Shown in pieces: positions 1 to 64,000 of a stretch of 64,000 bases of DNA. The stretch lies in assembly GCA_036004585.1 (NCBI GenBank), contig DASYRH010000030.1, forward strand, positions 2,982-66,981. Reading direction: 5' to 3'. Both the position numbers and the translations under genes were made by a program. This DNA is from Nitrososphaera sp. GTDB lineage: Archaea; Thermoproteota; Nitrososphaeria; Nitrososphaerales; Nitrososphaeraceae. Position 1 is the first letter of the stretch, and the number at the start of each line of letters is the position of its first letter. Under the pieces are notes generated by a model. That model was not told the DNA's origin, made no database searches, and saw only the letters and a program-made list of their open reading frames with translations.

Positions 1-129
1 GAATGATCAATGTAATATTTCTATAAAATAAAAAGAATTTTTTGCGGAACTGATATACGCGCTGATCGCCGCGCCTGCCAGGCTTCATCATGATTTTGAA
101 AACAAAAGATGATGCGGCGGGAAAAGCAG

Positions 130-2241
130 CTAGGAATACACTTGCAGCTTGTGTGGCGACTTGCAAGCTTCGCACCTTTCTGAAACTGCTTTTGATTTGT
201 GTCCGCATGTTGTGCAAATGCCTAGGGCAATTCTTGGGCGGAAGAACGGAAGCTCTGTCGCTGCTTCAAGCGCACGACTCACTTCTGCTTGCGCCAAATC
301 AGTAATGTCGACTGAAGTTGCGAGGCCTCCGTTGACGAGCCTATCAATTGCGATGCACTCCTGAACCACTGTTCCGTCTGAAAGGATCGTTTTACCATTT
401 AATGTCATTCCCTGGGTATAACTGGTAGCATTCTGCGATTGAAGGAGGGAAACCTTGCCATATTTTTCCGAATCCAGGCTAGCGAAGCGCAATCCACTTC
501 CGTCTGCGATCATGGAAATTCCTGCGCTAGAATCTTCGCCAAGTTGCCTGCCTTGCATCGCAACTACGTCGGCAGAAGTCTTTAGCACCTTTTGCATTAT
601 TTCTGCGCCGCTCGGCCCTTCGTGCCCAAGTATATTGTAAACTGACTCTTTGGTGCCAATTAGGTTGATAACGATATTCGAACCTCCCCTTTGCATCGAC
701 TGTGAGCCGCTAGTGATTGCCGGTGTCAGACCTCGCTTTATGTTATCGATTATTGTCTTTTTACGCATCGACATTGCCGCAAGCGACGGCTTGATCATCA
801 GCGCTAACTTTGCGCGGAAATAGGTCTCGTCCTTGTTTGATTCATACGCAAGGCGCGGAAGGTTGATCGAAAGAGCATGAAGTGCTACCGTAGCAGTTGC
901 CGAACCTTTGCCCGCAGATTCTGATTTGCAAATGCCGTTATTTGCCCGAAGCTGCCCGTTATTTATTGAAATGATGCCTCCGCCTCTAACTGCAGCTGCG
1001 ACGTGGTCTAGGCTTTCTCTTATTGCCGACTTGCCAGAATTTGTAAGAGCCAGGCCGATTCGTGGAACAGGAGTAGCATCAACATATTTTCTATACCCAT
1101 CTAGTAGCGCATTTAGATGCTTTGGATCAATTCCATCGGTCGGAACTGCAATTGTGGTTGCGGGCAATTCTAGTGTGAAAGATGGCGCAGCGGACGACGC
1201 AACAAGTGCTCGCGCAAACCGCGATGTAAGTTCTTCAGGATCCTTTGCGTTCTTTAAAAGTGCAGGAATGATTCCTTCAAGTACTATTTCGGATGAAGCT
1301 TCCCTGCTGAGCAGAGAGATTATCAGCGGTAGTGCGGATGTTGCATCGTCGACTGTCTTTATAGCCGGCAGCCTTGCTACGTTCAAAAATTGTCCTCGAA
1401 GATCAAGTCCCTGCTCAAGCTCTGCTAGATCAAGAAACACCGTATCCGGCACAAGTCCCCAAACTGGGGTTGAAACAATGTTAATCTCGCCCGCCAGGTG
1501 CATGTCAGCAATGTCTTTTGGCATGGTATTGAAGACGAGATATTCAGAGAATACAGAGCCGGCGGTCCTGGACATGACGCCCTCAATGCCATTTCTCAAG
1601 GCTTCTTCACTTGAGAGGAGCTCCACGATGTCGGAGGAAGGAAGCCCGAGCCGTGCAAGCTTGTTCCTGTATTCCTCGTGGCCATGCTCTATGAGGACGG
1701 AATTGACAGTCTCTCGGATAAGCGACGACGTGAGATAGGATGTCTGGAACTTGTAGATCTTGTTCTCAACCTCCTCTGTAATCTTGGTGGCCTGCTCAAG
1801 AGGAAGATTTGCCTCCCTGACAAGGGACTGGATAATCTTGTGAGAGTTGAATTCTTCGATGGTGTGCCTGCTTGTACGCACATACATCTTGCCGCTCTCA
1901 ATAATCGAGCGCTCTTCAATCTGGCGGGCAAGGCTCAGCACCAGCTTGCCGAGATTGGTGATGGTATAACGCCGCTCCGCCTTGTTTAGAGCGACTAGCA
2001 GCTGGCGCAAGAGCTTTCTCAGGTGGTATGCGAACTTGCCCGACTCTTTCTTGGACTTGAACCCAGCAAGGGCCTTGAGCTCAGAATAAGTGAGCGGCCC
2101 CTTGGTATTGAGTATTCGCAAGATGTCGATCCTATTAGGGCTGGCCATAACGGAAAAAATCATTCTTACGCGCTTTGACGCGGATTCCAGAACTCCGCCC
2201 TTTCTGGGATCCTTTTGATAATCAAGACTCACCTGTTCCAT
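130..2241 (-). CDS. ArsR-type HTH + ATP-cone + degenerate class III ribonucleotide reductase (NrdD-like) fusion protein
   Basis: N-terminal wHTH (ASPNRIDILRIL...GKFAYHLRKL), ATP-cone (VRTSRHTIEEFNSHKIIQSL), NrdD-like SINLPRLA motif and C-terminal CxxC...CxxC ribbon. No glycyl-radical loop. ATG 2241 preferred over GTG 2295. Confidence 0.8.
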   Translation of the reverse strand: MEQVSLDYQKDPRKGGVLESASKRVRMIFSVMASPNRIDILRILNTKGPLTYSELKALAGFKSKKESGKFAYHLRKLLRQLLVALNKAERRYTITNLGKLVLSLARQIEERSIIESGKMYVRTSRHTIEEFNSHKIIQSLVREANLPLEQATKITEEVENKIYKFQTSYLTSSLIRETVNSVLIEHGHEEYRNKLARLGLPSSDIVELLSSEEALRNGIEGVMSRTAGSVFSEYLVFNTMPKDIADMHLAGEINIVSTPVWGLVPDTVFLDLAELEQGLDLRGQFLNVARLPAIKTVDDATSALPLIISLLSREASSEIVLEGIIPALLKNAKDPEELTSRFARALVASSAAPSFTLELPATTIAVPTDGIDPKHLNALLDGYRKYVDATPVPRIGLALTNSGKSAIRESLDHVAAAVRGGGIISINNGQLRANNGICKSESAGKGSATATVALHALSINLPRLAYESNKDETYFRAKLALMIKPSLAAMSMRKKTIIDNIKRGLTPAITSGSQSMQRGGSNIVINLIGTKESVYNILGHEGPSGAEIMQKVLKTSADVVAMQGRQLGEDSSAGISMIADGSGLRFASLDSEKYGKVSLLQSQNATSYTQGMTLNGKTILSDGTVVQECIAIDRLVNGGLATSVDITDLAQAEVSRALEAATELPFFRPRIALGICTTCGHKSKAVSERCEACKSPHKLQVYS

Positions 2242-2352
2242 CGCCCCCCGATAATAAGGTAAATGATTAAAACTACTTTGTAAAATATCTTTCACTAAAA
2301 GTACGATGTACCCTACTCGGGCGCTGACCTTTTAGTCAACTATTTCTTAACT

Positions 2353-2958
2353 TTAGACGAGCACGCCCTGTTCTTGTTCCTGCCTCGCCGCCGGAGAGGC
2401 AGAGGGGACTTCCGCTGGAACTTCCGGTAGTTTCGCCTTGGCCTCGCTCTCAAGAGCCCCTTCGATCTCGTTGAGGATAAGGAGTGCGTCTGCATCCATT
2501 GGAGTTGAAATCCTGGCCTCCGACCTGATGTTTGCATTCAAGAGTACGTCAGTCGTCATGCTGGAAACATCAGAGAAGACCTGATTTGCGGCTGGGATGG
2601 CCTTTGCAATCTCGGACTGGATGCCCCTTATCATCTCGATCGTCGGGTCAATTGTGTCGAGTATTGTGGCAAACTCATTTATCGTGCTGAACCGTATCAC
2701 GATCGCCTCAAGCGCGAGGCTCGTGTGCTGCGTTGTCCTGCGGATCCGCTTCACGTTTGAGAGTTCTGATGCAATTATCTTGGCGCGGGTGTTGTTTCCT
2801 GTTTTTATGTTGCTTACAATCTGCTCGAGAAAGAGTGCCTCCATATTGGCAAACCTCCTGTCAATTACTTTGAGTCGTCCGAGCTGGCCGTGAACTACGG
2901 TAGTTGCGTTGCTTATCTGGCTTACGAACTGCTGACGCTTCTCCGCTACCCCTGCCAT
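2353..2958 (-). CDS. cdvB: ESCRT-III/Snf7 family protein (CdvB paralog)
   Basis: Helical Snf7 core pattern (AKIIASELSNVKRIRR...LALEAIVIRFSTI...IDPTIEMIRGI) with an acidic LPEVP-containing tail. Confidence 0.75.
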   Translation of the reverse strand: MAGVAEKRQQFVSQISNATTVVHGQLGRLKVIDRRFANMEALFLEQIVSNIKTGNNTRAKIIASELSNVKRIRRTTQHTSLALEAIVIRFSTINEFATILDTIDPTIEMIRGIQSEIAKAIPAANQVFSDVSSMTTDVLLNANIRSEARISTPMDADALLILNEIEGALESEAKAKLPEVPAEVPSASPAARQEQEQGVLV

Positions 2959-3095
2959 CTTCTTACACTACTTCGGGCAATGAAAGTTGAAAAAAACCCG
3001 GTGTTGAATACTGTGTACCAAAAGCTGCCATAAAGCTAAGCTACTCTAGAATTTGTATCGCTTTAATAGCATGAGATTGTAACACATCAATTGAG

Positions 3096-3710
3096 ATGGG
3101 CAAGGTCGGCCACGAGGACCATAGCGGCCTTTCAAAGCGTGACCATATCAAGGAACACCTGGGCGCCCGCAAGATAGAGTTTATCTCAACTGCAATAGTC
3201 TGCGTCGTCTTTGCCGCTTGCTTTGCGCACCTTGAGTACTACTACATCAAGGACCCTGCGCTCCAGATTTCAAATGGCGAGGTTGTAGTCATGGACGACA
3301 ATTTTGACAGGAGCAGAGAGACTGAGCCGATAATTGGCAACATGTACCAGTACCACCTGTTCCCGATGCTGTTTATTTTCGTGCTGATTAGTTTTGCCGC
3401 CCTATGGGACGACATACTGTTCATGCTGCTCGGCCGGCACAATAGGGTAAAGGCTGGCCTCCTCGGCGTAGCCAACCTCATCGCCGCCATTCTGATTGAG
3501 GACTTTGCCTGGTTTGCAAACAGGTTTGCGGTGCCTCTTGAAAGTGACCCCAAAGGCGGCCAGCTGATGCAGGCCACGGACTGGACGTCGATGCACCTAG
3601 GCTACATAGACTTTGGGCCCTTTGTGCTACCAGGATGGTATCTTGTCGCGCTGGCCTTTGCAACTATTGCTTACTATAGTGCGTTCAGAAAGCATGACCA
3701 ACTTGGCTAG
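3096..3710 (+). CDS. hypothetical integral membrane protein
   Basis: 204-aa ORF with about 4 hydrophobic segments and an ATG start. Confidence 0.7.
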   Translation: MGKVGHEDHSGLSKRDHIKEHLGARKIEFISTAIVCVVFAACFAHLEYYYIKDPALQISNGEVVVMDDNFDRSRETEPIIGNMYQYHLFPMLFIFVLISFAALWDDILFMLLGRHNRVKAGLLGVANLIAAILIEDFAWFANRFAVPLESDPKGGQLMQATDWTSMHLGYIDFGPFVLPGWYLVALAFATIAYYSAFRKHDQLG

Positions 3711-3871
3711 CGCTTTGTAACTGAAACTGCAAAGTCAGAAGGGTTTAGAGCAGTGCCGCAGACCGGGCAGCGGAAGTTAGTTCCGCGCAGCGCGTCTTTG
3801 ACTGACTTGAGCATTCGCATCTGGTAGATGACAGAACCGCATTTTCCACAATTGACATCGGCTGACAGCAT
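3707..3871 (-). CDS. small zinc-ribbon protein (54 aa; not in ORF track)
   Basis: Hand translation MLSADVNCGKCGSVIYQMRMLKSVKDALRGTNFRCPVCGTALNPSDFAVSVTKR*; two CxxC motifs. Confidence 0.7.
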   Translation of the reverse strand: MLSADVNCGKCGSVIYQMRMLKSVKDALRGTNFRCPVCGTALNPSDFAVSVTKR

Positions 3872-3959
3872 TGTATGCTAACAGCCTGTAACAACTGAAA
3901 TAAGAAAACTATTCTTGACAGTTATTCACAAAATGCGCAGCTGCTGCTATGCAAGACGT

Positions 3960-4127
3960 CTAGCCAGTTTTGGGCCGATTTATCCTCGGACTAGGCTGCT
4001 CGCGCGATTGCCAGTCAGTGACCTTAAAGTCGGAATGGCCGGTCTTTTTTGTATGGTCCTGGGCATCGAGCTCGAAGAAAAAGAACTCGCTGCATGATTG
4101 GCAATTGTAAACCTTGGATTCGAACAT
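3960..4127 (-). CDS. small C2H2-type zinc-finger protein (55 aa; not in ORF track)
   Basis: Hand translation MFESKVYNCQSCSEFFFFELDAQDHTKKTGHSDFKV...; pattern CxxC-x12-H-x5-H. Confidence 0.7.
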   Translation of the reverse strand: MFESKVYNCQSCSEFFFFELDAQDHTKKTGHSDFKVTDWQSREQPSPRINRPKTG

Positions 4128-4194
4128 TGCGCAAAAATTACTATGGGCAGCGGCGATATAAGAAAAAGGCTGTGTGCGCCACTACATACAGAGG

Positions 4195-4584
4195 CTACTT
4201 TTGCAGCACGAGGCCGTGCTTTGGATCAAAGCCCTTGACTTTCACCTTAGAGCCTATAGGAAGATCATTAGGGCTCTCAATACCAGGCAGAAATCCAGAG
4301 GCTCTCAACGAGGTGTTGTCTACTTTGAACACGACCCACGCGTACGAGCCCGCGTCCTCAAAACCTTCAGGCGCAACGGCCTGAATGGTGAATGTAACAA
4401 CTGTTCCTGTCCCCTCGAGCTCTGCATCTTCAAACTTGGAAGCCGAGCATTTCTCGCAGTAAAGAACCGTCTCAAGCATTAGGTGGCCGCACTTTACGCA
4501 CTTGTGTGCCAGAATCTTTTGCTTCTCTGCTGTGGCTATGAACTTCTCACGAGTGCCGTGTTGTTGTGCCGACATTTCACTCAA
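4195..4584 (-). CDS. DUF35 family Zn-ribbon/OB-fold protein (thiolase partner)
   Basis: CVKCG...YCEKC ribbon followed by an OB fold (GTGTVVTFTI); directly downstream of the thiolase. Confidence 0.9.
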   Translation of the reverse strand: MSEMSAQQHGTREKFIATAEKQKILAHKCVKCGHLMLETVLYCEKCSASKFEDAELEGTGTVVTFTIQAVAPEGFEDAGSYAWVVFKVDNTSLRASGFLPGIESPNDLPIGSKVKVKGFDPKHGLVLQK

Positions 4585-4590
4585 CTCGAG

Positions 4591-5757
4591 TTACTTTCTT
4601 TCTACCTTTCTAAACAGGTGGACTGCAGCGCTTGCCCCGGTAGCCCCAAAGTTGTGAGTGAGGGCAATCTCTGCATTAGGCACCGTTCTCTCGCCTGCCT
4701 TGCCCATGAACTGTTCAAACACCTCGACGACCTGGCCTACTCCCGTTGCGCCTATCGGGTGCCCCTTTGACTTCAGGCCGCCTGATGGGTTAATCGGGAT
4801 TTCGCCTTTGAGGCGGGTCGCTCCGTCCCTGACCGCATGAACCGCTTTGCCCTTTGGAAAGAATCCGAGATCTTCGATGTCGATAATCTCTGCAATAGTA
4901 AAGCAATCGTGGACCTCGGCAAAGTCTACGTCCTTGGCCTCAAGCCCTGCCATCTTGTATGCCGCCCTTGCAGCAGCCACTGTGCTTGGGATAGTTGTAA
5001 TGTCTTCGCGGGCCTGAACCGCGGCTGGCGATGCGCCTCTGCCAGAGCCGATGACCTCCATGTATGGCCTTCCACTTTTTTTGGCAAACTCTTCGCTGCA
5101 AAGTATCGTCGCAGATGCGCCGTCTGAGAACGGGCAGCAGTCAAGCAATTTGAGCGGAGAAGCAACGACTGCTGATTTCAGGACGTCGTCGACCGTGATT
5201 TTTTTTCTGACGTGCGCCTTTGGATTGAGGAAGCCGTTATCATGGTTCTTTACCGCCACGTTGGCAAGGTCTTCCTCGGTAGCCTTGTGAGTCGTCATGT
5301 AGGCGCGGGCGATTGATGCAAACAGGCCTGGAAAAGATGCGCCGTTGCCACCTTCATAGAAATAGTCAGAGCAATAAGAAAACAGGGTGGTGCTGCGCGC
5401 AGTTCCAGTGTGCGTCACCTTTTCCACGCCAAGCCCAAGCACACAGTCGTAAAACCCAGCTGCAACATTTGCAAATGCCTCACGGAACATCACAGAGCCC
5501 GAGCCGCAGGCAGACTCTATGGTAAGGCCTGGCACATGCGATATGCCAAGGTTGCTCATGATAACGGGTGCCATGTGCACCTGCTTGTCAGCGACGCCAA
5601 AAACGTTTGATATGTATCCAGCCTCAATATCCTTCGGGGTAATTCCCGCAGAATCAATGGCGTCTTTGGCGGCATTTAGGGCGATCTCTATGATGCTTTC
5701 ATTCAATTTTCCGTATTTTGTGCTGCCAGCGCCAAGAACGCAAACCTTACTTGTCAT
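4591..5757 (-). CDS. archaeal thiolase (acetyl-CoA C-acetyltransferase family)
   Basis: IESACGSG, AEVHDCFT and NPSGGLKSKGHPIGATG motifs. Confidence 0.93.
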   Translation of the reverse strand: MTSKVCVLGAGSTKYGKLNESIIEIALNAAKDAIDSAGITPKDIEAGYISNVFGVADKQVHMAPVIMSNLGISHVPGLTIESACGSGSVMFREAFANVAAGFYDCVLGLGVEKVTHTGTARSTTLFSYCSDYFYEGGNGASFPGLFASIARAYMTTHKATEEDLANVAVKNHDNGFLNPKAHVRKKITVDDVLKSAVVASPLKLLDCCPFSDGASATILCSEEFAKKSGRPYMEVIGSGRGASPAAVQAREDITTIPSTVAAARAAYKMAGLEAKDVDFAEVHDCFTIAEIIDIEDLGFFPKGKAVHAVRDGATRLKGEIPINPSGGLKSKGHPIGATGVGQVVEVFEQFMGKAGERTVPNAEIALTHNFGATGASAAVHLFRKVERK

Positions 5758-5912
5758 CTCAATCAAAAAGGGCCTTCCGGATTATAAATAGCTTCGATCC
5801 AGTTGATGCATAAGAATCATGGCGGATGTTTAGCGCGTGATGGCAAGATCAAGTAATCGAAACCAGCAATGGGATCGCATTAATATGCTAAAATTGGAAC
5901 AGTATCCAGAGC

Positions 5913-7958
5913 GTGTATACGCTTGTAGTCTGCGAAAAGCCTGACGCTGCCAGAAGGATAGCACATGCTCTGGGTAGTCCCAAGGAGTTTTCTGCAGGAA
6001 TTTCTGTTTTTGACGTAACTTTTGAAGGTTGTCGGTATATGATCACCTCGGCGATAGGGCATCTGTATGGAGTTTCTGATACCACCGCGAGCAGAAGTGT
6101 CTACCCAGTTCTTGATCTGGAGTGGGCGCCGTTGCAAAAGAACTCGCGAGCTGCCAGAGCAATCAAGTCGATTGCTGATCTTGCAGAAGACGCGACATCC
6201 TTTGTTCATGCCTGCGACTATGATCAGGAAGGTGAAGTGATTGGTCACAGCATTCTAGAATATGCATGCAACGGCGCGTACCAAAAATCAAAGCGCGCAA
6301 AATTTTCCACCCTCACTGACGAGGAGATAAGAAACTCGTTTGCAAATCTGGCAGCTCCGAGTGCCGGCTTGGCGGAAGCGGGGAGGTCGCGGCACATACT
6401 TGACTTTCTGTACGGAGTGAACCTCTCGAGGGCACTTTCAAAATCGTTCAAGGTTACTAGAGGAGGTTATCGCAATCTCTCGATTGGAAGGGTCCAGGGC
6501 CCTACTTTGGCATTTGTGGTGGATAGAGAATTTGAGATCCGGCTACATGTCCCGGATCCCTACTGGACTGTATCGGCAAGCCTGGCCAAAGATGGTGGAA
6601 AATTTTCTGCAGATTACGCGGAGGCAAGGATCGACACGCTTGCAGAGGCAGGCAAGATACATCAAAATTGCTCGGGCAAGGATGGAACCGTCGCAGATGT
6701 TGGTAGCAGAAAAGTGGCGCTCCGTCCACCTACGCCATTTAACATTGGAGACCTCCAGCGCGAAGCGTACAGGGTACTCAGAATCTCGCCGGGCTACACG
6801 CTCGCAATCGCCGAAAAGCTGTACCTGCAGGCTCTGATTTCTTATCCTCGCACTTCGAGTCAAAAACTCCCGCCGTCGATCGGATACGCCAAGATAATCT
6901 CGAGTCTGTCGAAAACTGGGAGCTACAGTGGGCTTGCTTCGATGCTTCTTTCTAGACGCAACCTCGCTCCGAATGAGGGAAAGATGTCAGATCCCGCTCA
7001 CCCTGCAATCTATCCAACTGGAATGACACCTCGCAGCAAACTCGGCGGCCTAGAGTTCAAGGTCTATGATTTGATTGTGAAAAGGTTTCTTGCGACTTTT
7101 GGCGACTCTGCGGCTACTATGCGATCCGACGTTTCAATTGACATTTCCGGCTATGAATTTACTGCATATGGCGTTGAGGTTCTTTATGACGGCTGGATGG
7201 TCCTATACAGGCCGTATGTCAATCTCGAGCAACATGTTCTGCCACATATGCAGAAGGGTGATAGGCTTGACAACCTCGGAGTGGAGATGCAGGAAAAGTT
7301 CACACAGCCGGCAAGGCGTTACAATCAGGCTAGCTTGCTAGCAAAGATGGAGCAGGAGAAGATAGGGACAAAGGCAACTAGGGCTGATACCATAGCCACG
7401 CTGTTCAAGCGGAACTATGTCGCTTCCTCGCGTGAAGGGATTGAAGTTAATGATCTTGGCGTTGCCGTTATAGAGTCGATGAAACAGTATGTGCCGTCGA
7501 TTATCTCCACCGATCTCACAAGAGAGATTGAAGAGCAGCTTGAAAAAATAGAGCGTGGGAGCAAAGACAACGTATCTGCGATCGAGACAGCCGTTGACAG
7601 GCTCATTGAATCGCTATCTTCTTTTATGGAGCAAGAAACCGAGATCGGAGGCAGGATAGGAGACGCTGCGGCGTTTGACAGCAAGAAGGTTGCGACTATT
7701 GGGAGCTGCCCGGTTTGCAAAAAAGGCCAGCTTCGCATGATTACCTCTCGAAAGTCAAAGAAGCGTTTTGTTGGTTGCTCAAACTATACGGAGGGTGGCT
7801 GCAAGGCATCGGCACCGCTGCCGCAAAGGGGAGGGATAAGAACGACGAACAAGACCTGCGTCGAGTGTGGCTGGCCTATTGTCGGAGTCGTTTTTGCGCG
7901 CAGGTCAAGGCAGTGGCGAATCTGCGTAAATATGCTGTGCCCTGCCAAAAAAAAGTAG
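5913..7958 (+). CDS. topA: DNA topoisomerase type IA
   Basis: TOPRIM (VVCEKP, ACDYDQEGE), SIGRVQGPTL, active-site LISYPRT and C-terminal C4 zinc fingers. Confidence 0.95.
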   Translation: MYTLVVCEKPDAARRIAHALGSPKEFSAGISVFDVTFEGCRYMITSAIGHLYGVSDTTASRSVYPVLDLEWAPLQKNSRAARAIKSIADLAEDATSFVHACDYDQEGEVIGHSILEYACNGAYQKSKRAKFSTLTDEEIRNSFANLAAPSAGLAEAGRSRHILDFLYGVNLSRALSKSFKVTRGGYRNLSIGRVQGPTLAFVVDREFEIRLHVPDPYWTVSASLAKDGGKFSADYAEARIDTLAEAGKIHQNCSGKDGTVADVGSRKVALRPPTPFNIGDLQREAYRVLRISPGYTLAIAEKLYLQALISYPRTSSQKLPPSIGYAKIISSLSKTGSYSGLASMLLSRRNLAPNEGKMSDPAHPAIYPTGMTPRSKLGGLEFKVYDLIVKRFLATFGDSAATMRSDVSIDISGYEFTAYGVEVLYDGWMVLYRPYVNLEQHVLPHMQKGDRLDNLGVEMQEKFTQPARRYNQASLLAKMEQEKIGTKATRADTIATLFKRNYVASSREGIEVNDLGVAVIESMKQYVPSIISTDLTREIEEQLEKIERGSKDNVSAIETAVDRLIESLSSFMEQETEIGGRIGDAAAFDSKKVATIGSCPVCKKGQLRMITSRKSKKRFVGCSNYTEGGCKASAPLPQRGGIRTTNKTCVECGWPIVGVVFARRSRQWRICVNMLCPAKKK

Positions 7959-8039
7959 ATCGTGTTTGTTCTCTAGAGCGAACTTCGCTAATACGATTGC
8001 ACTAGCTTGATAAGAAATGAACAGGAATTATGTTTGAAG

Positions 8040-8168
8040 ATGGCAAGCGACCATTCGCATCTCTGCGAATATTGCAGCGAAAGATTTTCTTGTCCCCTTG
8101 AAAAGAACGAGTGCAGGATCGAATGGAAGACAAGCCATAACGACCACTTTCTCGCACTTACGTGCTGA
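8040..8168 (+). CDS. possible small Cys/His-rich protein (42 aa)
   Basis: Hand translation MASDHSHLCEYCSERFSCPLEKNECRIEWKTSHNDHFLALTC*; fills an intergenic gap but may be spurious. Confidence 0.35.
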   Translation: MASDHSHLCEYCSERFSCPLEKNECRIEWKTSHNDHFLALTC

Positions 8169-8967
8169 GATTGTAGACATCCGATCGCCGGTTCTTGAGT
8201 AGCGGCAGAGATTTTCTTACCTCTCGGATCCTCTGCCTGTCGACCTCTACTATTTCAATGCCTTCTCGCTTTTCCATGTCTGCAAGCACAACACCGAACG
8301 GATCCACTACCATGCTCCTTCCGCAGTAGATGTTCCCTACTTGGTCAGGCGCCACAACATAAGCGCCATTTTCTATTGCGCGGGCCTTTACCATGGTCTG
8401 CCAATGCTCTTCTTTCATCTCACCTTGCACCCAGGCAGAAGGGGCAACAAGGACGTCTGCGCCCTTGAGCGTGAGTATGCGAGAAAGCTCTGGAAAGCGG
8501 AGGTCGTAGCAGATCATCAGCCCCACGCTTCCGGCTTTTGTCCTCACTGGCCCTTTGATATCCTTGCCCTTTGATAGCTTGGCTGACTCTTTGAACCCCA
8601 GCGCGTCATAGAGATGGAGCTTGCGGTAGATGGATGAGACCATGCCAGCAGGATTTAAGACCAATGCCGTGTCGTAGACCTTATTCGAGCCGGCCTTCTC
8701 GTATATGGTGGCGACGATTCCTACACGGTTTTTCCTGGCAGCTTTTGAAAGCGCAGTCACGAATCCGCCGGCAACAGGCTCTGCAATCGCAGCTAGCTCT
8801 TTGGCTGGCTGACTTGCAGGCGAAAACGCCATCTGAAATTCAGGAAAACATACGAGCTCGGCCTTGCCGGCAGCTGCGTCTGCGATAAAATCAATTGACC
8901 GGAGCAGGTTATCCTGCTTGTCTTGCGAGGACTGCATTTGGACCAGGGCAATTTTCTTCTTCTTCAA
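8158..8967 (-). CDS. carbon-nitrogen hydrolase (nitrilase/Nit1-like amidase)
   Basis: Catalytic E-K-C triad in FPEF, YRKLHLYD and ICYDLRFPE. Confidence 0.92.
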   Translation of the reverse strand: MKKKKIALVQMQSSQDKQDNLLRSIDFIADAAAGKAELVCFPEFQMAFSPASQPAKELAAIAEPVAGGFVTALSKAARKNRVGIVATIYEKAGSNKVYDTALVLNPAGMVSSIYRKLHLYDALGFKESAKLSKGKDIKGPVRTKAGSVGLMICYDLRFPELSRILTLKGADVLVAPSAWVQGEMKEEHWQTMVKARAIENGAYVVAPDQVGNIYCGRSMVVDPFGVVLADMEKREGIEIVEVDRQRIREVRKSLPLLKNRRSDVYNLST

Positions 8968-9011
8968 GTGTTGAAGAGCAGTCGGTCAAAATAAAAATAG
9001 TTTTGCCCCAT

Positions 9012-9188
9012 CTAGAGCGGCTTGCCAGTCTGGAACCAGTTTTCCTTTGTATTTTCTTCAAATACCACGATAACATGCTCGGCCTTGGTCTTTAGGATCT
9101 GAACGGCGGCTTCAGTCACCGCCTTGGCAAAATCGCCTTTTTGCGCAGCTGTTCTCCCGGGATACATTGCCACGGTAATGAGAGGCAT
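9012..9188 (-). CDS. 4-oxalocrotonate tautomerase family protein (58 aa; not in ORF track)
   Basis: Hand translation MPLITVAMYPGRTAAQKGDFAKAVTEAAVQILKTKAEHVIVVFEENTKENWFQTGKPL*; catalytic Pro-1 and the GRT motif. Confidence 0.88.
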   Translation of the reverse strand: MPLITVAMYPGRTAAQKGDFAKAVTEAAVQILKTKAEHVIVVFEENTKENWFQTGKPL

Positions 9189-9200
9189 GAACCGTTCTGG

Positions 9201-9539
9201 CTAACTCTGACTTATATGTGCATCAGCGACGGGCGCTGGAGCTACTTCTGGGGTCGTCGCGTCTTCAGGCCCAGCGCCTTTCTTTCCGAGCTCGGAAAGT
9301 GCCAGCAGGTAACGCTTGATAAAGTTAACACCGGGCGAAGGCCTGCGCCCTTTTTCATAATCGCTCAGGACAGAAGGAGTGATGTTCATTTTCCTTGCAA
9401 GGTCTGCCTGCTTGATCCCAAAACTTTTTCTCCAGTACTTTAGTTGATGAGCTGGGCTTTCGCTCAACACTACAGAGCCGGCGATAATTGTCAATTCGTC
9501 GCTGGCAGAAATGCTGCTAGAATTTTCAATATCGGACAA
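9201..9539 (-). CDS. XRE-family HTH transcriptional regulator (COG1709-like N-terminal part)
   Basis: IAGSVVLSESP...WRKSFGIKQADLARKMNITPSVLSDYEKGRR pattern. Confidence 0.8.
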   Translation of the reverse strand: MSDIENSSSISASDELTIIAGSVVLSESPAHQLKYWRKSFGIKQADLARKMNITPSVLSDYEKGRRPSPGVNFIKRYLLALSELGKKGAGPEDATTPEVAPAPVADAHISQS

Positions 9540-9693
9540 ACGTTAGCCGGACTCCATCACGGTGATAAAAAGATTAGCCTAGAATTGGATGCGGCCTCTG
9601 AATCCAAAATAAATTTCTCCACGCCTTATAAAACGCTCATAAGAAAATCTTGTCAGCGGAAGCGAATAATATCGGGTTGCCGTCGCTTGAGGT

Positions 9694-10359
9694 ATGCGCG
9701 ATTCAAGTCTTGGCAAACTCAACTCGCAAATCATTCGGTGCTCTCTATGCCCAAGGCTGTCGTCCTATATTAGAAAAGTCGGAGAAGAAAAAGTGAAGAG
9801 GCATGCGCAAGAAGAGTATTGGGCACGTCCGCTTCCAAGCTGGGGCGATCCCAATGCAAGATTGCTAATAGTCGGACTAGCACCCGCTGCACACGGAGGG
9901 AACAGGACGGGAAGAATGTTCACCGGCGACAGTTCCGGTGACTGGCTGATGCGAGCGATGTACATGGCCGGATTTGCGAGCATGCCAACCAGCAGCTCGA
10001 AAGATGACGGCTTGGTGTTGAATGACGCATACATTACCGCAGCTCTAAAGTGTGCCCCTCCAGAGAACAGGCCGACTACTCTAGAGCTTGGAAATTGCTC
10101 GCAATATCTCGTAGCAGAGCTGCGAGCACTGCAAAATGTGAGGGTTGTTCTAGCACTGGGCAGAATAGCCTTTGACGCATTTTGCAAGGCGGAAAATATC
10201 AAGGGAACTTTTGGTCATGGGCAGCAAATAACATTGCTCGATGGCAAGACTCTGATTGCATCTTATCATCCAAGCAGGCAAAATACAAACACTGGGAGAT
10301 TGACTTGGAATATGTGGCTCAGTGTTTTCCGGAAAGTGCGGTCGCATTTGAGCAGTTAG
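9694..10359 (+). CDS. uracil-DNA glycosylase, family 5 (UdgB-like)
   Basis: GLAPAAHGGNRTGRMFTGD motif, Fe-S cysteines and SYHPS. Confidence 0.9.
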   Translation: MRDSSLGKLNSQIIRCSLCPRLSSYIRKVGEEKVKRHAQEEYWARPLPSWGDPNARLLIVGLAPAAHGGNRTGRMFTGDSSGDWLMRAMYMAGFASMPTSSSKDDGLVLNDAYITAALKCAPPENRPTTLELGNCSQYLVAELRALQNVRVVLALGRIAFDAFCKAENIKGTFGHGQQITLLDGKTLIASYHPSRQNTNTGRLTWNMWLSVFRKVRSHLSS

Positions 10360-10550
10360 CTCGCGTCGCAGCAGGACTTGCACATGTATTCCACTTTAAT
10401 CACGTCGCCCAGATCATACATGACCTTGCAATATGCAAGGTTGTTGCAGTGGACACACTGGACCGGCCGGGGCAACGAGGTATACGTTTGCTTCCTAGTA
10501 ATTGGAGAATCAAACATCTCGATAGAACGCTGCTTGCGTGCTACTGTCAT
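10356..10550 (-). CDS. small Cys-rich zinc-binding protein
   Basis: 64 aa with CVHC...YC...CKSCC; 4-bp overlap with the UDG stop. Confidence 0.55.
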   Translation of the reverse strand: MTVARKQRSIEMFDSPITRKQTYTSLPRPVQCVHCNNLAYCKVMYDLGDVIKVEYMCKSCCDAS

Positions 10551-10624
10551 GGAATAAGTAGATTTTCAAAGTAAATAAGGGATATTATTGAATAGTTTTC
10601 GTCCTGCCACTACCCGTCGGATCT

Positions 10625-11119
10625 CTATTTCGGTGCCAATAATTCTAGTGTATAGTATCGGCCGCTCACTTCGATCTCCTGGACAAGGATTTCATAGCTT
10701 GGATCTTGTTGTGGGGTTTGTAATTCTAGATCGATTTCCTTTAGAATCGTCTGCGTTTCGCTTTTCGATATTATAACTTCGATGTATGCCGGCTGCAGTT
10801 CTGTATTTTCGGCGACGCGCAATTTGTGTGCCTTGTCCACTGCGGATAGATACTTGTATATTGCAGGGTTTGAGGTGGCAAGTGAATAGTCATCCAGACG
10901 TTGAGGTTCACTATCGCTATCGTCTTGCCGGGTGATTTTCAACAGCGAAGAATCGGAACGCGTCAAAAACGTAGGCAGATCGGAATCAAAGCCTGCCTGC
11001 TGGCCCGGATTCTGCGAGCCATAAGCAGCAGCGGCAAAGATTCCGGCGGCTGCAAGAGTAGACAATGCAATGATCCAAGTGCCGCGCCTCAAACGAATCA
11101 TAAAGAATCTGCTAGTCAT
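10625..11119 (-). CDS. hypothetical exported/membrane-anchored protein
   Basis: Basic N-terminus followed by a hydrophobic helix (WIIALSTLAAAGIFAAAA). Confidence 0.6.
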   Translation of the reverse strand: MTSRFFMIRLRRGTWIIALSTLAAAGIFAAAAYGSQNPGQQAGFDSDLPTFLTRSDSSLLKITRQDDSDSEPQRLDDYSLATSNPAIYKYLSAVDKAHKLRVAENTELQPAYIEVIISKSETQTILKEIDLELQTPQQDPSYEILVQEIEVSGRYYTLELLAPK

Positions 11120-11136
11120 ATAATTCTGTGTCAGTC

Positions 11137-11652
11137 CTACTTTCTTGAAATATCAGTTGTTAGCTGGTCTATCTTGTACCGCAGGGCTTCCTTGACCTTG
11201 CTGTTGTCCACCATGTTGAGCGGCCCCTTGCAGTTAGGGCATTTGAAGAACAACTCGACTGCCGAGTCGAATTTGACGCGCGGACAATCGTGGTTGCCGC
11301 AGTGGTAGAACTCGGTAGAGTCTTCATATTCTAGGCGCTTGTGGAGCCTGTCTAGAATTTTCTTTTTCTGGTTCTCTATAAAATTGTCAACCTGGTCTTG
11401 CTTGGCGCGCCAGCGATACACAAACCAGCCTTTCTTTTCGTCCTTTACTCGAATGCCTGTGATCAGGGCTTTTCCAAACATATCATAGAGCACCTTTCGG
11501 ACAATGTTTATCTTAAGCCCAGTTGCGCTTGCAATCTCCTCATCAGTCACGTCCTCGGTATTCAAGAGAGACTTGGCGACCTTGACATATTCTTCTCCTC
11601 CTATAAGGCCGGCAATTTTGACAAAAGAATCCTTGTACTCTACCGCGCGCAT
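11137..11652 (-). CDS. tfe: transcription factor E (TFE alpha)
   Basis: wHTH (TDEEIASATGLKINIVRKVLY), GWFVYRW and Zn ribbon FYHC...C...FKCPNC. Confidence 0.93.
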   Translation of the reverse strand: MRAVEYKDSFVKIAGLIGGEEYVKVAKSLLNTEDVTDEEIASATGLKINIVRKVLYDMFGKALITGIRVKDEKKGWFVYRWRAKQDQVDNFIENQKKKILDRLHKRLEYEDSTEFYHCGNHDCPRVKFDSAVELFFKCPNCKGPLNMVDNSKVKEALRYKIDQLTTDISRK

Positions 11653-11694
11653 GTAACGTTACTATCGTCGCGTTTTTCAAATATATAGTTGCTG

Positions 11695-12648
11695 TTAGGC
11701 CGTGCCGTAGAGCCTGTAGATCCCACCTGTCTGGTCGCTCACATAGCTCCAGACCTCAGGGTTTATCTGCAGCAGCCTGAATGTAGATCTCTGCCGCTCG
11801 TCAAGCAGCTCATGGACCATCTGCCCTATCACTATCTGGTCTGGCTTGGCAAGGGTCGTCATTTTTGCGGCAACATTGATGGTGTATCCTAGTATGTCGT
11901 AGTGGGGCCACCTGAACTGCCTTCCCTCAATTGTTTGCGTATTCCAGCCATACTGGACTACAACGTTTTCGCCGATGTCGATTCCGACTCGGACGCTCAT
12001 CTCTGGGTAATCGTATTGGTTGAGGATCGGATTGATTCCTTCCCTGATTATCCTTATCATTGACCGCGCGCAGTTGACTGCATTGATGCTGGGCAGGTAC
12101 TGGTCACCTTCTGCGACAAAGAACGCGAGGATCGCGTCGCCGACATACTTGAGCACATGGCCTCCGTATGCGGCTATGGTCAGGGACATTTCCTGAGTAA
12201 AGGCCTGAACCAGAGTGGCGAGCCTGTCAACTGGCAGCATCATCGACATCTTTGTCGAGCCGACGAGATCTATGTTGAGTATGACCAGCCTGACCTTGGA
12301 TCTTGCCAGCTTTGCAAGGATGTTGTGCGCTTCCTCAGTGGACAAGTCAAATTTGGTCCCCACCTTGAGCGCCTTCCACATCCTTTGCTGCGCCATGCTG
12401 ATTGCCTTATCCAGGTCGACCACCGCATCAAGGTAAAATGACGCAAGCGAGGACATCTCCGATTCCTGCCGGGCGGCCTTGCTTTCCTGCTCTTCCCTTG
12501 CTGCCTGTTGAATAACTTGATCGATCTCTTTTTGGTCTAAATCCATCTGAACCGCGATTATCTCGGGCGGGATACCAGAGTAATGCAGGTTGAGGATGGT
12601 CTGCCTTTGGTAATCGGTAGGACCTGGGGCTCCCCCTGCTTCAGACAT
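11695..12648 (-). CDS. class III adenylate/guanylate cyclase with N-terminal HTH-like region
   Basis: IDLVGST, LKYVGDAILAFF, RVGIDIG and DILGYTINVAAK motifs. Confidence 0.88.
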   Translation of the reverse strand: MSEAGGAPGPTDYQRQTILNLHYSGIPPEIIAVQMDLDQKEIDQVIQQAAREEQESKAARQESEMSSLASFYLDAVVDLDKAISMAQQRMWKALKVGTKFDLSTEEAHNILAKLARSKVRLVILNIDLVGSTKMSMMLPVDRLATLVQAFTQEMSLTIAAYGGHVLKYVGDAILAFFVAEGDQYLPSINAVNCARSMIRIIREGINPILNQYDYPEMSVRVGIDIGENVVVQYGWNTQTIEGRQFRWPHYDILGYTINVAAKMTTLAKPDQIVIGQMVHELLDERQRSTFRLLQINPEVWSYVSDQTGGIYRLYGTA

Positions 12649-12761
12649 GCCTTGACAGATCACTATCAGGTGACTATTTCTGCTTTAAGGTAAGCACAAC
12701 AAGTGGAGGCAGCCTGCCACTGCGGTTAATAACAAGCGCAGCCATATTAGATGTGGGAACT

Positions 12762-12944
12762 ATGGCTAGCAAGAATCAAGAAGAGGGGAAAGTGCTGCTG
12801 ACGCTTCCAAACATCAAGTACTTGGCGGAGGGTCTTGATGCTTTGTTAATGACTGACCTTGACGGCGAAAAGAGAGCAAAGGTGATCCAATTGCGAAATG
12901 ACCTGTTGTCACATATCAACAGCATCTTTACTGACTATTCGTAA
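12762..12944 (+). CDS. small hypothetical protein
   Basis: 60-aa helical ORF with protein-like composition filling the gap between two minus-strand genes. Confidence 0.45.
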   Translation: MASKNQEEGKVLLTLPNIKYLAEGLDALLMTDLDGEKRAKVIQLRNDLLSHINSIFTDYS

Positions 12945-13308
12945 TCGCCGCACGTACTTTTGTGATAACTTCGTTTATCGAGAGTGGCTCTTTCTTTATC
13001 ACGTCTTTTCTGTCAAGCGATCCCATCAGTCGCAGTTCTTGGGTTGATGGCCGAAGTAAGAACATGAAGGTGATCTGTCTATCGCATGTGTATCTGATCT
13101 CACGGTAAAGGTCGATGCCTGTCATGCCCCTCATCACAAGGTCAGTGATTACCAAGGAATAATCTGTATGTGTAGCGTAGACCAAGGCTTCCTTAGGGTC
13201 CGTAGTATGGTCCACCGTATAGCCGTCTGCTCGTAGGTACGTCTTCATCAGGCTGGCCGTGCTATACTTCTGGTCAACAAGAAGGATCGAGTCGCTCAAC
13301 TCTCTCAT
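12928..13308 (-). CDS. single-domain response regulator receiver (atypical)
   Basis: ILLVD, ITDLVMRGMTG and IKKEP; the usual conserved Thr/Ser position is replaced. Confidence 0.85.
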   Translation of the reverse strand: MRELSDSILLVDQKYSTASLMKTYLRADGYTVDHTTDPKEALVYATHTDYSLVITDLVMRGMTGIDLYREIRYTCDRQITFMFLLRPSTQELRLMGSLDRKDVIKKEPLSINEVITKVRAAITNSQ

Positions 13309-13570
13309 CCATTATTGCACGTTTTTTGTTTTAAGACTGATAGTCAATTGTTATAGATAGACGATCGGCAGCTTTTTCATACTTTGCATGTTGGAAAGGC
13401 TACAGAATCAGACACCTACAAATATGTTTTGAATTTTATTCAGCATTTTATAATGAAAAGTCAATGAATTAGTGTGGAATGCTGGCTCGCTGCGTCTCCG
13501 CTTGCAATATGGATTCTTCCTCAGGACTTCCGTCTCCTGGCGACTTGGACACAGGAAGGGCCGAATCGGC

Positions 13571-13708
13571 CTAATAGTGTACGCGTGAATTTTCGTAAAA
13601 CTCTCTGTCTTCTTCGGCCATAATGGTGCGCTTGTGACATTCCTTGCATAAAAGATACTTTGAATCCGCAGGCAGCTCTTTCTTGCACCGGCCGCAGAAT
13701 TTGAGCAT
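13571..13708 (-). CDS. small zinc-finger protein (45 aa; not in ORF track)
   Basis: Hand translation MLKFCGRCKKELPADSKYLLCKECHKRTIMAEEDREFYENSRVHY*; two CxxC motifs. Confidence 0.7.
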   Translation of the reverse strand: MLKFCGRCKKELPADSKYLLCKECHKRTIMAEEDREFYENSRVHY

Positions 13709-13766
13709 AGACTATTTTGTTCGTTGTAGAATAAAATCGTGTTGATGTAGAGAAATCTAATTAAGC

Positions 13767-15293
13767 ATGATGTCCGGATCAAAACCGGCTCTGTCAGCGT
13801 TGGCTCTACAGAATGAACTCTTTAATGCACTGTCCTATGCGACTAGCAACAGGTTTCAGATTCATCCCGACGCATTCGCAATGCTCAGAGGCCTCGACGA
13901 TGACATTCTGAGGATTGTGCAGGAAATAGTCAAGCTGAAAAAAACAGGCAAAAATTCGGTAATCATGATCGAAGATATCAAGAGCTTTCTCAATCCAGGG
14001 AGGGCCCATGAGCAAGAAGCATCTACTGAGCAAAGCTGCAATGTCATCATGGATCCAACCCCAAATGTCGCGACAGGTGAGGGTGTGGAGGGCTATGCTG
14101 CGCTATTTCACAGCAGATTTGAAAAGACAATGAAAATACTCTCCCAGCGGCCCGATAGCAAGCGAATCTCCAAGGTTGCATCAGTCAAGCAAAACTCTAG
14201 GAACGGCTCAAGGACACAATCGGAAAGAGGTGAGCGCAGCCAAAACGGTGGTTCTACTACGATCGTTGCCGGGCTATTGATGTCAAAGCGATCAAAGAAG
14301 AATGGTGTAGAACTTGCAGTCGATGACTACACCGGCACGCTGTCGGTGATGGCAACTACGGAAGATGCGAAAAAACAAGCCGCGTCTCTTGCGCTTGATC
14401 AGATGGTCATGCTAGAGCTTGAGAGTGGCAAGGGTGCTCCCGGCTTGACCGTCAAGAGCATAATAGCGCCAGACATTCCAGACCACTTACCAGGCAGGAG
14501 CAGGTCAGAATCCTACGCGGTACTGATCTCTGACTTGCACGTCGGAAGCAAATTTTTTATGCAGACCGAGTTTATGCGCTTTCTTGAATGGCTTTCTTCC
14601 ACTGAAGACGAAATTGTGTGCAAGATAAAGTTCCTTTGTTTTGGAGGCGACTTGATCGACGGGATCGGAATATTTCCAAACCAAGATAAGGAGTTGGTCG
14701 AGCTGAACGCTGTAAAGCAGATGAGCCGGGCTACAGATCTGCTTGCAATGGTCCCAAAACACATCAAGATGTTTGTGATACCGGGGAACCACGACCCTGG
14801 CAGGCGCGCCCTTCCACAACCGTCTATCCCGAGAAGAGATCTTGCGGACAAACTCTATTCGCTAGAGAACTGTGCCATGCTGGGAAATCCAGCTTTTGTA
14901 GAGCTAAACGGCGTCAAAGTTTTGATGTACCATGGGCAGAGCCTTGACGATGTCATTGCATCTACTCCAGGTTTGAGCTATTCCAAGCCGGCAGAGGCGA
15001 TGAAAGTGCTTCTAAAAGCGCGGCACTTGTCTCCAACCTATGGGGAGCGCACGCCCATCGCGCCAGAGCAGGAAGATATGATGGTGATTTCTGAGGTCCC
15101 TGACATTCTTCATTCTGGCCATGTTCATGTAGTCGACATCCAAAATTACCGGGGCACGCTTATTGTTAATTCAGGCGCTTGGCAGGCGCAAACGAAATTC
15201 CAGCAGACAATGGGTGTTACTCCGACGCCAGGCATCGCCGTCGTCGTTAACCTGGCGACTCTCCAGCCATTCCTTCAGGATTTCAATCAATGA
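13767..15293 (+). CDS. polB: DNA polymerase D small subunit DP1 (proofreading exonuclease)
   Basis: OB fold plus calcineurin-like phosphoesterase motifs ISDLHVGS, GGDLIDG, PGNHD, YHG and HSGHVH. Confidence 0.95.
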   Translation: MMSGSKPALSALALQNELFNALSYATSNRFQIHPDAFAMLRGLDDDILRIVQEIVKLKKTGKNSVIMIEDIKSFLNPGRAHEQEASTEQSCNVIMDPTPNVATGEGVEGYAALFHSRFEKTMKILSQRPDSKRISKVASVKQNSRNGSRTQSERGERSQNGGSTTIVAGLLMSKRSKKNGVELAVDDYTGTLSVMATTEDAKKQAASLALDQMVMLELESGKGAPGLTVKSIIAPDIPDHLPGRSRSESYAVLISDLHVGSKFFMQTEFMRFLEWLSSTEDEIVCKIKFLCFGGDLIDGIGIFPNQDKELVELNAVKQMSRATDLLAMVPKHIKMFVIPGNHDPGRRALPQPSIPRRDLADKLYSLENCAMLGNPAFVELNGVKVLMYHGQSLDDVIASTPGLSYSKPAEAMKVLLKARHLSPTYGERTPIAPEQEDMMVISEVPDILHSGHVHVVDIQNYRGTLIVNSGAWQAQTKFQQTMGVTPTPGIAVVVNLATLQPFLQDFNQ

Positions 15294-16500
15294 GTGTAGA
15301 GAATGTGGGATCTTCCTTGAGGGCCTCTCTCAAAGTTGTGAGTGGGATCTTTATTCTGATTTTCTGTGATCTTCCGTAGCGCCCTTGGTTCACCACGTCG
15401 GTTGTGACCAGGCCCAGCAGGTCTAGTTTGCTTATCATCTGGGTGACTCGGCGCTGTGTAAGCGGATCTTGTTCGGCCTGCTTGCAAAATGAAGAATATG
15501 CGTTGTAGACGTCTCCGGTAAAGCCGTCCTTTGATTTTGCAATCGCAATTATTACCAGCTTCATGTGCGCTGGTGCGTTTTTCAAAAGCACATAGGGCGC
15601 ATCTCGTTCTATTTTTTCCTGCGCTGCTCTTACATGTTTTTCATCAACTTTCGGCGCGCTTTCTCTTTCAGCAATCTCTGCTCCGACTCTCAGCAGGTCT
15701 ATTGCTTTTCTTGCGTCGCCATGTTCCCTTCCAGCCATCGCAGAACACAGATTGATAGCAGCCTCGGTGATGGCCCCGTCGGTGAAAGCGATTCTGGATC
15801 TTTCATGCAGTATCTGGCGCAGTTGCTCTATAGTATATGGGTTGAAAACCATTTCCTCCTCGCTAAGGCTGCTGCGAACCCGCGGGTCCAGCTTGTCTTT
15901 GAAGTCTAGGCTGTTTGATATTCCGATAAGTGAGATGAATCCTCCCTTGGCCATCTGCTGGTTTGCTCTTGTGAAACTATAGAGAACGTCGTCGCCGCTC
16001 TTGTCCACCAACGAATCTATTTCGTCGATGACGAGGATAAGGCCAAGTTTTTTCTTTTGAATATATTGTAGAATTCTGCTCATTGCTTCGCCGATTGAAA
16101 GACCGGTGAATGGCACTTGCTTTGTATTGTCTTGTTCTTGGTTTAGTCCAAGTTCCTCAGCGATCTCAAAAAGCACTTTGTACGCAGTGCTTGCACCCTT
16201 TGCATTGACATTAACTGCTTGAACTCCGGATTTCATTTCCTTGGCTTTCTTTGCAAGCCTTTCTACAACTTTCCTTACTACGGCAGTTTTGCCAGTCCCA
16301 GGTTCGCCAAATAGTAACAGGTTTGACGGCCTTGAACTCCTAAACACCGTCGACAGTACTTGGGCAACGGCGTTTTCTTCCTGCTCTCTGAAAGGCAATC
16401 TTTCTGGGACATAATCTATTGTTAAGGCCTGCCGGTTTCTGATGAGCGACTTCCCACTTGCGGCGTTGTTGAAAATGTTGTCGATATCAGAAGAGCTCAA
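15283..16500 (-). CDS. cdc6: Orc1/Cdc6 replication initiator
   Basis: Walker A GEPGTGKT, Walker B IDEID, GDARKAIDLLR and C-terminal wH (GRYGRS). Confidence 0.96.
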   Translation of the reverse strand: MSSSDIDNIFNNAASGKSLIRNRQALTIDYVPERLPFREQEENAVAQVLSTVFRSSRPSNLLLFGEPGTGKTAVVRKVVERLAKKAKEMKSGVQAVNVNAKGASTAYKVLFEIAEELGLNQEQDNTKQVPFTGLSIGEAMSRILQYIQKKKLGLILVIDEIDSLVDKSGDDVLYSFTRANQQMAKGGFISLIGISNSLDFKDKLDPRVRSSLSEEEMVFNPYTIEQLRQILHERSRIAFTDGAITEAAINLCSAMAGREHGDARKAIDLLRVGAEIAERESAPKVDEKHVRAAQEKIERDAPYVLLKNAPAHMKLVIIAIAKSKDGFTGDVYNAYSSFCKQAEQDPLTQRRVTQMISKLDLLGLVTTDVVNQGRYGRSQKIRIKIPLTTLREALKEDPTFSTLID

Positions 16501-16538
16501 GTGCCATATACACCACTAGTTGTAATTTTAACCCGCCG

Positions 16539-16710
16539 CCACCCCTACCTTTCTTATCCAAGAAACAAATTTCTTAACTTTACCTTAACAGGCATGTTAA
16601 CACGTCGCTTTTAACAAGCCAAATCAATTTGTACTCATTATCATATCAAGATAATGATCTTTTGATTTTCAAGCTTAGAGACAGGTCCTGCATAGGAAAG
16701 GTAGGGGTGG
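16539..16710. repeat. perfect 15-bp inverted repeat flanking the AT-rich region
   Basis: CCACCCCTACCTTTC (16539-16553) and GAAAGGTAGGGGTGG (16696-16710); resembles the GAAAC...GGGGT half of the ORB. Confidence 0.8.
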
Positions 16711-16788
16711 GCCCGGATCCAAATAATGCAAGTCGATTGTCTACTGTTAACTATCTAGATCAATTCAATGAAAAACGGCTCAAAAATG

Positions 16789-16809
16789 ACCCCTCTGTTT
16801 CCACTGGAG
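16789..16809 (-). promoter_or_regulatory. origin recognition box (ORB) 1
   Basis: Minus strand reads CTCCAGTGGAAACAGAGGGGT, matching the archaeal ORB consensus TCCAGTGGAAAC plus G-string. Confidence 0.9.
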
Positions 16810-16850
16810 CGTTAAGGTCGATCGTTAACAGTGTTAAGACCCCGATCTAC

Positions 16851-16871
16851 ACCCCTTCGTTTCCACTGGAG
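16851..16871 (-). promoter_or_regulatory. origin recognition box (ORB) 2
   Basis: Minus strand reads CTCCAGTGGAAACGAAGGGGT; direct repeat of ORB1, 62 bp away. Confidence 0.9.
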
Positions 16872-17040
16872 CACCAAAACGGGTGTTTTTTACTAGAAAT
16901 GTGGTTAACAGGAACGGCGAGTTAACGAAAAAAGCTATCGTCTCATGCAGTGTTAACATTAGCTAAGCTGGTTGTTATCACCCTTGACAGAGCTGTTGTT
17001 AAGTGTTAAGCAGTTAACAGGTCAAGCTACCTTTACTAAA

Positions 17041-17490
17041 ATGAGCTCGGGGAAGAAAAAGTTCAAGATAGAGTTAGAGGACGCCGAGGGGAGTAAGTAT
17101 AACATGTCCCTCGAAGGCAACATATCTAAAGACAAGATCCTGAGGATAGTCGAGTTCATGGATCTCCTCAACATAGAGTCCCCGAATGGCCATACAGAGG
17201 CCATCAGACCTGTCTCTGGTTCGGTCGGCGACAGGATATGGAGCCTTGTCGACTCGAAATTCCCTTACGGCAGCTTTACTTCAAGCGATATCCTGGAGCT
17301 ATATGAGGACCAGTATAATGAGCCCATAAAACTGAGCATTGTCTCGACCTATCTCTCCAGGTATTCCGAGCGGGGACGACTGGCAAGAGTCCGCCAAGGA
17401 AAGGAATGGGTATACCATGCCTCTAGAGATTCCGCAGCTCGGATGCCACCTCAGTCTTTTCCCTCAACCTCTCCCGACCAAGGTCAGTGA
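17041..17490 (+). CDS. uncharacterised protein with C-terminal winged-helix domain, divergent from cdc6
   Basis: ATG 17041 (MSSGKKKFKIEL); wHTH-like FTSSDILELYEDQY...LSIVSTYLSRYSERGRLARVRQGKEWVY. Confidence 0.75.
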   Translation: MSSGKKKFKIELEDAEGSKYNMSLEGNISKDKILRIVEFMDLLNIESPNGHTEAIRPVSGSVGDRIWSLVDSKFPYGSFTSSDILELYEDQYNEPIKLSIVSTYLSRYSERGRLARVRQGKEWVYHASRDSAARMPPQSFPSTSPDQGQ

Positions 17491-18052
17491 GGGTATAGTG
17501 AAATGGCTTTTTTGTGCTATCTCTGGCTACAAACTGGGACTCTGTCAGCCTTTTCATCAACCTGGCAGTGTGCTCCCTGGTCCTTCCGATTGCCTGCTGG
17601 ACCTCTCTTGAAGTCCTCGGCCTTTCTGCGAGCATCTTTAGGATATAATCGGTAGTCCCGTTCTGGCCATCCTGCTTCTCTGCATCGGTTGCTGATGTGA
17701 TACGCTCTGTGACAACGGGGGGTTCTGTGATTCGCGCTACGTGATGTTGCGGCGCATGTGATGTCACATCCTGTGATATCACATTGATTCTTGGCGTTTC
17801 TGCCCTCAATTCGATGATATCCAGCTTTGTGCGGAGCTCGGCAATTGCCTTATCGTAGTCATGAAGGCGGCGAGAGTATTCCATTACAACGGCCTCTGTG
17901 ATCGACTCATCAGAGTTGTGACGCTTTCGAGTCAAACCGGCAAACCTGTGATACAACATCACACCGGCCATGCCTGCAAAAAAGGCAAGGCCCGCATACA
18001 TCACATCCTGTGATGTGATAAATGTCACAGCGCCCGATAAATCGAAGGCCAT
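17423..18052 (-). CDS. membrane-anchored coiled-coil + winged-helix protein
   Basis: TM helix VMYAGLAFFAGMAGVMLY followed by RKRH, heptad region (YSRRLHDYDKAIAELRTKLDII), and C-terminal wHTH RTSREVQQAIGRTREHTARLMKRL...PFHYTLTDLG. ATG 18052. Confidence 0.8.
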   Translation of the reverse strand: MAFDLSGAVTFITSQDVMYAGLAFFAGMAGVMLYHRFAGLTRKRHNSDESITEAVVMEYSRRLHDYDKAIAELRTKLDIIELRAETPRINVISQDVTSHAPQHHVARITEPPVVTERITSATDAEKQDGQNGTTDYILKMLAERPRTSREVQQAIGRTREHTARLMKRLTESQFVARDSTKKPFHYTLTDLGRERLREKTEVASELRNL

Positions 18053-18207
18053 ATCACGCGAGTACGTGACATTGCTGTGATATATCACTATAGCATCACA
18101 TTATTTTACAATCTGGACACTCTTTTTATCACTTGTGACATCACAGACATCACGCTTTCTGTGATGTCCGGACGCAAAATATCACGCGTTTCAGGGGCAA
18201 ATATCAC
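17697..18207. repeat. dense array of GTGAY/RTCAC half-sites embedded in coding DNA
   Basis: 28 hand-counted copies of GTGAT/GTGAC/ATCAC/GTCAC in about 510 bp (about 2 expected at uniform base composition), including TGTGATATCACA and TGTGATGTCACA. Confidence 0.8.
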
Positions 18208-18477
18208 GCGCAACTGTTCTCCAAGTTGTCCCAATGCTGCCAGGCTTTGCGGTTCCAGGACGTCCGTTGATTGTAGAAGCACCACGCTGTAAAGGACAGC
18301 CTGAACCTTGTCCTGACACTGCTTCACCTGCCTGAAATACGCGCCCGAAGTCATGTTTGGCAGCCGGCTTGCACCTTGAAGCCTGTTATAGATTATTGAA
18401 ATCTGTTTTGCCGTAAATAAAGAATTTGCAACAAGTTGTGAAAATAGTTGACTAGAATTGAATTGCTTTCCGTCCAT
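18106..18477 (-). CDS. hypothetical protein, weak HTH-like signature
   Basis: ATG 18477 (MDGKQFNS); FTAKQISIIY...TSGAYFRQVKQ resembles a degenerate HTH. Co-oriented with the membrane wHTH gene. Confidence 0.65.
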   Translation of the reverse strand: MDGKQFNSSQLFSQLVANSLFTAKQISIIYNRLQGASRLPNMTSGAYFRQVKQCQDKVQAVLYSVVLLQSTDVLEPQSLAALGQLGEQLRVIFAPETRDILRPDITESVMSVMSQVIKRVSRL

Positions 18478-18567
18478 ACGACTATACAGATTTGTATAGC
18501 GCTTGCTTGCTATTAAGATTGGCGTATCATCAAACTTTAAAATGACACGCCATAATGAACAAAAGGC

Positions 18568-19317
18568 GTGCGGGATCTGGGAAAGGTCGAACAATACCTC
18601 AATAAAGAGATAAAGAAATGGGGCACGATCTGTCTTCCACTTATCGACTCGGAAAATTCGGCAAATGTAGCATTGGTGGCCAAGAAAGTGGAGGGGTTGG
18701 GTGCATCAGCGATTCTGGTAGGTGGGTCGTCTGCCATCGATCAGATAGAGCTCGCCAAGGTTGTGACGGAGATAAAATCACATGTCACAGTCCCTGTGAT
18801 ATTATTCCCAGGCAATGTCACAGGCGTATCACCAAAGGCAGACGCAATTCTTTTTAGCTCGCTTTTGAATTCCGAGAACCCATACTTTATCACCGAAGCG
18901 CAAGCGCTTGGCGCCGTGGCCGTCAAAAAGTATGGAATCGAACCGCTGCCGACGGCCTACATTATTGTGGGAGAAGGAACAGCTGCCTGGTTTGTAGGAA
19001 GAGCAAGGGGCATACCTTTTCACAAACCAAACATCGCTGTGATGTATTCCCTGGCTGCACAGTACATGGGGATGAGATTTGTGTACCTGGAAGCAGGGTC
19101 GGGCGCTACTCAAAATGTTCCCGCAGAGATGGTAGCGGCCGTGAGAAAGCACTACGAGGGCACGCTAATCGTCGGGGGCGGGATACGGACTGCAGAAACT
19201 GCCGGCAACATAGCAACCGCAGGGGCCGACATCATAGTCATCGGAACAATGATCGAGAAGGACGGCAACTGGCAGGAAAACTTTTCTTCAGTAGTCAAAG
19301 CTATTCGGTCGCGATGA
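18568..19317 (+). CDS. geranylgeranylglyceryl phosphate synthase
   Basis: LIDSE, ILVGGS, ILFPG, YLEAGSGA and IVGGGIR motifs. Confidence 0.93.
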   Translation: MRDLGKVEQYLNKEIKKWGTICLPLIDSENSANVALVAKKVEGLGASAILVGGSSAIDQIELAKVVTEIKSHVTVPVILFPGNVTGVSPKADAILFSSLLNSENPYFITEAQALGAVAVKKYGIEPLPTAYIIVGEGTAAWFVGRARGIPFHKPNIAVMYSLAAQYMGMRFVYLEAGSGATQNVPAEMVAAVRKHYEGTLIVGGGIRTAETAGNIATAGADIIVIGTMIEKDGNWQENFSSVVKAIRSR

Positions 19318-19321
19318 ATCT

Positions 19322-22300
19322 ATGATGCTCGACGAAGCCGAGGTCCGACTCAAAGACATCCGGATGCCGGCTTATTACAAGAGTTATCATCATCAGATCC
19401 TAGCCAGCGTCTATCAATATTACCAGCACGCACTAAAAGCGCGCCGCCGCGGAATCGATGCAGCTGACATTGTCGAGCCAAAGATAGCGTATGACTTGGC
19501 AGACAGAGTTGCAAAGATGCACGAGATCGACATTGCTGAAAGATTGAGGGGATTGCTATCACAGACTACCAAGGAAAAGGCCGCCTTGAAAATAGCCGAA
19601 GAGATTGCCGCGGGCGATTACGGTTCGGGGGACCTCAGAACGCGCCTGGACAACGCTGTGAGAGTATCGCTTGCTGTTGTCACAGAGGGAGTGACTGTGG
19701 CTCCTCTACAGGGGATCTCTGACGTCACGATAAAAAACAACAGCGACGGGAGCCAGTACCTATCTGTTTCCTTTGCCGGCCCAATTCGGTCTGCAGGAGG
19801 AACAGAGGCGGCATTGACCATGTTGATAGCTGATCACGCGAGAAAAGTCGCCGGCCTTGCAAGCTACAAAGCAAATTCGTTTGACGACGAAACGGGAAGG
19901 TTTGTCGAAGAGTTGAGGATATACGAAAGAGAAGTGATGGGCTTTCAGTTCAAGGTACTTGACGAAGATGTTGTAAGGTGCATAGCCAGCCTCCCAGTCG
20001 AACTTGATGGCGTAGACACAGACCCGGTCGAAGTCGTTGGTCACAAGGGGATGAGAAGAATTGCGACTGACAGGGTCAGGGGAGGCGCTCTGAGAGTGAT
20101 GAATGACGGTTTGATCGGCCGCAGCCGCAAGTTGTTGAAACTGGTTGAGACGCTAAAGCTCGATGGGTGGGAGTGGCTCAAAGAACTCAAGGGCGCAATC
20201 CAAACAGGCGACGATGACGCCGCCCATCACAGGATGTCCGAAGTTATCACCGGGAGGCCAGTCCTTTCGATGGCCAAAAAGACAGGAGGTTTTAGGCTTC
20301 GATATGGACGGTGCTGCAATACCGGATTTGCAACAGTTGGAATTCATCCAGCAGTACCGGCTTTGCTCAACTACGCAATTGTCGCAGGCACACAAATCAA
20401 GATGGATATCCCCGGAAAGGCATCTACCATCGCACTAGTTGACACAATAGAGCCTCCTGTTGTCAGGTTAGACGACGGCAGGGTATTGTGCATCAAGACT
20501 GTGCAAGAGGCAGAAAAAATCCGGAAACACGTCAGCAAGATCCTGTACCTTGGCGACATGCTCATCAGCTATGGAGATTTCCTTGAGAATAATGCCCAGT
20601 TGCCTCCGGCAAGCTACGTCGAAGAGATATGGGCGCTCCAGCTGCGCTCGAAATTGGTTTTGGCCACTGACCTCACGAATAGAGACAGGCTGGCCGAGCT
20701 GACAGAAAATCCCATCACCGCTACTCCGACACTTGAAGAGGCATTTGAAATATCCAGAAACTTTGGTATTCCACTTCATCCCCGGTACTCGTTTTATTGG
20801 GATGCAATCACACTTTCTGATGCGTTTTATCTGAAGGAAAAATTTTCGACGGGACTTGCGTTGGACTCCCGACTCAAAGACATCCTAGAGAAACTTGGCG
20901 TAGAGCATTCCATTGCTGGATCAGAGATCAAAATTGAAGGCAGTGCTCACGCAATTTTGCATAGAATGCTGGTCGGGCCGGCTCCGTTGGAATGCAAGGA
21001 TCCTTTGGACCTAGTTGCAAAGATTTGCGGTGTTGCAATTGCGCCGAAATTCATGTCAACTATAGCCGTGCGGGTCGGCAGACCGGAAAAAGCAGCTGAG
21101 CGCAAGATGAAGCCGCCGGTGCACTCGCTCTTTCCCGTTGGGGCCAAAGGGGGCGCGACGCGCGACATTCTGAAGGCAAGCAAAGAGCCTTCATTTTATG
21201 CAGAAATCGCGAATAGGTATTGCGTCGCGTGCAAGATGCCATCTGTTGGAACACACTGTGGCATTTGCTCCTCTCCAACATTGCTGCGGAACCTGTGCGT
21301 CGTTTGCCGGGACGAGTTAGAGGAAGACCAGAAATGTCCGCGCTGCGGCAAGGACGGTCGGACGTGGTCTTCTGTCAACTATCCGCTCAAAATGGCCCTT
21401 GAAAGAGCAAAGAAAAAACTCGGCTACGGGCCTGTGGAGCCCTTCAAAGGCGTCAAATATCTCATGAGCAGGCATAGGTCAGCCGAACCACTTGAAAAAG
21501 GGATACTCAGGCAGAGGCATGGCCTGTACACTTTCAAGGATGGCACCATCAGGTTCGATGCCACAAATGAGCCGCTCACTCACTTCAAGCCATCATGGCT
21601 GGATATTTCAATAGCCAAGTTGAAGGAGCTGGGGTACGGCCGGGACTACCAGGGAAAAGAGCTCTTATCGTCGGATCAATTGGTCGAACTGATGATGCAG
21701 GACGTAATCATTCCAAGAGATTCTGCAAAACATCTTTTGAATGCAGCAAAATTTATCGACGAAGAACTCGAAAAGCTCTACGGGCTTGAGCCGTTCTATA
21801 ATGTAAATTCGATTGGCGACCTTGTCGGGCATCTGGTAGTCGGCCTTGCGCCCCACACATCAGTCGGCATCATGGGAAGGATAATCGGATTTACCGATTC
21901 ACAGGTGTGTCTTGCTTCGCCGGTTTGGCATTCGGCCAAGCGCAGGGACTGCGACGGCGACGCGGATTCCATAATGCTCCTGATGGACGCATTTCTCAAC
22001 TTTTCCTCCGATTTCCTCCCTGACAAAATTGGAGGGCTCATGGATGCGCCGCTGCTGATACAGCCAATCGTGCTTCCACACGAGGTCCAGCGGCAGGCTC
22101 ACAACGTAGACATTGCAAGCTCATACCCGCTTGAATTCTATGAAGCGACATGGAAGCAGGCAAAGGCCGGTGATGTAGCAGGATTGATAGAGACAATCAA
22201 GAATAGGATTGGCGAGCAGAACCAGTTCTTTGGCTACGGATTTACACACATGACCGACTCGCTTACTACGAAGGAGCAGCGGAGTGCCTATTCGACGCTC

Positions 22301-22708
22301 AATACAATGGAGGAGAAACTAAAGATGCAGTTCGACACTGCAAAATTGATAAACGCAGTAGACGCCGACGAGGTCGCTGCAATGGTACTCACTACCCACA
22401 TCCTTCCGGATATCATGGGGAACATGCGATCCTACTCGTCACAGACACTTCGCTGCACTTCATGCGGCGCCAAGTTCCGCAGGATGCCTCTCGTTGGCAA
22501 GTGTTCTGAATGCGGAAGCGAGTTGATACAAACCGTGACCCGAGGCGCAGTAGAAAAATATCTTGGAATCGCAACTGGAATGTGCGCAGAATACAGGATA
22601 AACGAATATCTCAAGAGCAGGGTGGACTCGCTATCGATGGAATTGAAGCTAATTTTCAAGGAAGAGAAAAAGACCCAGTCCAGCATGATGGAATTCATGG
22701 AAAAGTAA
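19322..22708 (+). CDS. polC: DNA polymerase D large subunit DP2
   Basis: FAGPIRSAGGT, GFRLRYGR, DGTIRFDATN, catalytic RRDCDGDADS and C-terminal Zn finger; no intein. Confidence 0.97.
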   Translation: MMLDEAEVRLKDIRMPAYYKSYHHQILASVYQYYQHALKARRRGIDAADIVEPKIAYDLADRVAKMHEIDIAERLRGLLSQTTKEKAALKIAEEIAAGDYGSGDLRTRLDNAVRVSLAVVTEGVTVAPLQGISDVTIKNNSDGSQYLSVSFAGPIRSAGGTEAALTMLIADHARKVAGLASYKANSFDDETGRFVEELRIYEREVMGFQFKVLDEDVVRCIASLPVELDGVDTDPVEVVGHKGMRRIATDRVRGGALRVMNDGLIGRSRKLLKLVETLKLDGWEWLKELKGAIQTGDDDAAHHRMSEVITGRPVLSMAKKTGGFRLRYGRCCNTGFATVGIHPAVPALLNYAIVAGTQIKMDIPGKASTIALVDTIEPPVVRLDDGRVLCIKTVQEAEKIRKHVSKILYLGDMLISYGDFLENNAQLPPASYVEEIWALQLRSKLVLATDLTNRDRLAELTENPITATPTLEEAFEISRNFGIPLHPRYSFYWDAITLSDAFYLKEKFSTGLALDSRLKDILEKLGVEHSIAGSEIKIEGSAHAILHRMLVGPAPLECKDPLDLVAKICGVAIAPKFMSTIAVRVGRPEKAAERKMKPPVHSLFPVGAKGGATRDILKASKEPSFYAEIANRYCVACKMPSVGTHCGICSSPTLLRNLCVVCRDELEEDQKCPRCGKDGRTWSSVNYPLKMALERAKKKLGYGPVEPFKGVKYLMSRHRSAEPLEKGILRQRHGLYTFKDGTIRFDATNEPLTHFKPSWLDISIAKLKELGYGRDYQGKELLSSDQLVELMMQDVIIPRDSAKHLLNAAKFIDEELEKLYGLEPFYNVNSIGDLVGHLVVGLAPHTSVGIMGRIIGFTDSQVCLASPVWHSAKRRDCDGDADSIMLLMDAFLNFSSDFLPDKIGGLMDAPLLIQPIVLPHEVQRQAHNVDIASSYPLEFYEATWKQAKAGDVAGLIETIKNRIGEQNQFFGYGFTHMTDSLTTKEQRSAYSTLNTMEEKLKMQFDTAKLINAVDADEVAAMVLTTHILPDIMGNMRSYSSQTLRCTSCGAKFRRMPLVGKCSECGSELIQTVTRGAVEKYLGIATGMCAEYRINEYLKSRVDSLSMELKLIFKEEKKTQSSMMEFMEK

Positions 22709-22768
22709 ATACTGGCTAATTGCTGTGTGGTCGTGTGACTTGAGCAATTGGTATCGACAGCAAAATTA

Positions 22769-24136
22769 CTACGCTTGGTTTGAAGCAGGAGAAACAGTAG
22801 TTGAGACCGGGCTTTCACCGTCTACAAAGGTTTTGTATATGCTGATGGCGTCTTCTTCGTCTTTTGCACCGACAATAGTCGCTGCTCCACTTGACAGGAA
22901 ACTTACAGACATTCTTCCAGTGTTTACGGCAGTGATTCCCAGATTGCCCCTTGTCTTGACTTGGTAGCCCAGCGACTCGGCGTTTTTGACAATTCCACCA
23001 AGGTTCACCGGAACAGGCTCTGATGGCGTAACGGTCCAGGTTCTCTTGCCTCTGTCTCTTCCACAAAGCTCTTCAATAATGAGCTTCGAAACTGAAAGGC
23101 TGACCTCCTTCCTTGTCGTACCGCATGAAGGGCATTCGTCCTGCTTGAACATCTGAACCCTATCAAATGAAAGCTCGTTGAGGTCGACGTAGAGGAGCTT
23201 GTTGGCAAGCGTAGGCTCTTTGCCCATGATCAGCTTTACTGCCTCTGACACCTGGATGCCGGCTACAAGGTACAGAATTGACGGGTGTACTCCTTCTGTG
23301 CTACACGCCGGCATTTCCTCTTCATTTAACTCGGGGAACATGCAGCGCAGGCACGCAGATTTGTTTGGCAAGATTGTAGACACCGAACCTGTTACTCCAA
23401 GGGCGCCGGCATAGATCAACGGAATATTGTGCTTTATGCACGCATCGTTTAGCGCATACCTCGCGTCAACGCTGTCAAGTGCGTCAATCACAATGTCAAA
23501 GCCCTTGACGATGCTCTCTGCGGTAAACTTTGTTACCGACGTAGGCACAGGCTCGACCTGGACTCCAGGGTTAATTCTGCGCAGCCGCTCTGCCGCCGCT
23601 TCGACCTTTACCTTGCCAATGTCGTCGTCCGTGTAAAGATGCTGCCTGTGCAGGTTGGTAACTTCAATGACATCTCTGTCAACTATGCGCAGGCTTCCTA
23701 TTCCCATTGCTACCAGCTGTGTAATCACGGGGTTGCCGATGCCTCCGGCGCCAACGACGCAGACCTTTGCGTTTCTGATCTTCTCCATGCCCTCAAAGCC
23801 TATTTCCTCAAGCATAAGCTGCCTAGAGTAGCGCTGGATTTCATCACTCGTCAGCTCTGCGCCGCCGGCGACTGCTGGTAGCACGTAAACAGAGTCGCCG
23901 TCCTTCAGCGGAGCTGACAAGCCGCCGCTAAAGCGCATGTTCTTGCCGTTAATGTAGATATTGATAAGCGAACGGGGCTTGCCGTTGTGATCAAAGACCC
24001 TGCGCTTAAAGTCGTCGCCTAACTGATCCGAAATTCTATTAAATGCATCCTGCAAATCGGCAGCTTCGAGTGGGATCTTTTTCTCTCCCTGACCTCTGTT
24101 CAACACTGACGGGATTACAAATTCTACCTTCGCCAA
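22769..24136 (-). CDS. ubiquitin-like (MoaD/ThiS/SAMP) + E1-like (ThiF/MoeB/UbaA) fusion
   Basis: Beta-grasp domain ending PAVAGG (aa 92), then RYSRQ, GAGGIG, CLRC, PACSTEG and CPSC. Confidence 0.9.
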   Translation of the reverse strand: MAKVEFVIPSVLNRGQGEKKIPLEAADLQDAFNRISDQLGDDFKRRVFDHNGKPRSLINIYINGKNMRFSGGLSAPLKDGDSVYVLPAVAGGAELTSDEIQRYSRQLMLEEIGFEGMEKIRNAKVCVVGAGGIGNPVITQLVAMGIGSLRIVDRDVIEVTNLHRQHLYTDDDIGKVKVEAAAERLRRINPGVQVEPVPTSVTKFTAESIVKGFDIVIDALDSVDARYALNDACIKHNIPLIYAGALGVTGSVSTILPNKSACLRCMFPELNEEEMPACSTEGVHPSILYLVAGIQVSEAVKLIMGKEPTLANKLLYVDLNELSFDRVQMFKQDECPSCGTTRKEVSLSVSKLIIEELCGRDRGKRTWTVTPSEPVPVNLGGIVKNAESLGYQVKTRGNLGITAVNTGRMSVSFLSSGAATIVGAKDEEDAISIYKTFVDGESPVSTTVSPASNQA

Positions 24137-24142
24137 ATCATG

Positions 24143-25360
24143 TCACCTTATCATCGCCGCGACCAGTGCGGCGTCCGGCTTGACAGCAGTAAGTTTTGGC
24201 AAGAGTCCTATAATCGCTTCTGTAGTTTTCAGCCCGTTGCCCGTCACATAGCAGACGGTACTCTCGTCCTTGTCTATCTTGCCCTCCTCAACTAATTTCC
24301 TGAGGACTGCGACCGCCACGCCGCCTGCAGGCTCTGTGAATATGCCTTCGGTCCGCGCGAGCAGCAATATGCTGTCGCAGATTTCGGCGTCATTTGCTTC
24401 CTCTGCTATTCCGTTGTACTGCTTTAGCCGCTTTAGAACGTACATGCCGTCTCCGGGATCTCCTATGGCAAGGCTCTTTGCGATTGTCTCTGGGTGCTCG
24501 ATTGGAATTATTTCGTCGCTGTTGCGTTTGAACGCATCCACAACAGGCGCACAGCCGTGCGGCTGGGCCGCGATTATCCTCATCTCTTTGGGGCTGTCAA
24601 TGAGACCAAGTGAATGAAGCTCTTCAAAGCCTTTGCAAATTGCGTTGAGCATCGCTCCGCTGCCAACAGGGATTATCAGGTTGTCCGGAATCTTCCAGTC
24701 GAGCTGCTCGGCCACTTCATACGCAAGGGTTTTGGAGCCTTCCACATAGTAGGGCCTCATGTTGATGTTGACTACTCCAATGCCTTTAGAGTCGCCTATT
24801 ATTGACGCCACCCTGTTTGCGTCGTCATACGTTCCTTCGACTGCGACAAACTGTGCACCGTACGAAAGCGCCTGGGCTATCTTTACGTGCTCTAGGTCAG
24901 ATGGCGCAAAAATGTAGCAGGGAAGCCCGGCCTTTGCCGCGTGAGCGGCAGTAGCAGAAGCCAGGTTGCCAGTTGATGCGCAGCCCACCGCCTTTAGACC
25001 TGTCTCCTTGGCCCTTGAAACCGCAACGCCGGCCGGCCTGTCCTTGAATGAAAAAGTTGGATTAACCGAATCGTTCTTGACATACAGGGATTTCAAACCC
25101 AGACTTGTACCCAGCTTGTCTGCAAGCTGGAGCGGAGTCAGACCTGCATTAAGACTAACGATATTCTTCTTGTCGGCTATGGGCAAGAGCTCAAAATAGC
25201 GCCAATAGGTTTTCTCTCTCAGCTCAAAAGTCTTTCTGTCCACCTTGACGTCCTTGTAGAGGACGTCGAGGGGACCGAAACATTCTTCACACACATAACG
25301 AAATTGCGGATCGTATTCCTTTCCGCATTCCCTGCACTTTAGTGACCTGATATTTCCCAT
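24143..25360 (-). CDS. thrC: threonine synthase-like PLP enzyme
   Basis: N-terminal CRECG...CEEC ribbon, PLP lysine in NPTFSFKDR, ASTGN, PVGSG, EPAGG and TGNGLK. Confidence 0.9.
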   Translation of the reverse strand: MGNIRSLKCRECGKEYDPQFRYVCEECFGPLDVLYKDVKVDRKTFELREKTYWRYFELLPIADKKNIVSLNAGLTPLQLADKLGTSLGLKSLYVKNDSVNPTFSFKDRPAGVAVSRAKETGLKAVGCASTGNLASATAAHAAKAGLPCYIFAPSDLEHVKIAQALSYGAQFVAVEGTYDDANRVASIIGDSKGIGVVNINMRPYYVEGSKTLAYEVAEQLDWKIPDNLIIPVGSGAMLNAICKGFEELHSLGLIDSPKEMRIIAAQPHGCAPVVDAFKRNSDEIIPIEHPETIAKSLAIGDPGDGMYVLKRLKQYNGIAEEANDAEICDSILLLARTEGIFTEPAGGVAVAVLRKLVEEGKIDKDESTVCYVTGNGLKTTEAIIGLLPKLTAVKPDAALVAAMIR

Positions 25361-25385
25361 GACTTTCTATCCTCGATCAAAATGG

Positions 25386-25412
25386 ATGTGATTAAAACTT
25401 CGCTAATCACAT
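25386..25412. promoter_or_regulatory. candidate operator palindrome upstream of thrC
   Basis: ATGTGATTA-N9-TAATCACAT perfect 9-bp arms, 26-52 bp upstream of the thrC ATG. Confidence 0.45.
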
Positions 25413-25524
25413 TTTAGTATTACTAAATTTTTTAGCGGATATATGTTGTGCCACTTAACTTCCGATGCTTCACATTTATTGGAAAATTAGCAAATTAGCA
25501 GAGAATTTACCTAAACCTAGCCAC

Positions 25525-25866
25525 CTATTTCAAAATATTATGGAAACAAGACCTGTTCCCAGTGTGGCAGGCAGGCTTGTCTGAATCAACCATGTATAGA
25601 ATAGCATCTGAGTCACAGTCTATCAATATCTCGTACACAGGTTGGACGTTGCCTGATTCCTCGCCCTTCATCCAGAGCTTGTTTCGAGAAGTGCTCCAGA
25701 ACCAGGCCTTTCCTGTCTTGACGGTGTTCCCCAAGGCCTCTTTGTTGGCATAGGCCATCATGAGAATATCCTTGGTCTTTCTATCCTGCACTATCACAGG
25801 CAAGAGCCCGTTTCTCTTCTCAAAGTCAATGTCCTTGAGACTCTTTGCGTTCATGTGGGTATGCAC
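25525..25866 (-). CDS. hisI: phosphoribosyl-AMP cyclohydrolase
   Basis: WSTSRNKLWMKGEESGN, IDCDSDA and ACHTGNRSCF motifs. Confidence 0.95.
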   Translation of the reverse strand: MHTHMNAKSLKDIDFEKRNGLLPVIVQDRKTKDILMMAYANKEALGNTVKTGKAWFWSTSRNKLWMKGEESGNVQPVYEILIDCDSDAILYMVDSDKPACHTGNRSCFHNILK

Positions 25867-25981
25867 ATATTTGCAGCGAGGGCTGAAATAAATCTATAGA
25901 GTCAGTTCAAGTGTTTTAAACAGGATAAGCAAGAAAAAGCTACACACTAGCACTTTTCGGCATTTGCGGCAAGGTACCCAA

Positions 25982-26599
25982 ATGCGTACACCCAACAAGG
26001 TTCAACTAGCGTCAATCTCAGCGGCATTTATCCTTGCGGGCTATATCGCAGCTACGGCGGGAATGCAGTCCAGTTCTCCACAATCGCTGGACCTCCCTCC
26101 GGTATTGGTTGCAGATGCAGCGGCAGTGGACTATTTTCTAAAGATTGAAGGAATCGACGGAGAGTCAACGAGCGATACTCACAAAGACCAACTTGAAATA
26201 GATTCGTTCTCCTGGGGCATGTCAAATTCTGGTTCAATGGCTGCAGGAGGTGGTGGTGGAGCCGGAAAGGTGAGCTTTTCATCTTTAAAGTTGACGACCG
26301 CGATCAGCAAGGCATCGCCAAAGCTGTTTGAGGCGTGCGCCACAGGAAAGCACTTTCCAACAGCTACACTGACTCTTGTGAATTCAGAACAACGTGACCT
26401 AGAATTCATGAAGGTAACGCTGAGCGATGTGATCATCAGCTCGTACCAGACAACCGGCACGTCAGGAGAATCTCCCGCCGAGAGTTTCAGACTGAATTTC
26501 GCGAAAATTGAATACGAGTACACACCGCAAAAAGCTGACGGAAGCATGGACGCACCTGTCAAGGCAGGGTACGACCTGGCGTTAAACAAGAAGGTCTAA
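25982..26599 (+). CDS. hcp: Hcp1-family (T6SS tube-like) protein with N-terminal signal/anchor
   Basis: YFLKIEGIDGES, HKDQLEIDSFSWG, SKASPKLFEACATGKH, VTLSDVIISSY, ESFRLNFAKIEYEY and GYDLALNK, preceded by a hydrophobic helix and polar linker. Confidence 0.88.
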   Translation: MRTPNKVQLASISAAFILAGYIAATAGMQSSSPQSLDLPPVLVADAAAVDYFLKIEGIDGESTSDTHKDQLEIDSFSWGMSNSGSMAAGGGGGAGKVSFSSLKLTTAISKASPKLFEACATGKHFPTATLTLVNSEQRDLEFMKVTLSDVIISSYQTTGTSGESPAESFRLNFAKIEYEYTPQKADGSMDAPVKAGYDLALNKKV

Positions 26600-26702
26600 T
26601 CGACCTCCGTCATTTTATTTTCCAACAAACTCGTCCTCTTTGTTTTTGTCAATCCCAACTTCTTCAACAGACATATATTCCCCCTTTGCAACACATGATG
26701 TC

Positions 26703-26825
26703 AGCGGGGTGGGGAAGCCAGATCCTGACCCTAACGGAGGAGGCTAGGTTATCCCGGCGGGCTCATAACCCGCAGAGCGGTGGTTCAACAGAATTTAGAA
26801 AATTCGGAAAGTCCACCCCCCGCTA
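26703..26825 (+). tRNA. initiator tRNA-Met(CAT) with two non-canonical introns (26722-26747 in D-loop; 26790-26811 in T-loop)
   Basis: A1:U72 acceptor AGCGGGG/CCCCGCT, anticodon arm GCGGG-CTCATAA-CCCGC. Removing the 26-nt and 22-nt BHB-bounded inserts gives a 75-nt cloverleaf. Confidence 0.9.
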
Positions 26826-28133
26826 CGTTTTCACATTCTGAAAATTATTCTTTTCACGCCCATATCTCTGCAAGGGCTTTGTGAGGTGGCGGTGGGCTTT
26901 CGGAGTAGGGATGTACAATCCCGGCCTTAGGTCGCGCATTTTGGGAATGAGGATTTTTGACGCTGTGATATCCTTAAACTTGCATCTGTCGCACTGGTAC
27001 CCCTTGCCTTTCCCTTCCGACTTCATTCGCTTGCCGCATACCTTGCAGAGGGGATTTTGCGTTTCAAATGTCTCTGCAACTTTCAAGACGTGAAGGTATT
27101 CAACGTTGAGGATCTTTGGATGCTTTGTCGTCCCCTTTCTTACCCCGCAACCGATTTCAATAAAGTCGGCGGGTTCTAACTTTGCAGCGACATTTGCAAG
27201 TCCTGTGGGTTCGTAGATGGCGGCTGGCATCTGCGCGCTCCCTTGTTCAACAGTGAAAATGACGTGACCTCCTTCAATTGCAAGGGGGGTTGAAGCTACT
27301 TTGCAGCGGACATAACCTGCGGTGTAAGCCTTGACCCCTGCTATCTTTAGCTCATCTTGCAGGTGGATGTTCGTCCCCTGGTTCGATCTAAATACCATCC
27401 AGCCGTCAAGCTCTTCTTCTGGTTGAAGTGAAGTTATCGCCGAAGATACCACATCGAAAGTTTCACCTCTGATGCCAAAATAGACTGGGTCCGGCCCATG
27501 AGGTGCGATTAGTATCCGCCCGTGCTTGCTATCATAATTGTTGAATGTATTTGGATAGGTTTCTTCGCTAAACTTGATGACCTTTTGCTTGTCCACAATT
27601 CGCGGCTTGCCGCAATTATCTTGTTTTCTGTACGCAATTAGCTCGTAGGTAAAATCTGTATCGAGCATCAGGCTGCCCATTGCTCCAAGCGAACCCACAA
27701 GGCCCTGCCCGTTTCCATAGGTGTAGTAGGTAATCCCATTATCGTCGGCGACTTTTTCGGCCATTTGCCTGCTCATCACGTCGCACATGACTGCAGCGCT
27801 AAATCGCTGCAAAGCTGGAGGGATGTTTTCGCCAGAAAGGAACGCAACGCCAGGATTTGCTCCGCAGCCGATTGCAGATCCCGACTCCACGGCCTGCCTG
27901 ACATAATCCATGACTCTGCCCGCGTCGCGCACTCCTGCTCGCAGGCAGACGGCCCCATTGCCCCTTGTCTTCCAGGGAATGTTTGGGTTAAGCCTAATCA
28001 AAAGCGGGTTATCGACAAGTTCAGCATCCATCTTTTTCAGGTGCTCCACTACCTTGAAGGCAAGATGTGTTGTACAGCGACCTGTCCGCGAGTCAGTATC
28101 GTCAAATGCAATGTGGAGCATCTCACGCGACAT
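26823..28133 (-). CDS. tiaS: tRNA(Ile2) agmatinylcytidine synthetase
   Basis: FDDTDSRTGRCTT, NPNIPWKTRGNGA, PHGPDPVYFGIRG, SNQGT, OB fold and Zn ribbon. Confidence 0.95.
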   Translation of the reverse strand: MSREMLHIAFDDTDSRTGRCTTHLAFKVVEHLKKMDAELVDNPLLIRLNPNIPWKTRGNGAVCLRAGVRDAGRVMDYVRQAVESGSAIGCGANPGVAFLSGENIPPALQRFSAAVMCDVMSRQMAEKVADDNGITYYTYGNGQGLVGSLGAMGSLMLDTDFTYELIAYRKQDNCGKPRIVDKQKVIKFSEETYPNTFNNYDSKHGRILIAPHGPDPVYFGIRGETFDVVSSAITSLQPEEELDGWMVFRSNQGTNIHLQDELKIAGVKAYTAGYVRCKVASTPLAIEGGHVIFTVEQGSAQMPAAIYEPTGLANVAAKLEPADFIEIGCGVRKGTTKHPKILNVEYLHVLKVAETFETQNPLCKVCGKRMKSEGKGKGYQCDRCKFKDITASKILIPKMRDLRPGLYIPTPKAHRHLTKPLQRYGREKNNFQNVKT

Positions 28134-28572
28134 ACTTTGTTGCTGCTACAGCTCCAACATAATATAGTTGATTGCGGATGATTCTGCGGGTAGTTGAGCT
28201 CGGCAGGCTCCGACAATCCTATCATACTTGAAAGCGACAACTCAAGCCACGTGCTAAGGACAATTAATATCGCACAACTGTCGTTGTGAATGTTGTCAAT
28301 CTGCCCAGATTAGACTGGCTGAAAGACAACGGGCGCCTTGGCGTTGTACGATGGAAAAGCCACGACCACCACTAGCGGTCCACCGCCGCTAGTATCCCTC
28401 TGTCTGCATGCTGACCGCCCTGTCCTTTCAGTCATTCCTGTTTCGCTACTTATGAAATTCAATAACGGAACATTGTGCAGTTTGGATCGTGCGTCGTTGA
28501 TTATATCACTGTTATAAAATTGCCATAGGGTTTAAATAGTTTCAGCATGGATCGTTTTGTTAAGTGAATTAG

Positions 28573-28866
28573 ATGCCAGTCGCAATACTTCCTGATATTA
28601 GCGAACAACACTGCATCGGCTGTGCCCTCTGTGTAGAGATCTGCACTGCTCTTGGTCCGGATGTGCTGAGAGTGAAGCCGGTCGAAGGATGGAAGAGAGG
28701 TAAGGCATTCGTGTTTTATCCAGAGAGATGCATCTCAGACGGAGCATGCATTGGTGTTTGCCCAACAAAGGCAATATTCTGGATGAGGCCAATGGATTAC
28801 ACTCCAGGACAGCCAATCCCGCTGAAGAAGCACGGCCTGTTTACAAAGGGCTGGGAAGAAGGCTAA
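28573..28866 (+). CDS. 4Fe-4S dicluster ferredoxin
   Basis: CIGCALCVEIC and CISDGACIGVCP (Asp replaces one Cys ligand). Confidence 0.92.
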   Translation: MPVAILPDISEQHCIGCALCVEICTALGPDVLRVKPVEGWKRGKAFVFYPERCISDGACIGVCPTKAIFWMRPMDYTPGQPIPLKKHGLFTKGWEEG

Positions 28867-28943
28867 GTCCTTCAGCTACTTTTCCTTTTTTTCATTTTCC
28901 TTCAATAAATTTTTAATAACACACGGTATACGTTTCATCTAGA

Positions 28944-29429
28944 TTGGTTGAATGGGACGAACAGATCAAGGCCCATCTATTCTGGGTCTGGGGCGAGCCA
29001 GACGGTTTTTTCAAGCGTGGCAAAGAGGGGATGCTTGTAATAACAGACAGGCGCCTTGCGTTTATCATCAAGACAGAGATGACCTACAGAATGCATGATA
29101 CGCATACGACTCGGCAATTCAATAGGTTCAAGAATAAAGAGAATGTTTTTCGTCCGGCCGAAGGCTACAAGCTGGAACATCTCGAGAAGGACCTTGACAA
29201 GAGCGGCGACAATCTCGAAATACCATACAACCAGATACTTGACATCACCTCAGAGGAGAAGCGCTGGGGAACTCTATTGAAGGTAAACGTAAACCTCGGG
29301 GACACCTCAAAGCTCCACAAGTTCTCAATCGTGAAGGGCTGGGTAAAATACCCCGCAAAGGACCCACTTGAATTTCAGCGGATGGACTGGAGCCCCCTCA
29401 TAAACCTCTTCAAAACGGCATCTGCTTAG
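28944..29429 (+). CDS. hypothetical protein, possible PH-like fold
   Basis: GMLVITDRRLAF and IPYNQILDI motifs typical of bacterial/archaeal PH-like domains. Confidence 0.6.
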   Translation: MVEWDEQIKAHLFWVWGEPDGFFKRGKEGMLVITDRRLAFIIKTEMTYRMHDTHTTRQFNRFKNKENVFRPAEGYKLEHLEKDLDKSGDNLEIPYNQILDITSEEKRWGTLLKVNVNLGDTSKLHKFSIVKGWVKYPAKDPLEFQRMDWSPLINLFKTASA

Positions 29430-29471
29430 CTTATATTGGAATGCCTATCCAGCTTCCTTAACTAGACCTTT

Positions 29472-29708
29472 ATGGCAAAAACAAAGGCATTCGTGTTTAT
29501 CAATACGGATGCAGGAGTTGAAAAGCTTTTGCACGAGGAGATAAGAAAGCTGCAGGGAGTGAAGGAAGTCTACCCGCTCTACGGAGAGTACGACCTTATG
29601 GCAATAGTCGAAGACGAGAATGACATGGATGTCGCAAAGATAATCTCCTGGGAGCTCCGCAAAATAAAGGGAATCCGCAGCACTAACACGATGGTCGTTG
29701 CAAAATAG
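29472..29708 (+). CDS. Lrp/AsnC ligand-binding (RAM) domain protein
   Basis: AFVFINT...GVKEVYPLYGEYDLMAIV...IKGIRSTNT pattern. Confidence 0.9.
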   Translation: MAKTKAFVFINTDAGVEKLLHEEIRKLQGVKEVYPLYGEYDLMAIVEDENDMDVAKIISWELRKIKGIRSTNTMVVAK

Positions 29709-29709
29709 C

Positions 29710-30102
29710 CTAGATAAGTGTGACTCGGACTCTTTTTCCCAGCCAGCTCCGGGGTACCGTGATCTGACCTTTCTTCCCAGCAACCTCTACCGTCCGTTCC
29801 AGATCATTTACCGTCGATATCTGTGCGCGTACGACAGCGTGTTGGCTCTCCGCGATTGGCTGTTCCTTTGGCTGTAAATGCTGCTGACAATACTTGCATG
29901 AGTTGTCTGCCTGCCGGACTCTTAGCCCTTCCATATGCTCTGTTCTGTGCTGCTCGATAAGGGAAATTTCTTCGCGGATTGCGACGATTTCCTTGGGAAT
30001 TAATGCACTTTTTTCCGGAGAAAAAGTTGGAGACATCATGACAGATCTTGTGGATGCTAATCGACGATCGTTAATTGGGCAATAGTCAAACAAAATTAAC
30101 AT
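29710..30102 (-). CDS. hypothetical protein with C-terminal DUF2080/AbrB-like domain
   Basis: C-terminal GKKGQITVPRSWLGKRVRV; start uncertain. Confidence 0.55.
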   Translation of the reverse strand: MLILFDYCPINDRRLASTRSVMMSPTFSPEKSALIPKEIVAIREEISLIEQHRTEHMEGLRVRQADNSCKYCQQHLQPKEQPIAESQHAVVRAQISTVNDLERTVEVAGKKGQITVPRSWLGKRVRVTLI

Positions 30103-30194
30103 ATAGATACATTTCTGATGGTGTAAGTGCCGGTGAATATTATCATTGAATATAAATAATACCCTCTCGGGAAAAAGGGAGGGAAGAATTCGGG

Positions 30195-32132
30195 ATGCCA
30201 GCAGCAGCTATCTCAAAATTTGTGAATCAAAGCGAAATTGATGAATCTTACAAGAGTCTGTCGCCAAACCTGGGCGGAAAAAAGGACAACTATTTCGGAG
30301 TCCTTTATCTGTCCAAGAAATTCAACATTGCTCCAGGTGAAGCCGCCTCTTTTGTAGCGGTAGATGGAACGACGGACGCAGGAATAGACGCGTATTACCA
30401 TGACATCGACAAGAAGACACTGTACCTGTACGTCTTTCGTTGGTCTGAGGACCATATCCAGTTCAGGGAGCCGCTCGAAAGGCTGGGAATGAACGGGATA
30501 AGCAAGATCTTTTTCGATCTGACAAAATCAGAAAATGATCATCCGCTTATTGTTTCGCTCAAGACCAGCCTGTTCGAAAATTGGAAGTCCATCGACCGCG
30601 TAGTGATCGACTTTGTTTTTAACGGCGACCCTGTTGACGCCGAGCAGAGCAAGGTGCTAAGTTTTCTCAGGGAGACGGTAGAAGACAAGCGCAGCTTTAT
30701 CGAAAGCTACCTTAGCAGGATAGGCGAGTCGCCAGGACTGCACGACCTCATATTCCACTACGTGTCAAACGTAAACGCCCTTGGAAACATCACTTCATCA
30801 CGTCAGACTGCTGAATACATCATAAACTTTGACGGTTCACTTGCTATTCCACCAACCCGCGCTGACAGCACTGAAGCTGGGATAGGCGGGAACCAGATGA
30901 CCGTGACGTTCCTCTCATTGGCGGATCTCCACAGAATGTATAGCGACCTTGGAGAGCGCTTTTTTGAAAAGAACCTCCGCTCCGGCCTTGACGAAGGCGA
31001 GATGACAAACATCCATATCAAAAACTCCCTACGGACGATACTTGAACAGCAAGAGGATCCGCAGAATTTCACTCTATATCACAACGGCATAACGCTGACT
31101 GCGCAGATACTCGAAATCAACGGTCCTTCAAGCGTGAGGATGGTCGAGCCAAGGATACTCAATGGCGCGCAGACCGTCAAGATAATCAAGCAGTTCGTAG
31201 ACGAGGAAACCCACAGGCAGCAGCGGGTGGCCCAGAAAGGCAAGAAGCGTCAGGCAACATCAAAGCACGCTGGAAAGGGAGAGGCCACCATAGACGACAA
31301 CAACAGGTTGCTGGCTACTGCGACAGATGCGCCGTCTGGTCTTCAAAGGATGCTTGAAGAGACAAAGGTGATGGCAAGGATTATCCAGTCAAAGGACGAC
31401 GAGTTTCTGCAGAGGGTCACCATAAACAACAACAGGCAGAACCCTATAATGCCATGGAACCTCCGGGCCAACGACCTAGTACAGATAACCTTTGAAGAAA
31501 TTTTTGCAAAACACGGCATCTACTACGAACGAAGGGAAAATGCCTACAAGAACATCATGGAAGAGGACATTGAAGGCAGCCTTGACGCCGAAAAAGGAGT
31601 TGTAGAGATCCGCAAGTTTGCACAGACGCTGCTCGCAGCTCGAGGGCAGGTGGACAGGATTTCAGAAATGAAAGAAGTCTTTGAGAGCGAAGCCTGGTAC
31701 AAGGACGCCTTCAAGGAAGGATCCGTCGACATTGAGCCGAGAAAACTGGTGCTGCTCTACAAAGTCCAGTACAGGTTGCAGAGCGTTATCAGAGAAATTA
31801 GAAGCCAGGGTGCAGACAAGTATGGATACGCGCCAAAGGCCAAGAACCTGATCTGGTGTCTTACGATTCAGGGATTGCTGAACGACAGCAAATTCGACAA
31901 GCTAGTGGAGACGTACGGCAACTCCACAGGAGTCGAAGCCGGCTTTACAGAGCTGCTAAAGAAACTTGCCAGCACAAAGATCCGGTTCATACTGAGCGAC
32001 ACGTTTGACACCAAGAAATATCGCGACCAGATGGCTGAAGGCAAGTTCTCGTTCCTGAAATCAAAGACAGCACTTGCGGACTGCATGAAGGTCGCGCGCA
32101 CGCGCTTTGACTGGGAAAAGCGCTCCCTATAA
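30195..32132 (+). CDS. AIPR family protein (abortive-infection/phage-resistance associated)
   Basis: DAGIDAYY, FFEKNLRSGL, FTLYHNGITL, ILNGAQT and NNNRQNPI motifs. Confidence 0.85.
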   Translation: MPAAAISKFVNQSEIDESYKSLSPNLGGKKDNYFGVLYLSKKFNIAPGEAASFVAVDGTTDAGIDAYYHDIDKKTLYLYVFRWSEDHIQFREPLERLGMNGISKIFFDLTKSENDHPLIVSLKTSLFENWKSIDRVVIDFVFNGDPVDAEQSKVLSFLRETVEDKRSFIESYLSRIGESPGLHDLIFHYVSNVNALGNITSSRQTAEYIINFDGSLAIPPTRADSTEAGIGGNQMTVTFLSLADLHRMYSDLGERFFEKNLRSGLDEGEMTNIHIKNSLRTILEQQEDPQNFTLYHNGITLTAQILEINGPSSVRMVEPRILNGAQTVKIIKQFVDEETHRQQRVAQKGKKRQATSKHAGKGEATIDDNNRLLATATDAPSGLQRMLEETKVMARIIQSKDDEFLQRVTINNNRQNPIMPWNLRANDLVQITFEEIFAKHGIYYERRENAYKNIMEEDIEGSLDAEKGVVEIRKFAQTLLAARGQVDRISEMKEVFESEAWYKDAFKEGSVDIEPRKLVLLYKVQYRLQSVIREIRSQGADKYGYAPKAKNLIWCLTIQGLLNDSKFDKLVETYGNSTGVEAGFTELLKKLASTKIRFILSDTFDTKKYRDQMAEGKFSFLKSKTALADCMKVARTRFDWEKRSL

Positions 32133-32160
32133 TTTTCTAGCCACCGCCGCGCTTCAGGTC

Positions 32161-33693
32161 CTATTGAAGGGGCGTTTCTACGCCCTCAACTTTTGCTGAA
32201 GTCCACTTCAGATTCTTTCTCCTGAATGCTACATCAAGTACTCCCTTTATGATTATCAGGTCCACCAGGTGCTTGTAGCCTATTACCATCAGAGGTGAAT
32301 ACAGCACCAGCTTCCAGTCGTCTTCTTGATCGATCAATAGCGCCATCGAAGATAGGACAAACTGGAGCGACGTGAAGAGCACAAATGAAAAGAGCATGAA
32401 CATCCACATCCCCTGAAGGATTGCAACTATTCCCGCTGCGCCAATAACGATTCCAAGAATCGGGAGCATCAACATCGTCAATACCGTTATCGGGTACCCG
32501 TATTTGCGGAGCATGCCGTACCTGGCGTTGGTCGCGATGTCCTTGTGCTTGATAAAAGTCTGCATGTTGCCTCGATACCAGCGGATGCGCTGCTTGTAAA
32601 AGTCGCCCAATTTTTCAGGGGCCTCCGTGTAAGCCATCGCGCCAGAGCTTGCCTGTACAACTTTTCCGCACTTTAACGCCTTTACCGTGATATCGAAATC
32701 CTCAGTCAGCGTATCCTTGTCATAGTTGCCGGTCTGCTGGAGCACCCGCTTGTTAAACGCGCCTAGCGCGCCGGGCACAACCATTACAACGCCGAAAACG
32801 TCAAAGGCCCTCCGCCACAGGTTTATTCCCACTAGGTAGTCCAGAGCCTGGCAGTTTGTCAGAAGGCCAACTCGGTTTAGCACTTTAACGTTGCCACCGA
32901 CCCCTGCGACGCTCGGATTTTGGAAATAGCTGACTATGATCTTGAGGGCATCCCTTGCTACCACCGAGTCAGCATCCACCGTTACAACATACTCGCCTTT
33001 GGCAAAGAGCAGCCCGTGGTTAATTGCTGACGACTTGCCGCCATTTTCGGGTTTTCTTATGACAGAGTAAAGAATACTTTCGTCAAACCTTTCATGGAAT
33101 TTTGAAGCTTCTGCAAAAGTCTTGTCAGTGGAACCGTCGTCAACCACTATTACTTCCTTCTTTGGATAGTCCGCTTCCGCAAGCGAGTTGAGAGCTTTTC
33201 CCACTGTCCGCTCTTCGTTGTATGCCGGGATAATGATGGTAATCAGCGGAAAGGATGCAGGCGGCCTGACCCTACTTTCAAGCCTCTTGTGGTAAATGGT
33301 CAGCGGGACATTAAGAAACGTGTACATGAAAGTCAGAGCAAGGCTAAAGGAAACAACACCCATGTAGATAGAAAATTCAGAGCCGAAATAGCTGCCAACC
33401 TCAAACGAGTAAACGGCTGCAATGGCAAGCGGCACTAAAAACACGCATAGATAAACGGCGGCTATTGAAACGCGCTTCTGCCCGCCGGTTCGATCGCCCC
33501 TTTTCCACGATGCGAGGAGGTAGGCGCAAAAGATCATGACTGCAACCATTGAGGCCAGAAAAACAAATGTCCCCATGACAACGGTGATTATCACCGCGAC
33601 CAGAAACGGAATTACGGCAAGCGCGACGAGTTTGGCTAGAAGCGATCTCGTTGCCCCTGCCACACTATCATCTTCCTTGTTGACCCTCGTCAT
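32161..33693 (-). CDS. processive GT2 glycosyltransferase (PgaC/IcaA-like)
   Basis: IIPAYNEE, VVDDGSTD, GKSSAIN, DAD, TLTEDFD, QRIRW and multiple TM helices. Confidence 0.9.
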   Translation of the reverse strand: MTRVNKEDDSVAGATRSLLAKLVALAVIPFLVAVIITVVMGTFVFLASMVAVMIFCAYLLASWKRGDRTGGQKRVSIAAVYLCVFLVPLAIAAVYSFEVGSYFGSEFSIYMGVVSFSLALTFMYTFLNVPLTIYHKRLESRVRPPASFPLITIIIPAYNEERTVGKALNSLAEADYPKKEVIVVDDGSTDKTFAEASKFHERFDESILYSVIRKPENGGKSSAINHGLLFAKGEYVVTVDADSVVARDALKIIVSYFQNPSVAGVGGNVKVLNRVGLLTNCQALDYLVGINLWRRAFDVFGVVMVVPGALGAFNKRVLQQTGNYDKDTLTEDFDITVKALKCGKVVQASSGAMAYTEAPEKLGDFYKQRIRWYRGNMQTFIKHKDIATNARYGMLRKYGYPITVLTMLMLPILGIVIGAAGIVAILQGMWMFMLFSFVLFTSLQFVLSSMALLIDQEDDWKLVLYSPLMVIGYKHLVDLIIIKGVLDVAFRRKNLKWTSAKVEGVETPLQ

Positions 33694-34816
33694 CCTTTGG
33701 CCGGCTAATAATGGTCCTTAGCATCTTTTCTAGGCTCATGCTTTCAGTGTCGGGCTGCTCCGGCTTTGGTGCATCTTCCTCCCTCATCGAATCGATCATC
33801 TCTTCTAGCTGCCCGTCTGAAACCAGTCCCTGCGGCATGCCTGTCGAAATTTTGTCCGCAATTTCCTGCACGTCGCTACCACTTGATTCAATTATTTCGA
33901 TTCCGTGTGCCCCGGCAAGTTTCCTTGCTTCTTCAGAAAATCCGGGAATTCCGATGAACACCTTCCTCCCCACCTTGGCGTCGAGGCACCTTGCTAGAAA
34001 ATTCAAGAGCAATTCGGGATCCACTGGATCGCTGGACTTTTCGATGTCGACCGCAACTGCCGGCTCGGGCTCATCGCCCACATAGGCAACGATGTCAAAA
34101 GTATGCTGCACCTGGGAGGAGCCTATAACTGCCGCCCTTGGCGCAGCGTTCACACCACGGGAGCGCAGAGCATCCACTACTGAGAGATGAAATTGAAAGC
34201 CGGTCTTGTCCAAGTATTTCGCCACAGCCTCTTGGTCAACTGTGTATGCTGCAAGCGGCTCGAGTTTCATCTCTTCTTTTGCCAGCGAACTTCCGCAATT
34301 GAGGCAGATAAACTGCATCTTGCCTTCGGGGGAAAGCGTCTTGCATGAAAGGCACGAGCAATAAGACCCGGGCTTAACATAGTCGACTCCTATGGCCTTT
34401 AGCTTTTTCTTGCATTTTGGGCAGACCAGCCCGCCTTCAGCCGTCTGAAACCTCGATTCAAGATCGATATTTCCGCAAGGCAGGTGTTCAATTACCTTGC
34501 CTTGGTCAGTGTTTGTAGAACCGCATGCGGGGCAGGCCACTTTTACCACCATCCCATGGTGATCGCATCTGCTGCATTTGCGAATATAGTCAAACGGCTC
34601 CTCCTTTACTATCCCAAGTACCTGAAGCGTCTTTAGGATGTCAACCTGCCTGGCAAAGTCGTGGTCGGAAAACCCCGTGTAGGTTAACCCTCCTTCGGGC
34701 TTGACTAGGGGCTCGTATCTCGAGATCTTGTTTTCCCTTATCTCCGCTATCTTGGATGTTATGGCACTGCTATCAGATCTGCCTGGAGGGGACGTAGCAA
34801 TCACTCGAGAACGCAC
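33668..34816 (-). CDS. TackOD1-like Zn-binding domain + restriction-endonuclease-like fold
   Basis: CPACGS...VIEHLPCG...CPKCKKKLKAIGVDY...CLSC, followed by GSSQVQHTFDIV...AVDI and EEARKLAGAHGIEII. Confidence 0.75.
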   Translation of the reverse strand: MRSRVIATSPPGRSDSSAITSKIAEIRENKISRYEPLVKPEGGLTYTGFSDHDFARQVDILKTLQVLGIVKEEPFDYIRKCSRCDHHGMVVKVACPACGSTNTDQGKVIEHLPCGNIDLESRFQTAEGGLVCPKCKKKLKAIGVDYVKPGSYCSCLSCKTLSPEGKMQFICLNCGSSLAKEEMKLEPLAAYTVDQEAVAKYLDKTGFQFHLSVVDALRSRGVNAAPRAAVIGSSQVQHTFDIVAYVGDEPEPAVAVDIEKSSDPVDPELLLNFLARCLDAKVGRKVFIGIPGFSEEARKLAGAHGIEIIESSGSDVQEIADKISTGMPQGLVSDGQLEEMIDSMREEDAPKPEQPDTESMSLEKMLRTIISRPKDDEGQQGR

Positions 34817-34928
34817 CTCTTATCTATTAAGTTATAGTGACGCGTGCTTTATGAGATATTGTGGAATCGTCTGTAACTTAGCTTACGGTATAAACTAACC
34901 ATTTAATTAAAGTCCGGTTTACGAAGAC

Positions 34929-35648
34929 GTGTTGGCAAAAAGGCTGTTTGCAGTAGGCGTAGGGCCTGGATCACCCAGATACCTGACAGACGCTGCCAAA
35001 GAGGCAATCAGAAAGTCAATGTACATCGTGGGCTACAAGTACACTATTGCTACCATCGAAGGCGTCATTGACAGGAAAAAGCAGCAAGTCTTTGAAGTCA
35101 CGATGAAAAGCCAGGAACAAGTTTACCAGGAGGTTTTCGGCAAGATGCGCGACGGCGAGTACTGCACCGTCCCATTCACAGGCGATGTCAACTTTTCCGA
35201 GTCCGAGGTCGTCGAACGGCTGCTGCAGATCTGGGGCGACGAGAACACAGAGATAGTTCCCGGCATCAGCTCAATCCAGGTGGCAGCCGCAAAGGCTCGC
35301 GTTCCAACCGACAAGGCTCTTATCGTAACCTTGCATGTTTCTGGAGACATTGAGCGCAAGAAGGCAGCGCTTTTGGAAGCCGTGAGGGATGGAAGAAGCG
35401 TTATCCTCCTTCCAAGGCCGTGGCCAAAGGAACCAGCAAAGCACTTCATGCAGTCCGACGTTGCAAAATTCCTCCGTCAAAACGGGATCGATACCACTTT
35501 GCTCAGAGTTCACGTCTTTGAACATCTTACGACGGCAAAGGAGACAAGCTATGAAGGCAGAGTCTCCGATCTAGAAGGAAAAGAGTTTAGTGATCTGTCA
35601 GCTATGGTGATAGATCAGACAAAGCGCGAAACGTATCTTGACTTTTAG
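34929..35648 (+). CDS. cbiE: precorrin-6Y/cobalt-precorrin-7 C5-methyltransferase
   Basis: AVGVGPGS, TGDVNFS and IVPGISSIQVAAA tetrapyrrole methylase motifs. Confidence 0.8.
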   Translation: MLAKRLFAVGVGPGSPRYLTDAAKEAIRKSMYIVGYKYTIATIEGVIDRKKQQVFEVTMKSQEQVYQEVFGKMRDGEYCTVPFTGDVNFSESEVVERLLQIWGDENTEIVPGISSIQVAAAKARVPTDKALIVTLHVSGDIERKKAALLEAVRDGRSVILLPRPWPKEPAKHFMQSDVAKFLRQNGIDTTLLRVHVFEHLTTAKETSYEGRVSDLEGKEFSDLSAMVIDQTKRETYLDF

Positions 35649-35712
35649 ATTGCAACCTGTATGGCCAGATTACCAGAACTACTTTAAATATCAAGATATG
35701 TTTTTCTTAACC

Positions 35713-35841
35713 ATGTCAATGGATAACAAATCTGTTGGCATCGCAGAGGGCAAAGTCTCGATAAGGTATTGCGCGGAATGTGGCGCAAAAATGCTCCGGT
35801 CTGTGCGAGTCTGCCCCTCATGCGGTGAGAGCCAGGCGTAA
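35713..35841 (+). CDS. small zinc-ribbon protein (42 aa)
   Basis: YCAECGAKM...VCPSCGESQ; ATG 35713. Confidence 0.7.
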   Translation: MSMDNKSVGIAEGKVSIRYCAECGAKMLRSVRVCPSCGESQA

Positions 35842-35894
35842 TCCTCTCCCCTTTTTATTGCAATCCTTAAAATCATGCGCGTAAATATCACGCC

Positions 35895-36170
35895 ATGAAC
35901 GAGGCTAGATACCCCGTTTCTTCTACGTACAGGGTCCTTGACGGGCACGACATTTACAGAAGCAACAACCTGATAGTGGCGCTAGTCGTAGTCGAAAGCC
36001 AGTTCGGCCGCGACCTGAGGCTATATCGGTGGATGAAGAGGAAGGACCAGTGGAAGGTTGACCTCTGTCGCATGGGAGTAGGAAGATGGAAGTGGGATGA
36101 GATATCGGCAAAGGCAAATGAGTTCATCGCAAAGTATGGTCTAGGAATTAGCACGAAACCTGAGAACTAG
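35895..36170 (+). CDS. hypothetical protein
   Basis: 91-aa ORF with protein-like composition (LRLYRW...WKVDL), ATG start, fills the gap. Confidence 0.7.
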   Translation: MNEARYPVSSTYRVLDGHDIYRSNNLIVALVVVESQFGRDLRLYRWMKRKDQWKVDLCRMGVGRWKWDEISAKANEFIAKYGLGISTKPEN

Positions 36171-36188
36171 GAGTCAAATCCAGACTAG

Positions 36189-36761
36189 TCAGCTAGGCTG
36201 GATCAGAGTATTGTCCAGGCCGCCGAGGAACTCTATGATTTCCCATTCTATTATTGCAGCCGCAAAGAGCACTGCCGCCGCGATCCCAAGCTCGATAAAC
36301 GTCGGCTTGAGAGTATTCTGATAGAATGGGCGCCTCTGATCGCCCCGCCAGGGCTTGTCCTTTACTATCCGCACGATGAGAATGCCACTTCTCGAGATCG
36401 CCATCGCGTAGACAAACAGTTCCATTATGCCAAAAGGAGTGACAAAGATGAAAACAGGGGGAATGTTGGCCAGGCCAGGCGTCTGTTCGGCAATGGCGCT
36501 ATAGACAGTTCCGGTGGCAAATCCAACAAAGGCACCAGTCCCTGCCCCTGCGGCCGGGATAAACATTGCCATGGAGATCCTCAAGTTATTGAAAAAGATG
36601 CCATACTGGTCGATTCCCTCGATCTGGTCAGCGAACTGATCCCTAACCATTGCCGCCTCCTCCTCACTAAGGGGAAAGGCCGCGCCCACGGAATATGCAC
36701 CGAGAAATACTGCTGCGCCGATGCCAAGATAAAGAAGCCGGCGCTTGAAGTTAAAACGCAA
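36189..36761 (-). CDS. SpoIIM-like membrane protein
   Basis: IFFNNLRI...FIP...PFGIMEL...AAIIE motif set. Confidence 0.8.
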   Translation of the reverse strand: MRFNFKRRLLYLGIGAAVFLGAYSVGAAFPLSEEEAAMVRDQFADQIEGIDQYGIFFNNLRISMAMFIPAAGAGTGAFVGFATGTVYSAIAEQTPGLANIPPVFIFVTPFGIMELFVYAMAISRSGILIVRIVKDKPWRGDQRRPFYQNTLKPTFIELGIAAAVLFAAAIIEWEIIEFLGGLDNTLIQPS

Positions 36762-36858
36762 GACGGCATGAATTGGCAGAATTGTTATAATTAGTTTTGT
36801 CAGTACGCGTTTGTCAAGCTCTTGTTTTTATTCATGTTATTCCTTTAGAAAGGAAGTA

Positions 36859-38121
36859 GTGAGCAATACCGGGACAACAGATTCAATCTTTCCACAGTTC
36901 TTTACCACCGGTACTGAGTCGATAGATTTTGTCGTGCAGGACATTGCCGTAATCATGGTGGTTGCGGCCATCATGCTCGCAATTACGTACAAGCTAAAGC
37001 AGCCAATGGTCATAGGCTACATCATTGCAGGCATGGTCATAGGTCCTTATACACCGCCGTTTAGCCTCGTTCGCAGCCCCGAAACGCTGAACCTGTTTGC
37101 AGAGCTTGGAATTATCATGCTCCTCTTTGTGACGGGGACCGAGTTTCCGGTGGCAAAGTTGCGATCGGTGGGCAGAATATCGATAGTCACTGCTCTAGCA
37201 GAGTCGCTGGGCACGCTTGTAATCGTATTCTTCATCGCGCAAAACCTCGGGTTTTCGTTCAACGACTCTATTTTTTTGGCACTTGCGATGTCCGTTACGA
37301 GTACCGTCATTACTATCAGGATCCTTGAGGATGTCGGGCTTATCAGGGACAAGTCATCAACTCTCATCCTCGGGATGCTGATTGTAGAAGACATTATTGT
37401 GATCTCTGCACTTGGGGTCATGCAGTCAGTCATCACTGTTGGAACGGTGTCATACTTTGACATCCTCATAAGTCTAGCCATAGTGGCCAGTTTTATTGGA
37501 GGGATCATAATTATCGGCAGCAAGTTTGTGCCACGGATCATTGACAGGGCAGGACGAACGAATGACTATGCCCTGCTGCTGATAACTATACTTGGGCTTG
37601 CGTTTGGCCTATCGTTTATCGCCAATGGGCTTGGCATGTCCGTGGTAATTGGCGCGTTTCTTGCCGGCGTTCTTGTTGCCGAATCCAAAAGTGCGGCGGT
37701 CGCGAGGATCATCACCATACCGCTGCGGGACATGTTTGCCGCCCTATTCTTCATCTCGATTGGCGCGCTCATGAACGTGGCCTTACTCCCGGTGTTCATT
37801 ATCCCGGCCATCATTCTCATCCTGACATCATTTGCATCAAAGCTGCTGATAGTGACCGGGATGCTGGTCAAAGGGGGATTTGACAACACGACGTCGCTTC
37901 GCGCTGGACTTGGAATATCTGCAACAAAAGGAGAGATGTCTCTTGTGGTAGCCAAGGGAGGCCAGGATGTGGGAGCCATTTCCTCTTCCATATTGCCGAT
38001 ACTTGGTGTAGTGACAATTGTCACCACGTTTATCGGGCCATTCGTCATCAGGGTTGGAAGTCGGTTCAAGATTTCCGAGCCTACTGAGGCGGACTCACAG
38101 GGTAGCAACAAGCAAAGCTAG
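36859..38121 (+). CDS. cation:proton antiporter (CPA2 family)
   Basis: KQPMVIGYIIAG, ELGIIMLLFVTG, EDII, GAFLAGVLVAES and RDMFAALFFISIG. GTG 36859 follows a purine-rich stretch. Confidence 0.9.
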   Translation: MSNTGTTDSIFPQFFTTGTESIDFVVQDIAVIMVVAAIMLAITYKLKQPMVIGYIIAGMVIGPYTPPFSLVRSPETLNLFAELGIIMLLFVTGTEFPVAKLRSVGRISIVTALAESLGTLVIVFFIAQNLGFSFNDSIFLALAMSVTSTVITIRILEDVGLIRDKSSTLILGMLIVEDIIVISALGVMQSVITVGTVSYFDILISLAIVASFIGGIIIIGSKFVPRIIDRAGRTNDYALLLITILGLAFGLSFIANGLGMSVVIGAFLAGVLVAESKSAAVARIITIPLRDMFAALFFISIGALMNVALLPVFIIPAIILILTSFASKLLIVTGMLVKGGFDNTTSLRAGLGISATKGEMSLVVAKGGQDVGAISSSILPILGVVTIVTTFIGPFVIRVGSRFKISEPTEADSQGSNKQS

Positions 38122-38801
38122 CGATTCCGAAATTTCTTCTTGGCAATGACGGCTACAATTGCAGTCCCTAGAAAAGTCGCTGTCAGGTACAGCCACAGGT
38201 CACCTAGCGTTCCAGACATGACAGCAGGCGCAAGGGATCTTGCAGGGTTCATCGATGCACCAGAGATAAACGCCAAAAAGAATATGTCGAGGCCCACTAT
38301 GCCGCCGATTGCTAATGGACCAAAGCCCTTCATGCCCTTTGTGTATACTGTGAAAAATATTACTGCCATCAAGAGAGCCGAGGCGAGTACCTCGACTCCA
38401 AAGATTAGCGGGAGAGGATAAGAGTAATTTAGCGCATTGGCGCCAAGGTTGGCGTCCGTACCAATCGCAGCCAATACAAACGCGCCGGCTGCAAACGCGC
38501 CTCCCAGCTGTGCAGCAATGTAGTGACCAGCGTAGCTCTTTTTGATGTGGCCCGTGATCAAGTATCCTACGAGCACAGCAGGATTAAAGACAGCCAATGA
38601 AACCTTGCTAAAAAAGAAAACCCCGAGTGCGACCCCGACAAAAGGTGCAAACGCAACGAATGGAAGGCCCAGCACTCCGCCAAGCCTTGCATCTATGACG
38701 ACTGATCCAGTGGCTAGTGCCACCACTACAAACGTGCCGACGAGCTCTGCCAAAAACACTTGCTGCCGGTGGCTCAGCTTGCTAACTGAGGTTTTCAGCA
38801 A
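38118..38801 (-). CDS. aquaporin/MIP channel (putative arsenite channel)
   Basis: Two NPA motifs (FNPAV, MNPARS); in an operon with arsC and arsM. Confidence 0.88.
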   Translation of the reverse strand: MLKTSVSKLSHRQQVFLAELVGTFVVVALATGSVVIDARLGGVLGLPFVAFAPFVGVALGVFFFSKVSLAVFNPAVLVGYLITGHIKKSYAGHYIAAQLGGAFAAGAFVLAAIGTDANLGANALNYSYPLPLIFGVEVLASALLMAVIFFTVYTKGMKGFGPLAIGGIVGLDIFFLAFISGASMNPARSLAPAVMSGTLGDLWLYLTATFLGTAIVAVIAKKKFRNR

Positions 38802-39186
38802 GATCCTTTACTCTTCTCTCTATGTCATCCCTTATCATGCGCACGCGCTCTATTGATTTTCCCTTTGGATCCTCAATGGCCCAGTCAATCGGGTTGTTGA
38901 GGTATAGCATCGGGCATTCTTCCTGATCCATGCACCCCATGTTGACTGCCCTGACTGAATCTCTTATCATGTCGTCCGTTATAATTTTCGATTTTTGTCT
39001 GCTGATGTCAATCCCGACTTCCTTCATTGCCTGAATCGCGATAGGATTTATTTCGCCGGCTGGTCGGATGCCCGCGCTGGCAGCCTTGTAGCCTTTTGGC
39101 GCATACCTGATGAAAAAACCTTCGGCCATTTGGCTTCTGCCGGCATTTTCTACGCAGACAAAGAGAATGGTTTTCTCTTGCCTCAT
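38782..39186 (-). CDS. arsC: arsenate reductase (thioredoxin-type, LMW-PTP fold)
   Basis: CVENAGRSQMAE P-loop, GC...ECP resolving cysteines and DWAIEDP. Confidence 0.88.
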   Translation of the reverse strand: MRQEKTILFVCVENAGRSQMAEGFFIRYAPKGYKAASAGIRPAGEINPIAIQAMKEVGIDISRQKSKIITDDMIRDSVRAVNMGCMDQEECPMLYLNNPIDWAIEDPKGKSIERVRMIRDDIERRVKDLAENLS

Positions 39187-39950
39187 GATTTGACGGCCCT
39201 GATTACGATGGTCGTAATTTTTCTGCCGCCAACCAACTCCCCGCCTGCGAATTCGCGCTCTTCCAAGACGGTGGCATCCCTAAACCCTGCCTTCTTGATG
39301 CTTGCAAGGTAATCCTGTTTTGACATTGCACCGTCGATGCAGGCGCTCCATTGATCAACATCAATCTTGCCCGCCTTTCTGTCGGCAACAAGGTCGGAAA
39401 TCACCATCCTGCCTTTGCTCTTCAAGATTCTGAGAACTTCTTTGAAAGCCTTCACTTTGTCGGTAGTAAGGTTGATGACGCAATTGCTTATGACGGCATC
39501 TACTGAATCGCTGCTAACCGGGATTCTTTTTTCGATATCGCCCTTCTTGAATTCTACGTTGGAATAGTTGTTATTTTTCGCGTTTCTTCTGGCGCGCTCG
39601 AGCATTTCATCTGTCATGTCAATACCGATCACATTGCCAGTAGCGCCGACATCATTCGCGGATAGGAATACATCTATGCCTGCACCCGAACCAAGATCTA
39701 CTACCGTCTCGCCTTTCTGCAAACTCGCAAATTTGACGGGAGCTCCGCAGCCTACTCCAAGAACCGATGCCTCCGGGATGGTTTGAAGTTCTTTAGAGTC
39801 ATATCCCACGTCGGTTGCGGCCACGGACGGGGAAGGGCTGGAGCAGCAGCCAGGACCGCAACACGCGTCCTTGCTGCTTTCCTCCAGCGCTATCTTGCCA
39901 TAGTTCCTGCGTATTGTCTGCTTGATGTTTTGCTGCCGCTTTTTTTCCAT
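39183..39950 (-). CDS. arsM: arsenite S-adenosylmethionine methyltransferase
   Basis: N-terminal CC pairs, LGVGCGAP, DLGSGAG, ISNCVINL and WSACIDGA. Confidence 0.9.
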   Translation of the reverse strand: MEKKRQQNIKQTIRRNYGKIALEESSKDACCGPGCCSSPSPSVAATDVGYDSKELQTIPEASVLGVGCGAPVKFASLQKGETVVDLGSGAGIDVFLSANDVGATGNVIGIDMTDEMLERARRNAKNNNYSNVEFKKGDIEKRIPVSSDSVDAVISNCVINLTTDKVKAFKEVLRILKSKGRMVISDLVADRKAGKIDVDQWSACIDGAMSKQDYLASIKKAGFRDATVLEEREFAGGELVGGRKITTIVIRAVKS

Positions 39951-40014
39951 GCTAATACTTTACTTGGGAAACTATTTAAGTTAAGAAGTTGCACGAGTTA
40001 CAGTTGGTGTAACC

Positions 40015-40380
40015 ATGGAAACCAAGATCCCTGTTATTCAAGAGTGCGATTTCAGCGGGTATGATGCTTCTTCGCTCATGGCTGAGACTGCCAAGCTACG
40101 GAAGATAATCACAAAAAGGGGAACACTTGAGATTCTTATTCCGTTGTGCTGTACTACAAACCCAGTTAGACATCGACAGTTTCGCCAAACTTTGAAGGGC
40201 ATCAGCAGCAAAACGCTGGCCAGTCGTCTCAAAGAGCTGGAGAAATCTGGCATATTGGAAAGACGGGCGTATAACGAGATCCCGCCACGCGTAGAATATA
40301 CGATGACAGCCAAAGGCCAGGAATTGGTCGAGTCTGTAATGAGCCTGTTCCAGTGGATGCGCAAGTGGTCAAGCAATTAG
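40015..40380 (+). CDS. HxlR-family winged-helix transcriptional regulator
   Basis: GISSKTLASRLKELEKSGILER...PPRVEYTMTAKG; divergent from arsM. Confidence 0.9.
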   Translation: METKIPVIQECDFSGYDASSLMAETAKLRKIITKRGTLEILIPLCCTTNPVRHRQFRQTLKGISSKTLASRLKELEKSGILERRAYNEIPPRVEYTMTAKGQELVESVMSLFQWMRKWSSN

Positions 40381-40881
40381 GGGTGGCATAATGGTAGCCA
40401 TATTCGGAATTCCGTACAGATCGTTCTTTTCCAAAACCATCTGACTCTCCCTTTCCTTTCTTCGTTTCTGCTCGATCAAGAGGCCTGCCATGTTATTTGA
40501 CCTGCCAAGATGATCAAACCTTATCGTACATCTTATTTTGGCAAGCAACTTTGCAATCGCACGGAATATCTTTTGCATAAGCAGGTCCCTTATCGCGCAC
40601 AGCCCCAGCAACTGATCCACGGTAGATTTTGAATCGCTCCTTACACAAAGAGTCACGCGCCTACTTTTTCTGCCGCGTCTAATTGCCTTTTTTATCTCGA
40701 CTAGATTGTCGGCAAGTGCAAAATATACTGCAAGCATTTCCATCCGCTGCACACCATATCTTTCATTTTTGATAGCGGGCTTTAGCAGCATTATTCCTTT
40801 CTTTCCGCTAGAATGGTTGTACCATGCAACGTACCCAGAAGGCGAAGCGTCAGCATCTATCTCAATGCTGTAAGGTCGCAC
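40369..40881 (-). CDS. RNase H-like fold protein
   Basis: IDADAS, MEMLAVYFAL, VRSDSKSTVDQL and HLGRSNNMAG resemble RNase HI motifs; last acidic residue missing. Confidence 0.6.
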   Translation of the reverse strand: MRPYSIEIDADASPSGYVAWYNHSSGKKGIMLLKPAIKNERYGVQRMEMLAVYFALADNLVEIKKAIRRGRKSRRVTLCVRSDSKSTVDQLLGLCAIRDLLMQKIFRAIAKLLAKIRCTIRFDHLGRSNNMAGLLIEQKRRKERESQMVLEKNDLYGIPNMATIMPPLIA

Positions 40882-41151
40882 CGTTAATTATATGAGAGAA
40901 CAAGTATTTGAGCATATCATACGTGATTTCTATTACATCTATAGCATTACGGTAGACTAGGTTGATGGTGTGGCCCCGAAGCGTCATCCTGTACTTGGCC
41001 GCAATTCTGCCACCGGGGTTTCCAGTCAACCTAAATTGTGGCGCCAATTCTGCTTCGCCATGATTAGGAAAAAAACCTATCCTAATGAGAATAATTGCAA
41101 TACATAGTCAACTATAGTTCAGGGTGGCCCACCAAATGAATTTCGACTGCA

Positions 41152-41349
41152 GTGATTAGGCAATACGTAATAGATCGCAGGACGCCGGACACAAGTTGTA
41201 GAGTTTGTGGGCGAGAGCTGAAGGAGATGGCTATTTGCGTTGCGTGTGGACGAGCGATACTATACTGCTGTACGCGTTGTTCAGTCTTTTCAGAGACCAG
41301 AATGCATTTAGATTGCCTTGAGCGAATCGCCGTCAGCTGCGAGAGTTGA
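41152..41349 (+). CDS. small Cys-rich zinc-finger protein
   Basis: CRVC...CVAC...CTRC...H..C in 65 aa; GTG start. Confidence 0.55.
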   Translation: MIRQYVIDRRTPDTSCRVCGRELKEMAICVACGRAILYCCTRCSVFSETRMHLDCLERIAVSCES

Positions 41350-42129
41350 TTTCATGTAACCTACGAAATCGCTGTAGAGTGACTCACGAATGCTCACTTC
41401 ACGCGCATGCAATTCTCCTGCCAATTTTGACTTTGATGATCTCAGAAATTCTAAAGTAATATCGCTGTCATGCAGGTCTCCGAGCATGTCCTGCACCTTT
41501 TCAAGTTGAGGGATGGTTAGCGCCAACCCGGTAGTTGTACTTATCATTTCCTGATATTTCTTTTCCGAGCTACTATCCAACGACTCCAGGATATACCTAA
41601 TCTTTTTGATGTCCTTCCTTAAGGAATGGAGCTGCTCTATGTTTTTGCTGTCAGAAAGAGTAGGGGCGAGATTCATCTTGATTTTTTTGCAGAGCTTGCT
41701 CATGACCTTGTCTAATCTCGCTTCAATCTCCTCGGAATTTATGCTCTGAGCAGTAATCTTGCCCATTTTTCTGAGAGCCTTGGCTTTTCTGACGATAGCC
41801 TTGAGTTCATTGTCCTTCCTTCTTTGCAGTGCCAATACGAGCGCCCCGGAATCAGGCGACAGACTGGTGAGCCGGGCTATGATAATATCGTAATCACGCA
41901 AGCGGCTGTTGGCTTTGAAGAAGCTTTCGTATTCTGTGATTCGCTTCTTGTTAGCCTTGCGGTTCTTCTTGCTTAGGAGAGGAAACAGGCTGTCCAGCCG
42001 GCGCAAGGAAGTGCGTATGTCATGCACCTTCTTTTCCTCTTTTGGGTTTTTGATGTAGCTGTCGAGACGTTTCTCCAGCTGAGCAACAAGTTTTCGAAAC
42101 TTGGTTTCAAAGAATGAAGACAATTCCAT
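41308..42129 (-). CDS. CHAD domain protein (polyphosphate-binding)
   Basis: VHDIRTSLRRL, LRDYDI, LHSLRKDIKKIRYILE and QDMLGDLHD motifs. Confidence 0.9.
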   Translation of the reverse strand: MELSSFFETKFRKLVAQLEKRLDSYIKNPKEEKKVHDIRTSLRRLDSLFPLLSKKNRKANKKRITEYESFFKANSRLRDYDIIIARLTSLSPDSGALVLALQRRKDNELKAIVRKAKALRKMGKITAQSINSEEIEARLDKVMSKLCKKIKMNLAPTLSDSKNIEQLHSLRKDIKKIRYILESLDSSSEKKYQEMISTTTGLALTIPQLEKVQDMLGDLHDSDITLEFLRSSKSKLAGELHAREVSIRESLYSDFVGYMKSTLAADGDSLKAI

Positions 42130-42138
42130 AGTCTAATC

Positions 42139-42867
42139 CTATTCGCCTTGGATTGAGCTTAGGTAGTGTTGGATTTTGACTTGCAGGTCGGAATTGATTT
42201 CCTGAACTGGCCTGTTGCCGTTGATGATCAGAAGATTATAGCGACGCTGCATTCGCTGGAACTCCTTTGCTATCAAGCGTTGATAGATGATAAATGATTC
42301 GTACATGTCTTCCGAGAGCCCCAGATCCGCGCCAGATTCGTAATAGTCTAGGAATGTGTTCTTTTGGAACACCCGGTGCACGAGCTCATTCGGATCCACG
42401 TCAAGGTAGAATACAAGGTCGGGTACTATGGCAAAGCCAAATACCTGATGCAGCCATCTCCTGCTTTCTTTTCTGACGGCGGCTCTGGCCATCAGGGTAT
42501 AGATGTACCTGTCAGCGAGAACTATGTACCCTGCGCGGAGTGCAGGAATTATCTTGTTTTCAAGCTGATCCGCAAAGTCGGCTGCGTAAAACAAGCTCAT
42601 GGTCCTTCTGCCAAGCATATGCTCTCTTTTGGCCTCCATTATGCCCTCGCTGGCCAGCTCTGAGCGTTTGAGACCTGTGTTGAGAACGGCGTGGCCGTCG
42701 GCTTCCAGCCAAGAAGTAATAAGTCCTATTTGCGTGCTCCTGCCCGACGCGTCAGGACCCTCTATTACGATGAGCCTTCCCTTGACTTCAGTATCCTGCA
42801 CATATGGAATTCCTTTGCCGTAGTACCTTAATGGGCGAGGTGCGATTCTGATTTGCTTTTGTGTCAT
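42139..42867 (-). CDS. thymidylate kinase-like protein (copy 2, degenerate P-loop)
   Basis: IEGPDASGRSTQ (Lys to Arg), LADRYIYT and PDLVFYLDV. Confidence 0.85.
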   Translation of the reverse strand: MTQKQIRIAPRPLRYYGKGIPYVQDTEVKGRLIVIEGPDASGRSTQIGLITSWLEADGHAVLNTGLKRSELASEGIMEAKREHMLGRRTMSLFYAADFADQLENKIIPALRAGYIVLADRYIYTLMARAAVRKESRRWLHQVFGFAIVPDLVFYLDVDPNELVHRVFQKNTFLDYYESGADLGLSEDMYESFIIYQRLIAKEFQRMQRRYNLLIINGNRPVQEINSDLQVKIQHYLSSIQGE

Positions 42868-43577
42868 GGCATGTCACCATCAATTCGTTTGCCTGCCCTG
42901 ATCCTCGCCAACTGCTGGCGCGGCAGTATCTCCATGATTTTTTCCCGTACTTTCTTTTGTTGCTCTTCAATGTCGGTGGTTCCGTCTACCACGGTAAAAC
43001 CCTCTGGCTCGACCATCGTTTCGTACTGTTCTACAATCCTTCCCTGGAAAATGCGATAGCTCTCATATGGATCGTTGCTAAGATTCAGATCCATCCCGGC
43101 TTCGTAGAACTTTAGCTTGGGCCTGTTCTTTACTATCCTGTCAAACGAAGTCTCTACCGGCACTCTAAAGTAAAATGCAATATCCGGCTTGACGGCGAAC
43201 CCATACACGTGTCGGACCCATTCTGGGCTGCAGCCTCTCACTACATCACGTGCAAACGCTGTATACATGTACCTGTCAGCAAGAACGATGTAGCCGGCTC
43301 TCAGGAGTGGGAAGATGTTGCGCTCGTACCTTGCCGCAAAATCAGTGGCATGCAGTAGGCTAAAAGTTGTCGGAGTTAGCAGGTTCTTTTTCTTGCCTCT
43401 TGATATTATCTCTTTGACCTGCTCTGAAGAATTCCACTCGGTAAAGAATACAGGAATGCCGATGTAGCGCAGCCACTTTTCTAGGAGCCTTATCTGGGTC
43501 GACTTGCCAGAGCCGTCAACGCCTTCGACTATGACGAGCTTGCCCTGCACTGGGTGCTTGGATTCCTTCCTTTTCAC
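42864..43577 (-). CDS. thymidylate kinase-like protein (copy 1)
   Basis: VEGVDGSGKSTQ, LADRYMYT and PDIAFYF. Confidence 0.87.
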   Translation of the reverse strand: MKRKESKHPVQGKLVIVEGVDGSGKSTQIRLLEKWLRYIGIPVFFTEWNSSEQVKEIISRGKKKNLLTPTTFSLLHATDFAARYERNIFPLLRAGYIVLADRYMYTAFARDVVRGCSPEWVRHVYGFAVKPDIAFYFRVPVETSFDRIVKNRPKLKFYEAGMDLNLSNDPYESYRIFQGRIVEQYETMVEPEGFTVVDGTTDIEEQQKKVREKIMEILPRQQLARIRAGKRIDGDMP

Positions 43578-45115
43578 GCTGCCCCCACCCTTTGCTTTGA
43601 TTTTCCGACAACGACGATCCTTTCTTTCTCGGTGACGACAGAGCAGTTCACGGAAACGTCAAATGCATCCTCGAATTTCTTTACTGCTTCTGCGAGAAGA
43701 GTAGAAGGAACAAACTGCCTTGTAGAGAAAGGTACAAGCCGCATGTCTATCTTATCCCCGTGTATGATGAGCCTGACGTTTATCCTGCCCCGTTCTAGAA
43801 TAGCCGACATTTCAAGGCATGCCGATATCTTTTGTATCGAGTTTCTGTTCTGTGGTTCAAGTATTGATCGATAACGGGTAATGAGAAGATTGGCTGTCTT
43901 TGCCTTTCTTGCATGTATAATTGAAAGAGCAAGTATGAGTTGTTCCCTGTGGCTAAGGAATGAGTTATCCTCGTCGATCATTAGGTAAAACAGATTATTT
44001 AGATTCGTCATGATTGGAAGGTCCGCAACCTGCTTGATGGCATGGGTCAGGATCATTTTTTCCTTCTCACGCAGCAGACCAGAATTGACCAGCTGGCGGA
44101 CCATGCTTACTGTGTACTCTGGAAGAATTTCCACTTGGCATGCAAAAGTCACGTGAGCCTTTGCCTTTTCATTATTGATGGCACCTTTGTAGAAAGTCTT
44201 CGGATCGCGGATAAACACCGAAAGTATACCCTCGCGCAAGCCCTGCGCACTCACTACGACTTTTTCAAAATCAAACTGTTTCATAAGTGTATGAATTATT
44301 GTCGACCCTGCTATCGCAGTTTCGACTCTATTGCTTCCAATGGCCTCCGTTTCCGAGAGCTCATCCGCATCCAATCTGACGAAGTCGCTTGTAGCGGATG
44401 ACACTGCGGAATAGTTCATCTGGTAATTATGGATCTTGTCAAGGGCGTATTCGTGAATTTCTTGGTTGTATCTAGCCATTGCTCTGAGTGTCCCTCCAAC
44501 CCCTACGAGCGTGGTGTCAGGGCTCATCGCAAATTCCTTTGTGGCAGGCAGATTCTGGCGAATGTGCTTAACTAGCCTTGTATAGTTCTTGTCCGAAAAT
44601 GTGCCGTCGCCTCTTCCAAACAGCTGTGATACCCTGAGCGCGCCAAGCGGATATGACTTTATCCTCTTGATGTTAAAGTTCTCTGTATAGACTAGCTCAA
44701 GGCTTCCCCCTCCCAGGTCAAAGAAGAGAGTGGTTGGAACGCAGGTTGCACGCAACGCTCCTATGTATGAGTACAAGCCTTCCTCCTGCCCGGACAGGAC
44801 CTTGAATACAAATCCAGTCTCAGAGCGAACTTGCTTTAGAAATTCTTCTCTGTTGCCGGCCTCTCTGACGGCGCTTGTGGCAACCGGAAGAACATGTCGA
44901 ATAGAGTCAAAGTTAATGATGTCGCGAAATATTCGCAGGGCCTTTATGGTTCGGTATACCTGCTCTTTGCCCAGGTACCCCGTCTTGTGCAAGCCCTCGC
45001 CAAGCCTGACTTTGATTCCCTCTTGTTGATAGGTTCTGAATGTGCCGTCCTTTGCAACGTTATAGTTGACCAGCTTCACTGAGTTGAAACCTAGATCGAT
45101 TACTGCAACTCTCAT
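43574..45115 (-). CDS. ppx: exopolyphosphatase Ppx/GppA family
   Basis: IDLGFNSVKL, VATSAVREA, EEG, FDLGGGSLEL, GVGGTLR and GLREG. Confidence 0.93.
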   Translation of the reverse strand: MRVAVIDLGFNSVKLVNYNVAKDGTFRTYQQEGIKVRLGEGLHKTGYLGKEQVYRTIKALRIFRDIINFDSIRHVLPVATSAVREAGNREEFLKQVRSETGFVFKVLSGQEEGLYSYIGALRATCVPTTLFFDLGGGSLELVYTENFNIKRIKSYPLGALRVSQLFGRGDGTFSDKNYTRLVKHIRQNLPATKEFAMSPDTTLVGVGGTLRAMARYNQEIHEYALDKIHNYQMNYSAVSSATSDFVRLDADELSETEAIGSNRVETAIAGSTIIHTLMKQFDFEKVVVSAQGLREGILSVFIRDPKTFYKGAINNEKAKAHVTFACQVEILPEYTVSMVRQLVNSGLLREKEKMILTHAIKQVADLPIMTNLNNLFYLMIDEDNSFLSHREQLILALSIIHARKAKTANLLITRYRSILEPQNRNSIQKISACLEMSAILERGRINVRLIIHGDKIDMRLVPFSTRQFVPSTLLAEAVKKFEDAFDVSVNCSVVTEKERIVVVGKSKQRVGAA

Positions 45116-45175
45116 TTTCGAAACAGAAACGAGTTCAGCTTATGAAAGCTACGATAATAACATTACCTATATTGT

Positions 45176-45679
45176 TCATTTAGCCAGCTTTCTCAGATGC
45201 CCCGGAGTCAGTAGCCATTTTAGCTCGCCCTTGGCCTTTGGCTGGACTGTTGTTAATCGTATCTTTACCATTCCAGCCTTTTTCAGCACGATCCCTTTCG
45301 TTCCGTTTCCGAAAACGATCTCGCTTATCATATTACTCAGGTACGGCTCGTGCCCAACAACTAGGATTGAAGATTCTTGTTTGAATTGACTCAGCTTGCG
45401 GTACAGGTCTAGTCTGCTCCCCTCGGGCTTGAGCTGACCCCATTCTTCGATCTTTGCTTTCTTGATTCTCAGTATTTTGGCTATTATCTGAGCGGTCTGA
45501 AATGACCGCTTGAGTGGACTTGTAGCGACAAAGTCAAACTTTACACCAAGCCTGTAGAGGCCTTGTGCCACTTGCTCGACTTCTTCGACGCCCGTCACGG
45601 TAAGAGCGCGCTCTGAATCCTTTCCTCCCGCTGGGAGCCTCTTGCCTGCTTCACCATGACGAAGAACGTAAAGATCCAT
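45176..45679 (-). CDS. sixA: phosphohistidine phosphatase SixA
   Basis: LRHGEA, SPLKRSFQTA and LVVGHEP; ATG 45679. Confidence 0.9.
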   Translation of the reverse strand: MDLYVLRHGEAGKRLPAGGKDSERALTVTGVEEVEQVAQGLYRLGVKFDFVATSPLKRSFQTAQIIAKILRIKKAKIEEWGQLKPEGSRLDLYRKLSQFKQESSILVVGHEPYLSNMISEIVFGNGTKGIVLKKAGMVKIRLTTVQPKAKGELKWLLTPGHLRKLAK

Positions 45680-45872
45680 GACCGAAAAGGGGTGCATTTG
45701 TTGATATATCAATTTATCATCATAAACAAATCATTGGCATGAAATGGACTTGAAACTTTTCATGGCAAAAGCGCGACGGAGATCCTTAGGATAGTCGAGA
45801 TCAAGAATGCAGCAGCAGATCCCTGTGTGTTGTCAAGTGCCGATATTTTTCGTGGCTTCAGCGAATCTATGG

Positions 45873-46112
45873 TCACTTGGAAATCAAGAATGAAACTTCA
45901 AGCCCAGATCTCGGATCATGACTTATGTGATATGACTCATTTTTTGTCAAGGGGATTAGCGAGATCCGCTTGCTCGTAGCACAAACGGGACATTCGATGT
46001 ACATATTTCTCAATAGTGACGAGCACCAAAAGCAGGATTCGCATAGGACAAAGTATCTATCCAATCCTCCCTTCTTGAAGGCAGTTTCCAAGACATTTGC
46101 GCACATTATCAT
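45873..46112 (-). CDS. small zinc-finger protein
   Basis: LCESCFWC...CPVC followed by ISLIPL...Y...GLEVSF. Confidence 0.65.
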   Translation of the reverse strand: MIMCANVLETAFKKGGLDRYFVLCESCFWCSSLLRNMYIECPVCATSKRISLIPLTKNESYHISHDPRSGLEVSFLISK

Positions 46113-46578
46113 TCAATATCAAGCTAACCTGATAATCCTTGTCGAATGTAAAGTATTAGAGCTATTGCAACTATATTTTTTATTTAGGATATCTTTTTGT
46201 TCTGATACTGCATATGACTTCTTACATGAGTTGTCGAGCGTGTGGCACCTGTAGGCATCCTGCCAACCCCCATCCCTGATGCCGCCTGGCCACACCTCTT
46301 CGACTTTTGCGTTCGACGCAACTTTTCGATTGGCAGTATAAAAGTCTGTCAATTTACACTATGATCTCGCTAGAGGATAGTAGAAATACCGACCACATTC
46401 TCGGTTGTCATTCCTACCACTCTTAAATCTTCTAACGCTCGTAGAATATTTCTACGTCAACAGGCCTCAACGTGATCTCACAGAATCTATATACTTCATT
46501 GACATCATCATAGACCTATTGAGACATATGGGAATTATGGGCGCTAATGTTTAATCCATATGACCTTGCTCCTTAGAC

Positions 46579-48126
46579 ATGCACACTTACGGAAAACTAG
46601 CTTTTACGTGGCTTGTCGCAGGCATGCTCTTGGCTGCGATAGTACCATTAACATTGTCGACGGTGGCCTTTGCACAGAGCAGCACATCCCTCAATGGAGC
46701 GGGCGCTACATTTCCTTACCCGTTGATTGACACTTGGAGAGTAGAATACATGAAGGTAAAGCCAGAAGTGAACTTGAATTACCAATCGATCGGCAGTGGA
46801 GGCGGAATTCGCCAATTCACTGAAAAGACAGTTGACTTTGGAGCTACAGATGCACCGTTAACCTCTTCCCAGAGGTCTGCACTCTCTGGCGCCTCTGTTC
46901 ACATACCTGAAACAATCGGATCAGTAGTTGCTGCGTATAATGTAGTTGGAATTCCTGACAAGGGGCTCAAACTTACGGGTCCTGTTCTTGCAGACATTTT
47001 CTTGGGCAAGATAACAAAGTGGGATGACCCGAAGTTAACAGAGCTTAATCCAGGAATGCCTCTTCCAAGCAGCGACATTGTTGTAGTTCACAGGTCGGAT
47101 GGATCAGGCACGACTTTTGTCTGGACCGACTATCTTTCAAAAGTAAGCTCAGAGTGGAGGGACGGTGTCGGCAAGGGCACGGCTGTATCATGGCCCACAG
47201 GCATCGGTGGTCCGGGAAATGAAGGTGTTGCAAACGGAATCCGCGGGACATCAAATACGATAGGCTATGTCGAACTTGCCTATGCCCTTACAACAGGAAT
47301 GGACTATGCGTTTATCCAGAATCAAGCTGGCAACTTTATCGAGCCTTCTCTTGAATCAACAAAGGCTGCGGTAGCAGCATCTGCTGCAACGTTGCCAAGA
47401 GGAGAGGATTCATGGGAGACAGTTTCATTGACCGACGCCCCAGGAGCCGACTCGTATCCTGTGGCAAGTTTTTCCTACTTGCTTCTATACAAGGAGCTTA
47501 GCACTAATCCCAAGATAGACAGCATGGAGAAGGCTAAAGTGCTGCTAGAGTTTGTGGACTGGGCGATCACCGACGGCCAAGAGCTGGCTGATGAACTGCA
47601 CTATGTTCCACTTCCTGAAGAAGTAGTAGTTCTCGACAAGCAGACGTTGAGCTCAATAACTTTTAACGGTCAGGCTGTGTTAGAGACAGAGCCAGAGCCT
47701 ACTCCCGATGAAAAGCCATTTACTATTTCGTCATCACTCGACGGCAATAGCTACCAGATAAGCGGAAAATCAGAAAATGTTCAGGCGACTAGCTTTACCA
47801 TTCTTCCCGAGAAATCTGTCCAGGTCGTCTTTAGCGGTGCTGGAGATGTTGAAATCACGCTGCCCAAGAACATGATTAGCGGTGTAACCGCTGTGATGGC
47901 CGGCAAAGACTCGGTAGAATACACAAAATCGGAAGCCACGGATTCCACAACGCTAAGATTCACGCTCCCCGAGGGAGAAGATACAGTGGATATCCTGGCG
48001 ACAATGGTTGTTCCAGAGTTCGAAATGGTTGCGCTTTTGATTCTGGCTGCCTCTATCGTGGGAGTAGTGGTATTCACCAGGTTCAAAGACAACGCAATGG
48101 GGATTAAATTCGGAACCGGGATCTAA
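46579..48126 (+). CDS. pstS: phosphate-binding protein PstS with C-terminal extension and PEFG-CTERM-like anchor
   Basis: GAGATFPYP, YQSIGSGGG, RSDGSGTT and YPVASFSY; C-terminal VVPEF + TM helix + basic tail. Confidence 0.93.
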   Translation: MHTYGKLAFTWLVAGMLLAAIVPLTLSTVAFAQSSTSLNGAGATFPYPLIDTWRVEYMKVKPEVNLNYQSIGSGGGIRQFTEKTVDFGATDAPLTSSQRSALSGASVHIPETIGSVVAAYNVVGIPDKGLKLTGPVLADIFLGKITKWDDPKLTELNPGMPLPSSDIVVVHRSDGSGTTFVWTDYLSKVSSEWRDGVGKGTAVSWPTGIGGPGNEGVANGIRGTSNTIGYVELAYALTTGMDYAFIQNQAGNFIEPSLESTKAAVAASAATLPRGEDSWETVSLTDAPGADSYPVASFSYLLLYKELSTNPKIDSMEKAKVLLEFVDWAITDGQELADELHYVPLPEEVVVLDKQTLSSITFNGQAVLETEPEPTPDEKPFTISSSLDGNSYQISGKSENVQATSFTILPEKSVQVVFSGAGDVEITLPKNMISGVTAVMAGKDSVEYTKSEATDSTTLRFTLPEGEDTVDILATMVVPEFEMVALLILAASIVGVVVFTRFKDNAMGIKFGTGI

Positions 48127-48234
48127 GCTCCTCTCTTTTTTTCACTACTATATAGATCACTTTGATCTATATGGTCATCGTTGAGAATAATAAAATACTA
48201 ATGACGTATTCCGAAATCAGGCAAGCATTTCTTC

Positions 48235-49230
48235 ATGTCTGTAGAGTCTAGGTCCAATCCAAAACGTCTGCTCTCAAGCTTTTTCTTGAGCGGTAAGAGA
48301 AGAGGTGACCGCTGGTTCAAGTGGCTCGTGATAGGCGCTGCCGGCTATACACTTCTCATGCTTGCACTTATTGCGTTTTCAGTGGCTGAGGGTTCTGGAC
48401 CAGTGTTTGGGTTGGAAGGCTTTGGCTTTCTTTCAGGTACCGACTGGAATCCTGTAGAAGGTAGAGAATCGTACGGGGCTTTGCCATACGTGATAGGCAC
48501 ATTAATCAGCGCCGGCATTGCAATGGTCATAGGCGTGCCAATTAGCCTTGGCATAGCCATATTTATCTCAGAAATTGCCCCGCCAAGGATTGGAACTCCC
48601 GTTGCATTCGTAGTGGAAATTCTTGCGGCTATTCCCAGTATCATTTATGGGCTTTGGGCGCTATTCGTCTTTAGATTTTGGATTGTGGACTTTATCGAAA
48701 GACCACTCCACGAGGCGTTTGGGGGATCGTTACCCTTCTTTGCTCGCAACCCCTTTGGGCTTGACGTATTCACGGCCGGAATAGTTCTCGGGATCATGAT
48801 AATTCCGATTATATCATCAATATCACGAGAGATTTTCAAGGCAATACCCAACACCCAACGAGAAGCCGCTTATAGCCTGGGGGCGACAAGGTGGGAGACT
48901 GTCTGGAGAGTGCTATTCCCTTACGCCAAAGCAGGACTCTTGGGCGCTGCAATAATCGGTCTCGGAAGAGCCGTAGGTGAAACAATCCTTGTAACCATGG
49001 TCATAGGTAACACAGTCGGCGCAGCTGCGATTCCAGACTCGCTGTTTAGCCCTAGTCAGACTCTGTCAAGTGTCGTAGCCAATGAATTCAACGAAGCCGT
49101 CACTGAATTTCATTCATCAGCATTGATAGCACTCGGGGCGGTCTTGTTTCTTGTGACCATGGGAATAAACATCGGCGCCCATCTGCTGGTGGCAAGAATG
49201 GTCAAGGTTAGTCCGGGGGCAAAGGAATAG
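48235..49230 (+). CDS. pstC: phosphate ABC transporter permease PstC
   Basis: EILAAIPSIIYGLW, REAAYSLGATRWET and GRAVGET. Confidence 0.95.
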   Translation: MSVESRSNPKRLLSSFFLSGKRRGDRWFKWLVIGAAGYTLLMLALIAFSVAEGSGPVFGLEGFGFLSGTDWNPVEGRESYGALPYVIGTLISAGIAMVIGVPISLGIAIFISEIAPPRIGTPVAFVVEILAAIPSIIYGLWALFVFRFWIVDFIERPLHEAFGGSLPFFARNPFGLDVFTAGIVLGIMIIPIISSISREIFKAIPNTQREAAYSLGATRWETVWRVLFPYAKAGLLGAAIIGLGRAVGETILVTMVIGNTVGAAAIPDSLFSPSQTLSSVVANEFNEAVTEFHSSALIALGAVLFLVTMGINIGAHLLVARMVKVSPGAKE

Positions 49231-50142
49231 TTGGATTCAAGCTTGAAGAACGATAAGCGAAAGATGGTCCAAGATGCAGTCGTGCGCGGGAAGGCAAGAC
49301 GCAGGGTCATCGACAAGGCTTTCACCTGGGGGACTGTGGCCTGCATTGCTCTTGCGATGATACCCCTCGGCAGCATCTTGCTTGAAGTCGTCAAGAACGG
49401 GGTATCTGCAATAAGTGTTGAATTCTTTACACAACCACAGGGTTCAATCGTGACTGGGGGCGGAGGAATCGGGCCGGCAATTCAAGGAACAATTATCGTT
49501 GTTGCATATGCCTCTGTTATTGGCATACCCGTGGGCGTGCTGACGGGGATTTACCTCTCTGAGTACGGAGGCAATAGCAGGTTCGCGAATGCTGTACGCT
49601 TTTTTAACAACGTCATGACGGGTCTCCCTTCTATCGTAATCGGTATTGTAGGTTATATCTTGCTTGTCTTAACGATAGGCTCGTTCAACATTACTGCTGG
49701 GGCGTTCGCTCTTTCAATCATAATGATACCTATCATAGTGGGAGTCACTGAGGAAACCCTCAAGCTTGTGCCGAACTCGATCAGAGAGGCTGGGCATTCC
49801 CTCGGAATTCCAAAGTGGAGAGTGACAGTCTCGATCACCTTGATGAGTGCAAAGAACGGAGTACTCACTGGGATTGTCCTTGCGCTCTCAAGGATCGCTG
49901 GAGAAACCGCTCCTCTAATAATGACAATCTTGGGAACCAGTCTGTTCTTCGAAGGATTCGCGAGCCCTGTCGATGCTATGCCGCTGAGAATATGGAGGCT
50001 TGCATCACAACCCTATCTTCACGCACATTCATTTGGCTGGGGAGCTGCACTCGTTTTGATCCTGATGGTTCTCAGTCTCAGCGTAGCCCTTAGGGTTCTG
50101 GTTCTCGAGAGAAAGGGAAAATTCGGCATTAGAAGTAAGTAG
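49231..50142 (+). CDS. pstA: phosphate ABC transporter permease PstA
   Basis: GLPSIVIG, VPNSIREAG and SRIAGETAPL. Confidence 0.95.
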   Translation: MDSSLKNDKRKMVQDAVVRGKARRRVIDKAFTWGTVACIALAMIPLGSILLEVVKNGVSAISVEFFTQPQGSIVTGGGGIGPAIQGTIIVVAYASVIGIPVGVLTGIYLSEYGGNSRFANAVRFFNNVMTGLPSIVIGIVGYILLVLTIGSFNITAGAFALSIIMIPIIVGVTEETLKLVPNSIREAGHSLGIPKWRVTVSITLMSAKNGVLTGIVLALSRIAGETAPLIMTILGTSLFFEGFASPVDAMPLRIWRLASQPYLHAHSFGWGAALVLILMVLSLSVALRVLVLERKGKFGIRSK

Positions 50143-50215
50143 ATTCCGGTTCTACGGATACTATGTAGTCTATATAGGCAATCATTAATTATGCGACTGC
50201 GATATCTCTTTTCGT

Positions 50216-51040
50216 ATGACCAGTGAAGAGTATGCCCATAGTGTTGATTATGGGTCGTCCCTCCCGCGAGAAGGAGCGCGTCAGACTTACAAAGTTTCAG
50301 TTAAGAACCTTAATTCGTGGTTTGGCACCAAGCAAGCTCTGAAGAACGTAAGTTTTGATGTGAAGGAGAATACGATTACATCGCTTATCGGGCCTTCAGG
50401 ATGTGGCAAGACCACGGTTATCCGTTCTCTTAACAGAATGAATGAGATGACCCCTGGTGCAAGCGTAAAGGGAAGCGTATATCTCGATGACGTCGATATT
50501 TATGATAGCAGCGTTGATCCCGTGACAATAAAGAGACGCATCGGCATGGTCTTCCAAAAGCCAAACCCCTTCCCGACCATGAGCATCTTTGACAACGTTG
50601 CCGCAGGGCTAAAGCTCAACGGCGTCAGGGACAAGAAGTTGATACACGAAATCGTGGAAGACAGCTTGAAAGCAGCGGCACTATGGGACGAGGTCAAGAA
50701 TGAGCTGGGCAAGCCAGGCTCGAGCCTTTCTGGTGGTCAGCAACAACGCCTTTGTATAGCAAGAGCGCTGGCCATGCAGCCTGAAGTGCTACTGATGGAC
50801 GAGCCTACATCTGCCCTCGACCCGATTGCTTCATCAAAGATAGAGGAACTCATCAATGAGCTCAAGAGAGACTTGACGATAATCATTGTAACCCATAATA
50901 TGCAGCAAGCAGCCCGAGTCTCTGACTATACGGCATTCATGTATCTAGGCGAAGTTATTGAATACGGGCCGACAAAGCAGATCTTTGAGAATCCCGAAAG
51001 AGAGCTCACAGAACGGTACATCTCTGGCAAGTTCGGATAA
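50216..51040 (+). CDS. pstB: phosphate ABC transporter ATPase PstB
   Basis: [28 protein letters not shown] and [10 protein letters not shown]. Confidence 0.96.
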
Positions 51041-51078
51041 CTACAAAGTAGATAAGACAGCCTGAGAATCTTTTCGCC

Positions 51079-51738
51079 TTGACTCGTCTCCTGGACCTTG
51101 GCATTAGCCGGATAACCAACATAATTATGGATATGGCTAATCTGTCGGTCAAATCAGTCGATACAGCGATAGAATCATATGAAAAGGGGAGTGGTTCAAA
51201 GGAACAAATCTTTGAGTGGTCAGAACAGCTCCGGATTCTCCAGGATGAAGCCACAGAACTTGCGATGGAGCTTATTGCCCGCTACCAGCCTGTGGCAACA
51301 GATCTACGGTTCATACGCTCATGCATGGAAATATCGTACGGCTTTTCCCGGTTCGGCCGATACGCCTATGATATCATGGATATTATTGGCACGATGGGGC
51401 CACTGTCCCATTGTGACAAGTCACCAGTTCTTGAGATGGCAAACAGCGCAAGGGAAATGATCCACCTAAGCGTCAAGGCGCTCCAGAGTCAGGATAAAAA
51501 CGCAGCAGAAAAGCTCTACGCCATGGACGACACTGTTGACGCGCTATATCGCAAATATTTGCGCGAAATCATTACTCCCACCAACAAGAAGGAGATGAAA
51601 GACATGCTTAACGACCCGCGATGTTATATTTCGACTTTGCTAATACTACGTTATCTTGAACGAATTTCAGACCATGCATGTTATATCGGCGATTCTGTCC
51701 ACTATATCGTAACGGGGATGTCGAGTCCAAGGAGATAA
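51079..51738 (+). CDS. phoU: phosphate transport regulator PhoU
   Basis: IARYQPVATDLR, DDTVD and LERISDHA. Confidence 0.92.
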   Translation: MTRLLDLGISRITNIIMDMANLSVKSVDTAIESYEKGSGSKEQIFEWSEQLRILQDEATELAMELIARYQPVATDLRFIRSCMEISYGFSRFGRYAYDIMDIIGTMGPLSHCDKSPVLEMANSAREMIHLSVKALQSQDKNAAEKLYAMDDTVDALYRKYLREIITPTNKKEMKDMLNDPRCYISTLLILRYLERISDHACYIGDSVHYIVTGMSSPRR

Positions 51739-51824
51739 GAATCATATAGATAACATAGAAGTATATAGTTCACTATAGTCTATTCACGGAAGCTGTTTAT
51801 TCACTTCATCTCTAGTGCAACAAG

Positions 51825-52889
51825 TTGAGAACAGGCTCGGATACGAAAGAAGTGCGAAAGGTCCAGTTTACAGGCAGGTCTACTTACGTCCTTTCACTCC
51901 CGAAAAGATGGGTTGAAGAGATGCGGGTCAAAGCGGGCGATCAGGTGACATTGATACGGGAACTGGACAACTCACTATCAGTAGTTCCAGTTTCCGCTGC
52001 CGCTTCTGGGTCTCCTAATGAAGCCACTGCAATCATCACGCCGGCGGAAGGGAGCAATACGCTCAAGCGCAAGGTAGTATCGATGTACCTTGCAGGGTAC
52101 AATATTATTCATCTGCGGATCAAGTCAGGAAGGATTAACCCTTCACTTCGCGATGCCGTCAGAGAAGTTGTGAGGCGAAACCTGGTCGGAACTGAAATGA
52201 TTGCCGACGCATCTGATAACATAACTCTCCAGGTTCTCCTTTCTGTTCCAGAGCTATCAATCAACACGGCTATCAGGAGGATGTATCTGATTGCGTCGTC
52301 CATGCACAAGGATGCAATTTCTTCCCTTGCAGAGCAAAACTACGACCTAGGTCAGGAAGTTATCAAATCAGACGATGAGGTAGATCGGTTCAGCCTCTAC
52401 ATCCTGCGCAATCTTGTGATCGCAACGCAGAATGGAAGGACACTTAGAGAAATGGGCCTAAAGGATCCGTCCGATTGTCTGAGCTACCGCGTTGCTGTCA
52501 AAAGCATTGAAAGGGTAGCAGATCATGCGTGTGGGATTGCGGAAAGAGCGTTAAAGTTCAAGGAAAAGCTACCAAAAGACTCGCTTCAAAAAATAGAAAA
52601 AATGAGCCAGCTGTCCCTGACCGTTCTAACCGACTCTGTCGAAGCGCTGCTACGTCGCGATTATCGTCTAGCAGACAAGACGGTCGAAACTGTAGAGGGT
52701 GTCCACTCACTCGAAGTCGATGCTCTCGCCGCCATAGAGAAGGAAAAGATTCACGATTCGGCGAGCATCAAATTGATCCTCGAAAATATCAGAAGGACTG
52801 CTGAATACGCAAGCGATGTCGCTGAAGCTGCAATGAACCAGACCATTGACGAGGTTATCGAAAAGCACGTGCCTGCGAAGAACAAATAA
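51825..52889 (+). CDS. AbrB/MazE-domain + PhoU-domain phosphate uptake regulator
   Basis: RKVQFTGRSTYVLSLPKRWV N-terminal AbrB fold; DDEVDRF, ERVADHA and RRTAEYASDVAE. Confidence 0.9.
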   Translation: MRTGSDTKEVRKVQFTGRSTYVLSLPKRWVEEMRVKAGDQVTLIRELDNSLSVVPVSAAASGSPNEATAIITPAEGSNTLKRKVVSMYLAGYNIIHLRIKSGRINPSLRDAVREVVRRNLVGTEMIADASDNITLQVLLSVPELSINTAIRRMYLIASSMHKDAISSLAEQNYDLGQEVIKSDDEVDRFSLYILRNLVIATQNGRTLREMGLKDPSDCLSYRVAVKSIERVADHACGIAERALKFKEKLPKDSLQKIEKMSQLSLTVLTDSVEALLRRDYRLADKTVETVEGVHSLEVDALAAIEKEKIHDSASIKLILENIRRTAEYASDVAEAAMNQTIDEVIEKHVPAKNK

Positions 52890-52897
52890 AAAACAGG

Positions 52898-54220
52898 CTA
52901 GGGAGCCTTTATTTCCCTAACGCTAAAGTACTTAAAGTCCCATGTCAGCCCGTCGGACCTCCACGCCGCCAGGTTCTGCGAGCTGGTTCCTCCTGCCATG
53001 TTGATTATTTCGGCTCGTTGCCTGTGGAGCTGGTCGCTGTCCTTGTTCAGCGGGGAACATGTGGAATCAAAGTCGCTGTTTGTTGTGCCCCATCCACCTC
53101 TATCCACAACTACTGATGCGAGCTTCCAGTTGTTCTTGACGACCAAGTTGCCATTCCAACCCGTCACATCGTCGTCGATGTATGACTCCATTTTGACAAA
53201 TGTCTTGCCATTTTCTACAATGTTGTAAATGATAGCCTTGAAGCCGACCCATTTGTTTTGGATCTGCCTATCCGTTGCGTCAACAGTTCCTCTGCTGCCG
53301 GTGTAAGCGGGATGGTTGACCTCTTTTACCCATGCTGCATTGCCATTGCCGTAGAGCCTGGCCTTGTATGCTGAACCTTCGCAAGCGCCGGCAGGATCTG
53401 CATAGTGATGGCCTCCCCGGGAATACGCCTGAATCAGCTGAGTCCCGCTGACCATCTTTGCATATCCAGTTATTTCGACGTTGAGCCATTTGTCGTACGA
53501 GGGGGACCAGGCTTCCATCCTGACCTGGCTTGCAGAAACCCTCCACGAGCCATCCAATTGCTTTGTCATTAGAGGCAGATTCCGGAATAGCGGATCGCTT
53601 TTCGGGTTTGTCATGTCGACGTACCATTCGTTTCCGCCAAAAGCGGTGGGGAAGATCTTTTTTACCCCAAACTTGTCAAGTCCTGTCCAAGTTGATGTAG
53701 ACGTTGAGTAGCCGTTGACGTCAATCTCCTTTATACTCGCCCAGTCATTCTCGCTATTGCCGTTGACAGTTATTCTTACATGTTTTGCAGCAGTTCCCGA
53801 GAATGTATACCTCTCTTCCCACGTGCTAGTCCCGCTGCTCTTGCCGCTGTAAACGTTCTTCCAAGTGATCCCGTCGATGGAAATTGCAACTACAAAATAG
53901 CTTATCCTTGTGTTTCCCTGGTACCATGCGATATTGACACTGCATAAAGTTTGCTTCTGCTCAAGATTCGTCCTGATCCAGCTACCTTTGCCGTTGGCAG
54001 ACCATCTGGTTGACATATCATTATCTATTGCCCTCGCAGGCGGATTACCGGATTCATACGCTGATGCGCGCACGCTATCAACGGGCATTTCCGAGCATGT
54101 TGCGGCACTTGCAGGAGCTGTCAAAACATCCAAGCTCACTGCTAGACTCGAAGTCAATACAAGCGCTGCTGCCGCCAATGCCTTTGCGGCGTTTCCAAAA
54201 ATCCAATGTTTTTCTAGCAT
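52898..54220 (-). CDS. secreted F5/8 type C (discoidin) domain protein with uncharacterised C-terminal domain
   Basis: Signal peptide; AIDNDMSTRWSA...WIR...AKHVRITV; C-terminal LDKFG...RSDG..DFK..SVREI domain. Confidence 0.8.
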   Translation of the reverse strand: MLEKHWIFGNAAKALAAAALVLTSSLAVSLDVLTAPASAATCSEMPVDSVRASAYESGNPPARAIDNDMSTRWSANGKGSWIRTNLEQKQTLCSVNIAWYQGNTRISYFVVAISIDGITWKNVYSGKSSGTSTWEERYTFSGTAAKHVRITVNGNSENDWASIKEIDVNGYSTSTSTWTGLDKFGVKKIFPTAFGGNEWYVDMTNPKSDPLFRNLPLMTKQLDGSWRVSASQVRMEAWSPSYDKWLNVEITGYAKMVSGTQLIQAYSRGGHHYADPAGACEGSAYKARLYGNGNAAWVKEVNHPAYTGSRGTVDATDRQIQNKWVGFKAIIYNIVENGKTFVKMESYIDDDVTGWNGNLVVKNNWKLASVVVDRGGWGTTNSDFDSTCSPLNKDSDQLHRQRAEIINMAGGTSSQNLAAWRSDGLTWDFKYFSVREIKAP

Positions 54221-54397
54221 TTTCTCCCGAAAAAAGTTTAGGAAGATTGTATTTATTTCGGTCGAACTTTTTTCAAAATCCTGCAGCTTGAGACAGATTG
54301 ATCAGTATGCGCCCTACTGGCTGCTTATAGAGGCAGATTCTTTAAGGATCAAAAAAGGAGAAAGGGGGATGCTTTTCTAGGTGACTGTCAAGCGAAA

Positions 54398-56590
54398 CTA
54401 GTCTTCGTGTTCGTGCTCCAGTTCCACGTATGCTTTTTCAAGCGGCGCAAGCATTGTAGCAGTATTTGTTAGAAATTGCGAATTTGGAGTGCTGCCAGCA
54501 ATTATTTCCCTGACGCTGACATTTTTGAAATCATAGTCGGCACCATCACTCCTAAAGCTCACCCAATCGCCCATCCAAGTGACGACCTCGCCCCTGCTCA
54601 GCTGCTGGCCACTATTTCTGTTCTCCGGTACGTACGATGGATAGTTCTGGTTCATGTATGACATAAAATTCTCGAATCGGGTTGAAGCAGACCACCCGCC
54701 GCTGTCAAGGTACTCGGCCACTTTGATGAATTTATTGTTGTTATTCGGGCTGATATATGCTTCTAGCTTTCGCTGTGAGTTGTCGTTCATGTTGTAACCG
54801 ACATATTTTACAGTCACCCACCTGCCGGTTATAGAGTCTCCATTATCTCTGGTAGCTATTTCGTTAGTATATCCGCTGTTGCCAGTCTCATGATATAGTT
54901 CTTTGATAAATCCCATTCTGCCGTCTGCATATACTCTCATCTTGTTCGCAGAGCCGTGCCACGCTCCAGTTAAGTCGTTTGTATGCTGCTCGCCGTTGGA
55001 ATATAGCTGTACAAGAGCGCCTGAGTTTATTCTAATTTGCATGGTCATTTCCACGTTTCTCCAGCCGCCGTTAATTACCCAGCGAGGAGTGCTTCCTTCC
55101 GGTATGTTCCACGAGCCATCAGCGTTTTTTGAAAAGCCTGATGGCAACCTGTCTATTCTTCCATTGTCCCTAAATTCAGTAACGGTACTGGCATCAGTTT
55201 TAGTATAGTATTCATTGTCTGTGCCAGTAGCCGTCGGGTAGAGCTTTGCTATTCCGAATTGATCCAGTTCTGCAAAACTGGGCTCGGGAGCAGGTTCCGG
55301 CTCGGGTGCTGGTTGAGATTCAGGCATCACAGTCACATTGATTGAATTCCATGCCTGGTTGCCGGCATTATCTGTTGCCCTCGGCACAAGTCTGCGCTCT
55401 CCGGTGTAAACTGGCATCGAAACGCTCCAAGACGACCAGTCGCCTGGCGCCTTTGGAGTTGCAGCCTTGTATGAGCCGTCGTCTACACGCAATTCCACGA
55501 TTCTAATTCCATCGTCGCTGTCCGACGCAATGCCTTTGACGGTTATCGTGCCGCCATTAGTAATCACCTCAGAATCGCTTGCAGGATTAGTTATGGCGAT
55601 GCTCGGATTGGCACTAGAAGATATCGTGTAGACCTGTATTGCCACGCTTCCGATATTCCCTGCAACATCCTTTGCAAAATACTTTAGAGTACTGGTCGAA
55701 TTGATAGCCATTGGGCTGACGTATGCACTGCTTGAGGTAGATGGGTTCGATCCATCTGTGGTGTAATAGATTGTAGCCGGTTCACTTGCAGCAAGCGAAA
55801 CTGACAATGCACCAGTGAAGGTCCCGCCTAGAGGTGACGCGGATACTGTCGGGGCAGTTCTGTCTAGAGTACTATTCTTCGCTTTAGCAATCACATTAAC
55901 TGTGCTCTGCTTGCTGTTTCCTGCCCTATCTTTTGCGGTGGCATAGATGGTGTGCTTACCTTCTGCAAAAGAGCTGAATGATACAGTCCACGAAGACCAG
56001 TCGCCCTTAGCCTTTGGTGTGGCGTATACATATGCCCCTCCATCGACTTTTGCGCGCACCATTCGGATGCCAGTCTCACTGTCATGGGCAGCTCCTTTCA
56101 CTGTCAAGAACTCTGCAGGCACCGTAGCATCGCCTTGCGGGCTTGATATCGAAATGGATGGAGGCGTAGAATCGATAATGACTTTAACATAGATTGAATT
56201 CCATGCCTGGTTGCCTGCATTATCCGTTGCACGCGCCGTTATCCTATAGATTCCTGATGTCTGGACGTTTATGATGACGCTCCACGACGACCAGTCGTTT
56301 GGCCCAACCGGGCTTGCTGTAGTATACCTGCTTCCGTTCACCTTAACCTGAACAATTTTGACTCCGCTTCCAGCTTGATTATCGCTTGCGACACCAACCA
56401 CTTTGATTGCTCCAGTTGAAGTAGCCACAATAGTGTGAGCCGACGGAGAAATAATCCTGACCCACGGACGGGTGCTGTCATCAGTAGAACCGTAGACGTA
56501 CGTTGTACCGACGGCGCTTGTAGCCGCCGATATTAGTAGAAACATCGCTGCAAACGCAACAATCGTTTTTCTTTTTCTAAACTCTCTCAT
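54398..56590 (-). CDS. secreted Ig-like repeat protein with chitobiase-type Fn3 domain and uncharacterised C-terminal domain
   Basis: Signal peptide; three DWSSW/ATDNAGN Ig repeats, TIYYTTDGSNP, a PEPEP linker, and a C-terminal domain shared with 52898-54220. Confidence 0.8.
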   Translation of the reverse strand: MREFRKRKTIVAFAAMFLLISAATSAVGTTYVYGSTDDSTRPWVRIISPSAHTIVATSTGAIKVVGVASDNQAGSGVKIVQVKVNGSRYTTASPVGPNDWSSWSVIINVQTSGIYRITARATDNAGNQAWNSIYVKVIIDSTPPSISISSPQGDATVPAEFLTVKGAAHDSETGIRMVRAKVDGGAYVYATPKAKGDWSSWTVSFSSFAEGKHTIYATAKDRAGNSKQSTVNVIAKAKNSTLDRTAPTVSASPLGGTFTGALSVSLAASEPATIYYTTDGSNPSTSSSAYVSPMAINSTSTLKYFAKDVAGNIGSVAIQVYTISSSANPSIAITNPASDSEVITNGGTITVKGIASDSDDGIRIVELRVDDGSYKAATPKAPGDWSSWSVSMPVYTGERRLVPRATDNAGNQAWNSINVTVMPESQPAPEPEPAPEPSFAELDQFGIAKLYPTATGTDNEYYTKTDASTVTEFRDNGRIDRLPSGFSKNADGSWNIPEGSTPRWVINGGWRNVEMTMQIRINSGALVQLYSNGEQHTNDLTGAWHGSANKMRVYADGRMGFIKELYHETGNSGYTNEIATRDNGDSITGRWVTVKYVGYNMNDNSQRKLEAYISPNNNNKFIKVAEYLDSGGWSASTRFENFMSYMNQNYPSYVPENRNSGQQLSRGEVVTWMGDWVSFRSDGADYDFKNVSVREIIAGSTPNSQFLTNTATMLAPLEKAYVELEHEHED

Positions 56591-56928
56591 ACACCGAGAG
56601 AAATCTTTGGCTGGATTTCATTTAGTAGCTTGTACGTTTGCAATCAAACGTACCTCGCAATCGTAAATTCAGGAGTCAACAGTTTTTTGCTGCAAGCTTG
56701 CTGCAGAAAAAAAGCTGCGAAAATACATTTCGATGGTGCGGAATAGAGGCAGCCTCTCTATGTAAACTATTATCGTCGATCATAATCAGAAGATTTCATA
56801 TCAAAAGATACTATCCCATGTGAATGCGTGCCAAGTTCGCATGAACTCCAGTAAGACTGCGTCGACAAGGATTGCGATAATTGCAAGCGCGAAAACGCAC
56901 AAAGGATGCTTGGCAATCCAGCTGATAA

Positions 56929-58071
56929 CTAGCGCTTGTAATGGGTCCAGCTAACTTTTCTTTTTCTATGCTCAACTTCTGTCGCGACAGGCTTTCTCAT
57001 TATGAACAGATATTTGAAGCCCCGCAGGTAGAAGTTAAATCGCAAAGCGCGATTGTGCCAGATCCCGGTGTTTGACGCCTGGCTTCTCCTTACGACAGAG
57101 ATAATGTCGACAGTCTCAAATCGCGTAGATAGCTGGTCGTAGATGCGAAAACCTACAGGCGTGAACTTCTTTTTGACCCACTGATCGCCTATGAGCCATC
57201 CTATGACCTTGCCTGGCCTTAAGACGCGATGACACTCCTCGATCACTTTATCAAGTGCTTGATAGAATTCTTCAGACTCTGCGGAAAGCTTGCCTATGTT
57301 GTCAGGTTGATTGTTGTAATCAATATTGTCACCATATGGTGAATCGATAAAAATCATGTCAATGGTGTTGTCATCAAGGGGCAACCTGCGCGCGTCATTT
57401 CGCTTGATGTCAGCGCGTGTAGGCGATACGTCAAAAGCAATCACCTTTCTTCCCTCCTCATTGCACACGTCTATTGTGGTGCCGCTTCCAGCCATAGGGT
57501 CAAGAACAGTGTCTCCCGGGTCGGTATATCGCCAGACCATGTTGTATATGACAAAGGCAGGCGTGACACCAGCATACTTGTTGCTTCCCTTTGGCGTCTT
57601 GCCGTAGCTCTGTCGAGGGAAATCCCAGAGCGTGGTGGATGCAAGCTTTGGCTTTTCGATTTCACTATGCTTCTTGACATGAGCAAGCAAACTATCGTCG
57701 CGATTCTCAAGATACTTTGATAGTGCCAGAGCTATCTCTGAATCGAGTGGATCATGCCAGCTTGGCCCCAATGTAGAAATGATCTTTTTCGCGCCATTGA
57801 CCGAAACGACCTTGCCATTTCTCTGAACCCGCACTTGGTAGGGATACTTGCCTTTCCAGGCATCAGGGACCAAGTCTTTTCTACCATCCGTTTTTGCCTT
57901 AAATGTGCCATAGAGGGTGTCGGTGTCAATGTTGAGAAGGAATAGCACATCACCTTTCTTTATCTTCAAAACATTTTCGCCGTAGAGTTTGTTCGTTGCA
58001 AATAGCAGGCGGTCAAAGCACTCTTGTTCGCTCTTGGAGGTGCAAGCAAGGATGAATCCGCGCTCTGCCAT
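56929..58071 (-). CDS. DCD domain + amino-(N4C/N6A) DNA methyltransferase fusion
   Basis: N-terminal GFILAC...QECFDRLLF...LFLLN...LYGTFKA...PDAW...YPYQVRV (DCD-like); MTase motif I DPMAGSGTT and motif IV IDSPY. Confidence 0.8.
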   Translation of the reverse strand: MAERGFILACTSKSEQECFDRLLFATNKLYGENVLKIKKGDVLFLLNIDTDTLYGTFKAKTDGRKDLVPDAWKGKYPYQVRVQRNGKVVSVNGAKKIISTLGPSWHDPLDSEIALALSKYLENRDDSLLAHVKKHSEIEKPKLASTTLWDFPRQSYGKTPKGSNKYAGVTPAFVIYNMVWRYTDPGDTVLDPMAGSGTTIDVCNEEGRKVIAFDVSPTRADIKRNDARRLPLDDNTIDMIFIDSPYGDNIDYNNQPDNIGKLSAESEEFYQALDKVIEECHRVLRPGKVIGWLIGDQWVKKKFTPVGFRIYDQLSTRFETVDIISVVRRSQASNTGIWHNRALRFNFYLRGFKYLFIMRKPVATEVEHRKRKVSWTHYKR

Positions 58072-58153
58072 TTGCAGCAGTGATTTCGGCTTGCAGATTT
58101 ATTGATATCGGATTAGGAATAAGCTTTTACGCCAGATAATGCACTATTTTGCC

Positions 58154-58333
58154 ATGACCCTTTGTTACATCTGCAATATACGAACAGCCACAATGAACTG
58201 TTCTGAGTGCAACAGGCCTGTATGCAAAAAGGACACAAAGGATTTTCCATTTTCAAAGAGCGCGTGCTTGGAATGCGCGGCGACTATCAAGACAGGCCTT
58301 GGCGGGACCAGGAAGGACGAAGAGATCTTTTAG
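58154..58333 (+). CDS. small zinc-finger protein
   Basis: CYIC...CSECNRPVC...CLEC in 59 aa. Confidence 0.6.
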   Translation: MTLCYICNIRTATMNCSECNRPVCKKDTKDFPFSKSACLECAATIKTGLGGTRKDEEIF

Positions 58334-58624
58334 AGGGTCGGATGGTCTACAAGATATTTCCTGTTAGGAATTACGGCACCGTAATGAACTGGCGGCTCTA
58401 GGTTAAGAAGACAAGATTTCGAGAGCCTCATATTCTGTGAAATCGGATGCGGCAAAGAAGCTATGTTGAAATCAACATTTCATTTTTCTGAGAACATCGA
58501 AATCAAGCACGATAAAATAGTGCGAATGCTCTCTCTTCAGCAAATACTGCCGTCAGATCATGCCGACCCGTGCGAAAGAGAGCGAACGAAATTGTTAAAT
58601 AAATCCTATAGATAATACTAGAAG

Positions 58625-60349
58625 ATGCCTCCTGCTGCGACTATCCATGACAAGCTTAATAACATCGACCGGAATTACGAGCTGGATACAGAAGAATTCA
58701 CTTTTACATTTAAAGGTAGTATGAGATCGGTAACCGACACAATTCTCGATCTTCTCACTCTTTCCTGGCCTGATCCAGGTCAGGTCATTGACGAGGTAAG
58801 AGCGGACAAGAGACTCGTCCTCACGGGAAAAAACACGCGGAGGGGCTTTGGCCGAATCCACATAAGCGAAGTCGAACCATACAAGTCGGATGCTGCCACG
58901 GTCGAAGGCATATTGGGTGGCATGAAGAGTAATCATCGGATCGCTGATTTTGCCCGGGCTCTGGTAGCGGAGGACGCCATGGAGTTTGAAGATTACGACG
59001 GGCAAAAACATTACATGAAGACATACTATTTGCCCGGTACATTCACATTGCGGCTGACTAAGGAATACTTGGAAGCCGCTGATCCCCAATTATTCATCGC
59101 CGATCAGGAAACCAGATTTCTCGCCAATCATGGGTTGGGACCTGCAATATTCAAACATTCTATGCCAGGATTGATGGTATTGGCTCTTCCTCAGGGAAAG
59201 ACTGGTCTGGAGGGTTTGGTCGAAACTATCAACATGTTTAACGCGATGGATGAAGTAAGATTTGCTACACTTACGCGGGTAGGGGTAAACGAGCAAAGAG
59301 TATACCCGTCAGAAACTCAGTACTCTAATGACTATTCAGCGATGAAGGCATGTAAAGTAGTTCTGACAAGCGGATATGACGCGTGGAATCATGCCTCTTT
59401 GGGAGGCGTCCCAGGAATTTCACAGGTAAAGGTCGTTGTAATCGACACCGGCGTTTGGAATACGCACACTGACTTGGGTACTACTGAGGGTGGAACTCTT
59501 GCCCTTGAAAATCGAGGAACAAAAGACTGGGATTTTGCAAATGATGGTGACGGTGTGCCGCTTGACGAGTCTGCAGATAGTCACGGCACAGCCATATGCG
59601 GTGTGATCGGTGCCCAATCTCAAGGATGGGGAGCTGTCGGTGTCGCACCCAAGTGCAAGATCATACCGCTTCGAGTGGATATGGCGGTGGACGACATGGG
59701 CACCTATGTCGAGCGAGCCGATGCAATTCATTATATCACCAGCAATGTATCTTTCACAGACAAGTGGGGCAAGACTCGCGGAATTGGACAAGCTAGGCTG
59801 GCGGCAAATGCCGGTTACAGATATATCATCAACCTGAGCTGGCAAATGACGGGACCGAGTCCTGATATTCAAGATGCCATAGCCGACGCAGCAGGGGCTG
59901 GGAATGACGGTGTGCTTGTTATCGCCTCCGCGGGAAATAATCCATCTGGTGGAGCGGGTGTCGATATTACCCAATCACCAGTGTATCCCGCATGCTATGC
60001 CAATGTTATTCCGGTGGGATCCGTGGATACCGGAGGGCTCAAACCATTTACTTGCAACTTTGGAAATACGGTGTTATTTGCTCCTGAAGCCCACTTCACT
60101 ACTTTGAAAAACGATGAAACCTTATCGGTTGCTGGAAGTTCGATATCGACAGCATTTGTTTCAGGAGTGGCGGCGCTGACCTGGTCAGCTAACTATAAGA
60201 AAAACGCCAATACATTCACCAAGGATTCGTTAGACATTAGGGGTATTCTGATACTTGAAGGTAACACCACCCCAGCACTTCCTTCTAACCTCACCCTTGC
60301 TCAAAAGATCGGGCGAGTAGATGCTTACAAGTGCGTTGCAGGCGCCTAG
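58625..60349 (+). CDS. S8 (subtilisin-like) serine protease with long N-terminal region
   Basis: Triad VIDTG, SHGTAICG and GSSISTAFVSG, oxyanion SAGN; no obvious signal peptide. Confidence 0.88.
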   Translation: MPPAATIHDKLNNIDRNYELDTEEFTFTFKGSMRSVTDTILDLLTLSWPDPGQVIDEVRADKRLVLTGKNTRRGFGRIHISEVEPYKSDAATVEGILGGMKSNHRIADFARALVAEDAMEFEDYDGQKHYMKTYYLPGTFTLRLTKEYLEAADPQLFIADQETRFLANHGLGPAIFKHSMPGLMVLALPQGKTGLEGLVETINMFNAMDEVRFATLTRVGVNEQRVYPSETQYSNDYSAMKACKVVLTSGYDAWNHASLGGVPGISQVKVVVIDTGVWNTHTDLGTTEGGTLALENRGTKDWDFANDGDGVPLDESADSHGTAICGVIGAQSQGWGAVGVAPKCKIIPLRVDMAVDDMGTYVERADAIHYITSNVSFTDKWGKTRGIGQARLAANAGYRYIINLSWQMTGPSPDIQDAIADAAGAGNDGVLVIASAGNNPSGGAGVDITQSPVYPACYANVIPVGSVDTGGLKPFTCNFGNTVLFAPEAHFTTLKNDETLSVAGSSISTAFVSGVAALTWSANYKKNANTFTKDSLDIRGILILEGNTTPALPSNLTLAQKIGRVDAYKCVAGA

Positions 60350-60443
60350 ATCATACACGGTGTAATTCATGGCAGAATTTGTGCCTAGACTTGGCAATTC
60401 TTGAGATATTTTATATAAAACCCATAGCCATATTAGCTCCCTA

Positions 60444-63155
60444 ATGAAGTACTCCTCCAGAGCGCTACTGATGTTGTTCTTAATGGCGCTCTCTGCTGTA
60501 AATACACCACATGCTTTCGCATCACATTCCGTCTCAGCAGATCCTCCTGGTGGAGTATTCAACTCGACCCCGTTTGTAACCCTGACGAGCAGCGAGAATT
60601 CCACAATTTATTACACTGTCGATGGCTCAGAACCAAGTAACTCAAGTTCAGTTTATACCACGCCCATTGAAATCGCGGTCGACACCGACCTCAACTTCTT
60701 TGCACAGGCAACTTCTGACAACCATACGACCGGAGTCGTAACTGAAAGCTACACAATCGATGTCATCCCGCCAGTTGTGATTTCGACCAATCCTGCAGAT
60801 GGAGAATTGGCTGACATATCTGCAGTGATCAATGTGACGTTTAGTAGGCAAATGAATGAGTCTTCAATCAATTTCGACACATTCAAAGTTGAGAACACGG
60901 AAGGCCTTCAGTATTTCGGATTCACCACATACGACCCTGCAGCTAACACCACCACCTTCTTTCCAGATTTTCTTGATGAGTCTTTCGTTTATGTTGTGAC
61001 CCTAACGAGTGATATCAAAGATGCTGAGGGAAACAACTTGCAAGAAGATTATGTATTTACTTTTACCACTGGACCGGATATGGATATAAAGCTCTTTGAA
61101 CACAAGCCGGACGGCACCGTCAGCCTTTTAGGCGGCGGAACATTTACAATTACACCCGATCCGTTCACTCAAATTGGATCGTTGACGGTTGAAGACAATC
61201 AATTTCCTGATTCATCTCCAAATGATGGCGACATATTTCTCAATAATATCGAGTTCGGAAGCTATGTCGTTTCACAGACAGGAGCACCTTCGGGTTTCGG
61301 AAATATTTTTGACAATTTAACACTCACTGCCCATGAAACACAGCTCAATCCTAGCGCTGAGTTTAGAAATAGGAACGTTTCGATTCCTATCACCGACTTT
61401 AGTTCTGCAATTTTCTCGGTCGTACCTCCTCCTGATCTTACAAGCGATCAGTTCGATCTCTATAGCCAGCATGCTCAAGTGGGTGTATTCCTTGGATTTG
61501 AAGGAGGGTTCTTTGACGCCGATACAGTCGACGCCGTCGGTCCGCATGAGATTCCTGCAGGTACTCTTGAAACCCTTACGACTCTTAATAGTCCTGAGGA
61601 TACTCTGAGATCCGTTCGTTTTGACATAAGTGCCCCGCCGGGGACTGTGGCAGAGGATCTCTTCAACTCATTTTTGATTCCAAGATACCCAGACATCGAT
61701 CCAAGCCTTAACAATGTTACATTTTACTTTGTGCCTGCGTACGTGATACCATATGGCGACACTGGCAATAATTTCATGCTTACTCCTTCAATCGGGCATA
61801 TACGACCGGGGATGACGCTCGTGCTGGAACAGCCTTCCTACATAGAATCCGCGGAAGCCAAAATCGAGCGCGTAAACATGACCTTAGCCTCCACAGGAAA
61901 CGATGTTGGGTTCAGCTTTGCAGTGACAAATGAGCGTCCCCCTGGAACACCAGAGCCGGAACTGGATGTGAAAGCCCTTTTTCTTGAGATTGACTTTGTG
62001 GGAAACGTTGACTTTTCAGATCCTGCTGCATTTGAATCCTCTCCGATAATAGACATACTTGTGAATAAGACGCTTGCAGGATTCGACGAACTCCCAGATG
62101 GTTGTGTTGATTTTAGGCTACTCTTATTCAATGAAGGAACAGGCGAGTGGGATGAGATAAGCCAGCTCCGCGATCCTACTCGAGATACTGAGATTCAATG
62201 CGGATTCACGTTATCCCCAGAACATTTCTCCAAGTTCGCTGTTGGCGGGGTAAAAGGACAAACCATATCGACAGAGAGTGATACAGATAGAAATCGCGGT
62301 GGCGGAGGAGGCGGGGGTTCACGCTCAACCGCAGTCACATCCACAATTGCGGGAGATGACATCGAAACTACAGTCAACACGCAATCAGGAGATGTCCTGG
62401 TGCGTTTCGAGAGTGTCATAGATGGAGGCGGACAGCTAAAGATTAACTCTAATGAATTATCAGCCTTTGAGGAGTTCTTTGATGAAGTCGCATTTCTCTC
62501 CCAGGACAATGACGAGCACGGAATGGTACGTATCAATGGTGTAAACTATGCAACCACAGGTGATGTCTTTGATATCGATGCATCGTCTGTGAAATTTGAT
62601 GGTACAGTATATGTCACCATCCCATACGATGAAGGCGCTGTCACCGCATTCGGCGCGGAAAGTGACGTCCGATTCCTTCATTACAATAAAGACTTGGGCA
62701 TCTGGGAAGACAAAACAGCTAGCGTAGACGAGGATGCAAATACTGTGACTGGCGAACTCGACTCACTTTCTCCAGTTACCTCGGCGATCAATCTCGGCGG
62801 CAATCCACAGATTAGAAATGACAACCCCGAAGATAATATGATGTTGCGAGTAATGACAACCCGGCCCTCCTTTTCGCTTGCTGATGCGGGCACGGTAACA
62901 CTAACCATTGACCTAAACAATGAACGATCGGTTGAACAAGAATACGTTCTCCTGGTGCAGTTTGTCGATCAGAACAATGTTGCTCAATACATTGACTGGC
63001 GGCATGGATCGCTGGCGGGTACCTCAAATGTAGAAGTCTCCATCAGCTGGGATGACATGGAAAAAGGCCAATATCGAGCTCAGGTGCTCGTGCTCACTGA
63101 TCTAGACAGTCCGTATCTACTTTCAGAACCCGTATACTCTGATCTTTCCATTTAG
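60444..63155 (+). CDS. large secreted acidic multi-Ig-domain surface protein
   Basis: Signal peptide, TIYYTVDGSEP Fn3-like domain, PPVVISTNP...VTFS Ig domain, HFSKFAVG and a Gly-rich linker. Confidence 0.8.
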   Translation: MKYSSRALLMLFLMALSAVNTPHAFASHSVSADPPGGVFNSTPFVTLTSSENSTIYYTVDGSEPSNSSSVYTTPIEIAVDTDLNFFAQATSDNHTTGVVTESYTIDVIPPVVISTNPADGELADISAVINVTFSRQMNESSINFDTFKVENTEGLQYFGFTTYDPAANTTTFFPDFLDESFVYVVTLTSDIKDAEGNNLQEDYVFTFTTGPDMDIKLFEHKPDGTVSLLGGGTFTITPDPFTQIGSLTVEDNQFPDSSPNDGDIFLNNIEFGSYVVSQTGAPSGFGNIFDNLTLTAHETQLNPSAEFRNRNVSIPITDFSSAIFSVVPPPDLTSDQFDLYSQHAQVGVFLGFEGGFFDADTVDAVGPHEIPAGTLETLTTLNSPEDTLRSVRFDISAPPGTVAEDLFNSFLIPRYPDIDPSLNNVTFYFVPAYVIPYGDTGNNFMLTPSIGHIRPGMTLVLEQPSYIESAEAKIERVNMTLASTGNDVGFSFAVTNERPPGTPEPELDVKALFLEIDFVGNVDFSDPAAFESSPIIDILVNKTLAGFDELPDGCVDFRLLLFNEGTGEWDEISQLRDPTRDTEIQCGFTLSPEHFSKFAVGGVKGQTISTESDTDRNRGGGGGGGSRSTAVTSTIAGDDIETTVNTQSGDVLVRFESVIDGGGQLKINSNELSAFEEFFDEVAFLSQDNDEHGMVRINGVNYATTGDVFDIDASSVKFDGTVYVTIPYDEGAVTAFGAESDVRFLHYNKDLGIWEDKTASVDEDANTVTGELDSLSPVTSAINLGGNPQIRNDNPEDNMMLRVMTTRPSFSLADAGTVTLTIDLNNERSVEQEYVLLVQFVDQNNVAQYIDWRHGSLAGTSNVEVSISWDDMEKGQYRAQVLVLTDLDSPYLLSEPVYSDLSI

Positions 63156-63160
63156 ACTTT

Positions 63161-64000
63161 TTACCATTCGAACCTAAATGACTGCTGCTGCGAACAATTC
63201 AGTACTGACCATTCTGCGACGTACCTGTTTCTCCCCCGCGCCCGGACCATCGGCTGGACGGGGAATCTTTCTTTGGAATCATCTTCAGAGTTGACCTCAT
63301 AGACAGTCGGTGTCTTCACCTTACCCCCTTCCGGGTAGTCCAGCTTTACCACAAACTTGCCGCACTTCACCAGGAAAAGATTTTCAAAACTGCGATCTGG
63401 CTCTTGCACGTCATATTCAAGGGTGTACCGCCTCTTGTCTCCAAAGCCAAGGGGTTTGGTGAATGTCGTGGCAAATTTCTTGCTCGTAGGCTTGTCAACC
63501 GTCACTTCACTTATTACCAAGTCGGAGCCGGTATCATCATAGACTCTGATATTCAGGTCATTCCACGTCACAGGCACGTCGGTGGCAATTTGGTGCATCA
63601 CCGTCCTTACAGGCTCTTCAGTGCCGTTCTCGATCTCGTTGATGCGTTCATAGTGTACGAGCATGGACTCTGGATCTTTGATTGTGATGTTTACCTGTAT
63701 TGAAGGGTAAAGCAGTACTGGGCTGCTAGGATCCATTTTGGCAGGCCATTTCTCACTCCCAAAGATCCTCTTCCCCGAATTCAAGTAAGCAGAATAAACG
63801 ACTTTCTTTAGGTTATGCTTGAAGACATGCTGGCCGAGCTCGTGGAGGCATTCCCTATATTGTCTGGAGAGGGGCAACAGCATCCTCGCTACATCCTCGC
63901 TGAGGAGAATGTGATCCGACCCTCCTAGGTCCATGACCCTCCTTGCAATAATTATCCCGGGACCCCAGATATTGCTATTGCCCTTCATGTCTTTGATAAC
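63161..64000 (-). CDS. class III nucleotide cyclase-like protein, 5' truncated by window edge
   Basis: Frame is open to base 64000; GNSNIWGPGIIIARRVMDLG..HILLS is the C-terminal cyclase motif, followed by a beta-rich domain. Confidence 0.7.
   Translation of the reverse strand, partial: VIKDMKGNSNIWGPGIIIARRVMDLGGSDHILLSEDVARMLLPLSRQYRECLHELGQHVFKHNLKKVVYSAYLNSGKRIFGSEKWPAKMDPSSPVLLYPSIQVNITIKDPESMLVHYERINEIENGTEEPVRTVMHQIATDVPVTWNDLNIRVYDDTGSDLVISEVTVDKPTSKKFATTFTKPLGFGDKRRYTLEYDVQEPDRSFENLFLVKCGKFVVKLDYPEGGKVKTPTVYEVNSEDDSKERFPVQPMVRARGRNRYVAEWSVLNCSQQQSFRFEW

Follow-up and report, generated by a model that had tools for sequence, protein, structure and literature searches.

To our knowledge, the only role described for Hcp is that of tube and effector carrier in a bacterial contractile injection machine. 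In the T6SS, Hcp lacks a signal peptide and its loading takes place in the cytoplasm; specialised Hcps that carry C-terminal toxin domains still travel through the T6SS. The bacterial genes usually stand in recognizable company. Among the neighbourhoods of 75 bacterial Hcp genes, TssC was found in 64, TssB, TssA, TssE, TssF or TssG in 49–60, and ClpV was common as well; the identities of these T6SS neighbours were confirmed by Pfam. Full-text searches of the literature found no paper on Hcp in Thaumarchaeota, nor on an exported or tandem Hcp. Where the term "hcp" and Nitrososphaera occurred together in the papers found, it denoted hydroxylamine reductase or was unrelated. Here, we describe an archaeal gene that joins an N-terminal leader to an Hcp domain. 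The interpretation that we favour, and consider reasonably probable, is a Sec-exported, T6SS-independent Hcp ring in ammonia-oxidising archaea, which would be either membrane-tethered or released; the export, the ring and its function are what we infer.

The gene lies in a stretch of 64,000 nucleotides that is referred to as the window. The host is a Nitrososphaera archaeon. The archaeal content of the window includes both PolD subunits, Orc1/Cdc6, TiaS, PcrB, a TackOD1 protein and a Pst phosphate transporter, and the closest Hcp homologues are named Nitrososphaera. The window sequence occurs in soil metagenomes. In the list of open reading frames (ORFs), the leader-bearing Hcp coding sequence occupies positions 25982–26599 on the + strand and encodes 205 aa plus a stop. 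Its ATG at 25982 coincides with the starts of its homologues (MRTPNK or MRTPSK), more than 70 of which have the same start at 100% coverage. An antisense ORF at 26179–26589 (− strand) is also conserved, as a shadow of the Hcp gene.

The Hcp1-type domain of this archaeal protein is genuine. The initial annotation had recognized a near-canonical Hcp1 from about aa 43 onward, and a full domain at aa 45–205 is borne out by Pfam, by the solved structure 1Y12 and by Foldseek. The Pfam family T6SS_HCP (PF05638) matches with 137.9 bits against a cut-off of 23.5 (E 3e-40), at aa 52–180 and over the whole profile (1–129 of 129), and it is the sole Pfam family matched by the protein at E up to 1. The NCBIfam model TIGR03344 (VI_effect_Hcp1) scores 55.9 bits, narrowly under its cut-off of 58.9. 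By sequence, the best solved structure is Hcp1 of P. aeruginosa, PA0085 (1Y12; E 4.8e-42, aa 45–202). An AlphaFold2 model, for which the input alignment held 90 sequences, has a pLDDT of about 90 at aa 48–205, and values below 50 at aa 1–47 and in the glycine loop 85–92. Compared with 1Y12 by Foldseek, the model gives a target-normalised TM of 0.92 and an rmsd of 1.7 Å over 161 residues, and its top matches are all Hcp structures. Forty-five positions are near-invariant in the family and common to bacterial Hcps. Based on the 1Y12 match, the model, dN/dS and these near-invariant positions, the beta-barrel domain is placed at aa 47–205 (26120–26596, +). Databases already label proteins of this family as Hcp.

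The selection acting on the gene was estimated by the pairwise Nei-Gojobori method, using pairs with unsaturated dS. The dN/dS values are 0.055–0.086 for the Hcp domain, 0.37–0.52 for the hydrophobic helix of the leader and 0.26–0.44 for the linker that joins the two. Purifying selection on the Hcp domain is strong, and the constraint on the leader is moderate; the value for the helix also means that this segment is coding. The Hcp gene is transcribed, as soil metatranscriptome contigs that are 90–96% identical to the window cover 25990–26215, 26025–26359 and 26209–26666, with the helix codons included.

A bacterial-type gene that stands alone in an archaeon may raise the suspicion of a decaying or misassembled horizontally transferred gene without function. 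This explanation is scarcely credible in view of the low dN/dS of the domain, the intact state and conserved synteny of more than 70 homologues, the transcription of the gene, and the assembly itself. A contig from a different soil sample covers 24000–26684 and thus spans the junction with zero differences; depth does not differ between the two sides, and contig breaks around the locus occur only at the tRNA. The adjacency of hisI and Hcp recurs in two other Nitrososphaera assemblies, and together with the independent identical contig it contradicts the chimeric contig that the initial annotation had named as a possible flaw. The GC content of the Hcp gene is 0.50, the same as that of its neighbours, which indicates no recent insertion. 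A pseudogene and a chimeric contig were both rejected, because the conservation and the assembly evidence contradict them.

More than 70 proteins of 198–215 aa align with the window protein end to end at 50–95% identity, and the leader is kept in all of them. They come from Nitrososphaera MAGs, Ca. N. evergladensis SR1, N. viennensis EN76 (212 aa) and Ca. Nitrososphaera sp. FF02, and an orthologue is contained in each of the complete N. viennensis and N. evergladensis genomes. The gene had been described as an orphan, a label that does not hold, since these leader-bearing full-length homologues occur in three conserved housekeeping contexts, all of them free of T6SS genes at the loci compared. 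The first is ThiF-thrC-hisI-Hcp (the window, L005 and L008), in which the order thrC-hisI-Hcp is common to all three loci. The second runs from Pelota to an Fe-repressor, TrmB, Hcp and radical SAM (L003, L004, L006 and L007). The third, with variants, runs from DUF72 to Hcp, a small protein, PhoU_div and PHO4 (L001, L002, L032, L090, L092 and L093). The three locus types were compared by assembly accession, and all are from different assemblies. In a hisI-linked sublineage (L008/P0070), the leader is kept, while the domain has diverged and the glycine loop is gone. No conserved partner gene that hints at a cargo was found. An Hcp-like ORF upstream in N. evergladensis (9358–9954 of L001) was rejected as an alternative-frame artefact.

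In the window, the divergent upstream neighbour is hisI (PRA-CH, phosphoribosyl-AMP cyclohydrolase; 25525–25866, −), as had been proposed, with a match to PF01502 at E 4e-34. Downstream lie a tRNA-Met(CAT) gene (26703–26825, +) and TiaS (26823–28133, −; identified by Pfam). The tRNA has two non-canonical introns, in the D arm and the T loop. ARAGORN and Rfam (gathering threshold) find no tRNA in the unedited window, and ARAGORN calls tRNA-Met(CAT) after about 24 nt in the D arm and about 21 nt in the T loop have been deleted by brute-force removal; the ends A1-U72 were read from the sequence. Of the tRNA-iMet that had been named as the second neighbour, a tRNA-Met(CAT) stands, with the qualification that it is found only once the two insertions are removed, and then by ARAGORN.

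About 62 nt 5′ of the ATG, the sequence TTTAAA (25915–25920, +) is a candidate archaeal TATA box, which is conserved in L005 and partly in L008. The block AAAGCTACACACTAGCACTTTTC (25936–25958, +) contains a short inverted repeat, GAAAAAG...CTTTTC, and may represent a transcription start, a 5′ UTR or a regulator site. It is near-identical in the hisI-linked loci L005 and L008 and absent from the other 87 loci; the protein of L008 is only 59% identical despite the near-identical block. A sigma-70 promoter scan is uninformative here, as the host is an archaeon. At the 3′ end, a small hairpin over the stop codon, followed by T-runs (26592–26621, +), is a terminator-like match and thus a candidate terminator. 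One RNA contig continues to 26666, beyond this element.

The N-terminus had been described as MRTPNK, a hydrophobic helix and a polar linker, and this layout, as read in the ORF translation, is accurate. The order is MRTPNK, VQLASISAAFILAGYIAATAG, GMQSSSPQSLDLPPVLV, ADA and, directly after it, AAVDYFLKIEG, which is a mature-type Hcp start. The n-region MRTPNK (aa 1–6; 25982–25999, +) is positively charged, and the corresponding family means are 1.56 K/R and 0.06 D/E (n = 72). The hydrophobic helix VQLASISAAFILAGYIAATAG (aa 7–27; 26000–26062, +), a putative signal-anchor or h-region, is delimited by conservation, hydropathy, dN/dS and RNA, and comprises 21 uncharged residues in the window protein. 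Across the 72 members, the median length of the uncharged span is 20 aa, its Kyte-Doolittle score averages 1.93, and Q8, A10, S11, I12, A14, A15 and L18 are 80–90% conserved. A core of 20 residues has the length of a membrane helix, not that of a short signal-peptide core. The polar acidic linker (aa 28–43; 26063–26110, +) is rich in Pro, Gln and Ser and is marked by the family charge counts and by a pLDDT below 50. Its residues P33, Q34, L36, D37 and P39 are about 70% conserved, and the segment between helix and Hcp has a family median of 20 aa, with means of 0.5 K/R and 2.56 D/E.

The basic n-region, the hydrophobic core and the acidic flank seen in the family follow the positive-inside rule. 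By this rule, the charge bias of n-region and linker predicts an N-in/C-out topology, with the Hcp domain outside. Solely from such rule-based features we infer that Hcp is exported by Sec via the leader. When the leader motif was searched as a regular expression in the other proteins of the window and the loci, the Hcp genes alone matched.

The same features were also weighed against a pilin-like fibre, in which the helix would act as a class III (type IV pilin-like) signal, with Hcp as the head group of a surface filament. In favour of such a signal, the n-region is short and basic and leads into a conserved helix of about 20 residues with a conserved Gln at its start, and Nitrososphaera encode type IV pilus machinery (PMC6563490). 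However, the position that joins the K/R-rich n-region to Q8 is occupied in the family by V, F, Y, M or T, and never by the G or A that prepilin peptidases need; a Pro-rich linker of 17–20 residues separates helix and domain; and there are no pilus genes near the examined loci. The class III signal was rejected on the missing Gly/Ala at −1 before the helix, and we regard a pilin-like fibre as highly improbable.

For an exported Hcp, membrane-tethered or released, the question arises where the leader might be processed. The conserved A-x-A before the Hcp domain, A44-D45-A46 (26111–26119, +), is a candidate site. In the 72-member alignment, this A-x-A-A junction has A in 70 of 72 sequences, D/E/Q in the mid-position, A or G in 71 of 72 and the next A in all 72, and it stands immediately before V49-D50-Y51. 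In relatives with canonical short signal peptides, the sequence ...AFA|A ends at the same junction. A cut after A46 would restore the usual mature Hcp N-terminus, as leaderless bacterial relatives start with MAAVDYF. It is important to note that signal peptidase I normally cuts nearer to the hydrophobic core than about 17 residues, which is the distance of the best-conserved A-x-A beyond the helix. Small residues also follow the hydrophobic core itself (A-T-A-G in the window protein; ASMQ, SAWQ and FATK in relatives).

The initial annotation had reported no vgrG, PAAR, sheath or baseplate genes in the 64 kb, and two comparisons agree with it. In the 50 largest ORFs of the window, Pfam detected no sheath, baseplate, VgrG, PAAR or tail gene, and archaeal housekeeping families were found instead. 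All ORFs of 100 aa or more from the ±10-kb surroundings of the 75 bacterial Hcp genes were also compared with the window, and only Hcp and generic matches (methyltransferase, ABC ATPase and cyclase) were returned. No T6SS gene was found in 12 related archaeal loci either. Two properties of a T6SS component are missing: the window and the 12 loci lack co-occurring machinery, and the Hcp domain is preceded by a leader. The protein also lies outside the phage and eCIS tail tubes, having no match to a tube family and no adjacent tail genes in the window.

An injection machine could be encoded elsewhere in the genome, and the protein would then supply the tube of a T6SS, eCIS or prophage tail at an unlinked site, with an internal start at M28 or a bypassed leader, and with Hcp in the cytoplasm. 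Phage and eCIS tails normally have their own tube families, not PF05638, which counts against this possibility, as does the lack of any T6SS homologue in the window or the 12 archaeal loci. The visible portion of the genome is 64 kb, which leaves room for such a machine, and the chromosome of N. evergladensis SR1 has a phage-type sheath homologue of 521 aa according to a published table (PMC9230969). Some database gene calls (P0014, P0056 and P0084) begin at the M28-equivalent (MQ...), so a cytoplasmic short form is possible. M28 is only about 30% conserved, however, and the family is without a conserved internal Met; the helix before M28, by contrast, shows conservation as well as purifying selection, and its codons are present in RNA contigs. 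Furthermore, relatives whose canonical signal peptides abut the domain cannot be cytoplasmic. A true start downstream of the helix, which had been put forward as a point that could overturn the exported form, is made less likely by the ATG shared with the homologues, by the poor conservation of M28 and by the selection on the leader. Taken together, we judge the unlinked machine to be quite unlikely.

Among leaderless proteins, those nearest to the window protein are T6SS Hcps from soil Acidobacteriota, Gemmatimonadota, Planctomycetota and others, with 50–64% identity over aa 47–205. In a neighbour-joining tree, calculated with no bootstrap, a single clade nested within the bacterial Hcps holds most of the archaeal proteins; other Hcps with a leader are close by, and the internal branches have very small lengths. 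Soil bacteria with T6SS-cluster Hcps are the probable source of the gene, which was then kept and diversified in Nitrososphaera.

This kinship may also be seen in the light of defence. An exported Hcp under the S-layer could be a decoy that captures the effectors of T6SS-armed soil bacteria, and would then be a sponge, not a structural ring. Hcp lumens bind cognate effectors, the T6SS Hcps of Acidobacteriota, Gemmatimonadota and Planctomycetota from soil are 50–58% identical, and there are several diverged lineages in Nitrososphaera. An arms race would be expected to produce diversification, whereas a dN/dS of 0.05–0.09 is strong conservation, and T6SS killing of archaea is undocumented in the literature searched. 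We consider a decoy unlikely.

Relatives beyond the Nitrososphaera family bear on how widely an exported Hcp ring might occur. A cluster search through 1.84 billion representatives returned 12,584 Hcp-family matches, and the 150 nearest (50%-identity clusters) were analysed. The number of Hcp domains per protein is one in 72 of them, two in 16, three in 7, four in 4, five in 4, six in 46 and seven in 1. One, two, three or six domains are thus found in 141 of the 150, and divisors of six dominate the tandem counts, as a six-fold ring would predict. A hydrophobic leader is present in 44 of the 72 single-domain relatives, and 24 have none. A 182-aa class with a canonical signal peptide ("MSKFWLIPLVF...AFA|A") lies on a contig with 38% GC, and the AlkD encoded next to it shares 78% identity with a protein from a Nitrosopumilaceae MAG; other leader-bearing relatives are labelled Patescibacteria (P0080) and Verrucomicrobiota (P0452). 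For the six-domain and short-signal-peptide classes, taxonomy was obtained by cluster look-up only once, as Verrucomicrobiota. No T6SS genes were found in the loci examined for the wider leader-bearing and tandem classes (L085–L089). It is conceivable, and we propose it only tentatively, that extracytoplasmic Hcp rings without a T6SS are widespread and are built from chains of one, two, three or six domains. The archaeal ring, tethered by six helices under the S-layer, might then be a cage or conduit for small proteins, or a sponge for the effectors that T6SS-armed soil bacteria inject; the tail-tube fold would in that case have found a second use, independent of the first.

For the exported, T6SS-independent ring in ammonia-oxidising archaea, the following course of events may be envisaged. 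The leader, with its basic n-region, uncharged helix of about 20 residues and acidic linker, would engage the Sec translocon, so that the N-terminus would stay cytoplasmic and Hcp would come to lie outside. There, Hcp would fold on the outer membrane face under the S-layer and assemble into six-fold rings, as Hcp proteins do. The ring would either be tethered by six helices via linkers of 17–20 residues or be freed by cleavage, which could take place after the helix (A-T-A|G) or at the A-x-A|A junction, the latter leaving the native N-terminus AAVDYF. The ring may finally act as an extracytoplasmic binding or scaffold module, which is the least supported step. The unlinked system, the decoy, the pilin-like fibre and the dead gene are each less likely than this exported ring.

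A conserved, expressed, leader-bearing Hcp in nitrifying archaea that are abundant in soil and have no injection machine near the gene, together with the many related proteins that bear a leader or tandem domains, suggests a second life of the Hcp ring outside the membrane. A T6SS specialist would find the idea surprising, and its evidence comes from computation only; the idea is directly testable, since an orthologue is present in N. viennensis EN76, a cultured model. It is of relevance to the archaeal reuse of bacterial genes and to the envelope of ammonia oxidisers, the make-up of which is poorly known.

Among the known systems, Hcp1/TssD of P. aeruginosa (PA0085, 1Y12) resembles the window protein in the whole domain, with about 45% identity and the same fold, and the two share the glycine-rich loop GGGGGAGK and the 45 near-invariant residues. 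Hcp1 PA0085, the inner tube subunit of the T6SS, starts with Met-Ala-Val-Asp and is leaderless; its loading is cytoplasmic, and its gene belongs to a T6SS cluster, whereas the window protein has a 46-residue leader and no T6SS nearby. The T6SS Hcps of soil bacteria (L009–L013, P0083 and P0106) begin with (M)AAVDYFLKIEG, as the window protein does after its leader; in contrast to it, they are 160–162 aa long, have no leader and are flanked by TssB/C/E/F/G/A and ClpV. In specialised Hcps, the extension is C-terminal and is a toxin, whereas that of the window protein is N-terminal and is predicted to serve for export or anchoring. Such "evolved" Hcps share with the window protein a domain that is lengthened by an additional module; one paper mentions Hcp1 fusions (PMC3482391).

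Fusions with partners at the N-terminus exist in solved structures, namely GspE-Hcp1 (4KSR/4KSS), Vps4-Hcp1 (6AP1) and TrwK-Hcp1 (7O42), in which Hcp1 forms the C-terminal end of the chain, as it does here. These fusions were presumably built to impose hexamers on the partner, and an N-terminal attachment is thus compatible with a ring. They are artificial cytoplasmic constructs, while the leader of the window protein is natural and of a predicted membrane type. A similar layout is seen in the metagenomic leader-bearing and tandem Hcps (the 182-aa class, P0080, P0452 and the six-domain proteins P0241–P0250), with which the window protein shares a predicted export signal and the A-x-A junction. 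Their leaders are nevertheless unrelated in sequence; many are short and abut the domain, and other proteins among them join two, three or six domains in one chain.

The thrC-hisI-Hcp gene order of the window is shared with two further loci, L005 and L008, and in these hisI-linked loci a 23-nt block (AAAGCTACAC.C.AG..CTTTTC) lies 24-46 nt 5' of the Hcp start (window 25936-25958, + strand; L005 2838-2860; L008 9955-9977). The block is kept across these loci even when protein identity falls to 59%, and it was not found in the other Hcp locus types. Possible readings of it are a regulator site or a hairpin in the 5' UTR. One sublineage of this hisI-linked locus (L008 10001-10618; P0070, P0031 and P0036) retains a near-identical leader. 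Divergence is much greater in its Hcp domain (overall identity 59%), which in P0070 is without the GGGGGAGK loop. A changed function is one possible cause; recombination among copies is another.

Loci of the N. evergladensis type encode a conserved, Cys-rich protein of ~755-780 aa without a Pfam match (L001 7646-9910; L032 4437-6779; L093 3611-5920); its gene directly precedes Hcp and has the same orientation. A conserved protein of 157-175 aa is encoded downstream, and the window contains neither of them. On a 38%-GC, Nitrosopumilaceae-like contig (L085 2174-3548), two neighbouring Hcp genes are divergent and both encode signal peptides. In the 246-aa Hcp of this pair, the motif W..DG.I...DF..GI.Y....GI is repeated twice at the C-terminal end, and a 636-aa repeat-rich protein is encoded downstream, on the strand of the 182-aa Hcp.

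Outside the window, dozens of proteins (P0241-P0304; 900-3650 aa) contain exactly six tandem Hcp domains, and they look like single-chain pseudo-hexameric Hcp rings; a literature search found no published description of such six-tandem-domain proteins. Many of them have an N-terminal '...LE.R.LLA/S' motif, which we take to be typical of Planctomycete secreted proteins. Extra C-terminal domains occur in some.

Within the window, the Hcp gene contains an antisense ORF of 136 aa (26179-26589, - strand) that BLAST also finds in related loci; it shadows the conserved reading frame of Hcp and was rejected as a gene. A 164-aa protein without a Pfam match (10625-11119, - strand) begins with a helix, after which comes SQNPGQQAGFDSDLPTFLT, a loose match to the Hcp linker (Q..Q.LD.P..L); the two proteins may have a leader architecture in common, or the likeness may be due to chance. 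The PolD small subunit gene adjoins a convergent Orc1/Cdc6 gene (13767-16500), followed by an ORF-poor stretch (~16500-16970); this may be a replication origin. Three scattered genes of the window are possibly defence-related: one for an AIPR protein (30195-32132, +), one for a TackOD1-Mrr restriction-endonuclease-fold protein (33668-34816, -) and one for a DNA methylase that is joined to a DCD (development and cell death) domain (56929-58071, -).

Downstream of Hcp lies a tRNA-Met(CAT) gene (window 26703-26825, +), undetected by ARAGORN and by Rfam. It has two non-canonical introns: the D arm holds one of ~24 nt, and the T loop one of ~21 nt. Soil metagenomes give high depth over its conserved core (26746-26781). 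The gene has A1-U72 ends, like an initiator tRNA.
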